Both the position numbers and the translations under genes were made by a program. The notes below the pieces were generated by a model that saw only the letters and a list, made by a program, of their open reading frames with translations, ran no database searches and had not been told where the DNA came from. From positions 13,950,001 through 14,014,000 of the forward strand of contig CP075493.1 in the NCBI GenBank assembly GCA_021613535.1: a DNA stretch of 64,000 bases, in the 5' to 3' direction. Positions 1-64,000 of this stretch are shown here, one piece after another; the stretch's first letter is position 1, and every line of letters begins with the position of its first letter. The DNA is from Adineta vaga (lineage: Eukaryota > Animalia > Rotifera).

Positions 1-174
1 GGTTGTAGTTGAATATGTTGTTGTACGAATTTTTCTAGAAAAAAAGTAGTAGATAAATTCAGAGTAATAAAGTAATCGAAATGATCGTCGAAAGGAAAAA
101 TTCTTGAATGTCATAGGAAAATATCGATGGTATTCTTTCGGTAAAATATTCTCAAAAAAGTATTTTCACAAAAC

Positions 175-462
175 CTACCAAGCACAAGCAGGAGCGCAAA
201 TCTCATAGAAATCCCCACCACGACTAGTACAATTACCCTCATTAAGAAGACAACAAACAATCGGATTATGTGGACAAGGAACGCAAGTACCACACCCACA
301 CTCATAAGCAAAATTACTAGGTACTGGAACACACATCATGCCTCGTATGCTTGAAATATTGCTTGGTCGTTCAATAGAATACGTAAGAGAGGCACCTGAA
401 ATCATTGTAATGATGAAAAATAAAAATAAAGTTAAGCGGAAAGCTAAACTATCAGCAGTCAT
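175..462 (-). CDS. Small secreted cysteine-rich peptide (95 aa)
   Basis: Hydrophobic N-terminus (LAFRLTLFLFFIITMISGA) followed by a mature region with 10 Cys (C..CGCGTCVPC..CC..C..C..C). Confidence 0.5.
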   Translation of the reverse strand: MTADSLAFRLTLFLFFIITMISGASLTYSIERPSNISSIRGMMCVPVPSNFAYECGCGTCVPCPHNPIVCCLLNEGNCTSRGGDFYEICAPACAW

Positions 463-1241
463 TTGTAATAATTCCGGTTATAACTGTAATTTAACAATTA
501 CGTTTCAAAATGTTCTCTGTAGTGTCCGTCTTCTTATATATTATGTATGGAGCAGAAGAGAGAAAATAGCTTGGCTTAAATAACAGCGAAAGTCATCACA
601 TAAATCTATTGCGAGCAAATCACCAAGAAAAAGAGTTACAGTAAATATCCGTATTATTTTCATCTTTTGATATTCATGACAAACCATCGAACAGACCAAC
701 TGATATTTACTAAGTATGAACTAATCCGTTAACCTGAACTTTTACTTCTCAGCGACTGGCTTCATGTCAGAATTCGATACATCAGAAACGTAAATGCTGA
801 GTTTAAATTCGGCGGCGCATTTTGTGTTATTTATTGGGCCGAAACCCACTCATCAGGTTTCTATATCACAAATACCAGAAGGCGTACGAGAAAACCGGAT
901 CGTTTTTTTAATATTCAAAAATATGATGGTAAATGGATTGAGAATTTGATTTGGATGAAAATTAAACTTATCTATACTATTGAGAATTCCATAATAGAAA
1001 GGTCTAAAGATATACTTTGGCCCAGATAATACAAGTCGTTGCTTAACACCTCTTCAAAAAGACTTAAAAATACACAGATACATTTTACTAACTTTTTCTT
1101 TTCGAGTATAGAATCGATACAAGAAAACAGAAGTACAAAAATATAAGTGGTCAATCATATAGGCAAAGAATTAAACTAATAAGGAATAAGGAGGATTATC
1201 GGATATCAAGAGTAAAACAATTTCTCAAATTCTCAAGATAA

Positions 1242-1845
1242 ATGCAGAAAAAAACGATGCATGTACATGAATCTGTGAAAAATTCCATCATAAAAGAGAG
1301 AATAAGGAATTCAATTGTTTGTGCTCTTATGATTCATCAAAAAAAGTGCACAATTAGTCACAAGCATGTATACGTTGGAAAAGAAAACAGTAAACGAGTG
1401 AAAGTAAATTTGCGAATGCATTTATAGAAGATGATGAATCCATCAATACAACCGGTTTCAAGGATCATCAAGGAACGTTATCCATCTTGGAGATCACTAG
1501 GTTTATCCTCAATTTATTTTTAGAATGAAAAGTATAAATTACTAAAAGAAATTTCTATTATAGTCACTCGTGAATGTTCTGTTTGTTTACAAGACAAAAT
1601 ATTTGAATACTACGTATGTAGCATGTCCAGATTGTAATTCAGGACAATTTCATGATCAAGACCCTTCTGCTCGTTGTGAAGTTATTTGTATGAAATGTAA
1701 AAGAGGAACATGTTCATTTCATGGTGTTCGCTGGCATAAAAGAATGACATGTGAACGCAATACGAAGAAAAAACAAATGATATTCAATCAAAGAAATGGA
1801 TGGAAAAGAATACACAACAATCTCCGGTTGGGAATGTTTAGCTGA
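1242..1845 (+). pseudogene. Degraded RBR (RING-IBR-RING) E3 ligase
   Basis: IBR-like motif CPDCNSGQFH...VICMKCKRGTCSFHGVRWHKRMTC at about 1620-1755; flanking RING-like parts are broken by stops and frameshifts. Confidence 0.55.
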
Positions 1846-2523
1846 TTATAAACAAATTGTTCACAACGGGGACCTCGGAAACATAGAAGAATATTTCAAT
1901 TCTCATAAATGTTAAAAGCTGAGAAGCAAATATGATAAAGTATTCACAGCGATTGTATTGAAAACGAATCTTATGCCAAAAAAACACAGCTGATTGATTG
2001 GTAGACAATTTTTCAATAAGATAAAATTATATTGATTCAGTATAATTAATACGACTCTTATATCAATACCTATGTTCACTCAAATATTTGAATCCATATG
2101 CACTAAAGATTAAACAATGAATTATATTCCAAAAAATCGACAACATAGGTTAATTAGAAACAGAATTAAATAAGGAAATTAAAAAGAAATATCAGCTATA
2201 TAATTTTCTGATTGAGTGATATATTCACATCTACATACCAAATTGATACTGATGAAAAGTATTTTCTAGCTCAGAATTTGATTTATATCGTAATTCGTAT
2301 TGTCGCGTTTTTTATTTTTGAGGTTTTCATCATCAAAATAACTGTTTCTTCTATCGAAAAAGATTCATAATGCATCTGTTCTTTTTTCTCTTAGTTTTTA
2401 AATACCATCCAAACAGTAATATTTTATCTCTTCCTCATAAATCAGTTTCGCAACATTGAGATATCTTTATTTAAACATATTTCCATCACGAGTTTAAGCC
2501 TCACACTCTCAAAATCTTTCCTT

Positions 2524-3108
2524 TTATCCATTTTTGCCTCGACTAACGACTGCTAATCCAAGTAAATAGATTGATTCCGGTACTTGATCAGAATATAAAT
2601 CCAATTGATATTTAAATTTCCATGAAAACCATCGTCTTTGAGATTGAGCTAATAATTCGTTTCGAGATGAATCAATAATATCCAGTGTCCATGAAGCGAT
2701 GAAATTATTAATTATTGAAAGATGATATCCGTTCCATTCAATAGAATAATTTGTCGATAACCATTGTGGATGTTGAATTATCTTTCCATCTATCCATTGA
2801 TTCGATGTAGTATTACGAATTGAAATCTTTGCTTCGTATGATGTTCCTCTTGTTTTACTTCGAAGTTTAGCAATGCTTTTTTTCGATGGATAACTAACAA
2901 GTTTCATATTATCTTGAAAATCATAATTTGATTCAATTCGATAATAAAGATCTTTTTCTGTTTTGTTATAAACTGAATATTCAGGTGCTTTAAATCCATT
3001 GAAATAATCTCGAATTAATACATAGGTCATGTAACTTGGATGTTTTATTTCCAAAGTTAAAAGAGAAGATGTTGATAGAAGTAATAGTGAACAAACAAAT
3101 AGAAACAT
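2524..3108 (-). CDS. LURP-one/Tubby C-terminal-like (scramblase-fold) protein with signal peptide
   Basis: First ATG at 3108 (MFLFVCSLLLLSTSSLL, signal-like). C-terminus LLAQSQRRWFSWKFKYQLDLYSDQVPESIYLLGLAV resembles the LURP-one consensus (vA.i.kkwfsw.dtY.ldv....d.alilal). Confidence 0.6.
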   Translation of the reverse strand: MFLFVCSLLLLSTSSLLTLEIKHPSYMTYVLIRDYFNGFKAPEYSVYNKTEKDLYYRIESNYDFQDNMKLVSYPSKKSIAKLRSKTRGTSYEAKISIRNTTSNQWIDGKIIQHPQWLSTNYSIEWNGYHLSIINNFIASWTLDIIDSSRNELLAQSQRRWFSWKFKYQLDLYSDQVPESIYLLGLAVVSRGKNG

Positions 3109-3609
3109 TGATGTAATCACTTGGATACAATCAATCGTTGAGTTTTTGTATAGATGTATGCATGAAAGAGAATGTGTGATTATATTAATCGTTTTTTCTT
3201 GCTATTCTTATCAGAATAATTAAATCTATTCAATGCTTATTTTTATTCTATGTATCATATTCCATTATTCAATTGTAGTGAATACTTTTTCAATCCAAAA
3301 TGTTTTATTATGTTTGATTTCGAACATAGGAAAATGCATTTACAGATAAAAAACGAGGCGCAGAAACTGAAAAAATACGATTAATCAGATGTATTGGTAG
3401 TTTGATTCATTTTTGTATATTACTACTGCGTGATATTATTAATTAAATGTCAAACATAACATCGACACAATTGTATTAGTTGAAAAGAACAGAGAGGATG
3501 TAAAATAGAGACCTAATCTTTATCTTAAATTGTTTTATATCGTTGCTCTCATATATAAACAGTAGTGTAGATTAAATAAAATGACTTGTAATCCGTGGAC
3601 TAGATAAAA

Positions 3610-4294
3610 ATGAGTGCCCTGTCCAATTGCATGGAGAAACGTACTAGTTTAATATTTGTAATGGATTCTGAACTCAATAAGACAGTAAATGCGTTGAGTA
3701 TTCCGAAACCGGCCACGATCTTTTTCTCTGATGACCAATGGTGGTACGAATTAAGAGAGAACGAAGATTTTACCAAAGAATTACAGCGTCGAACAGAATG
3801 TTTCAATCAGTTGAAGAGATCTGCGGTTAATATTCAGTTTGCATTAGGACCATTCGGTAAGAAATATTTTGTTACTTTTCAGTTGTGAAATATATCATTT
3901 AGACTTTCAAAAGATTAACCTCCGTATTCAATATTCTCAAAACGAGAATCGATTTTCATATTTGATCACGTCGATTAATGACAGAAAATGGGTGAATCCT
4001 ATCGGAGGAATTCGTAGTCCTAACGTTAGTTACAGTGAATCATTTAGACGTCTATTATATGAATCATTTTAGGTTATAACGCATATGCAATTTGTGGAAC
4101 AGGGCATACTTGAGGGTGCTTATATTAATGCAAATGAACAATTTGATGATCCATCGAATCCTGAGAGGAAATACATACCAACACAATACGGTGGATTTTT
4201 ATATTTGTTCAATAAAGATAAATCAGCACATGATCAAGATTGTTATTTTGAACTGATACCAATCATGCTTGGAGAAACAGAATCAAATGGATAG
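3610..4294 (+). CDS. Three-exon hypothetical protein
   Basis: ORF pieces join in frame through GT-AG introns 3857-3902 and 4025-4072 (..GPF-D-FQKINL..SPN-VITHMQF..). No recognised domain. Confidence 0.6.
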
Positions 4295-4929
4295 TAAATT
4301 ATTTTGATATATATTTGACTGAATATTTTATTAAAAATACGCAGATTTTTAACGGTTTCTCTTGCACCTATAGATAGAAAGTTAAAAGATTACTTATAAT
4401 TGCTTTCACATGTTTCACACAAAGAATGGATAAATGTATCAAAGGAATGAGTACACTATCGTTTACACGTTCGAGGTATGACATCATTTTCAAAAGCACT
4501 CTCCATCGCTAACAACAGATGTTAGAGGCAGAATTACGATTGGTATCTTATAAAAAATTCGGTGTCACAAATCATACGATGACAACTGATCCATAGGTTA
4601 TCTGCAGTGAAATTTCGATTTGTATAAAATCTTTTCGAACCTATATTAAGTGCTTCTTTTTTATTAGTAAGCGTAATCTTTGTATGTTTTCTGTCATTTA
4701 GAGCCTTAAAATAGCGAATTAAAACGAAAAAATCAATAGAATAGACCAGACTATTGAATGTAACTCATTTATATTTAGTAAACTCAATTGCCTTGGAGCA
4801 TTTATTGCACATATAGTCGATCCGAAAAGAATGTGACAAAATACTTAAGTGTAACCGCGGCGCCGAATCGATCTTCAATGCTTTCAAAGTATTTCAAACC
4901 ACTTCAGACCGTTTTTTATTTGAAATATC

Positions 4930-5458
4930 AAGATTGATTGCTATATTGATTATGAATTTTATAATTCAGGACAATGTCATGTTTATTCACTTCCATTCTA
5001 TATGGAACGTATGTCCCATATCACACACAACTTGCCTAGCGGTATGTTTATCAATGTTCGTGTTCTACATATCTCTTCCATTCGAACATAAATTCTTTGC
5101 CAAAATTTCCAATTCATTTCCATTACTTCGTCGTTTGAAACTTGGCAATGATAACAAATAGAAAGAAAAACATGAAGATAAATCTTCGATCATTCATTTT
5201 TTGCATCTTGTCGAACTTGAATGTTTCAGCGTTCATTTTGACTATGTCGATCAATTTCTATGTGAATCAAATACACGACTCCCTTGTTTGAACAAGATTT
5301 GTATTCCATATAAAAAATTGGCATATGTAACCGAAAATTTTCCAAAAAATACAACGCGTCTAAACTGTGATCAATTAAAACATATTGTTTTCAATCAAAA
5401 AATGGCGCTAGTACATTTGAAAACTATTATCTCTATTTTTCTTCATTGTTGTAAATGA
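4930..5458 (+). pseudogene. Relic of rotifer-type F-box/LRR-like protein (C-terminal part)
   Basis: PFEHKFFAKISNSFPLLRRL and HLVELE...VHFDYVDQFL...TRLPCL motifs typical of this expanded family; fragmented by stops. Confidence 0.5.
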
Positions 5459-5702
5459 ACTTTTTCTCTGTTGAATAGCATAAATATGTGGCTCACTTTG
5501 ATAACAGATGTTCGATTATTGGTTTAGTGAATAATAACAAGAGCAATGTTTACGTTTCCCAATTAATCATTTAAGCCTCACATCAAATTCATATTTTGTA
5601 TACTACGTTCCACGATGAATGCAATCACCACCAATATTATTACTCTAACAAAATATACAACCATATCGTATACAAATATTTTTTCAAACCACATTTAAAT
5701 TT

Positions 5703-5748
5703 GAGGGTGCGGAGTCAAGATATCTCGTCTTTACCCACACCCACACCC
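5703..5748. repeat. Telomere-like (TGTGGG/CCCACA) short hairpin element, copy 1
   Basis: GAGGGTGCGGAGT-caagatatctcgtcttt-ACCCACACCCACACCC. Confidence 0.6.
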
Positions 5749-6016
5749 ATACCGTATTAATACATCTGACATTTATTATTTTCATAGTGATCTTTCTTTT
5801 TTTTGTTTTTGTTTTACATGATATAATGGTGCAAATTAGAAGCATGGATCTCTTCATGCATAGCACGATTAAAGAAAGGAAAAAAAGATAGAAAAAGGAG
5901 TGAAACACAGATATGAAGTGTCAGTTGTGTTTATATGGGAATAAATACGAATTATAGAATATAAACGCTGTTTTATTTCTTATTCGCAGAGTATATTTGT
6001 GTAACATTTAATTAAT

Positions 6017-6864
6017 ATGGATTTCCATCATTTACGTGCTATTATATTGAAACTTCAAGATACTCTTAGTGATAATGATCGACGACGTTTGCATTTTTTC
6101 TTGGGAAATGATGTTCCATGACGATTTCGAGATGATCCAATATTAAGTGGAACTCTAAGTATGATGGAATCTCTTTTTGATCAAGATAAAATCAATGAAC
6201 AAGATTTCACTTTTCTAATCAATGCATTCGACGAAATTCAGTGTATGGATGCTGTGAAACTTCTAAGAGGTTAGTTTTGATACTAATTAATCAATTTGTT
6301 ATCATTTCCGATTGCGTAGAACACACCAGACGAATGCAGATGAATGGTGTAAATGAATCCACACAGAGTTTAACATCCATTTTACTCGGTGATCAAGAAG
6401 AAGATAAATATGTTACACATAGTCGTAAGTAAAAGCAATCTTTTTTTTGATTTTGCATATATTTAAATTTTAGTTGTTGATAATCAATCGAATATTCAAA
6501 GGGTGAAGAACGCGAGTCCAGTGACAACTACTATAAATACTCTATTTATCGAACCAGAACGAGAACAGATGCTACTCAATCCGGCACCAAAAATAAAGAC
6601 GTCTTTGTTATTTTTTATTCTATTATTAATTCTTGGATTGGTAGCAGTAACATGCATTCTTATTATTCAAATTAGTCGATTAACAACAAAAATAGAAACC
6701 AAAGATATTTCAAATAACAAACAAGAAACAAAACACAACAAGCCATTTGAAGAAAGGAAAACGAATATCATTGAGATTTCTGATTTGCAATTCGACAAAA
6801 ATAGTTCAACAGAAATATTTCAACGAATATCAACAACATCGATCAACTTTGAGCAATCTCCTAG
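6017..6864 (+). pseudogene. Death-effector-domain (DED)-like type II membrane protein with premature stop
   Basis: ATG 6017: MDFHHLRAIILKLQDTLSDNDRRRLHFFLGNDVP*RFRDD...LSMMESLFDQDKINEQDFTFLINAFDEIQCMDAVKLL (DED-like). In-frame TGA at 6119-6121. Introns at about 6270-6319 and 6425-6473 lead to TM segment LLFFILLLILGLVAVTCILII. Donor GTAAGT at 6865 has no evident downstream exon. Confidence 0.7.
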
Positions 6865-7161
6865 TAAGTGAAATGCAGTACTATATTTGTAGGGTGTGAT
6901 AGCATGATTTAGAAGGATAACGATGGAGAAACGTCCACATCCTAATTAGATTTTAGTGTGCGTATGTAATTGAACTATACTGTGTAGCGATTATAGTGGT
7001 ACAGGATTAAAAGATATTGCCAGTGAACTTACTGAAGAATGAAAATTTTCGAAAGAAAAATGAGAGCCATCTACTTAGTGATAAATGTGTATGGATATGT
7101 TTGAAAATATTTAGTTGCTAATAAAATTTAAAAAGAAGGAATGTTTAATTAGGTTCTTTGT

Positions 7162-8924
7162 TCAATTGAAGATAATATTGCATGTATCGCCATTCTCTTT
7201 CTGCTTCTGAACACCCTTAAAATCAAAGCCCATTATTTCCCATTGGCTACTATCAGGTGAAAATGTATTATACCACCATTGTGATTCAGGTAATAAACCA
7301 GGATGATTGTCTGTCACACGCACCATTAAACCTGTACAAACAATTGTAGAATTAGGATCATTAAAATCCATAACTGGTTTTCCTTTTGAATCAATAAGCC
7401 ATTCTATAACGTCATTGTTTATATTAGGATCAATAATAGCATCGTATGTTCCAAGTGTTTCTCGACCAATCGTTTTTATATTATCAGGATGTACACGACA
7501 TTGTAATATAAATTGAACATATTTTCCATCCTTAAAAAAGTTTTGCTCATTGATTGATTCAATCTTTTTAATTTCAGAATATCTTGGATGAGCTGTATAG
7601 ATAATTGATTGACTAGCATATATACCTTCGCCATGTGCTATTACTTTAGCTGGTTTTAATCCACTTAACAATATTGATAGACCATAAGCAAATTTTGTTC
7701 CATGGTAACATACAGACCATCCTTTAAATTTTTCATAAAAGTTATCAGTAATGTAGAAAGAAAATCTTTGCCATCCAATAGGACAAAAATATGGGTAGGA
7801 ACTTCGATCTCGACCGTCTTGAAGAGTACCATTCCAATAGTTATGAGTGCTATCATAGATATAATTCCATTCCGGATGTAAGGTGATTTGCGAACGAAAT
7901 TTTAGTGTTTCATCCAATGTTTCTATATCACCCATGTACATGAACAAAACTTTTAGCATACCTAACATTTTAAGCAGTTTATCTGTAAGTGAATGATAGA
8001 GAGCTTTGATCTGAATTACTTTCTCACTACCAGCAAATTTTTCGAAAATATTAAATGCGACTTTGACACAACCACTTTGTATTTTGCTGATAGTAATATC
8101 ATCGATGTTTAATATATTGCGAATGTTATTTAAGAATGATTCCGCATCAAAGTCATCGGCTTTTTGATCGATAACACATACCAATGAGGCTGTTGCTAAC
8201 TCAAAGCCGTCATAGAATATTTTATCCGAGACAGATACTAGTGGCATTTGTGTTATATCATAGTATTGTTGACATTTTTTGTAATATGCTTTTTCATCGA
8301 CCGGTAGTGGTTCTGTAGACCATATACTAGGTTCTTCTGGTGGTTTGTCATCTGAATCTTCCGCTTGTACATCTATAGCTATTAATGAAAAGTAGTGAAC
8401 TAGTTCAAATGATTTACTTTCAATCGAATATTTTCAAGCACGCTAAAAAATAACTCGCACAAACTTTTGACATACGTACTGAGAGAAATTGGTAGTGGTG
8501 ATGGCACTGATTCTGGCCTCGTTGATGGTACTGGTGATGGCACTAATTCTGGCCTCGTTGGTGGTACTGGTGATAGTACTGGTGATGTTGCTGGTGATGG
8601 TACTGATGTTGACGATGATCGAGAGAGTGACGATGATGGTAGGTCTGGAAGAGGTACTGGCGACGGTGTTGGGGGTAATGATGGAAGTGGCTTTCTAATT
8701 AGTTTAGCGTTAGAGTAATGTCTCATTATTTCATCACGTCGTGCCAGTGCCAACTTGTCGATCTGAATCTCAAGATCTTCCATACGATTTGCGCGTCTTT
8801 TTTCAGACGTTAAATCATCCCTTTGTTGATTGTACGTCACCGATAATAAAGATCCACGCGATTCTGTGATATCATCGCTGAGTCGGTAAATTTTTTTTAA
8901 TCGTTTTTCTGCTGCCCTATCCAT
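7162..8924 (-). CDS. PARP-like (NEURL4 C-terminal type) ADP-ribosyltransferase domain protein with Pro-rich linker, 2 exons
   Basis: Exon 1 8924-8480, phase-1 intron, exon 2 from about 8378. Motifs YFCPIGWQRF, WSVCYHGT (H), GEGIYAS (Y), QFILQCRV and VIEW (E) give the H-Y-E ART triad. Confidence 0.8.
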
Positions 8925-9747
8925 ATTTTTCTCTCTAAAAAAGAAGTTTGGATAAAATCTAATAACAATCTAAAAACATCGTTTTGCGATAAAATGCTCG
9001 AAAACACATGTCGTGCTTTGCGGTTATATCAAATACAAAATGATGTTCTCGTTCTCTATTTGCCTTTTATAATTAAGAATATCGAAGCAAAGCTTATCAG
9101 TTAAAAACATTATTTATCTCACGAAAGAGAACAATAAAGAAGTCGGTAATAAAGAAGAATTTCGCAGAAAGAATACGAAAAAATGACAAACTATCGGTTG
9201 ACTTGAATTGCTACTCTCATTTGCCTATCAATGGGTTCGAATCGGAGATAAGAATCTTGAATCTATGCTCACTATCTAGTTCAATCAAGGATATTGAAAT
9301 AATTTTTCCAACATCGCAGATGGAAAAATCCAATTTGGTTATAAAAGGAGAGAGAGAGGACGCATGAAACATGAAAATGGTTTTCCATCTGTTTTTTTTC
9401 CTCTTTTTTTATACAGAATATTTTCTCGGCGTCTTTCGTCTCCTTTTTTTCTGCAAGAAAAACTTCAACATAACATTAAAACTACGTTTATAATTAATGT
9501 GAAGTAAGGATGTCGACAAGAAAATGTAGAAGAACACTGAAGAAAAGAGGAAAACCATGGAGAATGAGAAGTCAGATATGACATAAAGATGAATAGAAAA
9601 ATGGAGAAATAGCTTCTTTCGAGATGAAGTAGTAAACAGTGCATAGGCATCAATAGTTAGGAAGAGATCAACTTATCGTGCTAGATGTATTGGTACCGGG
9701 GAGCGACTACATGATTATTCGTTATTTCCATATAAGATATTACTACC

Positions 9748-10345
9748 ATGACCAATCGGATAGTTCTACCTTGTACAACATTATTTCTAGTAATAGTAAA
9801 AACACTCAATGATAAACAAACGTTTTCAATGGAGAGAACATCGAATTCCATAATCATCTCAAACATTCGATTGAATTAGTTGTTTCAGCAAATACTGTTC
9901 CATTTCGACACCTAGCTACAATTCCTGCAACGTAAATCGAATATAAAAGACTAAATTATATCTAATATTTTTATATTTCACATAGAAAAGCGTTTTCCTC
10001 TCATTGCACACCAGGATTTTTCGGACATTTTAAACATACTATGACCGATAGAGCGGCGACATTATTCGAAATTTCAGTTGGAATATCTGATGGAAATACT
10101 TATTACGATTTAAGTGTTACTGATGGTTTCAATGTACCAATGAAAGTTTATGCACCAGACGGGTAATTCATTTTCAATTGAATATTCTTTTTTTTCTTAT
10201 ATATTATTAAGAGCTTATCTATTTTAGAACAAAAATTCAAGAATTACATTCGCGAGCTCCAGACGCTTTTCTTCATTCAGTAGACGATTCAAAACTACAT
10301 GTTCTGAAAGGAGACGGAAAATTCATCATTGTTTTTGAATCGTAA
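9748..10345 (+). CDS. Small thaumatin-like (PR-5) protein, nearly cysteine-free; 5' end uncertain
   Basis: Exons ~9837-9931, 9986-10162 and 10228-10345 splice in frame: ..ATLFEISVGISDGNTYYDLSVTDGFNVPMKV..APDAFLHSVDDSKLH..FIIVFES*. This matches thaumatin motifs ATLaEf / fYDvSlvDGFNvPm / PdAy...DD. The signal-like start at 9748 needs a frameshift or weak intron to join. Confidence 0.7.
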
Positions 10346-10667
10346 ACGAGTGATTTTTGTTTTATGTAATACTTAAAACTAAAAATCTAAGTGATAATTT
10401 CATTATTGATCAATCGAAAGCTAACAAAGCTGTCTACAAGAAGAAAAAAACATACTTAGATTAACCATCGTCATATTTTTATTACAAAACGATTTGATTA
10501 TAATAGTAATACTGTACAGTAAAATCAAAGGAAAAAGTTCACGTGATGATATCAAGATACTTTTTGCTTTCGATGGTTTTCCTCTGCATAGCTCATTCAT
10601 TTTTTTACAATCTCAGCTAAAATGTTTGATCAAATTTAAAAAAATATTTATTTACATAAGAAAGAAC

Positions 10668-11752
10668 TCACTTGTATGAACATGATTGATGAAATCGATT
10701 TTGACGATATCGTAATTGAGGCAACTTTGTAGTAAGTAATAATATTTTGTGTTTGATCTGTTCTGTCACGTGCAATGAAATTTTTAAATCAGTTGATTGT
10801 ATCATGTTCTTGTTCAATAATGTGTCATAGATTGGATTGAGTGGTTCTATGATTGTTTTATAATCTAGCATGTACATAAGTCCATCAATGAGCCTTTTTG
10901 ACGAATCAGATATCGTTTTCAGACGATCATTAATCAGTTGAAATTGTTCACTAAGTGCATTGGCTATTATTCGTGTTTTATGTTCTTGTAAAGTGATATT
11001 GAGTTCTATCAATTACTGCGAACTATTCATTAGTTGAGATTGAGCTGCATTGTAATCAGGACTTTTATCTTTTAACCATTTCTCCCGTTCTTCTAAGTTT
11101 TCCGTGGCCTTCTCGGTACGATTTGAGTTTGACCGGGGAAACGGAAAGTATCCAGAACTGAGACTACACACTGGTCTTCCATAGATTCTGGAATGATGTG
11201 AATGTCGATCATTGTGTCTACCGAAAATATCACTACCATGATTATGACAGAATCGGTAATGTCTCCTGTAGGAAAAATCTATGTCTTTTGAGTTTGAATA
11301 GTAATTAAGACTACTATTTGCTGTTTTCACACTATAAGCTTTGCATCCTGCACATTCTGTCGTGCTTTTTCGACAGTATTATTGGACTCATTCATGAATA
11401 TAGTAGTTTCTCTTGTTTCATTTTCCAATTGTGATACTGATTCAAGTAATTGATCGACGCTCATATTAGTTTGACCAATAATCATCTTATTGGCTTGTGT
11501 TGCTTGCTGCATATTTAAATGTATTTCTTGAACTGTACAGTAAAATTCATGAGTCAAATTAGAAAGTGAATGAGTAACATGTGTTAAATTAACATTCATC
11601 AATTTATTCACAATATTCGATTTCAATAAGGTAACAGCATGTTGGTAAGATAATATAACTGTGCCTTCGAATTGAGATGCACTTGAATTGATCCCATTTT
11701 GGCACTGAACAACGATGGGAAATAAGAAAAGAATGATATAATACAATATCAT
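10668..11752 (-). pseudogene. Secreted coiled-coil protein, disrupted (frameshift near 11330, stop at 11013-11015)
   Basis: Signal peptide MILYYIILFLFPIVVQC. Three abutting ORFs of helical composition. Confidence 0.6.
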
Positions 11753-13096
11753 TTTTTATTTTGAATTCAATTAAAACATCGTTTCGTGTTTTATACTTCG
11801 ATGAAATAGTTGTTAATTCGATTCGTTACGCAGATAAGATTAAAGAGCATATTGCTCATGAGAAAAAGAATTATATTTCAAAATTTAAATTACTTTTTCA
11901 TTATATCTTCTCTCATATATAGTTACATCGTTTACGTAAGAAACCTGAGAAAACAAAAAGGGAGATTATCTTGTTCTTCTGTGCTCATGCATTCTATGAG
12001 ATCTCATAGTTTTCTTAAATGACGCTCGTCGACGTCTTTGCGGTTTCCAAATTCCGACTTCTCAATGTTAAACATTAAATTAATTTTATTTTCTATCTGT
12101 TTAGTCAGTTTTAAGCAAATCTTCAATGTCTGATCTTTCACTGTTCACTCATAACAGATATATCTGTCGACGCATATTCATTACAACTTAGATTCATAGT
12201 TAGTACTATCAGCCAATATCTCATTTGACGTTCAGGCTTGAAGGTTACAAGAATAGATATAGAATATAGACCCATCGAAACAGAATGAGAGATATTCTTG
12301 AAAACGATTCTTTATTTCGACGTTTTATTGAGAATATTTTTTTAAAGAGAATCACATACGTGTATAGCCAAGAGTTAGGAAATTTGATTTTTTGATATTG
12401 CTGAACCTCTGTTTCTTCGAGAATAAAAGAAAAGTTCATCAAGTTCTCTTTTTGTAGAGCATTGCGTTACAAAATTGCACCAATTTTCATTCTTCTCATC
12501 GAGAACAATTTAATATCGTTTTTTTCAAACTTCTAATACAGTGAAATAAATGGATATTATATGTTAACTCAGTGATTCCGAGCGGGGAAAAGGATTAATA
12601 AAATTGCGTAAAAACATTTTTTTTTCTATATTTGTATGATTTCAAAACTTTCGCATGCATAGATGTGATAGAAACAAACTGTTAGTATTGTAAAAATTTG
12701 ATTAACAATTCGGAATTGTCACTGTATGATTCAATGAATAAGAAAAATGGAATAATTTTTTTTCAAATGCTTGACGGAAAAGCCCTGAAGTGAAATTACT
12801 TAGAATCAATCAATAAGGAAAATAAAAGAACTTTTTTCAAAAGATTTCACGGGAAAAAACATCGAAAGAATTTACTTACGATCAATTAATAAAAAAAACA
12901 TGGTTACTAATATGAACAGAAATGGTAACAATAAACACATTGCTAACACATATATATAAGCGACACGTAATTTTATTTGACGTTCAAATAGTATTTAACA
13001 ATCAATATTTTCGAGAACATTCAATACAATAAATTTAACATGATCGTCTGTATCGAAATCTTTTTCTGTTATTCATTTGATTTGATTTATTTTTAG

Positions 13097-15385
13097 GGAA
13101 AACCTATTTGGAATATCGAAGGTGTTACGCCAACAATTATCGAAGGTACAAATATTAAAGTAAAATTTAACATTTTTTTTCGTTTCATTGAATCGCATCA
13201 AAATTTCTTGTTACCTATAGATTGAATTTATTCGTGAAAAGCCAAAAGCTCAACAATCACAATCACAAACTGAAGTAAATATCAGATGTTCGGATGGAAC
13301 TATCTATGAAATAGTTTAAATCTTATTTTTATATTTATTTGTTTTAATAACGAAACGAAAAATTAATTTTTCTTAGGGAAACGGCCCAGTGTCAACTGTC
13401 AAAGAAGTTTTTGCTGACTTACAAACAATTCCAACCATTGAAATAGAAAGGTTTTTTTCCTTTTATTTGTGTTTTTCAAAAAATCGGTTTTTTTTCTCGT
13501 TTTCTAGGCGTCTTACAAGAGGAATGATTCTTCTTGGAATTCTTTGTGGAATAATATGTCTTGTATGTTTCGTTGCGGCAGCTGTTGTTGTACCGATTCT
13601 CATATTACACCAAAATTCAATAACCACAAAAGGTAAGAATATTCTTAAAAGACTTTTGCTTCCAACGACGAAAATATCTTAGTAAAAAAAAATCCTAATA
13701 GATCGGAACTGTCAAAAGCGACAAAGCGTATTTTATCATTTCATCCCTACCGTTTTTACGCGTATTCTTTGGTCCTTGTCTGTCTGGGTTTCCAATCTAA
13801 AATAGTGATTAAATAACTCAAACACTGCCATCTCATTTTCCGTATATACCACTTTTTTTTATAAAGTTCTAGAGTAAATTTTTTCATATTGTGACTCAAT
13901 TACTCGTTGTATATCTATTCTTACTTTTTTATACTATATCACCACTAAAGCTATGTATGAGCTATTTTCTCTCGCGTCGTGATAATATGACTAATCTTCA
14001 ACCCCGATTGATATCAATAATTCCTCAATGTTAATATCGCAAAATAGGAAGCGCTTTTATACGAAAGTAAAAAAGTTGAAAAGTTTAATTCATCTCGAGA
14101 AATCTTCTTATTATACTGTTACAAAACTATGCAAATGAAACTTTGATTCTAAAACTTTTTTCCTTAATAAGCATCAACAACAACTACAACATCAACAACG
14201 TCAACAACATCAACGACGTCTTCAACAACTTCAACGACATCAACATCAACAACATCAACAACGTCAACAACGTCAACTACATCAACTACATCAACGACAT
14301 CAACAACATCAACGACATCAACATCAACAACATCAACAACATCAACAACGTCAACTACATCAACTACATCAACTACATCAACTACATCAACAACAACTTC
14401 AACAACATCAACCACTACAACAACAGCAACAACTACTACCACTACAACAGTAACTACAGCAACAACGGCTTCGACTGCAGCGCCAACCACAGCTGGAGGT
14501 AATTTGCTTAAAATTATTTCGTAATCAAATTGTGTTTTATCTTCGGTATTTATGTAATTAATTTGATTTGTTTTGTATTTTCAAGGTTCGTGTTTCTATG
14601 GTAAAGATAAAGTAAATTTAATTGATGGCAATCAACGTGCAGTTGAAGATTTAAAAGTTGGTGATAGAATATGGTCACTTAGTGAAGATGGAAATTCTTT
14701 TGTTGAAGATGAAATTATTCTAATGATGCATAATGGACCAAATGAAACATGTTTGTTTTATATTCCTATATTGACATTTTTGAAGACAAACAAACGTTTT
14801 TTTCTATTTTAGCATTATTTTATACATTTCATACCACAAATGGACTGGAAGTTAGTTTAACAGAAAAACATACAATTCCTGTTTTTATATTCGCAATGAA
14901 TGAAATAAAAATTCTTCCAGCATTCAAAGTAACATTAGAACATCAGTTAATAATCTATAAAGAAAAGACTTCAATTGAATCAATAAGAAAAAATATTCGA
15001 CAAGGTTTTTATTCTCCATTAACGTTAACAAGTTATTTATTTGTTAACAATATTTCAACATCAGTTTTTTCTAATAGGTAAGTGTTATTGTATTTAAATG
15101 ACATATTTTTCTCTTCATAATTCATGTTTCAGTTATCATGTATCACAAAAAGCACTTCATGATGCATTCACACCAGTAAGAATTTATTATAATTTAATGA
15201 GATTTATTTATGGAGAAAATTATAAGCCATTTGCAACAATAAAGGAAGGTTTACATCCAATACCATATTTTTATAAAAAATATCAACTGATTATTCGATT
15301 TCTTTATTTTACATCGAAATATATTCTTCCAATTCTAATTCCATTCCTTATCATTAATGGTATTTATCAGAAAACAAGGACATGA
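13097..15385 (+). CDS. Transmembrane-mucin-Hint (hedgehog/Hog-like autoprocessing domain) protein, multi-exon; start uncertain
   Basis: In-frame spliced exons: N-terminal ENLFGISK..; TM GMILLGILCGIICLVCFVAAAVVVPILIL; Thr/Ser stalk 14171-14498; Hint domain GS|CFYGKDKV..VEDLKVGDRI..LTEKH..GFYSPLT..LFVNNISTSVFS; SRR-like ALHDAFTPVR..EGLHP; hydrophobic C-tail. Confidence 0.85.
14171..14470 (+). repeat. Coding low-complexity repeat (ACATCAACA-type; encodes TST/TTT mucin stalk)
   Basis: Imperfect 9-bp and 3-bp tandem units read as STTSTTSTT in the spliced frame. Confidence 0.9.
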
Positions 15386-15658
15386 CGTAAAACGATCTTT
15401 TTTTCTGAAAAAATAAAATTTAATTTTTTTTATTGCATTATAATGAAGGTGTAGGGTGAGTATTTGTTCTTCCATCTCATGTTTATCCTCATCTTCAAAA
15501 TAATACACACCACTATGCATTATATAGATATATATATATATATATATATGAGTGAAAACAAATAGATTGATGCACACAACAGAAGTAATGGGAATATCTG
15601 CACGAGTATAATATTAGAATGATAAAATGTAAGAAGAGTATATCTGTCAGAAAATTCA

Positions 15659-16380
15659 TTACCTAATTTCTTCGAGTCGGCGGCGCTTGACAACAAAATA
15701 TTTCACGAACAAATATACGAAGATCTCGATCGAGAATAATAGCGCACGCACTTGAATAACTACAGAACAAAATGACAATGTGGCTAATGCAATTAAGAAG
15801 ATGATTTTGATGCCAGTAATAATAAACACAAGTGTTGGTATACCAGCAATGAAGAAAATAGCGATAAGGATTAAAGTATTCCGAAGGACACTCATTTCTA
15901 ATCGATTATTGTCTTGAGAATATGCATGATTTCTCACCGTTTGTCGAACTCTTTTCATTTTGGGAGTAAAATAAAAAAATACATAATTAAACTCCCACCG
16001 ACCGAAACAACATAATAAGAAACTGTTGTATCAATGACGTGTAAATGTGCCCTCAAAGGAATCCAACAAATGGAGTTTGGAATGAATGAAATATTTGTCG
16101 TTAAAACTGTCGAAAGTGTTTACATAAAATAGAAATAATCCATCGCAATAACTCCTGCGTAAGTAAAATAAGCATGCCATCGTAGAAAAAGAAGATAAAT
16201 AATAGTAAGAGTTTGTACAAAATTATAGAATATTAATGATAATGAAGAATTGCATATCATCAGATGTCTACATGTGTGAAGTTGTGGTCTTGTTGGATAA
16301 ACGACGACGGTTACGAATAAACCAACAATAGCAGTTATCAACGAAAACAATGCTGCTATACCACAAGCAATGCTAAATTC
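15659..16380 (-). pseudogene. Degraded 7TM (rhodopsin-like) receptor
   Basis: TM1-2 (..RPQLHTCRHLMICNSSL) and TM6 (RLEMSVLRNTLILIAIFFIAGIP) fragments resemble the gene at 42176, with frameshifts between them. Confidence 0.6.
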
Positions 16381-19300
16381 AAGAGTACTAACTTGAGAAT
16401 ATGTTGAGTAATCTTAATAAAAGAATAAACTCAAGTTTTATCACAGAAATATATCGCTTCATTTCACTACAGGTATGTAAGACGAAACTAATCGGCAAAT
16501 CTATAACAACTTGAATGAAAAGTTGTCTATTCATCATCAGTATTACATATGCCTTACCTTATCTTTAACTTCGTTCTTGTCGTATTAATCTTCGTCTATA
16601 TCTATTTGATTTTCTCATGAGCATATGACGTATATGAAGAAACTCTAAAATTTCGTCTTTTATCCTCAATAAGATAGACTTCTGAAAATATCATAGTTTC
16701 AGATAAATGAACTCACTAGCTCGTAGATAATGTTAATTGAACTTACGCCTGTTGCATTCCACAAGATTTATTTTCTCTGATAACATAAGACGCTAATTAT
16801 ATCAGTCACGTGGGTGATATTTTTATGAACAGACTGTTTTGCAAACGGGAATGATGATGTTTTCTCCTTTCTAATTATAGTTTCATTATAAATACATTGT
16901 CCAGAAGTTTTAGCCGTAAACGATTCGTTTCCGTCTGCCGAACTCTTTTCATCTTGGCTAATGTCAATCGGATACAAAAAAAATGTTCTATTTGTTTTAT
17001 ATACAGACAAGACGAATGATCAATGATGCTTCATTCTCACAGTCAAAGGCTTTCTGCGAGTAACAGATAACGAACCACTGACATCATTAAAATGTAAAGA
17101 TGTCGACGGAATCTTCACTTTAGACCGGATGTTACTTTATTTTTTATTCTAACAGGAGACAAAATTAAAGGAACATTCGTTTTCAGTAAACATGATGCAT
17201 CTGAGTTATTTGCGATCGTTATGTGATGTTTATCAAAGATAGAAAATAAACGAAACGAAATCGGACGAACATCATAGGGTTAGGACTTGTTTCGAAACTG
17301 TTGTTTCTAAATGATAGATTAATATATGCATGTCATGTATACAAATTGAATCATTCCATTCTACTGTACAGGAAGACGCGTCTATGATCTCGTGTATTAC
17401 AAATTGAATTTTCGATAACAAAATTGGACAATTTTCATTGAAGCAATGATGAGATTAGCGGTTTCTTTAGACGAAACATTTCAAAATATGAGAATGTGGA
17501 TGCGGGTATGATGGTGCTGATGACGGTTCACTATAAGAACAAACGTGGTAAATCGACGTTTTTACAATAAATCATTTTTATATTTGACATTTGAATATGT
17601 ATTAGGAAGATTCGGGCTTTGTAAGTATGGTTAGTTTGAAGATTTTTCTACGTTGTTACAAAGTGTTGATGTGTTTTATTTATGATTCACTAGTTGTTTA
17701 GAATTGCAAAAAACTATGGAAAAAAACTGACGGAACTAAATGGAATATGAACAAAGCAACTGGTCTTTTTGCGAAGAAAAAGTTTAGTAAATGATAAATT
17801 TAACACGAAAACACACGAAGAATAGAAAACATATTGCTACTATCGATTACTTCTCATTGATTTTGTATTTTTCTTACATGACAGAAAATGATCAATTAAG
17901 ACTGCATAACATCTGATACTAAAAAGAAATCCGAGAACATTTTTAATCAGACTTGTCTGGATCGAATACGAGAATTTTCTATTTGGAATACTATTTAATT
18001 TTTCCAACTGCTTGCCTTTTGAATCTGTTCGAAAATGTAAGACATTAGGCAGAACGCGCTTCAAAATGCGACTTTCTATCGGTCCTATACGAATCTAAAG
18101 AACGACATTAACGTTTTGAACACTTAGATGATGCGATATATTTCTATAGATGATTTCCGTTCACAATTATTTTTCACTTCTTTTGATCTGCTATAAGCTA
18201 TTACTGATCTAAACTGTAAATGTGGATGGGAAACAGACGTATCATCAACGTCTACACTCATATTCTTGACCACCACCAACAGATGTTGATAATGAACTAT
18301 CAATTTGGTTTTTCTTAAGGCGTTACAATGAGAATGTAGTAGTTCTAAGCGATATGTGTTTATATTTTGAGTAGTAATTATTCGACAAATTTATAATTAT
18401 CCTTGTCTGTCACAGCAATATTATTCAATTATTCCTCATTTTAACTAGAAATATTATTGTGACAATCCAAATGATTGTATACTGCCTCTTTTCTTTTTAT
18501 ACCGTGATATTTGTCCCTGACGTACACTTCTCTCTTCCTTCCTCTTTCTCTATGCTTTCTCTTTCCTTTCCTCTCTTCCTTCGCTTTTCTTTCTTCTACT
18601 TTGTACATGAGCTGCCTAATGTGATTTAGAAAATGATTGAAGATCCAGCTGTTTATTATAACTTCGAAAATAAATTGTGAAAAAGAGAACTATAACTTGA
18701 AAATAACGTAGAAATAGACGTAGTTTTAATTTGATATAGTTATAGCGCATTTCTATGTCCTTCTGTGAAAACAGGAATTGTTAGAAATAGAGAGGAATAT
18801 ATTTACTTTGGTCTTTTTTAATTCTAACTCGCATATACAGATATATCTCTATCCGAGTATGAATTAGAGGTACGCACAACTAAAACTATGGCATTTATTC
18901 ATCTGAGCAATAAAAATACTTAAATGAACAATAATTAAAATACGAATTAGCAATATAATCTTTGAGCAATAAAGAATTTCTATCTGAGCAGTTTTTTTAT
19001 TATGAAATGTGTAATAAATAATTCGTCAAATAGCAATATTAATTTCACATTTTAGCAATAAGAAAAAGAAAAACTTCAGTTTTTATTTCCGCAATTGACC
19101 ATAAGAAAAATGAAAATGAGCAATTAATGTACTATTGTAGCAACAAAGCTTTTCTTGCTTTCGATGATCTGCCTCTTTTTCTTTTTGTGCCGACTTCTAT
19201 ATTTTTGCTTCTGGTGAAGGTTTGCAATATTTTAGTCAGATAGACATACCGATGACATGCTTGCAAACATAATTATTAAGAAATGATGGACAAGTGCACG

Positions 19301-19579
19301 TTACCGTTCTCCATTCGTCAGAATTGTCAGATAAACATACGTACCATATATTGAAATAGGCAGACTTGTACATATCGAATAAATTAAATCTACAATTTTC
19401 ATAAAGTTTTACTTATATGTCTATAACTCCAGTTTCTTCTCCAGCAGATATATAATAAATTGTTCTATCATCTTTTGAAATAGCTATAACTTCCTTGTTT
19501 ACCCGAACCCAGTTGTACCCATCAGTCCAATATAACAATGTGATTTGAGTTTGGTGTTGGAATTTTTTTGCATTAGCAC

Positions 19580-19629
19580 GTGTGTGGGTGTGGGTCAAGG
19601 TATCTCTTCTTCGCCCACATCCACACCCT
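19580..19629. repeat. Telomere-like short hairpin element, copy 2
   Basis: GTGTGTGGGTGTGGGT-caaggtatctcttcttc-GCCCACATCCACACCCT. Confidence 0.6.
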
Positions 19630-19940
19630 GTTAAATGTATCGCTCTTTTTTTAAGCAAACGAAGTTTATATATATACATAAATAAGAATGGGAATTTCCA
19701 AATATAATGAGAAAAAAACTAGAGGAAAAAAGGACTTGAACGAATCAACATTTGGAAAATACCTCAGATATAAAAGGGAGAAAAGAAAATATATGTAAAT
19801 GTCGTACATATGCATATGTATACGAAACGATCGAGAAAAAGAAAAGAAATACTCAACACAGATGAATGACACTATAACGCCTGGAGTTTTATTGCTCCTT
19901 ATACACACGATTTATTGCTAATTTAAATAAATGATTGCTC

Positions 19941-20260
19941 AATTATAGTATTATTACGGCTCATTCGGTATTATTATTGCTCATTCAGTATTATTACGGC
20001 TCATTCAGTATTACTATTGCTCATTCAGTATTATTACGGCTCATTCAGTATTATTATTGCTCATTCAGTATTATTATTACTCATTCAGTATTATTACTGC
20101 TCATTCAGTATTATTATTGCTCATTCAGTATTATTACGGCTCATTCAGTATTATTACGGCTCATTCAGTATTATTATTGCTCATTCAGTATTATTACGGC
20201 TCATTCAGTATTATTATTGCTCATTCAGTATTATTACTGCTCATTCAGTATTATTACTGC
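19941..20260. repeat. 20-bp minisatellite (TCATTCAGTATTATTAYKGC), 15 full units plus a partial unit
   Basis: Perfect 20-nt phase from 19961 to 20260; variants ACGGC/ATTGC/ACTGC. Confidence 0.95.
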
Positions 20261-22004
20261 TAAATTTCATTATTGCTCACTTGGATTATTTTATTGATTA
20301 TTTAAATATAAATCTAAAACTATGTATCCCTCAAGAATTAATTTTATGTCAAGATTTATTTTTGAGATCTCTATTTATATTCGAATTCGAATTAGACATC
20401 TACTCACTTTCATTTGTGTAAGTGTGAAAACATACATTCTTATACGTTCTATAAGAACTTCAAAATTGTCACAATAATAATATTGTTCTTCATTTTTCTG
20501 TATATTATTGCTTACATCGTCTTCTCGTGGCTTTATCGTCGTTTTTCTTAACTTCCATCTTTATATTTTTCCTTTTTTTCTCGAATTTCGTAAAACTGGT
20601 GCCACATCCGCTTATTAATTACGCTGAATAGAAAAAAACTCCGATGAATACAGATGGCTCCAACGACTGACTCTTTTCAGCGAGAAATATGTTTTTTGAA
20701 TATATACTATAGATATACGCAGTCGTTAACTTGTTATTGTATATTATTATCTCAAAAAAATATTTTTTTTCTCTTGAGTACTTTGCCATCGTCTCATAAA
20801 AAATTGCTAGCGAAGAAAAAGAGAAAAGAAAACTTACTTATCGGAACTGATGTTTTCCGCACTACATAGACTATATCCAGTGAAACGCACGATGAAAAAT
20901 ATTTCTGTTAATTAATAAGTAAGTCGCTTTTAACCAATGCAAATGTGCGTCGAATGCCATTTCCTATACTTTCAAATCTAGGAGCAATCGAGAGTTTTGT
21001 TTTGCATCTTGTACTCAAAATATTTTCACTATAGAATTTCTAAAAAATTATATTTGAAAATAAGTGAGAAATATAAAAGAAAATAAAAATATAGGCGAAG
21101 ACTAGTTTATTCTCATTGTTGTATTTTAAATTACATTTTTCGTTTGTGATCAAAGTCCATCGCATAATAGAATTGTTACCTTTTTATGAAATTTTATCTT
21201 TGTGTCCATCGTCAAGTTGTCGAAATTCAAGCTATTATGAAGAAAATTTAATTGATTTTTTTTTATTTAACAGGATTGTAACTCAAGATCTCCTGGAACG
21301 CCGTTTATAAACCGCCTGAAAATTCTAAATCTCTTGGAAGTTTTTAAATTCCTTACGCATTCAATCTCTGTTATAGCTAGCGTCACCAAACTTTCCATAG
21401 CAGTTCCCGAAGCTCAATGAAGGATCGAAAGGGACTTGGTGGTCTTGTGTGTATATCCGCGCTGGATAGAACTTGAACTGAAAGTCTAAGACTTTTCATG
21501 TCTGAACTAAAACGGAGACAGCTTTCGAGTGAGATGCGTAAGAAAAAGGATGAATTTTCCAGCAGGAACTGTAAGAAAACGGGTGGATTTGGAATGCTAC
21601 ATAGTATAAGTTGTTCTATCTTAGATATGCGTGGCGGGATATGTTGTGGTAATGAATGAAAAAATTTCAAGTTCAACCCTCTCTGCATCCCCTGTCACTT
21701 CTGACATATGTAGTTTTCAGTCGGAAAGATTCTGGATCAAGATCGGCTACTTCCGCTAGTGTATTTATAGAAAAGGAATTGAATATGGATGATTGCGCAA
21801 TCATTATGTCTCATTAAAAGTTTCTGTGCCATTTTTACTAGTACAGTAGTTAATGAGATCATAGTTTGAATGCAAAAGTGTTTTTTATGAAAGAAGTTGT
21901 ACCCTAATATTTTCTCACTAGATTGCTTTATTTCAGAAAGAAAGTTTTATATTTCGACGATATAAACTTCATTTAAACACTTTGTGGAATCTACTTCAAA
22001 AGTG

Positions 22005-25000
22005 ATGTCAACGTTTGAGCAGCTTACTGCTGGTACCAGCCCGACCGCAAAAACAGTGGAGAAGTTCTTCGAAGATATATGTTGCACATTTTCATCTATA
22101 CCGATTGAACTGTCTGAGCAAAAACCTACTCGGTCAGACCAAAAAGATCAAGATCAACTCGCTTCAACTTCGAAAAAGAGACAACTTTCGGCGACTACTG
22201 ATGGTCCCAGTCCTAAATTAAGAAAGAGATTGAATCTGATAGCTGTTGTACACTTATTACCAACTTTACCGGCATACTTGCGTGCTTTACACAAAATAGG
22301 TGATATAAAAGCCATTATATTCAAAGGTGTAGCAGAGAATGATCGACCCAAACATATGAAAGATATGGCTGAATGGGTAAAAAATCACGAAACTTTTGGC
22401 CCTGCTGTCAACGAAACAACGAAGGAAGACCTTAAACAAGAGGATAGTGTTACTGAACTCTTGTCAAATGCTGCTGATAGTAATGGAGAAATACTAATTA
22501 TGGATATAGGTGGTTATTTTGCTCATTGCTTACCAACTTTAGCTAAGTCCGTCGCAGCTGGATGTCCTTGGAAGCTATTAGGTATTGTTGAAGATACTGA
22601 AAATGGACATCAAAAGTATCACCAGGCTTTAGAAAAGTTTCGATCATTAAATAGTTCAGCTTTGCCACAACCGAAGATATATTCCGTAGCAAGAAGCCGC
22701 ATGAAGATGACTGAAGACTATAACGTTGGCAAGTCTCTTGTACGCGCAGCTGATACTATTCTTCGACAGTCACTGGATCATCGTTTAGAAGATCATCGTA
22801 CTATTGGTGTACTTGGTTTCGGTAAAATTGGTAGTAGTATTGCAATGCATTTACGACAGCAGCACATTGGCATAGTAATGGTCTACGACGTAAATCCAGA
22901 GATTTTACTTCGAGCACATTCATACGATTTCGTAATATGTTCTAAAGAACAAATGTTGGAACAAGCTTCGTTCATTTTCTGTGCTACAGGTAATAAGGCG
23001 CTTACTTACAATGATTTAATAAACATTGGTACAAATGTTAAACGTCTCATAATCGCTTCATGTACTTCCGCAGACGATGAGTTGGATATTCATAATGGCT
23101 TTGAACGTAATAATAATAAAAACCAAAGCACTGATCCTCGTAGCTTCTCTCGTTATACATTGACGCGTTTGAGTGGCGAGCCTATCGACATAGTTCTTCT
23201 GTGCAATGGTAATGCCGTTAACTTTTTTCACCGTGCTGTACTCGGAGAGTCGATCCGATCTGTACAAGCCGCTATGATAGTATGCGCACTTAAGTTGCAG
23301 CACTTGTCTTCCAATGCTGACTTAGCATCCGGAATTAATACTTTGACCAATGAAGATGAGATGCGAATTGCTCGCCTTTGGCTTCAACATTTTACACAAT
23401 TAGATGTGCATATAATAACAAATTTGGTCTGTGCTCATATGAAGTTTGATAAAATTAGTGTTGAAGAAGCTATAGGTGATTTACCTGTTGATGAAAGCTC
23501 TATCAAGCAGTTAAAAGAAAACATGGGTTTGACGAAAACAAACAACACAGATGCGATAGATTTCATGGATTCTACAAGAAAACTTATTGTCACAGCACCA
23601 CGTGGATCAGGCAAGACGGCAATACTGTTTTCTTTTATTCACGACGTTCGTAACTATTATGATATCATATGGTGGTTTGATTGTAATGATTCGTTTCAGA
23701 GCACACTACTTTCATTGGCACATGAATTTCACGTTTCTTCTATCGAGCGATCCGAAAATGACCTAGGAAGAGCTGTTCTAGAAGCACTTTTCTCATCTCT
23801 AGCAGTCAACAGTATTTTATTAATCATTGACAATGTTCAAAAAGATGATGAACAGAATGCTTTTGAAATGACTGCCAATATTGCAAGCAACACAAACGGT
23901 ACAACATATCCCAAACAACGTCCGTTTAGATGTCATGATTTTCTACGTATTATCAATGAAACTTTGGATGGTGAATCGCGCCGTCAACGGCGATGCCATA
24001 TTATAGCATTGTACACAGACCATAGCGCTAACCAACAACCATCAAAAGAAATTTCGCCACCAAAAATCCAAGAAGAAAAAGATGATTGGCTATACTTACC
24101 CCTGGAAATGATTGTGCATGAACAAACACCAGATAAGATTATTGGTTTGGTTCTTAAAAATCTTAGTCCAGACGTGGCAGAAAATCGAAAGCAACTTATC
24201 CGTAAAATTTTATCTATTGATTCACGTCGATTGACAATGCGATTGACTAATTTACTTTTGACGTCAACGAATATAGATGATACCGAATTAACGGAACTTA
24301 CAGATAAAATCGATAAACAAAAACTAGGTCAGAACGGAAATTATGATGTATTATCCCAGTTGATTAAATTAGCATTGGAACAGTTGAAAAAGGAGGATGA
24401 ACGCTTTTTTCTCTGTGCTGAAGTCGCCAGTTTGATACATACTTCAAGTATAAGTCGAGAAGTATTTCGTCACATCTATCGCATTTTGTGTCCTTACGAA
24501 AATACCTCACCAGATTGGGATTCATTTTGGCAACAACTCCTTTCAAAGTACAAGAAATATTGCTTATTAAAACAAAATTTTCTAGTACCGACGATTCATA
24601 GACGTGTAAGTGAGCGTCATATTCCTTCTGAATATGTGGAAGTCTACAGTATACCAAGTACGTACGCCAAAGCATTATGCGAATCAATACTCAGAGATAA
24701 TACATCTCGCATCTGGGAATATGCTTTCGAACTCATTAATAACCGTTTCAGTTATGATTACTATGGCTTCAAAGATGATAAAAACTTGCATTATGACGAA
24801 CAGGGCATTTTTCACTACCTTGATCATGCAATTGCTTTAATCAAACGTAGTGAAAAATACATCGATAATGAGCATTATGCCCAATCATGTGGTGAACTAT
24901 TATGTCGCTTAGGATCGTACTATCTAAATGAGCGTCGGATGTATTCTGAAGCAGCGCAGTCGTATTTCAAAGCAAACACTATATTTGATAGTATGATGAA

Positions 25001-25739
25001 ATCTCCGAATGTCGATGGTGACGAAGAGAAACGTTCATTATTGTTCGTTTTAAAATGTAGTACAACACAGATGTGGAAAATTTGTGAGCATCTTACTGGT
25101 AAGCCCGATAAAACAAGAGATGAAGATTTTATTTCAAAAATTGAAGAAACTCGATTGGATCTGGGAAAAATATCAGTAAACGCGGCTCTTTCAGGGAAAT
25201 ACGACCCAAAAAGATATCAAGTCGAAGCAACTATTGCCGTTGCACGTATCAACGTGCAAATCGCTCGAAACTCAGATGTATCTGAAGATGATCGGAACAG
25301 ATTGTTAACACAAGCCAAAAAAGAACTCGAAAATATCCAAAATGAAGATTACATTGGGACTCGTACACGTTCATTATTATTTCAAGTTCTTGGTACTACA
25401 TACAGTCTTTTGAAACGTTATAAACAAGCAATCGATACCTACCACAAAGTCTTAAAAATGCGTGAAGAAATATTAAGTTTTGACCATTTGGACGTGGCAC
25501 GTGCAAAATATCGGCTTGCTTTATGCCTTGTAGATTATATTACAAATTCGAAGGATGAAACGTGCAGTCCCGCTGAATATGACGAGAAATTAAATGAAGC
25601 GAAGTGTTTGTGCGAGAAGGCATTCACAGTACAACAGGCACGACTACCCGCGAAGCACAGTAACTTGGAAGACTGCAGTACTTTACGCAAACGCATTGCA
25701 GAACTGTTTGAAAAACTCAAGGATAAACAAAATGAATGA
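22005..25739 (+). CDS. NLR/STAND-like protein: AHCY (S-adenosylhomocysteine hydrolase)-like N-terminal domain + P-loop NTPase + TPR; intronless
   Basis: AHCY-like motifs AVVHLL, IMDIGGY (~22503), GIVEDTENG (~22590), KMTED, Rossmann GVLGFGKIG (~22815), VYDVNP, IFCATGN and LLCNGNAVNF. Walker A TAPRGSGKT (~23595), YDIIWWFDC, Walker B LLIIDNV (~23820). TPR-like LGSYYL..YSEAAQSY and LGTTYSLLKRYKQAIDTYHKVLKMREEIL..DHLDVA. Confidence 0.85.
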   Translation: MSTFEQLTAGTSPTAKTVEKFFEDICCTFSSIPIELSEQKPTRSDQKDQDQLASTSKKRQLSATTDGPSPKLRKRLNLIAVVHLLPTLPAYLRALHKIGDIKAIIFKGVAENDRPKHMKDMAEWVKNHETFGPAVNETTKEDLKQEDSVTELLSNAADSNGEILIMDIGGYFAHCLPTLAKSVAAGCPWKLLGIVEDTENGHQKYHQALEKFRSLNSSALPQPKIYSVARSRMKMTEDYNVGKSLVRAADTILRQSLDHRLEDHRTIGVLGFGKIGSSIAMHLRQQHIGIVMVYDVNPEILLRAHSYDFVICSKEQMLEQASFIFCATGNKALTYNDLINIGTNVKRLIIASCTSADDELDIHNGFERNNNKNQSTDPRSFSRYTLTRLSGEPIDIVLLCNGNAVNFFHRAVLGESIRSVQAAMIVCALKLQHLSSNADLASGINTLTNEDEMRIARLWLQHFTQLDVHIITNLVCAHMKFDKISVEEAIGDLPVDESSIKQLKENMGLTKTNNTDAIDFMDSTRKLIVTAPRGSGKTAILFSFIHDVRNYYDIIWWFDCNDSFQSTLLSLAHEFHVSSIERSENDLGRAVLEALFSSLAVNSILLIIDNVQKDDEQNAFEMTANIASNTNGTTYPKQRPFRCHDFLRIINETLDGESRRQRRCHIIALYTDHSANQQPSKEISPPKIQEEKDDWLYLPLEMIVHEQTPDKIIGLVLKNLSPDVAENRKQLIRKILSIDSRRLTMRLTNLLLTSTNIDDTELTELTDKIDKQKLGQNGNYDVLSQLIKLALEQLKKEDERFFLCAEVASLIHTSSISREVFRHIYRILCPYENTSPDWDSFWQQLLSKYKKYCLLKQNFLVPTIHRRVSERHIPSEYVEVYSIPSTYAKALCESILRDNTSRIWEYAFELINNRFSYDYYGFKDDKNLHYDEQGIFHYLDHAIALIKRSEKYIDNEHYAQSCGELLCRLGSYYLNERRMYSEAAQSYFKANTIFDSMMKSPNVDGDEEKRSLLFVLKCSTTQMWKICEHLTGKPDKTRDEDFISKIEETRLDLGKISVNAALSGKYDPKRYQVEATIAVARINVQIARNSDVSEDDRNRLLTQAKKELENIQNEDYIGTRTRSLLFQVLGTTYSLLKRYKQAIDTYHKVLKMREEILSFDHLDVARAKYRLALCLVDYITNSKDETCSPAEYDEKLNEAKCLCEKAFTVQQARLPAKHSNLEDCSTLRKRIAELFEKLKDKQNE

Positions 25740-26270
25740 CTCAGTTGAAAAAAAAGTATAAAATTATTATAAGCAAAGTCTATATTAATCATATACCTCT
25801 AACAACTAAATGATGAATCACCTTCTTCTTTCCTTCTTCCTCTTATTTACTTAGATAGTTGTCATCACGACAAATTTAACATTATCCAAGCATTTTCCTT
25901 ATTGTCTTTCTTCTATTATATCACATGTTACCGATGTAACTTCTTCTCTCTTATATGACACTTCGATCTCTCTCGTTTCATGATCAAGTGTTGACCCTGC
26001 TTTCTTATTTAGACTTTGTCCGAATGATCTTATATATCCAACCTCAGACTTAGTGATAAATACGTTATTTCTATATTATATGTGAGTGTTGTTATTTTTC
26101 TGATAGCGTGATACTGTGTATTCTGAGTACTATGTAAAGGACGAAGAAAATACAGTATAGTTGCGATTTCTTTGGAAAAAATAAAGATATACACATATAT
26201 CAGCTCTCGTATTCTTATACTTTGGGTGACAAATCGTCACAATATCGATTTCATTCTTGATGGTATGATT

Positions 26271-26314
26271 GGGTGAGGCTACTCTTATCTTTTGTCACCC
26301 GCACCCACACCCTC
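26271..26314. repeat. Telomere-like short hairpin element, copy 3
   Basis: GGGTGAGG-ctactcttatcttttgt-CACCCGCACCCACACCCTC. Confidence 0.55.
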
Positions 26315-26509
26315 AACAAACCCTAATAATTACTCATCTAAAGCGTGATTTTCCTATAGGACTTCTTGATAATATGACTGATGGTATAGCTCTGACTTTA
26401 TTTCCAGCGGTCTTTATTACTCTCATATTAATTGAAATAAAATTTATCATGACGATATATACAGAATAAAGTTGCTAAGTATTCTACTATTCATCACATT
26501 ATAAAAATT

Positions 26510-29500
26510 TTAAAATATTGTCTCTTCAATAATGGAAATAGTTGTATTATTAATTGCTCTCGGAGGTAATGGTAATGAGTATTCGATATAAGATAATCTC
26601 TTTGGTAATTTGAAATTTTTGACTCGTTGTTGCCAACGTCGTCGTCTTTTTCGTCTTCGTTCTAGTTCTCGACGGTCATTGTCTGTTAAATCAACACCGA
26701 AAAAATATTTGAGTACATCCATAATAATGATAAATGTTATAACGCTTGCTAAGCAACTAATCGCTACATAAGCAAATGATTTGGAAATTTTTTGACGAAT
26801 AACGATTGCTTGTTCACTTATTTCACAAAATCGACCAGAATAACTTGTTCCAAGACATTCACACATGAAATCAAGTAATAATGGTCGACATATACCATTA
26901 TTTAAACATGTTACATTTTTACAATAATTTACTTTTGTTTCACAATGAACATTGGTCCATCCAGATTGACATGTACATTCAAATGTTCTATTTGATATTT
27001 CAGTACAATTACCTACAAAAAGAAAAAAAAATACTTTTCTGATAATTATTTTAAATCATTCAATATACCGTTATTCTGACAAGTATCCGTTTTACATAGT
27101 TGATTGTCAAATTGGCATTGAATACCATTAAAATCTGATAGGCATACACAACTATAACCATACGAAGTGCTATTGGAATTGATACAACTACCATTATTTT
27201 GACAGGGTTGAAGAATGTCACATGGTGCAGATGAAATATTACAAGTAAGACCAATTTGATTTGGATTCGAACATAATGGTAATACAACAATGGACGAAGG
27301 TAATATAACTATAAAATATAGAAAACATCAATATGAACGAGTTTTTCAAACTAGTTTAAACTACTTTTTGGATGAGATACTGTTGTGATTGCGACAGTTG
27401 TTTGTTGTGTTGTAAATGTATCTATATTAAAAATTTAAACAATTGAAGAAAACTACATAGATGAAATTGTTGAATATTTACCACATGAATTTGTAACAAT
27501 AGGAAATTTTTTCACTCGATTATTGACCCATTCAGTAACAAACATATTACCGTAAATATCAAAACTAAGCATTTGAGGACCATTCATTTGATACGATGCT
27601 GATCCTGAACCATTGCATCCAACTAAACATTGAAAACCATTCGATCCCGATACAACAATACGATGATTATCTTTATCAACAATATACAGATTATCATTCC
27701 CATCTAATGTCATTCCAGTGGGGCGATAGAGTGAAATCGTAATATTTAAGGATGTATTTCCTGCTACCGTTATACCATTCAATTCTCCTGAGTGAAAAAG
27801 TTGAATTCGATGATTATTATAATCTGCTACGTATAGATCAAAATTGATGTTAACAAAAATTCCATGAGGTGTATTCAACTGATTCAACAACGATCCAGCA
27901 CATCCTGTACCTGCTACGGTTGTAATTGAATTTGAATTACTATTCAATGATTTTGTGACAATTTGATGAAAACCATTCAATGCACAATATAAAGTATTAT
28001 TCAAATCAATGAAAAGTCCATAACATTGTTGACCAACAAACATGACAGCAGTGCTAGTATTTTCATCTAATGAAATCTTTATAACTTCACCAGTTCGAAA
28101 GCCATTATCAATATAAATATCACCGGATGTGGAAACAAACAGACCTCGAGCTGTGGAATAATTTCCCGATATTCGTCGTGTTGGATTCGTACTATTATTC
28201 GACCAGATAACAATCTCACCAGCAGCTCGATTAAGAACATAGATGGTATTATTTGTATCAATAAAAATGCCAAAAACTTCTATACCAACTGTATCATTTG
28301 TTGCAAAAATGATTCCATCCGGATTCCAACTTGTTGATGGACAAAATTTCAATCGATTGTATGAAACAACTTGAGCAAAAACAAAACAAAAGTAGATAGT
28401 TTTTGAATAAAAAGCATAATCAACAGACTTTTCGATGGAATTATTTGAGTTTTAGTTGTTCGCATAGTGGTTTTTACCGAGGTTATCTCTAAAGAAAATT
28501 TAAATTATTTATTCGAAAATAAAAAATAAACAATTGGTTACCATGACTAATCATCGCCGAGATTGTAGTTGTTGTTGTTATTGTATTTGTGATATTACAG
28601 GAATTATTGATTAAATTAAATTTTTGAATTCGATTATTCCCATTATCAACCACAAATATATTACCAAAAGTATCGAAACTAAGAGTATATGGAGAAGATA
28701 ATCTACTTGCTGTTGCACCTGATGTCATATTACAGCCAACCAAACACCGAAATCCATTAGGTCCTGATCCAACGATGCGATTATTCCCTTTGTCTACAAT
28801 GAAAAGATATCCATCTGCATCTAAGGTGATTCCATTGGGATTTTTCAATGAAATTGTCCAAGTTAATGATGTATTTCCAGCGACAGTTGTACCATTTAAT
28901 TCTCCTGATCGAAAGAGTTGAATTCGATGATTATTCGTATCTGCTACATATAAATCATAATTATCAGTAACAAAAATTCCGTTGGGCCCATTCAACGTGA
29001 ACATACTATTTCCAGAAGAACCAGTACCAGCTACATTCGTTATCGTAGTTGAATTCTTATTTAATGATATAGTTCCAATTCGATGAATAGTACTCATTGA
29101 ACAATAAAGTGTATTACTAATATCAATAAATACATCAAAACATTTGCTACATGTATACATAATTGGAGTGCCATTTGTTGAATTTAATGACCATTTATCT
29201 ATTCGACCAGTTGAATTAGCACTATCAATATAAATATCACCAGCAATTGTGACAAAAAGACTGTATGGATTAAGTATATTATCAGAAATGATTCTTGAAA
29301 TTGTAGAATTTGTTCCAGACCATATAACAATTTGGTTATATAGTCGATTAGCGACATAGATTGAATTATTTCTATCAATAAAAATGTCGTATGGTTTAAC
29401 TCCGACGGTATTATTATTAGCAAATGTTGTTGCATTTGGATTCCATGATGCATTCGGACAGAATTTTGGTTGATTGAAAGAAATAGCTATGAAATAACGA

Positions 29501-29590
29501 TTCCTTTTTATCTGCATTTCCATCAAAACCTGAGTAGAATCATTTACCTGATAGTTGTCTAATGATCATGAAAATGATCCACAGTTTCAT
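26510..29590 (-). CDS. Secreted/membrane protein with two NHL-repeat beta-propellers, EGF repeats and C-terminal TM; multi-exon
   Basis: Signal exon MKLWIIFMII (ATG 29590). Two NHL blocks (PxGIFV..DLYVADxNNHRIQ) at 28489-29526 and 27453-28352. EGF Cys patterns at 26830-27290. TM FAYVAISCLASVITFIIIM followed by a basic tail. Confidence 0.85.
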
Positions 29591-30299
29591 CTCGCACCAA
29601 TCGATAATGTTGCGAACAATTGAACTCTTTTCTAATTCACCGTTCTTCTTTGTCCTCAAAGTTGATAATTTTTCCGTTATTATTTATCTATACATTGAAA
29701 CTTTGAAAAGGATTTTTATGTACTCTCGGTCATATTTTTGCATCGTAATCAATCATTGACGTCAATTGTTCTTTCTCTTTCCGTTTTTCTTTGAAGATAT
29801 ATTGAATCAAATATTAGAATTGAACGATCATAGTATTGACAAAGAGAAAGAGCAAACCATCCTGAGTTAGTGAGCGAAGAAAGAACAATATATTCATTGA
29901 CATTCTCAAGATCGATATAAAGATAATCAACCTCATCTCGCATTCATTGTTATGGATATTATCCCAACTCCAACATTCAACGAAAAGAAGAAACAAAACT
30001 AAACAATGCACTGATGAATATTTAAGAATGTGAGTGATTATAGATATTGATGTTTCTGAAGAAGAGAATCATACTTACATCTTGACACGCTTTTCATTCG
30101 CATGATGTTTTATACATTGGGTATTATTAATATACAAAATACATTTCATGACTCATTGTAGAAAGGAATAAAAAAACGAATAATGAATCATACATCATCA
30201 CGTGGAAAAAAGAATGTCGAATGTTAAAAATAACAATATGTATGGTTGGAAAAAATTATTTACTTCCATAACTTTCACAAGTAAAGAGATACTGTTGAA

Positions 30300-31728
30300 A
30301 TGACGAATAATTGTGAATATGTGGATGAATCTTCGATTGATATTAGTTTAAAATGTCTTATTTGTTCTGATCCTTATACAAATCCTTGTTCAACAATATG
30401 TGATCATACTTTTTGTCGATCATGTATTACAAAATGGTTCGAATCGAGTGATCGATGTCCGGCATGTGGAAAAAAACCAATGACAAATGAAGGTTTACGT
30501 GCAACAAATCGTATTGTTTTTGATATACTCGATCGTCTTCTTGTTCAATGTAAAGCTTGTCGGCAAACAAATATTCAACGAGGCAATTTTGATGAACATT
30601 CAAATCGATATTGTTTGAAAACATTTATATCTTGCTCAGCTGCAGATCTCAAATGTCCTTGGCACGGACCACGAGACCAATTAACTGCACATTTATCGAC
30701 ATGTTCTTATGAAATTATGCGACCAGTTCTCACTCATCTAATGAATACACTAAATAGTCTTACTGATCGAATACAACAATATGAAAATGAAAATAAAGAT
30801 TATCGCAATCGTTTGGATTTACATGAAATTGAGAGAAAACAATTAACAGATGAAATGAATATATTGAAAGCATTTTATTTTGAACAAGCAACTTTGTTAA
30901 ACAATTTAAAATCTACCAATCTTCAACGTGAAGATGATTATCAGAAACTAAATGCAAGAATGCAACTTATGCAAATATTATCAAGTAAGTTAATTGACTT
31001 ATTTGAGCATACATATAAAAAACATAATTCGATTGGAATTTCAAATTTTTCGATTTATTATTTTAGATCCGAGCGTTAATAGTAATCCTCGTCTTGAAAT
31101 GATACTTTCTCAATGTCCTATTAATTCCACAATTAATTTGAGTGATTTACGATTAAATAATTTTGATATACCTTTTATTATTCGTCATGCAATCATTCGA
31201 AAACAATGTTCAGTATTAAATCTAAGTAATAATTTAATTGAATCAAATGGAATTGAATTATTAGCAAATGCAGTACGATCAAATCTTATTCTTAAACGAT
31301 TATGTTTAAAAGGTAATCGAATTGATTTTAAAGGTGCAGAATATTTAGCAAAAGCATTAACAATTAATAATACACTTGAAGTTTTGGATTTAGAAACAAA
31401 TAATATAGCAGATTTAGGTGTAGAATCATTAGCTGGAATGATTCGTCAAAATCGAACATTGAAAGATCTTCATCTTAGTTATAATTACATTGAAAATAAA
31501 GGAATGGAAATGTTATTAAATGCAATGGATAATAAATCGACAATTGAACTTTTGAGTTTATCGGGTAATCGATTAAACGATAATTGTCTTGATACTCTTG
31601 AGAAAATGATTAATAATAATATTAAATTACAACGACTTGAATTATATGAAAATCATTTTTCATTAGAAGGTAAAACAAGATTATTGCGAATTGGTCATAT
31701 GAAGAAAGGTTTTAAAATGAACATATAA
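30300..31728 (+). CDS. RING + TRAF-type zinc finger + coiled coil + RNI-like LRR protein (2 exons)
   Basis: C3HC4 RING CLIC..CDHTFCRSCI..CPAC; TRAF-Zn CSAADLKCPWHGPRDQLTAHLSTC; intron 30985-31066; LRRs LxxLxLxxNxI. Confidence 0.85.
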
Positions 31729-32040
31729 TAGAATGAAAATTTGTCAATTAATTCAATAAATTATAGACAACAAAAGTAAATCATTTCTTAAACTTTTGAA
31801 GAATCTCAATTGATAGATTGTTTTTGTTAATCGAGGTATCTTTTGCGTGTATAAAGTGTCCATAACGGATGCCACAAAGAAGAGAATGAACCACACTCAC
31901 AAAAGAATAATGTACATCAATATCATTTAGTATTACTTCAAATCATTTATACGAATCAAAAAATTATCAAAGAAACTGATTACATGAAGTTATTAATGCT
32001 TTTATGCAAGCTGTATGACCACTACGTATATGTCCTATAC

Positions 32041-32400
32041 TTTTTTGTGTACTCAAAAAGTGAGTACACTACTAGAATCGGTCAGTGTGTCCGTCCGGCC
32101 GTTAACACAATAACTCTTCAAAACTACATTTGATCGATCTAAAAATTTCGTGCACAAAATTGTCTCACCAATATCTCGGTCGAGTTCGAAGATGAAAAGG
32201 TTCCATAAAGAAATGGTTGAGTTATCGAAAAAATTGTCATTTTTGACCAGACCATCCCTGAGGGGGGTACAGGGTTTTTTGAAAAAACATTTTCTGTCGA
32301 AATTATTTAAAACATGTATGAATCGACTCAGTTTTTAACGCTAGTTCCGAATCTAATATTGGTTTTGAGTCAAATCGTAGTTTAATAATGAAAAAATGCT
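32041..32400 (+). mobile_element. 5' part of Helentron-associated non-autonomous element (HINE/DINE-1-like)
   Basis: Begins in a T-run with hairpin GTGTACTC-aaaaagt-GAGTACAC, then a GTGTGTCCGTCCG microsatellite, AACACAATAACT and ATCTCGGTCGAGTTCGAAGATG core. The 3' end is not clearly found. Confidence 0.55.
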
Positions 32401-33688
32401 TAAGAAAGGCCTCAAAATGCACAAAAACTGTATTTTAACACCGAATTGCCTAAATAAGTTTCATATGATCTGTAGTTTGGGAGTTTCCCAAATGCTTGGT
32501 TCTGTAGCTAGTCGGAACGATTATCAAAAGAGAAAAACCTGATCTCCAAACCTATTGATATTGATGATCTATTATGAAAATGCTGATATGTGTATGTATC
32601 ATAGATCTTTTATAGATTCATGAGGTTGCATATGACCGTTATTCCGATAGATTCCAATATAAAAATTCATCCATAACTCAACATGAAAAATCTTGCTCAT
32701 CGAAAACTTTCTCGTGGTAATTTTGATGCGTAGACATTCTAGAATGGTCCATCTCTCTCATACACTTTTTGCAGTACACATAACTTTCGGATAAAATCCG
32801 AAGTTTCCGCATTTTATTTTTATACAGTTTGACGATTGTGTTCAGTATGCGTACAATATATAGAAGGGTATAGTAGAACATGAAGTCAAAGGTTATATAT
32901 ACATATAGAAAGAAATTATTGACAAAATCAGTGAATATCTACGCATGCTAAAACCTAGAAATGACGTTTCTATTTCTATAAAGGTGGATTAACTTCTTAG
33001 TTATTGAATGATCACAAACTTGTTCTTACCAAACGAGTTTAGCTCGACGTGTGGCTTGATACTTGAATATATTTTCAAATGAATTGAGCATTTACTCAAG
33101 AATTCTTATAATCGAGTAAAAAGCCAATGACACAGAGTATTCCAGTACTTGTACCATTTGAACAATTCAAACTTGTTAACAATGAATTGTTATCCATTTA
33201 CAAAATATTGATCGGCATTTTGAATGTTGTTTATGTACACACAAATATTTATGATGGCCATAATCAATAGGTGACTTGAGCTTTTTGCAACAGTTGGAGA
33301 ATCACTCGATCTTTCACGAAACTTTTCAAAGCATTCTGTATAGTTCATTGAATACATCTTTTCACTAAATAAAAGTTTTAACAAATTCCAATTTAAATAT
33401 TCTATCTTTGATAAATATTTATCGGCAAATTGCAGACAGATACTCTGAAACAAAATCTTTATGTTTTGTACGAATTTTTTAAACAATCATATTCATCTCA
33501 AAGGACATCAGAAAATTTGAATCATTTTTATATAATATCTTTTAAAGCAAAATACATTCATCAAATATTGGCCTCTTCATCTGAGATTGTTTGATTTACT
33601 ACTTTAGAATTCATGTTTACTCATATAATAATAGTTTCAGTGGCATGTGACTAAGAGACGATACCAATTCCTTATAATCTTTCATTTC

Positions 33689-33963
33689 TGTTGGTGGTCG
33701 TCTAGGCGTGTGAGTCCAATATGTTTATTGAGACGAACACAAGAGAATGGCCAGAAGAAAACAGAAACGATACTAACTAAATAACAACAACAATGAAGAG
33801 AAAACTCCATGTATATATATGTATACTAAATGTATATACGCAATAGTAAACAACGTGACCAGTAATCACGCACAGACAGAATGGAGTCTGTAACAAAAGA
33901 AGAGAGGAGAAGAGAAGAAGAGATGAAACTAGAAGAAATGAATAATCTCCTATAATACCAACA
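33689..33963 (-). mobile_element. Solo LTR (275 bp) with 5-bp target-site duplication
   Basis: TGTTGGT...ACCAACA inverted termini flanked by ATTTC at 33684-33688 and 33964-33968. TATA-like run and minus-strand AATAAA inside. Confidence 0.8.
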
Positions 33964-34152
33964 ATTTCTCTCGAAGAAAAATTAGAAATGAAAAGTGTAC
34001 TAAAAGATAAGCGAAAGCAGCTGTATGTCTATTTCTTATAGTGGATTTGTACGATTAGCTTCGAACCTTATCACATTAAAATTAGATAAACAAACAAGAA
34101 TAAATTTTTATTTCATTTCTGTTAAAAATATGAATATATTAACAAGCAATTA

Positions 34153-37100
34153 TTAGCAAAGCATGCGAAGCTGTTCTATTGATTGTTGAAATGCTTTTCT
34201 GTATTCTTTTGAAGGCAAAACAAAAACGAAAAAATGAAGCATAGGTGGTAAGAAAGAAATAAAGTAACCTGCAAGAAAAAGCCATGGATCACGAGCTGAT
34301 TTCATACATCCGGAAATAAATATAACAATCAAGCGAGGAAGTACTAAAAGCACGAGAAAACATTGAGATAGAAATATATGTTGATATCGTCGGAATTGTT
34401 TCCAAAAATATTGTTTATAACTCAATGGGTTTCTATCAACGTATCGTTTTCGATATGTAATTATGATGACTATCATAATAGTAGATAGAAAATTGATCGT
34501 AAACGGACCAAGAAAATGAAATGTATTAATAAAAGAATTGTAAATATTGAGAGAAGACGGATATGATACAACACACCATATTCGATTTTCATCTAAATCA
34601 TCAAATAAATGACGATGAAGTGGATCATGCATGACAGTTAAATTACAGAATAGAATTACTATAAGAATCATTAATTTAGCCATTTTTTTACTTGCATTTC
34701 GATGAAAATTGATACCTTTTACAACAATAATGAATCTTTCTACTGCTACACACGTGCTCAGCCAACCCGTTGAATTAAGAAGATTAGATAGCATTAAATT
34801 AATTGAAATACAGGAATATCTAAGTAGAATTCGGTTATTTATAACACTCATGTGAGTGAGTAAAAGTATGACAAATTTTATTGTAAATACAATCATTGTT
34901 AAAAGAGAAGTAATTGAATTGACAAGTAGATACAATCCGCACCCAACTTCTCGTGTTTCTTTTACCCGAAATGTTAATAATGATAAACTATTGCTGATAA
35001 AACTAAGAGTGAGCATTATTGTAACGATAATAATACTAAATTTAAACACAAATGGTTGTTGCCATAGAGATAGATTTGGTCGAATCTGATAACCAAGAAT
35101 GGCATCAACAGAAAGTTCGAATCCTTTCGTTGATAATTGACATCTTGTTCCATAATAACATTCAGCACATGCACATATGTAAGTCTTCGGACATGATGAA
35201 TCATCCTGAAAACATTGTGCATTATTTTGACAAATTTTACTACTTCGACAGTTATAGATTATATTATGATCAAATTCAAAACAGTTAGCTTGTCGACGTT
35301 CAGAATCACATAGACACATATAATTGTGATCATAAAAACAGAGAAGTTTGAAATCTTCTTGACATGGTAAATGATAGAGTTTGACACGAAGTAAAAGATC
35401 TAGTTGAAGTATAGATGAATTAAATAATTCACTAATATTACGACATCGATGAGAAGAAATAATTTGAGTCGACAAATTCGTGAATGGTTTAAATTCCTTT
35501 TGTATAATTGTTAGATAATATTTTTTCGAAAATTCGATAAAAACAAGATGAAATTTTTGCGGCATATAAAGTATAACTTCATCTCGATCGAATGGTATTT
35601 TTTTAAACATTGTTATACGATCTGGTATAGAATCCGATAGAATAGTAATAAAATGTGCAAAGATATATGGTGGAATCGATATATCAGAATGAAATGTAGT
35701 ATAAATTTTCGAATCAGTATATTTACATGTTTTTTCCGAATATCCTTCCGAACATAAACACTTATATTTTTCTATCTTGGAATTTTTGTTAGATAGCATG
35801 CGAATATCAGTTCCTATACATTTTCCATTATGTTGACATGTATTCTGTTGACAACTAGAATGATTATGTAAACAATCTATACCATATTTGTTAAGAGGAC
35901 AAAGACAAAATGAACCATCTCCAATACAAACTGAGTTAGATGAACATTGACATCTGTCATGCTTTGTTGTACAATAACGACCGGACCATCCTCGATCACA
36001 CAAACAGAAATCATCTATATGTGATGAATGATAGTTTTCAAATAAAATACATTGGCCATGTTCACATTTCTGCGAGCATAATTTTGCTCGTGATGGATTT
36101 AATGGAATGATAAGTTGTATAGCAAGACGATGTACAGGTAAGAACGAAAATTTCAATGGAAATAACCAACTTGTTCGATATGTTAATAGAATTTTATCGT
36201 AAACATCAATACGTACGGAGTAATTTTTTGAACTATCTTTTGGTCGTGATGAATAAAGTAAATAGATATCGAATTTTGTTAAACAATCTCGAACAGAAAG
36301 ATATTCAATATAATCATAGGATTCAATTTGTTGATTATCATCAACAAGAAATATAGCTAAAAGAAATACTGTATGCCAGTCGAGTTCTGCTCGTATTTGT
36401 AGTGTTAGACTAACTCGTTGATTTTGATATTGACAGTCAGATCCGTAATAAGCTGGTGAACAAAGACATTTCAATTGTCCATTACCATCTCGAACGACTT
36501 TGCCTCGATTGCAACGAAAGAGATTCTTTGTCATATTTATTTTTTGTCGAGATAAAGGTGTAAAATATCGATTAGACGAAACAGTCGTTTGTTCTTGTTT
36601 CTCAATTATACTTTTTTTTATTGGTCTATTCAACACTATTCTTGGCTCGAGAGCGAAAAATATGTCCTGTCGACGATATTGTTCTAAATTTAGAAGACAA
36701 ATAATCTTTTCTTCTAATGTACGTTGATAATTTTTCGAAGGCATACATATATCTTCCGATTCCCAAAATGAATTTTTTGAACAAAACGTTTCATCATCAT
36801 TATAGTTACAATTTTCTTCTCCATTACAAACTTCATATAGTTCAAGGCAGTTAGTATCATTCCGACAGCGAAAAGGTGTAAACAATCGTCCATTAAATCG
36901 ACATAAATGTCGTTCATCTGTGCCACCTACACAGTCAGTGTGACCATTACCAGCCATATCAAGTGGTAAACAAATAGCTTTGAAAGTATATGGTGATACA
37001 CAAAGATGATGCATTGAAGAACATAGCACTGGCAAATACGAACAATTCAATTCATCAGCACCATTACGACAATTCCAAACACCATCGCATTGAGTATAAA

Positions 37101-38673
37101 TATTATTGCATTGCCACCAGTCACAGTAAGTTTCATCCGTTTCAGTATTATCAGGATCAATCAAATCAATGAAACCATCACATACTGTAGCGAAAGGTAT
37201 ATTTTGTTGATTGATTCTATCCAAATAATCAATTTCATCCCTTCCATCATCGCAATCATTTATTTGATTTTGTACTGTTATTAACGCAAGACATTTACTA
37301 ACTTTACCTATATGATTTGAACATTGAAATCGAAGGTGTTGATCATCAAGTTTACAACTATTACGAATTTTTTCATCATCATTCAATACACAATCTTGTA
37401 TGTCATCCATAAGACGATGTTTTGAAATGCATTTCGTTGAATTCTTACAATGATAAAAGAATGTGGAATTGATTTGACAATGTAATGGATCGACGTATAT
37501 CGTAGAACAAATTTGAAACTTTGTCTTAACATAACTTATTAATTCAAACCAATCAGAAAAGAATGATGGCCATTTTAGGTCTTTAATGAAATCTTGACAA
37601 ACAATTTCAGCGGATATATTAATAACAGGACGAACACGAATTAAATGATTACATAAATATTGATTAAAACATATATAACTAGGTAGAACAAGGGACGTTG
37701 AAATGAAATTCATTGATTTACTGTCATAGACAAAATATATATGATCAAAAAGTATTGCTGATGATGGAAAAGCGAATGGTATTAATGGACAATATCGTTG
37801 AATTGTATGATTACATGAAGATACCTTTAGACATGTACGTTGACATTCATCAAGAGTTTTATCTATCATACAAATCATTGCACGAAGGCAGCTTTCATTG
37901 ATCTTACTCATCATCAGTTGCTTAATAAGACTCTCTTCTAATAAAACTTCACGCTTATTTTTACAGAATCTATCAAACGGACTTTTTGTACATTGACCGT
38001 CACCACAAGGTATGTTCTCTGATTCAGACGGTCGACATCTATGTTCATCACATCGAAATGTCATATCTAATGTACAATTATCTGGATAATCAGAATATAG
38101 GTGTGCTTCATCACTACGATCAATACAATCTGGATTGAGAGCATCATCATGTAGAAAATCGATTGGAATGCAGTGTATACCATTATGGCAACGATATTCA
38201 TTAGTTATATGACATTCATTCATTTCCAGTTGAGAACAGTTTTCTTCATCTTGACCAGAATTGATACAATCAATTATTCCATCACAAATTTGTCGCCAAT
38301 CTAAGCATACATCACCGCAATCTAAATGTTTATAACACGAAGGAAAAGAGCTTAGGTAAGTAGTTTGACGCGTTTCTTTATTGTTTGAAATAATATCAGT
38401 TTTCAAATCATCATTTATTTCATAATTAGTGGAATCTGGGCGTACACAATATTCAATAATTTGATGTCGAAGAATATATGGAAGAACATATTCAACTATA
38501 TCATTGGACACATAAGAAATTAGGCAGTCATAGTCATTATGTAATTGTTTTTCATGACTATAATCGAAATAAGATTGAATGGATTGTAAATCCGTACAGA
38601 ATGTTATAAGAATAATTATTATTGTCTTCTGTAATGAAAATGGATCGATCTGAAATACATATAAAATTTGCAA
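34153..38673 (-). CDS. LDL-receptor class A repeat + EGF + rhodopsin-family 7TM receptor; start uncertain
   Basis: Many LDLa repeats (CDGIIDC..GQDEENC), EGF repeats and a 7TM C-terminus with VAVERF and FFVFVLPSKEYRKAF. 1506-codon open frame. Confidence 0.9.
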   Translation of the reverse strand: MQILYVFQIDPFSLQKTIIIILITFCTDLQSIQSYFDYSHEKQLHNDYDCLISYVSNDIVEYVLPYILRHQIIEYCVRPDSTNYEINDDLKTDIISNNKETRQTTYLSSFPSCYKHLDCGDVCLDWRQICDGIIDCINSGQDEENCSQLEMNECHITNEYRCHNGIHCIPIDFLHDDALNPDCIDRSDEAHLYSDYPDNCTLDMTFRCDEHRCRPSESENIPCGDGQCTKSPFDRFCKNKREVLLEESLIKQLMMSKINESCLRAMICMIDKTLDECQRTCLKVSSCNHTIQRYCPLIPFAFPSSAILFDHIYFVYDSKSMNFISTSLVLPSYICFNQYLCNHLIRVRPVINISAEIVCQDFIKDLKWPSFFSDWFELISYVKTKFQICSTIYVDPLHCQINSTFFYHCKNSTKCISKHRLMDDIQDCVLNDDEKIRNSCKLDDQHLRFQCSNHIGKVSKCLALITVQNQINDCDDGRDEIDYLDRINQQNIPFATVCDGFIDLIDPDNTETDETYCDWWQCNNIYTQCDGVWNCRNGADELNCSYLPVLCSSMHHLCVSPYTFKAICLPLDMAGNGHTDCVGGTDERHLCRFNGRLFTPFRCRNDTNCLELYEVCNGEENCNYNDDETFCSKNSFWESEDICMPSKNYQRTLEEKIICLLNLEQYRRQDIFFALEPRIVLNRPIKKSIIEKQEQTTVSSNRYFTPLSRQKINMTKNLFRCNRGKVVRDGNGQLKCLCSPAYYGSDCQYQNQRVSLTLQIRAELDWHTVFLLAIFLVDDNQQIESYDYIEYLSVRDCLTKFDIYLLYSSRPKDSSKNYSVRIDVYDKILLTYRTSWLFPLKFSFLPVHRLAIQLIIPLNPSRAKLCSQKCEHGQCILFENYHSSHIDDFCLCDRGWSGRYCTTKHDRCQCSSNSVCIGDGSFCLCPLNKYGIDCLHNHSSCQQNTCQHNGKCIGTDIRMLSNKNSKIEKYKCLCSEGYSEKTCKYTDSKIYTTFHSDISIPPYIFAHFITILSDSIPDRITMFKKIPFDRDEVILYMPQKFHLVFIEFSKKYYLTIIQKEFKPFTNLSTQIISSHRCRNISELFNSSILQLDLLLRVKLYHLPCQEDFKLLCFYDHNYMCLCDSERRQANCFEFDHNIIYNCRSSKICQNNAQCFQDDSSCPKTYICACAECYYGTRCQLSTKGFELSVDAILGYQIRPNLSLWQQPFVFKFSIIIVTIMLTLSFISNSLSLLTFRVKETREVGCGLYLLVNSITSLLTMIVFTIKFVILLLTHMSVINNRILLRYSCISINLMLSNLLNSTGWLSTCVAVERFIIVVKGINFHRNASKKMAKLMILIVILFCNLTVMHDPLHRHLFDDLDENRIWCVVSYPSSLNIYNSFINTFHFLGPFTINFLSTIMIVIIITYRKRYVDRNPLSYKQYFWKQFRRYQHIFLSQCFLVLLVLPRLIVIFISGCMKSARDPWLFLAGYFISFLPPMLHFFVFVLPSKEYRKAFQQSIEQLRMLC

Positions 38674-39721
38674 ACGATGAAACAGCAGAAATATTGTAAT
38701 AAAATCTATATAACTAACATATATTTGACATTTTTTATTGAAATTCTGTCATATAAGGGCTTTGGACTGAAACATAAATACATATTGCCATTGTTGAAAG
38801 AAAATGTTTATGAATTACAGATAAGCAGCGTTGACATGATTGATGTATATAGCTAGAATAGGAAAACGTTTCATATAACTTGCAGGAGATTAGTATATAC
38901 GTCACAAAAAATAAAAAATCTAAACCAATAAATATCTGTTGATGTCAAACTTTTAGTTTTTAATCAAATTTACACGGTTATAAGTAGGTTGTTTATAGAT
39001 AATCATTCTAGTGAGATCTTTAAAAACCAATTTCTTACGTTGAGATTATATCGTGATTTCACAAGTGAATATAGCATAATATTTATTTTTAACATTAGAT
39101 AATGTTTTTATACAATCGGGGGATGTAGGCGTAGATTTTCTTATTCTAGCTCGCCTCTTCAGTCGCATCCATACGCAATCTCGTCAAAAGGATGCTAGAT
39201 CAAAACGTTGATGTGTTTGCTTCATTAACTACATATATTCCGTACTACGTGTCATATGCGAAGATGATAAAAAAAACGAGTAAACAAAAATACAGAGAGA
39301 CTATGAAGTATTCTATCGCCTATAGAAACAATGACTTTTACACTTAATAGCACATCATCATCATCATAAATCAAAGCTCATAAAATATTTATTTGTATAC
39401 AATGCAATAAAAATAATATTATTTTGCGTGTCTCTCACTACTATTTCGTAAGTGAAATGCATTAATTTTACCTTTTCGTTCGCTACTGGGAAATAACCAT
39501 TTTTATGTTTATTACATTTGTCTCATCTATTTAGGTGTGTGTCTACGTTATATGCTGATGTCAAATCATTGATATACATCTTTATTGATTTTTCTTTCAG
39601 CTGCAGTCTTATATAAAGAACGCAAAAGTAGTCGAATCATTTACATTTTTTAAATTAAGTATCGTTTGGTCATATCATAAATATTTCCTTGTAGAGTTTT
39701 GTTGAATTCTTTAGATAAATT

Positions 39722-40125
39722 ATGTCAAACCAGAGAACAAACTATCATGGAAGAACTGTAGCGCCATATACAGGACCATATACTGGCCCACTAACAGGAC
39801 CATATACGGGACCATATACTGGCCCACAAACAGGACCATATACTGGCCCACAAACAGGACCATATACGGGCCCACAAACAGGACCATTCACTGGAATACC
39901 AACCGGTAGGTTTTAGAATATTGAAAATCTGATATACAAATTTGAATACAACGAGAAGAATATGACTTATGTATATTTATTTTTGTTTTAGGTGCCACAG
40001 GTCAGCTGACAAATACTGCTTTCGGTAGTACAACAGGGACAGGCTCACTGTCCAATCAACCGTATACAACATACAATTCTAGTACTGGTTATACTTCTTT
40101 AAACAATTATCAATACAGACGTTAA
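39722..40125 (+). CDS. Small G/T/P/Y-rich repeat protein (105 aa, 2 exons)
   Basis: (GP[Y/Q/L/F]T)n 12-bp repeats; intron 39906-39991; exon 2 [17 protein letters not shown]; TATA-like site at about 39611 and AATAAA after the stop. Confidence 0.7.
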
Positions 40126-40781
40126 TAAAGCCAGTTTTACGAAAAAGAAAGAATAAAGACTCATTTTCTGTTTTTTCTTAATTTTAACTGTTGTCAATGA
40201 TTCGTAAGAGTGTATGATAATAAATATACGATTTAATAATAAAAATTATAATGCAATATGTGTTCTTTTATCAAGATGATCGAATCGAATACTGTAACTA
40301 CTTTTCTACAGCAATCATATTCTAGGATAATCAGAATGTATATAATTATGACTCGCTGATAGGCGATGTCAGCCAAAACTCAACATATATAGATATTTTT
40401 TTTTATAATACGTCATAAAGAGTAGTCAATTGAATAAATGCGTTACTTAAGCGGAAACTTTGTTTATGTATATTTTTCAGAGGAAAATCAACTCTTATGA
40501 AAGTGTAATGCCAGTAATGAAGCGTAATATTTTGTTTTAAAATATAATTAGTATAAAAAAGTTTCTTATATTTTAAATTTACTAATTATCGTCAATCTTT
40601 TCCCAAGTAGAACAGGAAAAAAACATAACCATGATAAACGTACGTGTGAGAAATGGAAATGTTACACTTCAGTATTCTACGATATGCATCATTGTAAATT
40701 TGTACGTCTACGTACATCTGTTTGTATCTAAACAAAATATTCCATCTAGCAACATTTATTTTCAATTGATCTACTCTTAGA

Positions 40782-41736
40782 ATGGCATGCTACCAACTTT
40801 GTTCTCCATATTATTGTGGTGATAATGAAGATGATGAATATGATGTTTGTGATCCATGTGATTGTTACGACGTATGTCCATCAGTTTTCTATATTCAACC
40901 AAAGCTCTGTCAATATGTCAATACGAAATCTCAAGCACTAGCAAATCCCGTAGCAAAAACAATTTATAATCAAAATCAGATGCAATCAACTGCACAAGCA
41001 AGTACTTTGACATGTGGAGATACAAGTAATGGTAAGAATGATCTGGAATCAGAAAAATTCTGTATTTATGTCAATGTCAATGGATTTGACCAAGGCTCTA
41101 TCGAAATACGTGTTGAAAATGGAAAACTTATTCTCGAAGCAAATCGAGAAGATCTCCGAAACGATGGTGATTATAACGTTCAACAATTTAGAAAAACATA
41201 TCAGTTACCTAAGCAAGCCGGTTAGTAACTTTTGTATCTAGGACATTCATTTGCTTATATATTCATGTATAGATCCTACACGTATAACTTCTCATATTGC
41301 ATCCGGTAATATACTTGTAATTGGAATGCCAATATGTAATTCACAAGAAACAGATTCCCTTTCACGAGTAGAAAATAACAAAAATTCAAGTTCATCATCA
41401 TCGATGGATCAATCTAAGGAGTCTTTGGATTCTTATATTAAACTATTAATGAGTGGAGATTTTCATCCACGTATTATTGATCAAGGTAATAACAGAAAAC
41501 TATTAGAAATGACTATCGATGTAAAGCAATGTCAACCAGAAGAAATCAATGTTTCAGTAAAAAATGATGAATTAATTGTTCAAGGTGAACATAAAATTAA
41601 AGAAAAACATCATTCAAAACGATCGCGTCTATTCAGATCAACAACATTACCAGCTGGAGCGCAAGTGAATCAAATGACAACAAAATTAACTGATGATGGA
41701 CAATTACAAATTGAAGTACCACTCTTAATGAAATGA
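40782..41736 (+). CDS. Small heat-shock protein with two alpha-crystallin domains (p40-like), Cys-rich N-terminus
   Basis: ACD1 FCIYVNVNGFDQGSIEIRVENGKLILEA..FRKTYQLP; intron 41221-41272; ACD2 PEEINVSVKNDELIVQGEH..TTLPAG..LTDDGQLQIEVP. Confidence 0.9.
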
Positions 41737-42175
41737 ATAAAACAAATTATTAGACGAAGAATCTACGTAGTACAGAGATATAAACATAGTTTTAGTGATC
41801 TTCTGATGATAGCTAATTATTTATGATTTTAACAATTTCTTTAAATAAATAAACATATCTGATAGCTTATTGCATGTTAACAGGTGAGAAAAGTGCAATG
41901 TATTTCTAGATCCATCTTTGATTTTTCTTCTTTTTACTGAACATAGATTACTTTTACCGTAAATTTTTAATTAATATTAGAGAACGGAACTGCTTATTAA
42001 TATAGATAGATCAAACCACGTTCTTATTTCAAAGATAATTTATAATGATGCTTATTATCATTTGAAAGAATCTTTTCATATATATATAGTCGGAACGTTA
42101 TTTTTATTTTCATAAAATCTATAGTATAGAACTTGATCATGAAAAAATATTAGTTCAGAATTATAAACAGTGAAA

Positions 42176-43106
42176 ATGAATGACAGACAACTTGTAATCA
42201 TTTTAGTTTATGTAAAGGTTATTATTCTTTGTTTGGCTTCAATCGGATCAATTTTCTATTCTCTGCCATTAATTTTCATTCGACGTTTTCATACTTCACT
42301 TCATCTATTAAGTCTTAATGTTAGTATTACTTTATTCGTATGTGCCACTTTTTGGGCGCTTTATTATGTTATGAATACATTTTATGCGGATATTTTATGG
42401 ACAGAAAATTCATGTTTAGTTATACTTTATCTTCAAACTATGGTTGTTTGTCAATTTATATATGCTTTATGTATTGTTTCATTGAATCGACTATGTGCGA
42501 TTGCTTATCAAAGAAAAGTTTTGTTTCGGAAAAAGAAATGGGCGATTATGTGTATTGGTATTCAATGGATATTTGCAGCAATAATATCTTTACCTCAATT
42601 TGGTTCGAGTTTACAAGTAAATCATATGAATTGATAAAAGAAAAAACAGAAAATTTTTTATTATCTCTCTTTTGTTGTAGCATTGCTTTATATCTGGTCT
42701 TGAACTCAGCTATCAAATCTATGTACTTTTCATTGTTGGAGTTCTACCTGGAATCTTCCTAGCAATTACTAATAGCATTCTTTTTAGTTTGGTTCGACGT
42801 TCAACACGACGTATTCATACCGGAAATCAAGCACTGGATGCACAACCAGCAGTAGCTCTGAGCCAACGGGATGCTCAATTATTAAAACATATGCTTATTA
42901 TGTTTGGCGTATTTTTTTTTGGTTGGATACCAATCTATATTATTGGCGCAATCAATTGGGATGGAAATGGTATATCATACGTTGCATTTCATGCACTTCT
43001 CATCTTACCAACACTGAGTCTTATTATTGACCTTGTAGATTTATTTCTATACAATCATGAACTACGAACATTTTTTTCTAACATACTTTATAATCGTCCG
43101 AATTAA
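42176..43106 (+). CDS. Orphan 7TM rhodopsin-like receptor (2 exons)
   Basis: Seven hydrophobic segments, SLNRL (DRY position), LFLYNHELR; intron 42617-42680. Confidence 0.8.
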
Positions 43107-43529
43107 CAACTACAAATTGAAAGAATTTTATTGTAAACATTAGGATCAAGAAATCATATAGAATAAAAATATAGAATAAGTGCTATGAGCATATTCGTAC
43201 TTGGAAGATGTTTCTACTTTTATCACATTCGTACTTTTTGCTCTTCTTAAGAGTAAATACTGTTTTTGCCACATTCATTTTAATGAAAGTAGTTAGAAGT
43301 AAATGCTCAAAACACACTCATAGATTAATTAGTCAGATTTCAGAATAAGTTTTTGTTTCTTTGAAAAGATTTGAATCCAGGAAGTTCATTAACAAATGAC
43401 AAAACACGAGATATTCTGAATATGATTGACACTCTCGCTTCTAATTCCCAAGTGATAAAAAGAGAGTGATTTTCTTTTAACAATGTAACATCATATTCTT
43501 AGTTGATATTTGGAATAATCTTGTACAAT

Positions 43530-44495
43530 ATGAGTACTCTTGCTGAACAAGTTGATCAAACTACAATTTATGTCCAACCCATTCATTTTATTCTTTCTAT
43601 GATTACTAATATTCTAAATATATGTATCTTACGTGATCGTACACTTCGATCATCACCATGTACTCATTATTTTCTTAGTTTTTCATGTGCAAGTATTCTT
43701 TATACTTGTATTCTGTGTCCAACACAAATTTTACGGCGATATAATATTTTATGGATGAATACAAATATTGGTTGCAAATTAAGTCCATATCTTTTGTTTG
43801 TTTTACCACTACAAGCGAGTATTATGCTTATCTTAGCATCATTCGATCGTTTCTGTTCATCAAGTTCAGAATCAATAAAACTTCGTTCTCTAAGCAACGT
43901 ACGAATAGCACAATGGTCAATTATATTCAGTTCAATCTTATGTGCTTTATACATGTTACCCATGATGTTCATCTATGATTTTAATTCAAACTTACATTTA
44001 TGCATACAATATTCAAACACACCCACAACAATATATGCTTTTAGTCAAATTGGTATTTATTATATACTAGCACCAATCATCATGATGATCTTTGGTGTTT
44101 TAACCATATCAAATATTCGACGACAACTTACTCGAATACAGCCTCGAACATGTGTTAGACCAAATCGACGAACAGAAAGTCAATTAGCTCGAATGTTAAT
44201 TATACAAATAGCTGTTCATATGATTATTTCATTACCATTTGGTATTATGTATTTAATCAATACATTTATACCATCATCTCGTACACCATTCATCATTGGT
44301 ATACGATTAATTTTTGTTGCTTGGCAACAATGTGATTATTTTGTTCCTTTCTTTCTTTATATTCTTTCTGGTGGTATTTATCGTGAAAAGCTCGTTCGAA
44401 TGTTTAAATCGAACTATCATGTTGACAATTCAATAACAGGTCTTGCGAAAACTCAAGCTTGCAATATCCAGAATACATATTCAAATCGTAAATAA
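43530..44495 (+). CDS. Orphan 7TM rhodopsin-like receptor
   Basis: SSPCTHYFL, ASFDRF, PFFLYILSGGIYR; single exon. Confidence 0.85.
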   Translation: MSTLAEQVDQTTIYVQPIHFILSMITNILNICILRDRTLRSSPCTHYFLSFSCASILYTCILCPTQILRRYNILWMNTNIGCKLSPYLLFVLPLQASIMLILASFDRFCSSSSESIKLRSLSNVRIAQWSIIFSSILCALYMLPMMFIYDFNSNLHLCIQYSNTPTTIYAFSQIGIYYILAPIIMMIFGVLTISNIRRQLTRIQPRTCVRPNRRTESQLARMLIIQIAVHMIISLPFGIMYLINTFIPSSRTPFIIGIRLIFVAWQQCDYFVPFFLYILSGGIYREKLVRMFKSNYHVDNSITGLAKTQACNIQNTYSNRK

Positions 44496-45319
44496 TGCGA
44501 TATTATCCGTAGAGTTCATCGTTCCGTATTTAATAACTTTCTTTTTTTTTGACGTAGTATTTTTTGCAAATCAATAAATTACCTATTGCTTCTGGATCAT
44601 ATTCAGATATTCTATTCAAATTCGTCAATGTCAACAACATACTCTGTGAGATTCTATAAAATAGTTATAGAACATCTGTAAAAGTAATTAACTTACCTAT
44701 ATCGAAATGTCACAAGAAGGAAGATAATTTTTGACGAGTATTGAACCATAATAAATGGATTTCTCTTCTCGTAATGTGCTTCATGACTGGAACTTCGACG
44801 ACAGTTGTAGGACAAGATTTGGCAAATGAGTCAACGAGTTGTCTTGCAGATTCGTGAGCATGTTCTTCTGAATTTAATATCTACTTGAAAGTTTCAGTCA
44901 CTGAAGGTTGTAATTTAAAAGCTATGATAACTTGTTCTTTGCACAAAAAAGATGATAAGAAATTAACTGATATAATTATAACGTGACAGGAAAATTTTCT
45001 TTCTTTCTCTTCTTCTTCTATAAACGTAAATGCAACATGGTGTCTATTTTTGAACTACATATCTCAGTTAATTAAACTCTTCATTGCATTTCCAGTCCTT
45101 CATTGTAATAAAAACTGCATAATATAATCAACTTCTAAAGGACTATCTTGTGAATATAAGTGTGATGATGTTCAAATCAATAATATAGTTAACTCACATA
45201 TTCTCACTTGTAAGATGATTGTATAATAGAACAAAAAGAAGAAAAATGACTATTCACTTGTAAACTATTTTCATTGTTATCTCCTTACATCACAAAAAGA
45301 CTTTGTCTTCTTTTATTTC

Positions 45320-46970
45320 ATGAATAAAATGTTTGTCATACTAATTCTTCTTTGTTGTCCTTTATTTATTTCTTCTACTTCATTGCCATATGCAGAATGG
45401 GCTCATTACCATATGGTTTGGTAATCATCGGAACGTTCAAACCAAACAAATATTCAAATCATGTTGGATACTTACAACCATTATCAAATTCTATTTGGTG
45501 CTGTCAATATTGATTCACATTGGGCAACAAATTTCAATACATTTATATTCGATTCAAAAAAGTTTCCATCGATACGTCAAATGCTTGATGAATTTCGAAC
45601 AAAAAATATTCGTATCGTATTATGGATGACTTCATTTATGAACATTGATTCTCCAAATTATGCCTATGCAGAAGAACATGGATTTCTATTCAATAAAACA
45701 CTCAAATGGTGGCATGGTAATGGACGTTTATTGAATTACTTCAATCCACAAGCAGTAGATTGGTGGCATAATCAAATCAAAATACTTATTGATACAGTTG
45801 GACCAATTCATGCATTTAAAGTATATATATGTTAATAAAACTTACTTGAAAAATAATCATTTTATTTATATCATTTAGGCCGATGGAAGTGATCCATATA
45901 TAATAAAGGTCAATGATTCTAGTGTCACATGGAAACAATATCGTACTGCTTATTATAATGATACATTTCAAATTTTACGTCAATTAGTCGGCCCAGAAGC
46001 ATCGATTATGTCGCGTTCAATTGATCATGATGAAGAATTCTCTCCACGAAACATTGTTTTTATGGGTTGGGTTGGTGATGAAAATGCGACATATGATGGA
46101 TTGAAAACAGCACTTCGTTATATGCTTGAAAGTGGTCTCAAAGGTTATGTTGGTTTTGGTTCGGATATTGGTGGTTTTCGTTTTGATCATGATTCTGGTT
46201 CATTAGGTCGCACTAAAGAACTTTTTCTTCGTTGGACAGCTATTGGTGCATTAAGTTCATTTATGGAAAATGGTGGTATGGGAGAACATTGTCCATGGAA
46301 TTTCGATAATGAAACAATAGATATCTATCGTTCATGGGTGAATATACACTATAAACTTGTGCCTTATCTTTATTCTGAAGGTACAAAAGTAGCAATCGGA
46401 CGAAATGGTACGTTAATGAAACCATGCAATGATACTCAAGTAGGATCTTCTCAGTCCTATTTTCTTGGTCCAAACATCTATGTTGTACCAGTCACACGTG
46501 ATCCAATTCCTGGACAATTACAACTTATCTGGTTACCAAAAAGTTCAACCAATCATTGGATAAATTATTTTAATACATCTATTACATATCAATCGGAGAT
46601 ATTTATTCAAGAAAATACAAGTAGTCTTTATCGAATACCATTATATATTGAACAAAATTCATTAATTCCGATGTATGATATGAAGAAAAGTTCTTCCTTG
46701 CATGCATTTAGATTTGTTCTATGGGGTAAAATTCTTGTCAATAAACAAATAATGATATCCTTATTTACTCGTGATGGGCAACAATGGTCATTAGAATTAA
46801 ATTGTTTAAAGAAAAAATTGACTATTCAGCTTATTGAACAATATAATTCAGGAAAACGCGAAGAATGGATATGGAAATTTTGTCAATATGTTAATGAAAC
46901 ACATAATTGTTCACAAGAATGGATTAAACTTGATAATAATACTTCATTTAAACTTGAGTTTTTAATTTAG
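45320..46970 (+). pseudogene. Secreted glycoside hydrolase family 31 (alpha-glucosidase/xylosidase-like) with one premature stop
   Basis: ATG 45320 signal peptide; in-frame TAA at 45422-45424 (..HMVW*SSERS..). Intron 45821-45878 creates nucleophile motif AFK-ADGSD. Acid/base WVGD, GSDIGGF and ELFLRW are present. Confidence 0.8.
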
Positions 46971-46998
46971 AAACGAATCAATTTTTCTTTCAAATCAT

Positions 46999-47041
46999 GA
47001 GGGTGTGGGTGCAACTCTGATATCCTATACACCCACACTCT
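46999..47041. repeat. Telomere-like short hairpin element, copy 4
   Basis: GAGGGTGTGGGTG-caactctgatatcctata-CACCCACACTCT. Confidence 0.65.
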
Positions 47042-47474
47042 TACGAAGAATTGTATTTACCTTTATATACTCTGAAAGAATGAGATAATTCACACAAAAA
47101 AGAAAAAAAACACGACTGTGTAAATACATTTAATTTTATGACTTTGTTCGTTTGCATAACAAATATGGGAATTTTATTTAAACTATTCATCACACACTAT
47201 ATTAGATAAACTCGATTGAAACCCAATTTTGAAATGTCTGAGTCATAACTTTGATTTGTCCAGGTAAACATGTAAGAAAAAAGTGCGTAATGTAAGGTTT
47301 TTTCCAAGTACTGCCGTGTTCTCTTTTCTTCACATCTATAAAACGTAGACAAACAGCAGCTCAAATTGTACTTTGTTCTTTATTTTATTCGAGAATATTC
47401 GATTCTTTCGCTCGTGCTTAACAGAATCAAATAATTTTGTATTTTATACATAGATTTTTGTCGGACTTCTATAC

Positions 47475-47945
47475 ATGGCTTTTCTGAAACGTCTCAGTAT
47501 TCAATACCGACAGCTCCTGAAAGATCCAGCTCCGTATTGCTATGCAGAACCGAAGGATCTTGAAAAAGATATCACACATTGGACGGGATATATCGATGGC
47601 CCAGAACAAACTCCTTATGCCGACGGAAGATTCTACCTCGATATCGATTTTCCATCAGATTATCCATTCAAACCACCGGAGATTCGTTTCACAACGCCAA
47701 TCTATCATCCAAATATAAGTACGAAAGGCGAAATATGTTTGGATATTCTTCATTCTCAATGGTCTCCAGCATTGAGTATTCGCGCACTCTTAATATCTCT
47801 ATGCTCACTATTGACTGATCCAAATCTCGACCATGGATTGAATCGAGAAGCATTGGGATGCTACCAAACAGATCAGAAACAATATCAAGAAAAAGTAATT
47901 GAATGGACACAAAAATATGCTTCGAAGCAGCGAAGTTCAAATTAA
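47475..47945 (+). CDS. Ubiquitin-conjugating enzyme E2 (UBE2D/Ubc4-like)
   Basis: PSDYPFKPP, HPNISTKGEICLDIL with catalytic Cys, WSPAL; intronless CDS. Confidence 0.95.
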   Translation: MAFLKRLSIQYRQLLKDPAPYCYAEPKDLEKDITHWTGYIDGPEQTPYADGRFYLDIDFPSDYPFKPPEIRFTTPIYHPNISTKGEICLDILHSQWSPALSIRALLISLCSLLTDPNLDHGLNREALGCYQTDQKQYQEKVIEWTQKYASKQRSSN

Positions 47946-48412
47946 TTAAATTTTGTTTTCAGAAAATTTTAAGAGAATGTACAGTATATTATATAGTTTT
48001 TCGCGATCTCACTTTAACCAACAGTCAAAGTAACTGTTAAATACATTGAGTTTCAGTAATAAAATAATAAGATATGAAGACTGTTTTTATCCACGTCCAC
48101 ATCGTTGATGGAGGATGATATTCAAATGTCATTGTGTATTTTGTACAAGCTTTTGTCGATCTTTGTATCCTAGAAAGGCAATGAAAGTTAGTACAAATGT
48201 GTATTTGCTCTCGATTTTATCCATATAGAAAAATATAAATAATTTGAATTGACATGCAAATACCCTTATTCAAAAATCGAACATTTGAGACACATATTGC
48301 ATAAATATTTATTCGAGAATATTCTTTCGAACTACTATAAAATGTTTGGCTTTCTGTTGCTTATCTAAAAACAAAGCGATTCTATTTATTTTTCAGTTCA
48401 TATACAACCAAC

Positions 48413-49100
48413 ATGTTCATCACTACACTCATCGCATCGCTTCTCTATGGGTTTTCAATCGGCACTATAACTGCTGATCTTCGGTCTAAATGAACCCTAT
48501 CAGCTACCAGCACGCCAATCACCAATTAGTAACCAAGTACCCGATACAGCACAACTATATCCACCATATCAAACGTATAATTTGATTCCATACAAGTATG
48601 CATATAATGGCAGTGCTGACTGTTTTACAAATACAAGCAATCGTATTATTGCTCCTGTTATTCCATTGCTTTTTAGTCCGTCAGTAGTCAGAGCAGCCGC
48701 TTTATTGGAACTATTCATTCAACAAAATTATGATAGCATTTCTACACAATCAGTCTGTAGCTATGCAAATATTTTCTATCCGAATTTTACTTCAATGGGG
48801 AACACCATTGATGCTATCGCGAAATTACATCTTTCACTTGATTATTTTTCATGTTATACTATGTTCAAGAACAAACTGAAATTGAAGTTGGACTATCAAA
48901 ATATGAATGGCTATCATTCAAGATTACATTTATTGCAAATGGTACATGTGAGATTGATATAAAACAGACTGATTAGATGAATAAAACACTAATTCAACTA
49001 CTTCTTGGATTTCCAATAACAATAGAAGTATATTGCTTTATAACACAAGACACAATTACTAATCAGATCAAATATTACAGGGCAACTAAATGCGGCAATA
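48413..49100 (+). pseudogene. Disrupted hypothetical secreted protein
   Basis: Signal-like MFITTLIASLLYGFSIG followed by a stop/frameshift and a 126-codon open frame; no recognised domain. Confidence 0.3.
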
Positions 49101-49505
49101 TATTCAGTCCTTGCATTGTTGATCTTTAAAGTTTAGCCCTAAAAGGACTGCACTGATAAGCTTTCCAAATGACTATCAAATCCAGTAACCAAAATTCAAG
49201 CTAGAAGTCATCTGACATTATCTGTAGTGATAGACTGATTAAATAAAATGCACAGGAATTTTCTCGAAACAATGTCAAATTAGAAAAAACCAATCATTAT
49301 GAGTAATCCGTCAAAATAGACATGGAATTCCTAAATAAATATTATTAAGACGTTTATTTTCAAGATATTGAATCATTTGCTTTATATTACACCAACACGA
49401 GACATTTATTGTATAGTCGTGTGCTGTATACGAATGAAAAATAGATGGTCTGTCAAATATATTGGGATATATTATAAGAAAAAGAATTCAATGTACTTTA
49501 GTTTG

Positions 49506-50575
49506 TTATTTTGATTGTGATTGAATTGGAAATATTTGATTATGAACCACTTGTTGCTGTTTTCGGCATTGTTTACGATGTAAATGACATAATACATAGA
49601 AAAATTGTCGTCGAAATCGTTCAGAAACACATATATAAATATAAAATGAGATCTACAAAAAAAACATAACAAATCTTATCAAAATCGATTATTTTAATTC
49701 CGCATACTTACTGAAAAATATGTGTAGAAAAGAATTGTTGTTACTATGTAAGCAAATTGCATTCTTTGTAACACAGTTGTATTTGTTGCACTATTATTCA
49801 GTGTAGTTGACACTGCAGTCAATGTGATGAATGGTACATTAGTGACGACATTGATTAGGACTTGTGTGAAAACCATTGTTGTCAATTGTTTATCTGTTTC
49901 ACGACGAACAAGCGGTATTGTTCGATAAGCTATTTGTTGAATATTTTGATAAGCTAAGATTCCAAAGAAAACGGTTAGAGTAACAGGTAAATAACCCGTA
50001 ATACATAAAGCAACAAAATAATATCTATAATTAGCGATGTAATGCTTAGTAACAATACAAGCTGCTTTGCCTGTCACAGATGATATAACATAATCTGTTG
50101 AGAAAATATATAAAATCATATGTAGACTCCAAATAATTGTGAAAAATATCATTAAATAATGAGCTATTCTAATATGACTCCATTGTTGCCAACGTCGATG
50201 AGTTGAAGTAGCGAAATATTGATCAATCATGGCTAAACATAGACATGTATATGACATAATAGAACAAAAGACAAAAATTGTTTGTCGAAGTTTACAGAAT
50301 GTCATTGACATCGTACTCCAATCAACGGCAAAACCAGTTATCATTATACGAGAAATAAGACCGAAGAATAATTGACCGATATTAACAAACGACATCGTTG
50401 TTAAATAGAATGCACATGAACTTTGTCGAAATGTTCGGAGACTACAAAATACAATGATATTCAATGTTTGACCGATAACACCTATGATAAAAGTTGTAAT
50501 GTCTCCATAAATCGCTATTTGCTGGCCGAGATATATTAATGACATAGCAATCGACGACACTAAGTTTTGATTCAA
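49506..50575 (-). CDS. Orphan 7TM rhodopsin-like receptor (at least 2 exons)
   Basis: LRTFRQSSCAFYL, AMIDQY. Intron at about 49709-49654 joins to ISFYIYICVSERFRRQF..QSK*. Confidence 0.85.
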
Positions 50576-51263
50576 TATTGAAATATATTAAAGACAACTA
50601 CGTCAGAAATTTTGATAATCAGGAAATTGTAATGGTCTACTTCTATATATATATATATATATATATTCAAGAACACTTGACCTCATATCTACATCAACTG
50701 TCTTTATCACATTAAGATTTTGTATTTTCTCAAAGTTTCTGCTTATGTCAGGATTAATTACATCTATTTCGCACTTTTTTTTGCAAAAGTAGGTAATTAT
50801 GCATTTAATTATTTTTAATTCAAAGAAAAAACAATAAACTTTGCACGAATTTGTAGGATAATAAATTAAATTCATCTTCTGATTCGAATATTTTATTAAA
50901 CAATATTTATCAAAAGTCTTTTTACGTTCTTCTAACAACGTTTGTATTGAGAACAAGTCATTTTTCTACTACATAGAAGATCAAGTGTGATTATCTTTGT
51001 ATGCAGTTATCTCCCTCAGGATACGCACATCTTCACTCTTCGATATGCGCATCTCTCGCTGGAGTTGCAACAGATGATATTATATCAAGAAATCTCTAGG
51101 TAAATACGCGAGAAACAGATAAAGAAAAAGGTGACAGATGGAATAACATATATTTCTAATGAATTAAGTTAAAGAAAATCACGAAAAAGTCACAAAAAAC
51201 CATAGATAAGAAAGTTAATTATTGATCTTCGTAGAATATCGAGAAAGAAATGGAAAACTTTCT

Positions 51264-52616
51264 TCAACTGCGAGTAAATGGATGATGCATTACTTCGTGA
51301 ATATCGGCTCTTTGACGTGGATCAAATACCATAGTACGATGAAGCATATTAAGTAAATCACGGTCTGGATAAGGTCGTACTCCACGTGGTGGTCTTGGGC
51401 CTAAATCATAATTGGGATGTTCACCATAAACCATATAATAAAGTATAGCACCCATTGACCAGATATCTGCTTTTGGATTATAAAAACGTCGAGCACCACC
51501 AATATCTTGCATTACTTCCGGAGCACTTTTTTAACAAAAAAAAAGAAACATAATAGTTGTTCATTGATTATTTGAGACTTACCTATAACCATAAGTACCT
51601 AACTGAGCATCACTATTAAACAAAAGAAAATAATCGAGTAACTTTTATAAGACAAAAACAAGTTCATTTCTTACTGTAATGCATCCTCCTTTTTTGCTAT
51701 ACCTAAATCACCGATTTTAAGTGTTGCTCCAAAGAGAATTAAATTGTCTGGTTTTAAATCCATATGAACAATTCGATTTTTCTGAAGTGTACTAATAATA
51801 CTAACTATTTGATGCCAAAATTCTTTAATCATTTCTTCATCAATTGAAGGACCACCTGTTTGAGTCATTTCTCGTAATCGTGCAACTAATTTTGTTAAAT
51901 TTTCATTGCCTAACTCCATGACGATATAAGCTAGGAGAAACAATAATAATATTTATTTTAAAATATGAATTATCATTATACCGTTTCCAGCTCGAGGATC
52001 AAAACCAAAATCATGAATGATGACAACATGATTTGATTCTTTTCGTAATCGATTTAATTGTTCAACTTCATTTAAAAATGATTTAACAAGGCCTTCCATT
52101 TGTGGCCGTGGTATATTATTTAATACCATCACTTTAACAGCGACGGCCGTTCCATTAGGTGCTTTTGCTTGATATACAGCGCCTGTTCATGAGATTAGAA
52201 AGAAATACCACATAATCTGTTTATTATAATCATCAAGTGAATATTTACCGAAACCACCTTTGCCTAATTGTTTTTCGAAAAAATAGGGTCGACCATTAAC
52301 AGCAATCTGTCTGCCAGTGAAATTATCCCTAACAGCGGGGGGAGGACGACGCCGACGAAAACCATCAGAATAATTTCCTGAATAATTTCTAGGATGACCT
52401 GTAGCATGACCTCCAGGACGAGTTCCAGAATAACGTCTAGAATGCCTTCTAGGATAACCTATAGCATAACCTCCGTGATGAGTTCCAGAATAACCTCTAG
52501 GATAACCGTCGGGATAAGTTCCAGAATAGTCAACAGGCAAACCTATTTGATTCGAATAGATATCTTTTATTCCATTTTTGAATGTTATGTTAATACAAAC
52601 TTGAGCTTCCTCCCAT
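51264..52616 (-). CDS. Ser/Thr protein kinase with G/Y/R-rich N-terminal repeats, multi-exon
   Basis: LGKGGFG, VAVK, HMDLKPDN, DLG, APE and DIWSMG in spliced exons. First exon ATG 52616 gives MGGSSS. Confidence 0.9.
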
Positions 52617-53894
52617 ATTTTTTGTAGAATAAATCTAGATGCGTTTAGTCAATGAAACGAATAAGAACTGGAAACAAAATGTGTTTATATAGGTAAATAT
52701 ACGTATAGATATACGTATACCACAGGAGAAAAAGAAGAAAAAAACGAATAAATAGCGGAAGTAGGTATTTTGAAGGTAGATGTAGGGATACCCAACGTGA
52801 TATAACCTGAGGGAAGAAAACCTACACGTTGATGATTTTTGTTGTAAATACGCGATGAAGCTAGATACGAATTAAAGTAGATGCGTCAAAAAAAAGGGAA
52901 AAAAGTGTGAAGAAGCGTTCCATATGAATTAATTTCACACATATATTTAACTTACAGGTAGAAGAAAAACAAGTTTTTTTTCGTTGTAATTAGTCAAGGT
53001 TAGTTTTATTCAAACGTAAAATTTTCTCTTGTAGTATCTTCTATGGGGTATTAATTAAAAGCCTTGGGGAACGTCATTTGTGTGTTGCTTTTTTACAATA
53101 ATGATTATGATTTGAGTGATGAATAAAAAATGATGTAAATAATCAGTATATTACTTGTAAGAAAGAGAACAAATTATTGAAAAACACGCATTTTGTCTAA
53201 AAACAAAATAAATGAACAGATCTACAGACAGAATTTCTTGTAAAGAAAATCATTGAATATCTCAACGAAGATAAAATTAAAAATCTATTGCTTTTAAGTG
53301 AATGTCATAGAGAAGGATCGGTTGACGATGAATTTAACGAAAAATAAAAGCATCATGGACTCTTCGTTTATTTACTGATGATTGGTTTGATACATTAAAC
53401 ATTTAAACAATTCGTTGCAGTAAGAAATAAATGATATATTTTCCTTCATTATATATTGTTGATATTCTTATTTACTTTGAACATTATCTATTCAGCTCGT
53501 ATTGGTACGATATATTATGTCAAATTCCATTTTGATGATATACACAATGTAATCATAACTTACTTACACGCTCAAGATGTTCGAAAAATATGAATAATAT
53601 ACATATATTCTCTGTTTTGTCATAAAACAGGATGTATAGGTGAAAATCATGTTTTCAATACGCACATTCATTTTCACCTAAACATCAAACAGAGGAATAA
53701 CAAAAATACCTTGAAAACAATATGACGTCACTCAAGGACATGGGGAAGTAGCATCCAATGATGGTAGAACAAAATTTGAAGCCGAAAACGTTGTATATAC
53801 TATATTATGTATTCATATTTTGTCTTTCCTTGTTTTCCACATAATGAATATCCTCCGAAACGTTCATTTCTTTTCATTATAATTTCTACTTTCT

Positions 53895-55195
53895 TTAATT
53901 TAGAATCAACATTGTATCTTTATTCCAATACATCGGACAATGGTGAGAAAAAAAGTTATTACGGATACATGGTTGATAGAAAGTAATGAAACAACGACTC
54001 ACACCCATCTTCTGTATGCTATTTAATGAAGAAATATCTGCGTCATAAATTGGTATGACTTCGTCACAAACAGTTACTCGTTTTATACCAGAGATTAAAG
54101 ACCGTAGTATCATTGATATACCATACAAGTATGTTTATTTTGAACTTGATTTACATCTATTGTCTTATAAATAAACATAATAAACTATTGATTCAGGATA
54201 TGTTCGTTATTACGATATTTAACAATTGTTACATTTAAAATAATCAAAGGAGTCTGATTTGGTAAAAGACGAATAAATTTACATAAGTGTTCAGGTGAGA
54301 TGCTACAATTAACAACCAAATGTGTTATTTTCATATCAGAGAAAATTGAATTGATACGCTTTTCACATAATGATAAAGGATTTTGATGAAGATGGTAATT
54401 ATTACTAACATAATTCAGAGTGAGTTGAATATTTTGAATGATAGAATCTTGCTGAGATAAGTCATATTGTTGTTTTTTAAGAAAAAGTAAAAGATAGATT
54501 TTATTTATATGAGAAACTTCATTTCTAATTATCCTAAAGGACTGATTGACAAAACTACTAATAAATCATCAATTGTTTCATATAGACGAATATTGATTTT
54601 AATTTTTGTCATACATTGTCGTTGAATCCCAAATGGTGAAGAAAATCGATTGATTAATTTATGATATGCATCTGTTGGAGATTCGTTAATAGTACCAATG
54701 CATTCTTTATATTCACAATCAAATACGCGTAAATTAGACATAGAATTAGTTATTAATCTTTCCCATCGATCAGCATCTATATAATCTAAAGTACAAATTG
54801 ACATTAAACGTAATACTTGAAGTTGAGAACCTTTTTCCATTATAAATTGATAAAAAATATCAAATTCCATGAAATTTATAGTTGTAGAAAAGTGCGTTAG
54901 ATGAATGGTGTGGCATTCCTGTAATAATATAAATCTGACTGTATCTTTTGTACAATGGCGTTGAATGATATTCCAATCGCTTAAGTTGCGGCATCCACGA
55001 TATTAGCGCATTAATATAAGATTGACTCGAAGATATAGTTAGTACTAAATGTTCGATTGAACTAGTTGATCTATAAAATGAATCATCTGGATTATAACCA
55101 CGAATTTCAAGTGAAATAATTCGATCATTATTTGGATAAAGAATTTGATACAGATAAGAGCTGAGAAAGAGATTTGATCGTACATAAAATCTCAC
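53895..55195 (-). pseudogene. Relic of rotifer-type F-box/LRR-like protein
   Basis: YIDADRWERLITNSMSNLRVF..FSSPF motif characteristic of that family; multiple frameshifts. Confidence 0.55.
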
Positions 55196-55375
55196 TTTAA
55201 GTATAAGTTTTGGACCATGAAAAAGATTCTGAAAGCGAATATTTAATTTTGAAAATATATTTTTCTATGAAATATTAGAGAGAGAAAAAACAATTTATTG
55301 AAAGTTATTTCATTATAGAGTCATGAATTGAGTAATCATATACTTTCAAGAAAAAAAACCGAAAGAATGTTTTTA

Positions 55376-56275
55376 CTAGTTTGGAATAAATGCTAAGGAA
55401 TCTAAACTTTCTTCTGTTAATTTGTTTGCTATGACTGTTCTATTATTATTTAAATCAAATGTCACTATTTTCTGTGTTTCTGTGTTGAGAATAATCATTG
55501 CAAAATAAAATCCTTCATAACAACTTCCAGTCGAAGGTGGATAACCATTGAAATCTTCAGATAAAATGTTCATTACGCCATTATACGGATTCAAGCGTAC
55601 AAGACGACAAGCATGTTTAGTTCTATATTGTTGCATACCATAGAAAGCAACCGTTTTTATCATCATAACATAAATAAGATGGTAAATCTGAAGTTGTAAT
55701 TTTACTAATTATTTTTCGTTTCATTAAACCAATACCAACAAGAATACTGCCGTTAACAGACACCACTATCACAATGTATTACTATCGACTTTACTTATAT
55801 TTACCCATCGTTGAGCGATACAAGTCTTCGGATCTATTCGAACAATACTAATAGGATTTTCTTCTGCATCTACCATTTACAGTGAATATGAATTTCCTGT
55901 ACTACTATCAATTCGTAAACCAAATAGTTCAACAAAATTTTGTGTAATAATTGATCGATTATTTTTTGTGCCATTGAATGGATTCATCGAAATCAATGAT
56001 AAAGATGATTCTCCTTCTAGTGATACTTTACTACCAAAATTATAGAGAATTTTATTTACAAAATCGTATGTAACATCGTAAGGTTTGTAATTATCCAAAA
56101 GAGTAAATAATGTGAATCGTCCAGTTAATGGATCAGTCTTATATACTTTGTTGGAAGTCGATTTAAGATCATATGTTGTTCCTAATAAATAACCGTTTGG
56201 TATCGTTTCTATTCCATTAATTATATTTAAAATGATATGTAATAAAATTAATAAAAATCAAAATGAATTATTCAT
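55376..56275 (-). pseudogene. Disrupted secreted beta-rich (propeller-like) protein
   Basis: ATG 56275 with a stop at codon 6 inside the signal peptide, a further stop at 55877 and frameshifts; repeated 'DP.TG/NP.NG' blade-like motifs. Confidence 0.5.
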
Positions 56276-57059
56276 TTGTCTAAATCCTAACATAAAAACA
56301 TAACTACTTATATTAATTAACAGAACTATAGATACTGATTTCTAGGAAATCAGTCTATTTTTTATTCAATCCAAGTACTATCATTACTTTCTCGAATGTT
56401 GCATGCAATCAGATGTACATTGAATTCAAAATGAGTTCTATGATGAATTTGTAAGAGAAAAAATGGCGTTTTTGTTTCATGTGTAGAGATAAGAACAATT
56501 TGCATTCAAAGTAAACTTGATATAGTTGAGAAAAAAGCTTAAAGAGAAAAATGAATCCGTTTTGTGCTTATACTAACTGATAACACTAAAATGAGTTATT
56601 TATTACTCATCATTTTTGAAAAAAACTTCACTATTATATTAGTACATTCTCATTCATCTTCGAACTATGTATATAGAATCAACTTGATAGGCGAGTTACA
56701 GTTCATTTTTTTGTTTCTGAAAAAGTTAACAAAGTAAAAACGAATTTTGCTTTGTTCAATGATGAACGAAAAAAGGAACAGTTGTGAATTCTAGATTTTA
56801 GTTCGTTTATCCTTGACAATTTCATGTTGACTTCCTTTCAAATATTTGAACCATGTATTTTCTTTCAATATACGAAGGTCAGACTATATTACTATTGATA
56901 TCAATGCCATATGTCCTTGTATAATTTCCCTAAGATATGCTTCGCTTCGCCATAGTTCACGAGTTCATAGACGTCTATTATCAACAAAACATGACAAAAA
57001 TCAAGGAATTAAAGTGTATGTAATATTTATTTTTTCTCGATTATTTATTATATAGTTAT

Positions 57060-57518
57060 TCAAAGAGTTAGAATTTCCCATACACTACGAAATAATTCAT
57101 GAATATCTTGTGCAAAACTAACAACTCTCTCTACTTGATTTTGTATCCATTCGATGATTTGTTCTGTTATTTCCTTAACTCGATTAATAATACGTTCGAA
57201 CCATTCATTGATATGTGTCATACCAGTTGCCGATATGCCGAGAAAGTGTCGGTATGCATTCATTGCTTCGGTGTCATTGGCATCCGTTGGACGACGAGCT
57301 TTGATCTCATCACGAATATGATGAAGTCGATTGGTAACATTTTTAATGAATAGGTTTGATTCAAGTTCAACGCGTTGCTCAAGTTCTTCTGTGTTGATAG
57401 TATCATTTTGTGTGGTAACGTCAGTTAAGGTTTTTTCTAGTTCATCCGTTTGTGTTTGTAAATAGGTACATAATGGTGTTTGATATGTATCAATGAAATC
57501 CGTTGCTGTGTCACTCAT
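57060..57518 (-). CDS. Small amphipathic helical protein, cluster subfamily A (152 aa)
   Basis: Shared motif IKARRP..D..AMNAYRHFL; protein identical to 60042-60500. Confidence 0.85.
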   Translation of the reverse strand: MSDTATDFIDTYQTPLCTYLQTQTDELEKTLTDVTTQNDTINTEELEQRVELESNLFIKNVTNRLHHIRDEIKARRPTDANDTEAMNAYRHFLGISATGMTHINEWFERIINRVKEITEQIIEWIQNQVERVVSFAQDIHELFRSVWEILTL

Positions 57519-58038
57519 GATCTCTGGTGGGTGGTTTGAATCGAAGAAGAGAAATGAATGTAATTTGAAAGAAGAGGAGAAGTTCTATTTTAAGAAGTGG
57601 AAGAAAGTTGGACATTTTCGTTTTCTTGTGATGATAAAAAACCCATATACTAGCTGGAAGGTAAGATAACAAGGTAAAAGGAGAAGAAGATATTAATTTC
57701 ATAATGTTGGAAACTTCTCATGATATAAAAATTATGTGTATCTCGTCTCTTAAACTCCACTAGTTCTCATACAGTCATCAAAAAGCCATTTTGCTCATGT
57801 TTTATAGTTTCTTTTCCAAAAACAAGATCTTGGAATATTCTCACTTTATTGATAATACTACGCAATGTTATTTTTCTAACGTAGGTCCTAAAAATACGTT
57901 AATTATTTGAATCCGTTAACTATTGTAGCGCATGTAATTATTGAAAATCATCTAGCGTCTTTAAAATGAATAAATAGAAAAATATTGCTCATCATTTTTA
58001 TAGCGTAGAACTTTTTAGATTGATTCTTTCATAATCAC

Positions 58039-59126
58039 ATGTCTTCACCTGTGAAAAAAATTGATGAGAAATCATCATTTCAGGTTAGTATAATTGATGC
58101 GTCAAGATTTTATTGTAAGCAGAATTATTTTAGACGAAAAACGATGAACAAAGCGCAACAAATTCCGAATCATATCGTACACTCACCGCTGTCAATAAAA
58201 ACAAACGAAAACGAAATGATAGCGTCGACGCTTCTTCAAACAAAACTCGAGTAAGAATCGATAGACTCAGAGTGTAATTGTAATGTTCATTGAATCACAA
58301 AGACTCTTGACATCTTTGTAATCGTAATCAGAAATATATATATATATATATGCTTTATAAAAATAGGCTAGCAATCGTACAGCAAACTCAAACCGCACTA
58401 TAAACGACATTGTTCAGGTAACTTGATAAATTTGAATATAAAAACATCTTATTATTCTTTTATTTTTACCAGATTCATAATATTAAGCAACAAGAAGCAG
58501 CATCATTATCTTTTCACGAAACTTTTCAAGCTAATGTAAAGATTTCTTTCTTTCAATATTTATTTTCTCATATCTATTGTTTGTAATAGGATCTCGTTAC
58601 ACTTGTAAGAACTGATCTGGAACAAAGATCACCAACATTAGTTCTTAAATTAAAACCAACCGATCTGAAATGGTTTCAACCGCGTCGTTGGTTTTCATTT
58701 TGTAAACTATCTTCACAAGAAATTGATGAATATATTGGTGAACAATTTGATGAATATATCAAAGTCAATCGAGAAAGCTTGAATAATATTAGACAACGAA
58801 TTAAACAGTCTCGACCACAGGAAGGTACTAATGATTATGAGAATAAATTGAAACAATACTTGAAACTTGTTCATTGGTCAACAAAATTAATAGAATCATT
58901 AACGAAAATGTTTGAACAAATGCTTACTTTTTACCGTCAACGGGTCGAAAAACTGTGGGATGAAATAAATCAATTTCGTCTTTTTAGTTCAAGTAATATG
59001 AATGTTTTAGAGGAAAATTTTCTTAAAGGTATTGACGAATACTTTCAACAAGCCATGACGGAACATGTTGAACCAATCTTGAGTGAAATGGAAAATGAAA
59101 TCAAGATTGAAAAACGAAATGAATAA
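58039..59126 (+). CDS. Cluster subfamily B helical protein with N-terminal extension (5 exons)
   Basis: Four phase-0 GT-AG introns join MSSPVKK..FQ / TKNDE..KNKRKR..KTR / ASNR..VQ / IHNIK..AN / DLVTLV..TLVLKLK..RIKQSRP..KLKQYLKL. Confidence 0.75.
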
Positions 59127-59236
59127 TAAACTTTTATTTTTTTATCATTAAATTTTTGAAATTCAAGACAATCACAACAAATTACTCATATGATCTATTG
59201 CTATTGAGCATATGAAAAAAAATAAAATAATGAAGT

Positions 59237-59719
59237 TTAAATGGCCGAAATTTCAATTAATCTTTGTTCTACAGCCTCAAAATATTTAACCCATGTGTTG
59301 TTCATAATTGTATTAAGATAGAATGAATAGTTATTGACCAAATTATCAACATTCATGCCTTCATTTGTGACAATATCATTCCAGATTCTGTCAATAAATT
59401 GACGATAATGATCGAGTGTTTCTTCGAATGATTGTTGCATGCCAATTAGTAAAGATTCAGCAATTTCAAGTAAATTTCGATAAGCTCTTATCTTTGTTTC
59501 ATAGTGAAAATCATCCTCAAATGGACGAGCATTTTTAATGCGTTCTTGTAATTCTAATGTTTTGTTGACAAGCATTAATCTAATATCGTTTATTGTTTGA
59601 TCTATGTAGTCTCTATTGACACGATCGTCTGATTCAATCGAACTATCGCATGGTTTAGTAATTTGAGATCGTAATGTGCCTACCAATGTTCTTAATTCAT
59701 CTCGCATATTTTCTTCCAT
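59237..59719 (-). CDS. Cluster subfamily B helical protein (160 aa)
   Basis: RIKNARPFEDDFHYETKIRAYRNLL..; colinear with 62044-62625. Confidence 0.85.
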   Translation of the reverse strand: MEENMRDELRTLVGTLRSQITKPCDSSIESDDRVNRDYIDQTINDIRLMLVNKTLELQERIKNARPFEDDFHYETKIRAYRNLLEIAESLLIGMQQSFEETLDHYRQFIDRIWNDIVTNEGMNVDNLVNNYSFYLNTIMNNTWVKYFEAVEQRLIEISAI

Positions 59720-60041
59720 TAGTACAACAGCGCTCTAGAAAATATATTTATTAATTGATAATTCGTTTTTCTCCAGAAATCAACATTCGCTACCCGTATT
59801 ATATCCTCATCAGTAAATATTCATTCTACTAATTGAAGAACTCGAAAGAAAGAGATTTCGACGACGTTTAAGTCTGATCAGTCAATCATAGTTTGTAAAT
59901 ATTCTTACCGAAGATACCTTGCGATGATTCATTCGAAGGAATATGAAATTTTATGTTTTGTATCTAAAATACAAGGCAAAAATCAAGGAATTAAAGTGTA
60001 TGTAATATTTATTTTTTCTCGATTATTTATTATATAGTTAT

Positions 60042-60500
60042 TCAAAGAGTTAGAATTTCCCACACACTACGAAATAATTCATGAATATCTTGTGCAAAAC
60101 TAACAACTCTCTCTACTTGATTTTGTATCCATTCGATGATTTGTTCTGTTATTTCCTTAACTCGATTAATAATACGTTCGAACCATTCATTGATATGTGT
60201 CATACCAGTTGCCGATATGCCGAGAAAGTGTCGGTATGCATTCATTGCTTCGGTGTCATTGGCATCCGTTGGACGACGAGCTTTGATCTCATCACGAATA
60301 TGATGAAGTCGATTGGTAACATTTTTAATGAATAGGTTTGATTCAAGTTCAACGCGTTGCTCAAGTTCTTCCGTGTTGATAGTATCATTTTGTGTGGTAA
60401 CGTCAGTTAAGGTTTTTTCTAGTTCATCCGTTTGTGTTTGTAAATAAGTACATAATGGTGTTTGATATGTATCAATGAAATCCGTTGCTGTGTCACTCAT
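60042..60500 (-). CDS. Small amphipathic helical protein, cluster subfamily A (duplicate of 57060-57518)
   Basis: Identical translation in the ORF track. Confidence 0.85.
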   Translation of the reverse strand: MSDTATDFIDTYQTPLCTYLQTQTDELEKTLTDVTTQNDTINTEELEQRVELESNLFIKNVTNRLHHIRDEIKARRPTDANDTEAMNAYRHFLGISATGMTHINEWFERIINRVKEITEQIIEWIQNQVERVVSFAQDIHELFRSVWEILTL

Positions 60501-61129
60501 GATCTGTGGTGGGTGGTTTGAATTGAAGAAGAGAAATGAATGTAATTTGAAAGAAGAGGAAAGATATATATCTTAGTTAAGTCGGAAAGATTGAAGTGCT
60601 TATGGTGAGAAAAAACCATGATAAATAATAAGACGGAAAGAAGAAGAGTAAATATTAGAAGAAGATAAAGAGATGTTGAAGAAGATTTTGATTTTAAAAT
60701 GTTGGAAATTTCTTGTTACTCTAGAGCTTGTTGATTAATAGACATTCGACTTACCAAAGATAAGACTCCTCGCCATTGTTTTTTGCGTCGGTATTTAAAA
60801 GCCAGAAGTTGGTGTTCAAATAGTTCGGTATTTTTCATATATTTCAATTGTATTCAGTATAATTTCGCTATCCTATAATTCTTTGACCTTTTGAATTCTA
60901 TCTAACATAGTATACAGTGTTTAGCTATAGGTTTTGATAGTTTATTGCATGACAAAGTATTTCATTGTACTATATCATTAGTCCATTTTTTATATACAGT
61001 TAAGCTTTCTCATATAGTACTATCTTACTGTAATTTGTTTTTCAAAATCTGAAACTTAAAAAATGATAATAAATTGTTATTGTTTTAGATATTTGTATTT
61101 ATACAGAAGTTCGATACTATCAAGCAGCA

Positions 61130-61567
61130 ATGGACAATTGGAATGCTAATCATTTCGAAAGCGAAATTAATCAAACAATGAAAGATGGTGTTGATTATAT
61201 GGAAGCGGAAGTTGCAAGAATTCGAGCAACCGATGCAGCTGACGAAGCAGAAAAAAGACTGGATAGTGTAATCAACGATTGTATCCATATGTACTCGACC
61301 AAAATGGGCGATGTTCGAGAGTCGATTAGAAGAAGAAGACCAATAAATCCACAAAGTCCTACATACAATCAAGATTTAGAACATTGGAAACAATTTTCGG
61401 ATGTCGCTGTTACTGGTATTAGCAGAACACAGACTGTGTTTGAACAAGTATTATCAAGAGTTCGCGAAATTGTCTCTAATATCCTCCAATGGATTGCAAA
61501 TGGTATGACCTGGGGTTTAGAATTACTCCGAGATGCTTTTGACTCTATTAGACGTGTAATTTCATAA
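61130..61567 (+). CDS. Cluster subfamily A helical protein (145 aa)
   Basis: SIRRRRPINPQSPTYNQDLEHWKQF..TGISRTQTVFEQVLSRVREIVSNILQWI aligns with the 57060 protein. Confidence 0.85.
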   Translation: MDNWNANHFESEINQTMKDGVDYMEAEVARIRATDAADEAEKRLDSVINDCIHMYSTKMGDVRESIRRRRPINPQSPTYNQDLEHWKQFSDVAVTGISRTQTVFEQVLSRVREIVSNILQWIANGMTWGLELLRDAFDSIRRVIS

Positions 61568-62043
61568 ATAAGAATTTATTTTCAATTTTTCATTTTAATC
61601 TCGAAACTATATACGTATATATATATATATATATTTAATCTTTTGTGGTTTTTTACGTGAGTAAATTCAATAATATATCAATTTAATTGGCTTGTAAACA
61701 TGGTTATAATTCTAGCAGAAAAAAATAAATATAATACATTATTCGTAGTCATTTTTGTTCGCGAAGTAAAAGAAGAAAAAAGTTCACCAATTGAATGAGG
61801 GTATTTTTAACAAACCATTATTCATTCGAGAGGTGTTGAGAATATTCAAAATATGTTGTAAAGATTATTTCGAAAGTATACTTATGGTTATGAAAGGTAG
61901 TGAGACTAGCTTTGTCAAAATCGCTCCGATAGTGAGTATATTTAACTAGATGAAAGAAGTATTGTTAAAGAAAATGACTGTTTTGGTAATTTTATTATTT
62001 ATTAGACAAATTAATAATATAAGTATTTGAATATTTCAAAAAA

Positions 62044-62625
62044 TTAAGCATGAATACGTTTAATCTCAGCTATTCTCCCTTCAATTTCTTTGAAATATTG
62101 ACCCCATTTGTTATTCATACACTTATTAATTTGTTGAGTATATCGATCGAGAATAGCATCAGTATTTTTGCCTTTATTCTTCGTAACGTCTTTCCAAACA
62201 TCGTTGATGAATTGATGAAAATGATCAAGTACTTCACCAAATGAGTTTTGCATTTCCTTGAACAATGGTTCAACAATCTTAAGTAAATTCAAGTAAGCTT
62301 GCATTTTAGCATTATACTGAGGATCATCGGGCGATGGACGAGCTTGTTTGATCCGCGTCCGTAAATCTACTGTTTTATCGACTAACATTACATGAATATC
62401 ATGAAGCATTTGATCAATATAAGCATCAAGTTCATCGTTCGACATCGCTGCAGTATCACGTGCCGGGCTAGCACCTTGTTTAAGCTTAAGTACAAGAGTC
62501 TTGAACTTTTGTCTCATATTATCTTCTGTGATTGTACGAGTTCCCTAAAATAAAAATTATTAATCTATATTTTTTATGAAATCCAGTTCCAATTAATTTA
62601 CTCCAGATGTATTTCGCTGCGCCAT
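62044..62625 (-). CDS. Cluster subfamily B helical protein (2 coding exons)
   Basis: MAQRNTSG / intron 62601-62545 / GTRTITEDNMRQKFKTLVLKLK..RIKQARPSPDDPQYNAKMQAYLNLL. Confidence 0.85.
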
Positions 62626-63118
62626 AATTGTAGAACGAATTTTGTTACTCTATCTAGAAGAATTCAAATACTTACGTAACACGATTACTTATGCATCTTT
62701 GACGCTCATTTTTATACGGAGATGATATCTGTTTCTTCAAGAAGGAACGAATGCGTCATATAGATAACGAAGTGTCTATGTCGGAAAAAAAATACCAACT
62801 TGCTCTATCTTTCTTTTAGAGATACGAAAGATTAGAGTATTTTAAAGGAAAAATCAGTATGGAAGACAGATAAAGCCAAGAATAAATAAAACAATCTTGT
62901 TACACAAAGAGAACGTTCGTCGACACCTTCTTCTATCTCTCTGCATGCAATGCATATAATATGCTACATTTTTATCGAATATACACAAAGTTGTTGCATT
63001 AAATCTTATCCGTTCATACCAACACTAAATTACACTTATTCTTTCATGATATAAAAATTCGTTATTTTTTTATTCTATTATTCTTTACCATTTTAGATTC
63101 GATTGAAATCATACAATT

Positions 63119-63316
63119 ATGAGCAACAATAGTATTACCGGTGACAACTTTCGAACAACAGCAGACAATGCAATGACACAAATGCAAACAGAAAATATAG
63201 CTACACAACTTGAGGAAAATTGTGATGCAGTAATTAAAAATTGTCTTGGAATGTGTGACAACAAATTGCACGAAGTTCAAAAAGCAATCAAAAATGAAAA
63301 ACCAGTCATTTCATAA
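63119..63316 (+). pseudogene. Truncated (internally deleted) subfamily A member
   Basis: N-half aligns with the 61130 protein up to AIKNEKP, then jumps to VIS*, the same C-terminus as 61130. Confidence 0.55.
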
Positions 63317-64000
63317 AATATTTCCTATTGAGAAATGTTTCATCTATTTTCTCTTCAATAATATATTAAATAAAACATCGTAAAATCGATATCAATCCAT
63401 CTTTAAAAAAACGGTCTTCTTTTGATTATAAAAAATGATGAAGATATATATGTTATAATAATTTAATGTCCCTTTGTCGTAAGAAAGATAGTTTGTATAG
63501 TAAGAAGATATTGAAGGATTTTTGAAATATTCTGACCCCGCAGATCAAAATTATTTCTTATGTCATAATAGACGCGAACAATACTCGTGGACGATTTAGA
63601 AAAATATTCCATGATGATGTGATATAAAACAAAATTGTTGCTAGAATAGATTTCGATTCGAACACAATTAATCGAAAATATGATTTAAAAATATCAATAG
63701 AAATGTTTGAAAATTAAAATTCTAAAACATCTTAATCCGTAGTTAAATAAAGAATAGCACTATAACGAAAAGACGTCGAAACGTATGGTATCAGTGTATT
63801 TTCTTTACTATCAAAAATACACATACTATGTGTTATAGAATGAGTTTGTTTTGTCTACTTGTCAATTGAAATTCAGTTTTGGAATAAATGCGAATGATTT
63901 TGAATATTTCACGTAATTACTATGTTACTTATATATTAGTGCCCTCTACAATTACAAAAAACATAACATGAGTAATCGTATATAAATATTTCTTTCTTTC

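Follow-up and report, generated by a model that had tools for sequence, protein, structure and literature searches.

We found in a 64,000-nucleotide stretch of the Adineta vaga genome (the window; contig CP075493.1, positions 13,950,001 to 14,014,000) a gene that joins a domain of the S-adenosylhomocysteine hydrolase (AHCY) fold to a STAND-type NTPase. Our preferred reading, which we hold with about even confidence, is that it encodes a functional, horizontally acquired bacterial-type NB-ARC-TPR STAND protein whose output domain is a divergent NAD-dependent AHCY-fold enzyme.

The gene is a single intact reading frame under purifying selection

The open reading frame extends from 21984 to 25739 on the forward strand, with its first ATG at 22005. 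From there the reading-frame list and translation give 1,244 codons and a stop (22005 to 25739), with zero internal stops and no intron required, as a previous reading of the sequence alone (the sequence-only reading) had proposed. The protein can be aligned end to end with Adineta orthologues and bacterial homologues. A stored gene call for the rotifer genome (P0169) opens at M507 (23523, MGLTKT), inside the low-confidence linker between the enzyme and NTPase domains (23415 to 23561; pLDDT below 50 for amino acids 467 to 495). The three-part layout of AHCY-like domain, NTPase, and TPRs that had been claimed is real, as judged by profile matches, AF2 models, and fold comparisons.

The sequence-only reading had raised the concern of an assembly chimera. 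We found none, because one 4,563-nt contig from an independent 2013 DNA run covers positions 21602 to 26164 with 0 differences. The rotifer genome carries one copy of the gene. Compared with two Adineta orthologues, dN/dS is 0.27 to 0.28 over the whole gene, 0.12 to 0.14 in the enzyme domain, and 0.3 to 0.5 in the ARC/TPR region. The gene is thus under purifying selection, most strongly in the enzyme domain. Candidate transcript pieces were only 165 to 236 nt long, at a depth of about 3, and came from runs whose RNA status is guessed. A study of fungal infection in bdelloids does not mention the gene, and neither do the 200 supplementary files searched out of its 206.

The N-terminal domain has a complete AHCY fold

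We found that amino acids 1 to 470 form a complete two-lobe AHCY fold. An AF2 model of amino acids 1 to 520 (pLDDT 81) retrieved AHCYs as 50 of its 50 top Foldseek matches (E of about 1e-17), and VIA-align superposed it on solved AHCYs with a Z score of 32 over 372 to 390 residues (about 380) in both lobes. In this model, N-terminal helices (amino acids 2 to 29) and a disordered linker (amino acids 36 to 72) occupy 22005 to 22226. The helices superpose on the N terminus of solved AHCYs, the aligned model range starting at residue 1 or 2, and F21 within them is invariant in 22 homologues. The AHCY-like core (amino acids 75 to 470; 22227 to 23414), defined by profiles, Foldseek, structure, and family alignment, contains the NAD-binding Rossmann lobe (amino acids 265 to 407; 22797 to 23225). 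As in AHCY, this lobe has a GxGxxG motif (amino acids 271 to 276) and an acidic residue, D295, closing beta-2.

Of the two Pfam families expected from the sequence-only reading, AdoHcyase_NAD (PF00670) matched amino acids 265 to 407 at 29.1 bits (cut-off, 27), but AdoHcyase (PF05221) was not detected by a Pfam search of the gene. An NCBIfam adenosylhomocysteinase model matched amino acids 145 to 463 (1e-11). When a profile of the N-domain family was searched against the PDB, the matches down to 7.5e-24 were all AHCYs, and other families first appeared at about 2e-4.

The N-terminal domain is not a housekeeping AHCY

The window protein is just 14 to 20% identical to AHCY in this domain, and it scores 35.4 bits against the adenosylhomocysteinase (EC 3.13.2.1) model TIGR00936 (cut-off, 497.6) and 44.3 bits against NF004005 (cut-off, 275). 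True AHCYs of Streptomyces score 634 to 640 bits, compared with 82 bits for the AHCY-like paralogues that those genomes also encode. In a tree, the N-domain family formed a single clade distant from canonical AHCY, and ordinary, intron-bearing AHCY genes lie elsewhere in the rotifer genome. We concluded that the domain belongs to a separate, old paralogue family.

We mapped the catalytic residues by aligning 106 family members against canonical AHCY, with motifs from tool-derived canonical sequences. AHCY positions below follow human numbering, with a full catalytic set that we take to be H55, D131, E156, K186, D190, N191, H301, and H353. Near-universal across the 106 members are H55, D130, K186, D190, the GxGxxG motif, E243 (D or E), T276/G277, E305, and N346. 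Six changes are fixed: D131 to I, D134 to Y, N181 to A, D182 to R, G300-H301 to T-S, and L347 to F. The window protein follows this pattern. It retains H83, D167, E196/D197/T198, K234, D238, GFGKIG (271 to 276), D295, T328/G329, E359, and N406, and so has equivalents of H55, D130, E155/E156, T157, K186, D190, E305, and N346, whereas it carries I168, Y171, A229/R230, T354/S355, and F407 as substitutions. In the catalytic set, H55, K186, and D190 are retained, E156 is D197, and H301 is S355. D130 and D131 align with D167 and I168, where a one-residue register shift is possible. H353, unconserved in the family, is E415. The cofactor site and the K234/D238/H83 set are fully retained. In AHCY, these His, Lys, and Asp residues serve in oxidation of the ribose 3'-OH and abstraction of the 4' proton.

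The family also differs from AHCY at its C-terminal end. The tail of canonical AHCY extends into the NAD site of the neighboring subunit in the tetramer. The family profile alignment stops at the last core helix without this tail, stand-alone members terminate within a few residues of that helix, and in the window protein the disordered linker follows where the tail would be.

Because D131, N181/D182, and H301 are invariantly replaced and the tail is absent, SAH hydrolysis by the N-domain is unlikely; among the invariant losses are residues linked to the SAH-specific, hydrolytic half-reaction. The output suggested by the sequence-only reading, SAH production or hydrolysis, is therefore not the one we favor. 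Its argument that activation would follow from the oligomer dependence of AHCY is likewise weakened, because the family, stand-alone members included, lacks the tail that reaches the neighbor's NAD site. The mapped residues are as well retained in 47 fused bacterial rows as in 34 stand-alone rows, and the fused domain therefore looks like a working enzyme.

The C-terminal half is an NB-ARC-type STAND NTPase with a TPR solenoid

Amino acids ~520 to 924 make up a P-loop NTPase of the STAND class and NB-ARC type, and amino acids 925 to 1244 make up a TPR solenoid. The nucleotide-binding domain (23562 to 24104) contains the motifs that had been named from the sequence: Walker A APRGSGKT (amino acids 531 to 538; 23595 to 23618), YDIIWW, and LLIIDNV (amino acids 605 to 611), of which LLIIDN (605 to 610; 23817 to 23834) is the Walker B motif. 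The Walker A G/K and Walker B D residues are retained in at least 90% of 24 homologues. A helical and winged-helix (ARC-like) region follows (24105 to 24776), delimited by the plant-NLR profile match, model secondary structure, and alignment.

The NB-ARC assignment holds for the family and for 14 of the 24 homologues (Pfam NB-ARC at E ≤ 0.01), and the protein's own model matches STAND structures, but the window protein searched alone falls short. Alone, it has no Pfam NB-ARC hit, stays under every curated STAND cut-off, and matches AAA_22 at only 23 to 26 bits, below cut-off. Five bacterial homologues among those checked singly pass the NB-ARC cut-off. The NTPase family profile matched the NB-ARC of the plant NLR Roq1 at 7.7e-15 over 313 positions; MLA13, Sr35, ZAR1, NRCs, AfsR, and CED-4 were also matched, and NCBIfam FxSxx_TPR gave a local match (6.7e-13). 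With a model of amino acids 490 to 1244 (pLDDT 79.7), Foldseek ranked the STAND-TPR structure 6mfv first and also returned SAMD9, Apaf-1, Avs3, CED-4, and plant resistosomes. Together, the profile match to plant NLRs and the fold match to 6mfv support the NB-ARC-TPR STAND type.

The claimed C-terminal TPRs (24777 to 25736) stand as a fold: the model shows a helical-pair solenoid of 13 helices at amino acids 925 to 1243, although the Pfam hits (TPR_12, TPR_10, and TPR_NPHP3, amino acids 1104 to 1175) are sub-threshold.

The protein shares with the NB-ARC-TPR STANDs of bacteria and fungi, such as the TPR proteins of FxSxx-COOH systems, its P-loop, hhhhDN Walker B motif, and C-terminal TPR solenoid. 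With Apaf-1, CED-4, and plant NLRs and resistosomes, it shares the fold and a plant NLR NB-ARC profile match over about 300 residues. Unlike these proteins, it has as its N-domain an AHCY-fold enzyme rather than TIR, CARD, CC, PNP_UDP, HeLo, or patatin, and the rotifer clade lacks the GLPL-like and MHD-like motifs. Bacterial homologues retain the G.P (GLPL-like) motif, and several retain an hHxxh motif. In the bdelloid clade and in P0009, the aligned GLPL-like and MHD-like positions instead read DSRRLT and (I/M)PS(T/S); in the window gene, DSRRLT (24219 to 24236) replaces G.P, and Pro replaces the MHD-like His in YSIPSTY (24645 to 24665). With these motifs lost, the switch of the rotifer clade may work differently or be degenerate.

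The gene was most likely acquired from bacteria

A search for the same architecture found it in other bdelloids (Adineta steineri, A. ricciae, and Rotaria) and in many bacteria, including true bacterial contigs of Coxiellaceae, Gammaproteobacteria MAGs, and a 1.59-Mb contig with Legionella_OMP. At least five bdelloid assemblies contain intact orthologues, which have eukaryotic genes on their flanks and partly conserved synteny. In the tree, every C-extended form fell inside one 79-row clade (SH-aLRT 99), and the bdelloids formed one clade (98) within a 23-row clade (97) shared with Coxiellaceae and Gammaproteobacteria rows. Since the rotifer copies group in a single clade that lies within those of bacteria, the gene was most likely acquired horizontally from them. 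We rejected an animal invention because the gene belongs to a bacterial family that shares its architecture.

Proposed mechanism and competing explanations

Among stand-alone family members, a NUDIX hydrolase gene adjoins or is fused in 7 of 7 loci checked, and pairings with sugar/nucleoside kinases also occur. These pairings point to nucleotide-type compounds as candidate substrates. According to our preferred reading of a STAND protein with an AHCY-fold output, a trigger would bind the TPR region, and the NTPase would then exchange nucleotide and oligomerize, as in other STAND/NLR proteins. Oligomerization would gather the N-domains and release or activate the enzyme, a step proposed only by analogy because the family lacks the AHCY C-terminal tail. 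The substrate might be a ribosyl compound, whether nucleoside, nucleotide, or nucleotide-linked sugar, which the activated enzyme would oxidize transiently at the 3' position, with elimination or isomerization a more likely reaction than SAH hydrolysis. In a conflict or immune setting, the outcome could be a depleted metabolite or a newly made modified nucleoside.

There is a precedent for such chemistry. AgmF, from angustmycin biosynthesis, is an SAHH-like nucleoside dehydratase with tightly bound NAD that does not turn over SAH; the bound NAD+ transiently oxidizes the nucleoside sugar, and elimination follows (PMC8599513). It is 34% identical to canonical SAHH and requires H299 (the H301 equivalent) and D129 (PMC8599513). 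As an AHCY homologue with non-SAH chemistry, AgmF resembles the domain proposed here. It differs, judged from its published description, in that the present family aligns Ser with H301 and Ile with D131. AgmF is also a stand-alone biosynthetic enzyme, and the window domain is fused to a STAND NTPase.

A more specific proposal, possible but on the unlikely side, is that the AHCY-like domain represents a new STAND/NLR effector class. Once activated, its bound NAD+ would oxidize the 3'-OH of a common nucleotide or nucleoside, and the 5' substituent would be eliminated. The widespread bacterial NUDIX and AHCY-like pair would carry out this nucleotide-modifying conflict chemistry in free-standing form, and bdelloids would have taken the receptor-coupled version into animal innate immunity. 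If this is true, the output would be an essential pool drained or a 4',5'-didehydro nucleoside poisoning replication.

An immune protein activated by oligomerization fits the architecture, from which pathogen sensing would follow by analogy alone. The one-gene design of effector, NTPase, and repeat sensor is that of the bacterial Avs families and bNACHT, and Avs3 is among the fold matches. In contrast to those systems, the window protein matched no PADLOC model (0 PADLOC-DB families at E ≤ 0.1), and around seven bacterial homologues no defense island and, save for one HicAB pair, no defense system was recognizable. The bacterial homologues are single genes amid housekeeping genes or adjoin Fic, HicAB, transposase, LRR, or Sel1 genes. 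The PADLOC result and the mostly housekeeping neighborhoods would suit a non-immune regulated enzyme, a less likely reading in which the STAND-TPR part is a metabolic or signaling switch of the MalT or AfsR type and an endogenous ligand tunes a nucleoside-modifying activity. AfsR is among the NTPase profile matches, stand-alone relatives lie in a conserved, metabolic-looking Streptomyces operon with sugar-nucleotide enzymes, and the single rotifer copy is unlike the usual expansion of immune receptor families. However, NB-ARC-TPR proteins with enzymatic N termini are typically conflict proteins, the fused forms are patchy and close to transposases and toxin-antitoxin genes, and sequence change is faster in the C-terminal half than in the enzyme domain.

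The same neighborhoods bear on a rather improbable explanation, that the bacterial homologues are secreted, host-targeted effectors with which intracellular bacteria alter host nucleoside metabolism and the rotifer gene is a domesticated copy. Nearly all identified bacterial carriers of C-extended forms (full STAND fusions and shorter ones) live in association with hosts or as predators: Coxiellaceae, Francisellaceae, Rickettsiaceae, Mycoavidus, Bdellovibrionota, and the 1.59-Mb genome with Legionella_OMP. Neighbors include eukaryote-like repeat proteins (LRR and Sel1), a Fic protein, and a TrbI/VirB10 gene, and long, polar tails without order terminate some of the homologues. Repeat-protein neighbors are nevertheless commonplace in such genomes, and a 1,200-amino-acid nucleotide switch with a repeat sensor is untypical as an effector design.

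It is very unlikely that the AHCY-like domain serves as a ligand sensor or a pseudoenzyme (compare AHCYL1/IRBIT) with the TPR region as the interaction or output surface. Several canonical active-site residues are altered, animals are known to have AHCY-like proteins that lack catalytic activity, and a solved AHCYL structure, 3gvp, is among the Foldseek matches. Yet other invariant residues take the place of the altered ones across 106 sequences drawn from several phyla, the NAD site and K234/D238/H83 are fully retained, stand-alone members sit in enzyme operons, and this domain has the lowest dN/dS of the gene.

Bacterial contamination, an assembly chimera, or a decaying pseudogene, which an intronless, bacterial-type gene with a G+C content of 0.38 against 0.31 in its flanks might suggest, is refuted to the point of near impossibility by its position 14 Mb into an 18-Mb chromosome-scale contig, the independent DNA contig spanning it at a depth equal to that of its surroundings, the intact bdelloid orthologues with eukaryotic flanks and partial synteny, and a dN/dS of 0.27.

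Significance

STAND/NLR proteins are the shared chassis on which animals, plants, fungi, and bacteria build intracellular immunity, and with every output domain added to the list another way of killing or starving an invader has come to light. In the searched literature, we found no published description of an AHCY-like domain joined to an NLR-type switch, in agreement with the sequence-only reading, and an AHCY-type effector is absent from the main text of a 2026 survey of prokaryotic STAND proteins (PMC13581612). An AHCY-fold NAD enzyme as a STAND output is thus undescribed in searchable papers, and it points to ribose chemistry on a nucleoside or nucleotide unlike that of the NADase, nucleosidase, and deaminase effectors already known. 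The analysis defines a sizeable uncharacterized enzyme family, for which a single-protein search gave 172 cluster representatives with E ≤ 1e-30; with E ≤ 1e-10 the number was 568. Its stand-alone members, being tied to NUDIX hydrolases, open a workable way to the substrate in bacteria. For rotifer biology, the gene adds a candidate to the foreign genes that an asexual animal has maintained under selection, in this case possibly for defense.

A single open reading frame joins an AHCY-like domain to a STAND module

We found that the gene at 22005-25739 on the forward strand of the window is uninterrupted. Frame +1 has no stop from 21984 to 25739, and the first ATG, at 22005, opens 1244 codons (ORF list and translation). 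The G+C content is 0.38 in the ORF versus 0.31 in its flanks. An independent DNA run from 2013 gave a single contig across 21602-26164 with 0 differences and with depth matching the local level. This bears out the intronless ORF described in the sequence-only reading and removes its concern about an assembly chimera. In two Adineta assemblies the orthologues are intact and have eukaryotic genes on their flanks. Against these two orthologues, whole-gene dN/dS was 0.27-0.28 (Nei-Gojobori). By domain, the values were 0.12-0.14 (AHCY-like), 0.25-0.29 (NTPase), 0.40-0.50 (ARC), and 0.32-0.43 (TPR); all are rough, as dS is >1. The independent DNA contig, the intact orthologues flanked by eukaryotic genes, and dN/dS together rule out contamination or a chimera, and we regard an artefact as a negligible explanation.

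Synteny with Adineta steineri is partly kept, because window 4771-5401 matches an unannotated gene about 4 kb upstream of the A. steineri orthologue (L101:1359-2209), with 35-41% identity at the protein level. Here, about 17 kb separates the two genes.

No run recorded as RNA contained the stretch. Runs whose RNA type was a guess gave only pieces of 165-236 nt at a depth of about 3; these fell in each half of the ORF and immediately downstream of it. The gene call stored for this genome (P0169, 738 aa) begins at internal Met507, corresponding to 23523-25739; it covers the NTPase-TPR part only and omits the AHCY-like half. By annotation, the A. steineri, A. ricciae, and Rotaria orthologues are full length or nearly so (1119-1248 aa) and contain the enzyme domain. 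Because the frame is unbroken, selection spans the linker, and the single-gene form occurs in bacteria and other bdelloids, we argue for one predicted protein that contains both the enzyme and the NTPase-TPR part. We found no paralogues in the same 100.8-Mb, six-contig genome except for weak TPR similarity.

The N-terminal domain has the AHCY fold and belongs to a separate family

The N-terminal domain had been described as a complete two-lobe module like that of S-adenosylhomocysteine (SAH) hydrolase (AHCY), and our analysis agreed. Pfam AdoHcyase_NAD matched aa 265-407 with 29.1 bits, barely over the cut-off of 27. A profile of 22 homologues run against the PDB retrieved AHCYs alone down to 7.5e-24; other Rossmann proteins began at about 2e-4. 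AlphaFold was used to model aa 1-520 (pLDDT 81; disordered at 36-72 and 467-495), and in Foldseek the best 50 matches to this model were all AHCYs (E about 1e-17, about 400 columns). VIA-align superposed 372-390 residues on AHCYs at 3.1-5.2 A with a Z score of 32. This alignment starts at residue 1-2 of the model and extends to about 480. Taken together, the matches show that both lobes, and the N-terminal helices as well, are AHCY-like. A non-AHCY dehydrogenase as the better match is ruled out, since other Rossmann families reach E values of only about 1e-4 to 1e-5 and match the NAD lobe alone.

The domain is not the housekeeping enzyme. NCBIfam adenosylhomocysteinase models matched aa 145-463 at E 1e-11, yet scored only 35-44 bits against cut-offs of 275-498. 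The same genome (G000) has ordinary, intron-split canonical AHCY/AHCY-like genes at five other loci (C1:4931792-4933411, on the contig that carries the window; C2:9923270-9925304; C3:18563443-18565430; C4:8184882-8186563; and C5:8756009-8757830), and these five bear the standard CLHMT, DDGGD, SEETTTG, TKSKFDN, and GHFD motifs. Streptomyces and Actinocorallia genomes likewise have both types, with TIGR00936 scores of 634-640 bits for canonical AHCY and 77-82 bits for the AHCY-like family member. With three canonical AHCYs as the root of the tree, the 106 rows of the family formed their own long branch. An HMMER search with a single protein against 1.84 billion representatives returned 880 proteins at E <=1e-3, 568 at <=1e-10, and 172 at <=1e-30. 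We concluded that the N-terminal domain belongs to a paralogue family separate from housekeeping AHCY.

Redox residues are kept and the substrate pocket appears to be rebuilt

We aligned the 106 family rows with canonical sequences and mapped the active site, with canonical motifs read from tool-derived sequences and with what we take to be the human AHCY residue numbers. Kept across the family are H55 (H83 here), K186 (K234), D190 (D238), the GxGxxG motif (aa 271-276), T276/G277 (T328/G329), E305 (E359), and N346 (N406); E243 (D295) is kept as D or E. D130 (D167) is also kept, and its neighbor D131 is replaced by I168, an assignment that could be shifted by one residue as it comes from a sequence alignment without coordinates. 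Like I168, the other replacements are essentially invariant: D134 to Y171, N181 to A229, D182 to R230, G300-H301 to T354-S355, and L347 to F407. The position of H353 (E415) varies in the family. E155/E156/T157 were matched to E196/D197/T198 by eye, backed by invariant columns of the homologue alignment. The profile alignment and the stand-alone members show that the family has no C-terminal tail, the element with which canonical AHCY caps the NAD of the neighboring subunit (PMC8599513).

These residues suggest that the predicted machinery for NAD-dependent 3'-oxidation and proton abstraction is intact. That the domain is a sensor or a pseudoenzyme we consider improbable. The residues for the homocysteine side and for the water-addition step appear to have been rebuilt, with a new invariant arginine in the pocket. 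Since these are replaced, SAH hydrolysis is unlikely to be the activity of the domain, and the SAH production suggested as one possible output in the sequence-only reading is likewise unlikely. An AHCY homologue with other chemistry is known: AgmF is an NAD-bound nucleoside dehydratase with no SAH activity (PMC8599513).

Stand-alone family members are linked to NUDIX hydrolases

Stand-alone members (about 370-430 aa) were linked to a NUDIX hydrolase in all seven loci opened, at least five of which come from different bacterial phyla. NUDIX is the next gene in Streptomyces (L026:7752-9604), Bdellovibrionales (L058:7914-9627), Nomurabacteria (L064:208-1898), Spartobacteria (L043:1040-2723), and, with a weak match (E 0.0017), an uncultured bacterium (L010:7779-11988). 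The two are fused in Mucilaginibacter (L022:2320-4023) and Flavobacteria (L027:936-2642). The pair appears to be a two-component module that modifies nucleotides and has yet to be characterised, and we found no description of it in the full-text literature searched.

In the Streptomyces operon (L026:4613-11846), the genes for the AHCY-like enzyme and the NUDIX hydrolase are accompanied by those for an APH-type kinase, a histidine phosphatase, a CTP_transf_3 cytidylyltransferase, a 637-aa protein containing an SDR epimerase/dehydratase domain, and a 481-aa protein that belongs to no family. The AHCY-like gene occurs in dozens of Streptomyces species, and this operon content was read in L026. 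L010 carries two AHCY-like genes in tandem (7779-10444), the second of which is highly divergent, with an end branch of 3.65 in the tree. A PfkB kinase and the weak NUDIX match lie after them. The NUDIX linkage, the Streptomyces operon partners, and the PfkB kinase favor a nucleotide or nucleotide-linked sugar over SAH as the probable substrate.

In a shorter architecture, with a total length of about 650-720 aa, the AHCY-like domain is followed by about 230 C-terminal aa for which, on L011, Pfam gave no match. This form was seen at L009:3828-6378, L011:7791-10338, and L012:2005-4574. Its carriers are Gammaproteobacteria, Francisellaceae, Bdellovibrionota, and Rickettsiaceae. A small Sel1-repeat protein lies downstream in 3 of 3 loci opened (weakly matched in L011, E 0.0014).

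The central region is a STAND NTPase of the NB-ARC kind

The claim of a STAND NTPase followed by TPRs stood at the level of the family and the fold; taken alone, the window protein falls below the Pfam cut-offs for these parts. Its NTPase part reaches at most 23-26 bits with AAA_22, whose cut-off is 27, and it has a local FxSxx_TPR match (6.7e-13). Pfam NB-ARC was found at E <=0.01 in 14 of the 24 aligned homologues, and five bacterial homologues checked singly exceed its cut-off. The family profile matched plant NLR NB-ARC domains over about 300 residues (Roq1 at 7.7e-15, MLA13, Sr35, ZAR1, NRCs, and ADR1), as well as AfsR and CED-4; at the family level, the central region fits STAND profiles. 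RecA as the best profile match was discounted as an artefact, because these rows are RecA chains fused six-fold that align over the P-loop stretch only.

The model of aa 490-1244 (pLDDT 79.7) matched the folds of the STAND-TPR protein 6mfv, SAMD9, Apaf-1, Avs3, CED-4, plant resistosomes, and NOD2/NLRP. The protein retains the Walker A motif (APRGSGKT) and an hhhhDN-type Walker B. The rotifer clade has DSRRLT in place of the bacterial G.P (GLPL-like) motif and Pro in place of the MHD-like histidine. From aa 925 onward the model is a solenoid of helical pairs, with sub-threshold TPR matches.

The fusion is shared by bdelloids and bacteria

Adineta and Rotaria supply the nearest homologues. The same architecture is present in A. 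steineri, A. ricciae, Rotaria socialis, and further bdelloid assemblies, with 56-69% identity in the N-terminal part. It also occurs in bacteria: Coxiellaceae, several gammaproteobacterial MAGs, and a 1.59-Mb contig that carries Legionella_OMP. Francisellaceae, Rickettsiaceae, and Bdellovibrionota have C-extended forms that are shorter. In the tree, which comes from a quick search with SH-aLRT support only and includes many metagenomic proteins without a known source, a single clade (99) takes in every C-extended form. Bdelloids form one clade (98) whose sister is P0009 (100), and both are nested within a 23-row clade (97) that holds Coxiellaceae and Gammaproteobacteria rows. The deeper bacterial diversity consists of stand-alone, NUDIX-linked forms.

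P0009 (1584 aa), the nearest relative of the bdelloid proteins, has the same insertions and motif losses as the rotifer proteins; its own nearest relative is another protein, P0011. Its contig (L096:1-17376, JGI metagenome 3300026433) is gene-dense and has RPN2, cathepsin L-like, protein kinase, and DDE transposase genes. Because of the RPN2, cathepsin, and protein kinase genes, we assign the contig to a second eukaryotic carrier. The eukaryotic genes seemingly have no introns, and RPN2 is only 41-63% identical to rotifer RPN2 over matched segments. The most economical reading of the tree is that eukaryotes received the gene from bacteria before Adineta and Rotaria split. As the known bacterial carriers are mostly host-associated, some of the tree may instead reflect transfer in the opposite direction.

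A proposed STAND switch on a nucleotide-modifying enzyme

We found no description of an AHCY-type domain on a STAND protein in the full-text literature searched, nor in the main text of the 2026 survey of prokaryotic STANDs (PMC13581612). A search of 200 of the 206 supplement files of the bdelloid-fungus infection study gave no match for the gene. Within that literature, the earlier statement that no AHCY-effector NLR is known to have been described in animals is correct. Bdelloid proteins are already auto-named [quoted passage not shown] in databases.

A PADLOC scan of the whole protein returned no family, and we saw no defence-island context around the bacterial homologues. For these reasons, and because the gene is single copy in the genome, an immune role would be by analogy with known NLRs. 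A regulated enzyme with a non-immune role is the strongest alternative, and we consider it unlikely. Somewhat less likely again is that the gene descends from an effector with which intracellular bacteria target their hosts, a reading suggested by the nature of the bacterial carriers and by the LRR, Sel1, Fic, and TrbI neighbors. We give about an even chance to the preferred reading, a STAND switch on an NAD enzyme, probably in a conflict setting. According to this model, the STAND module would control an NAD enzyme that acts on a nucleoside or nucleotide. We concluded that the gene encodes an NLR-like STAND protein whose enzymatic head is new.
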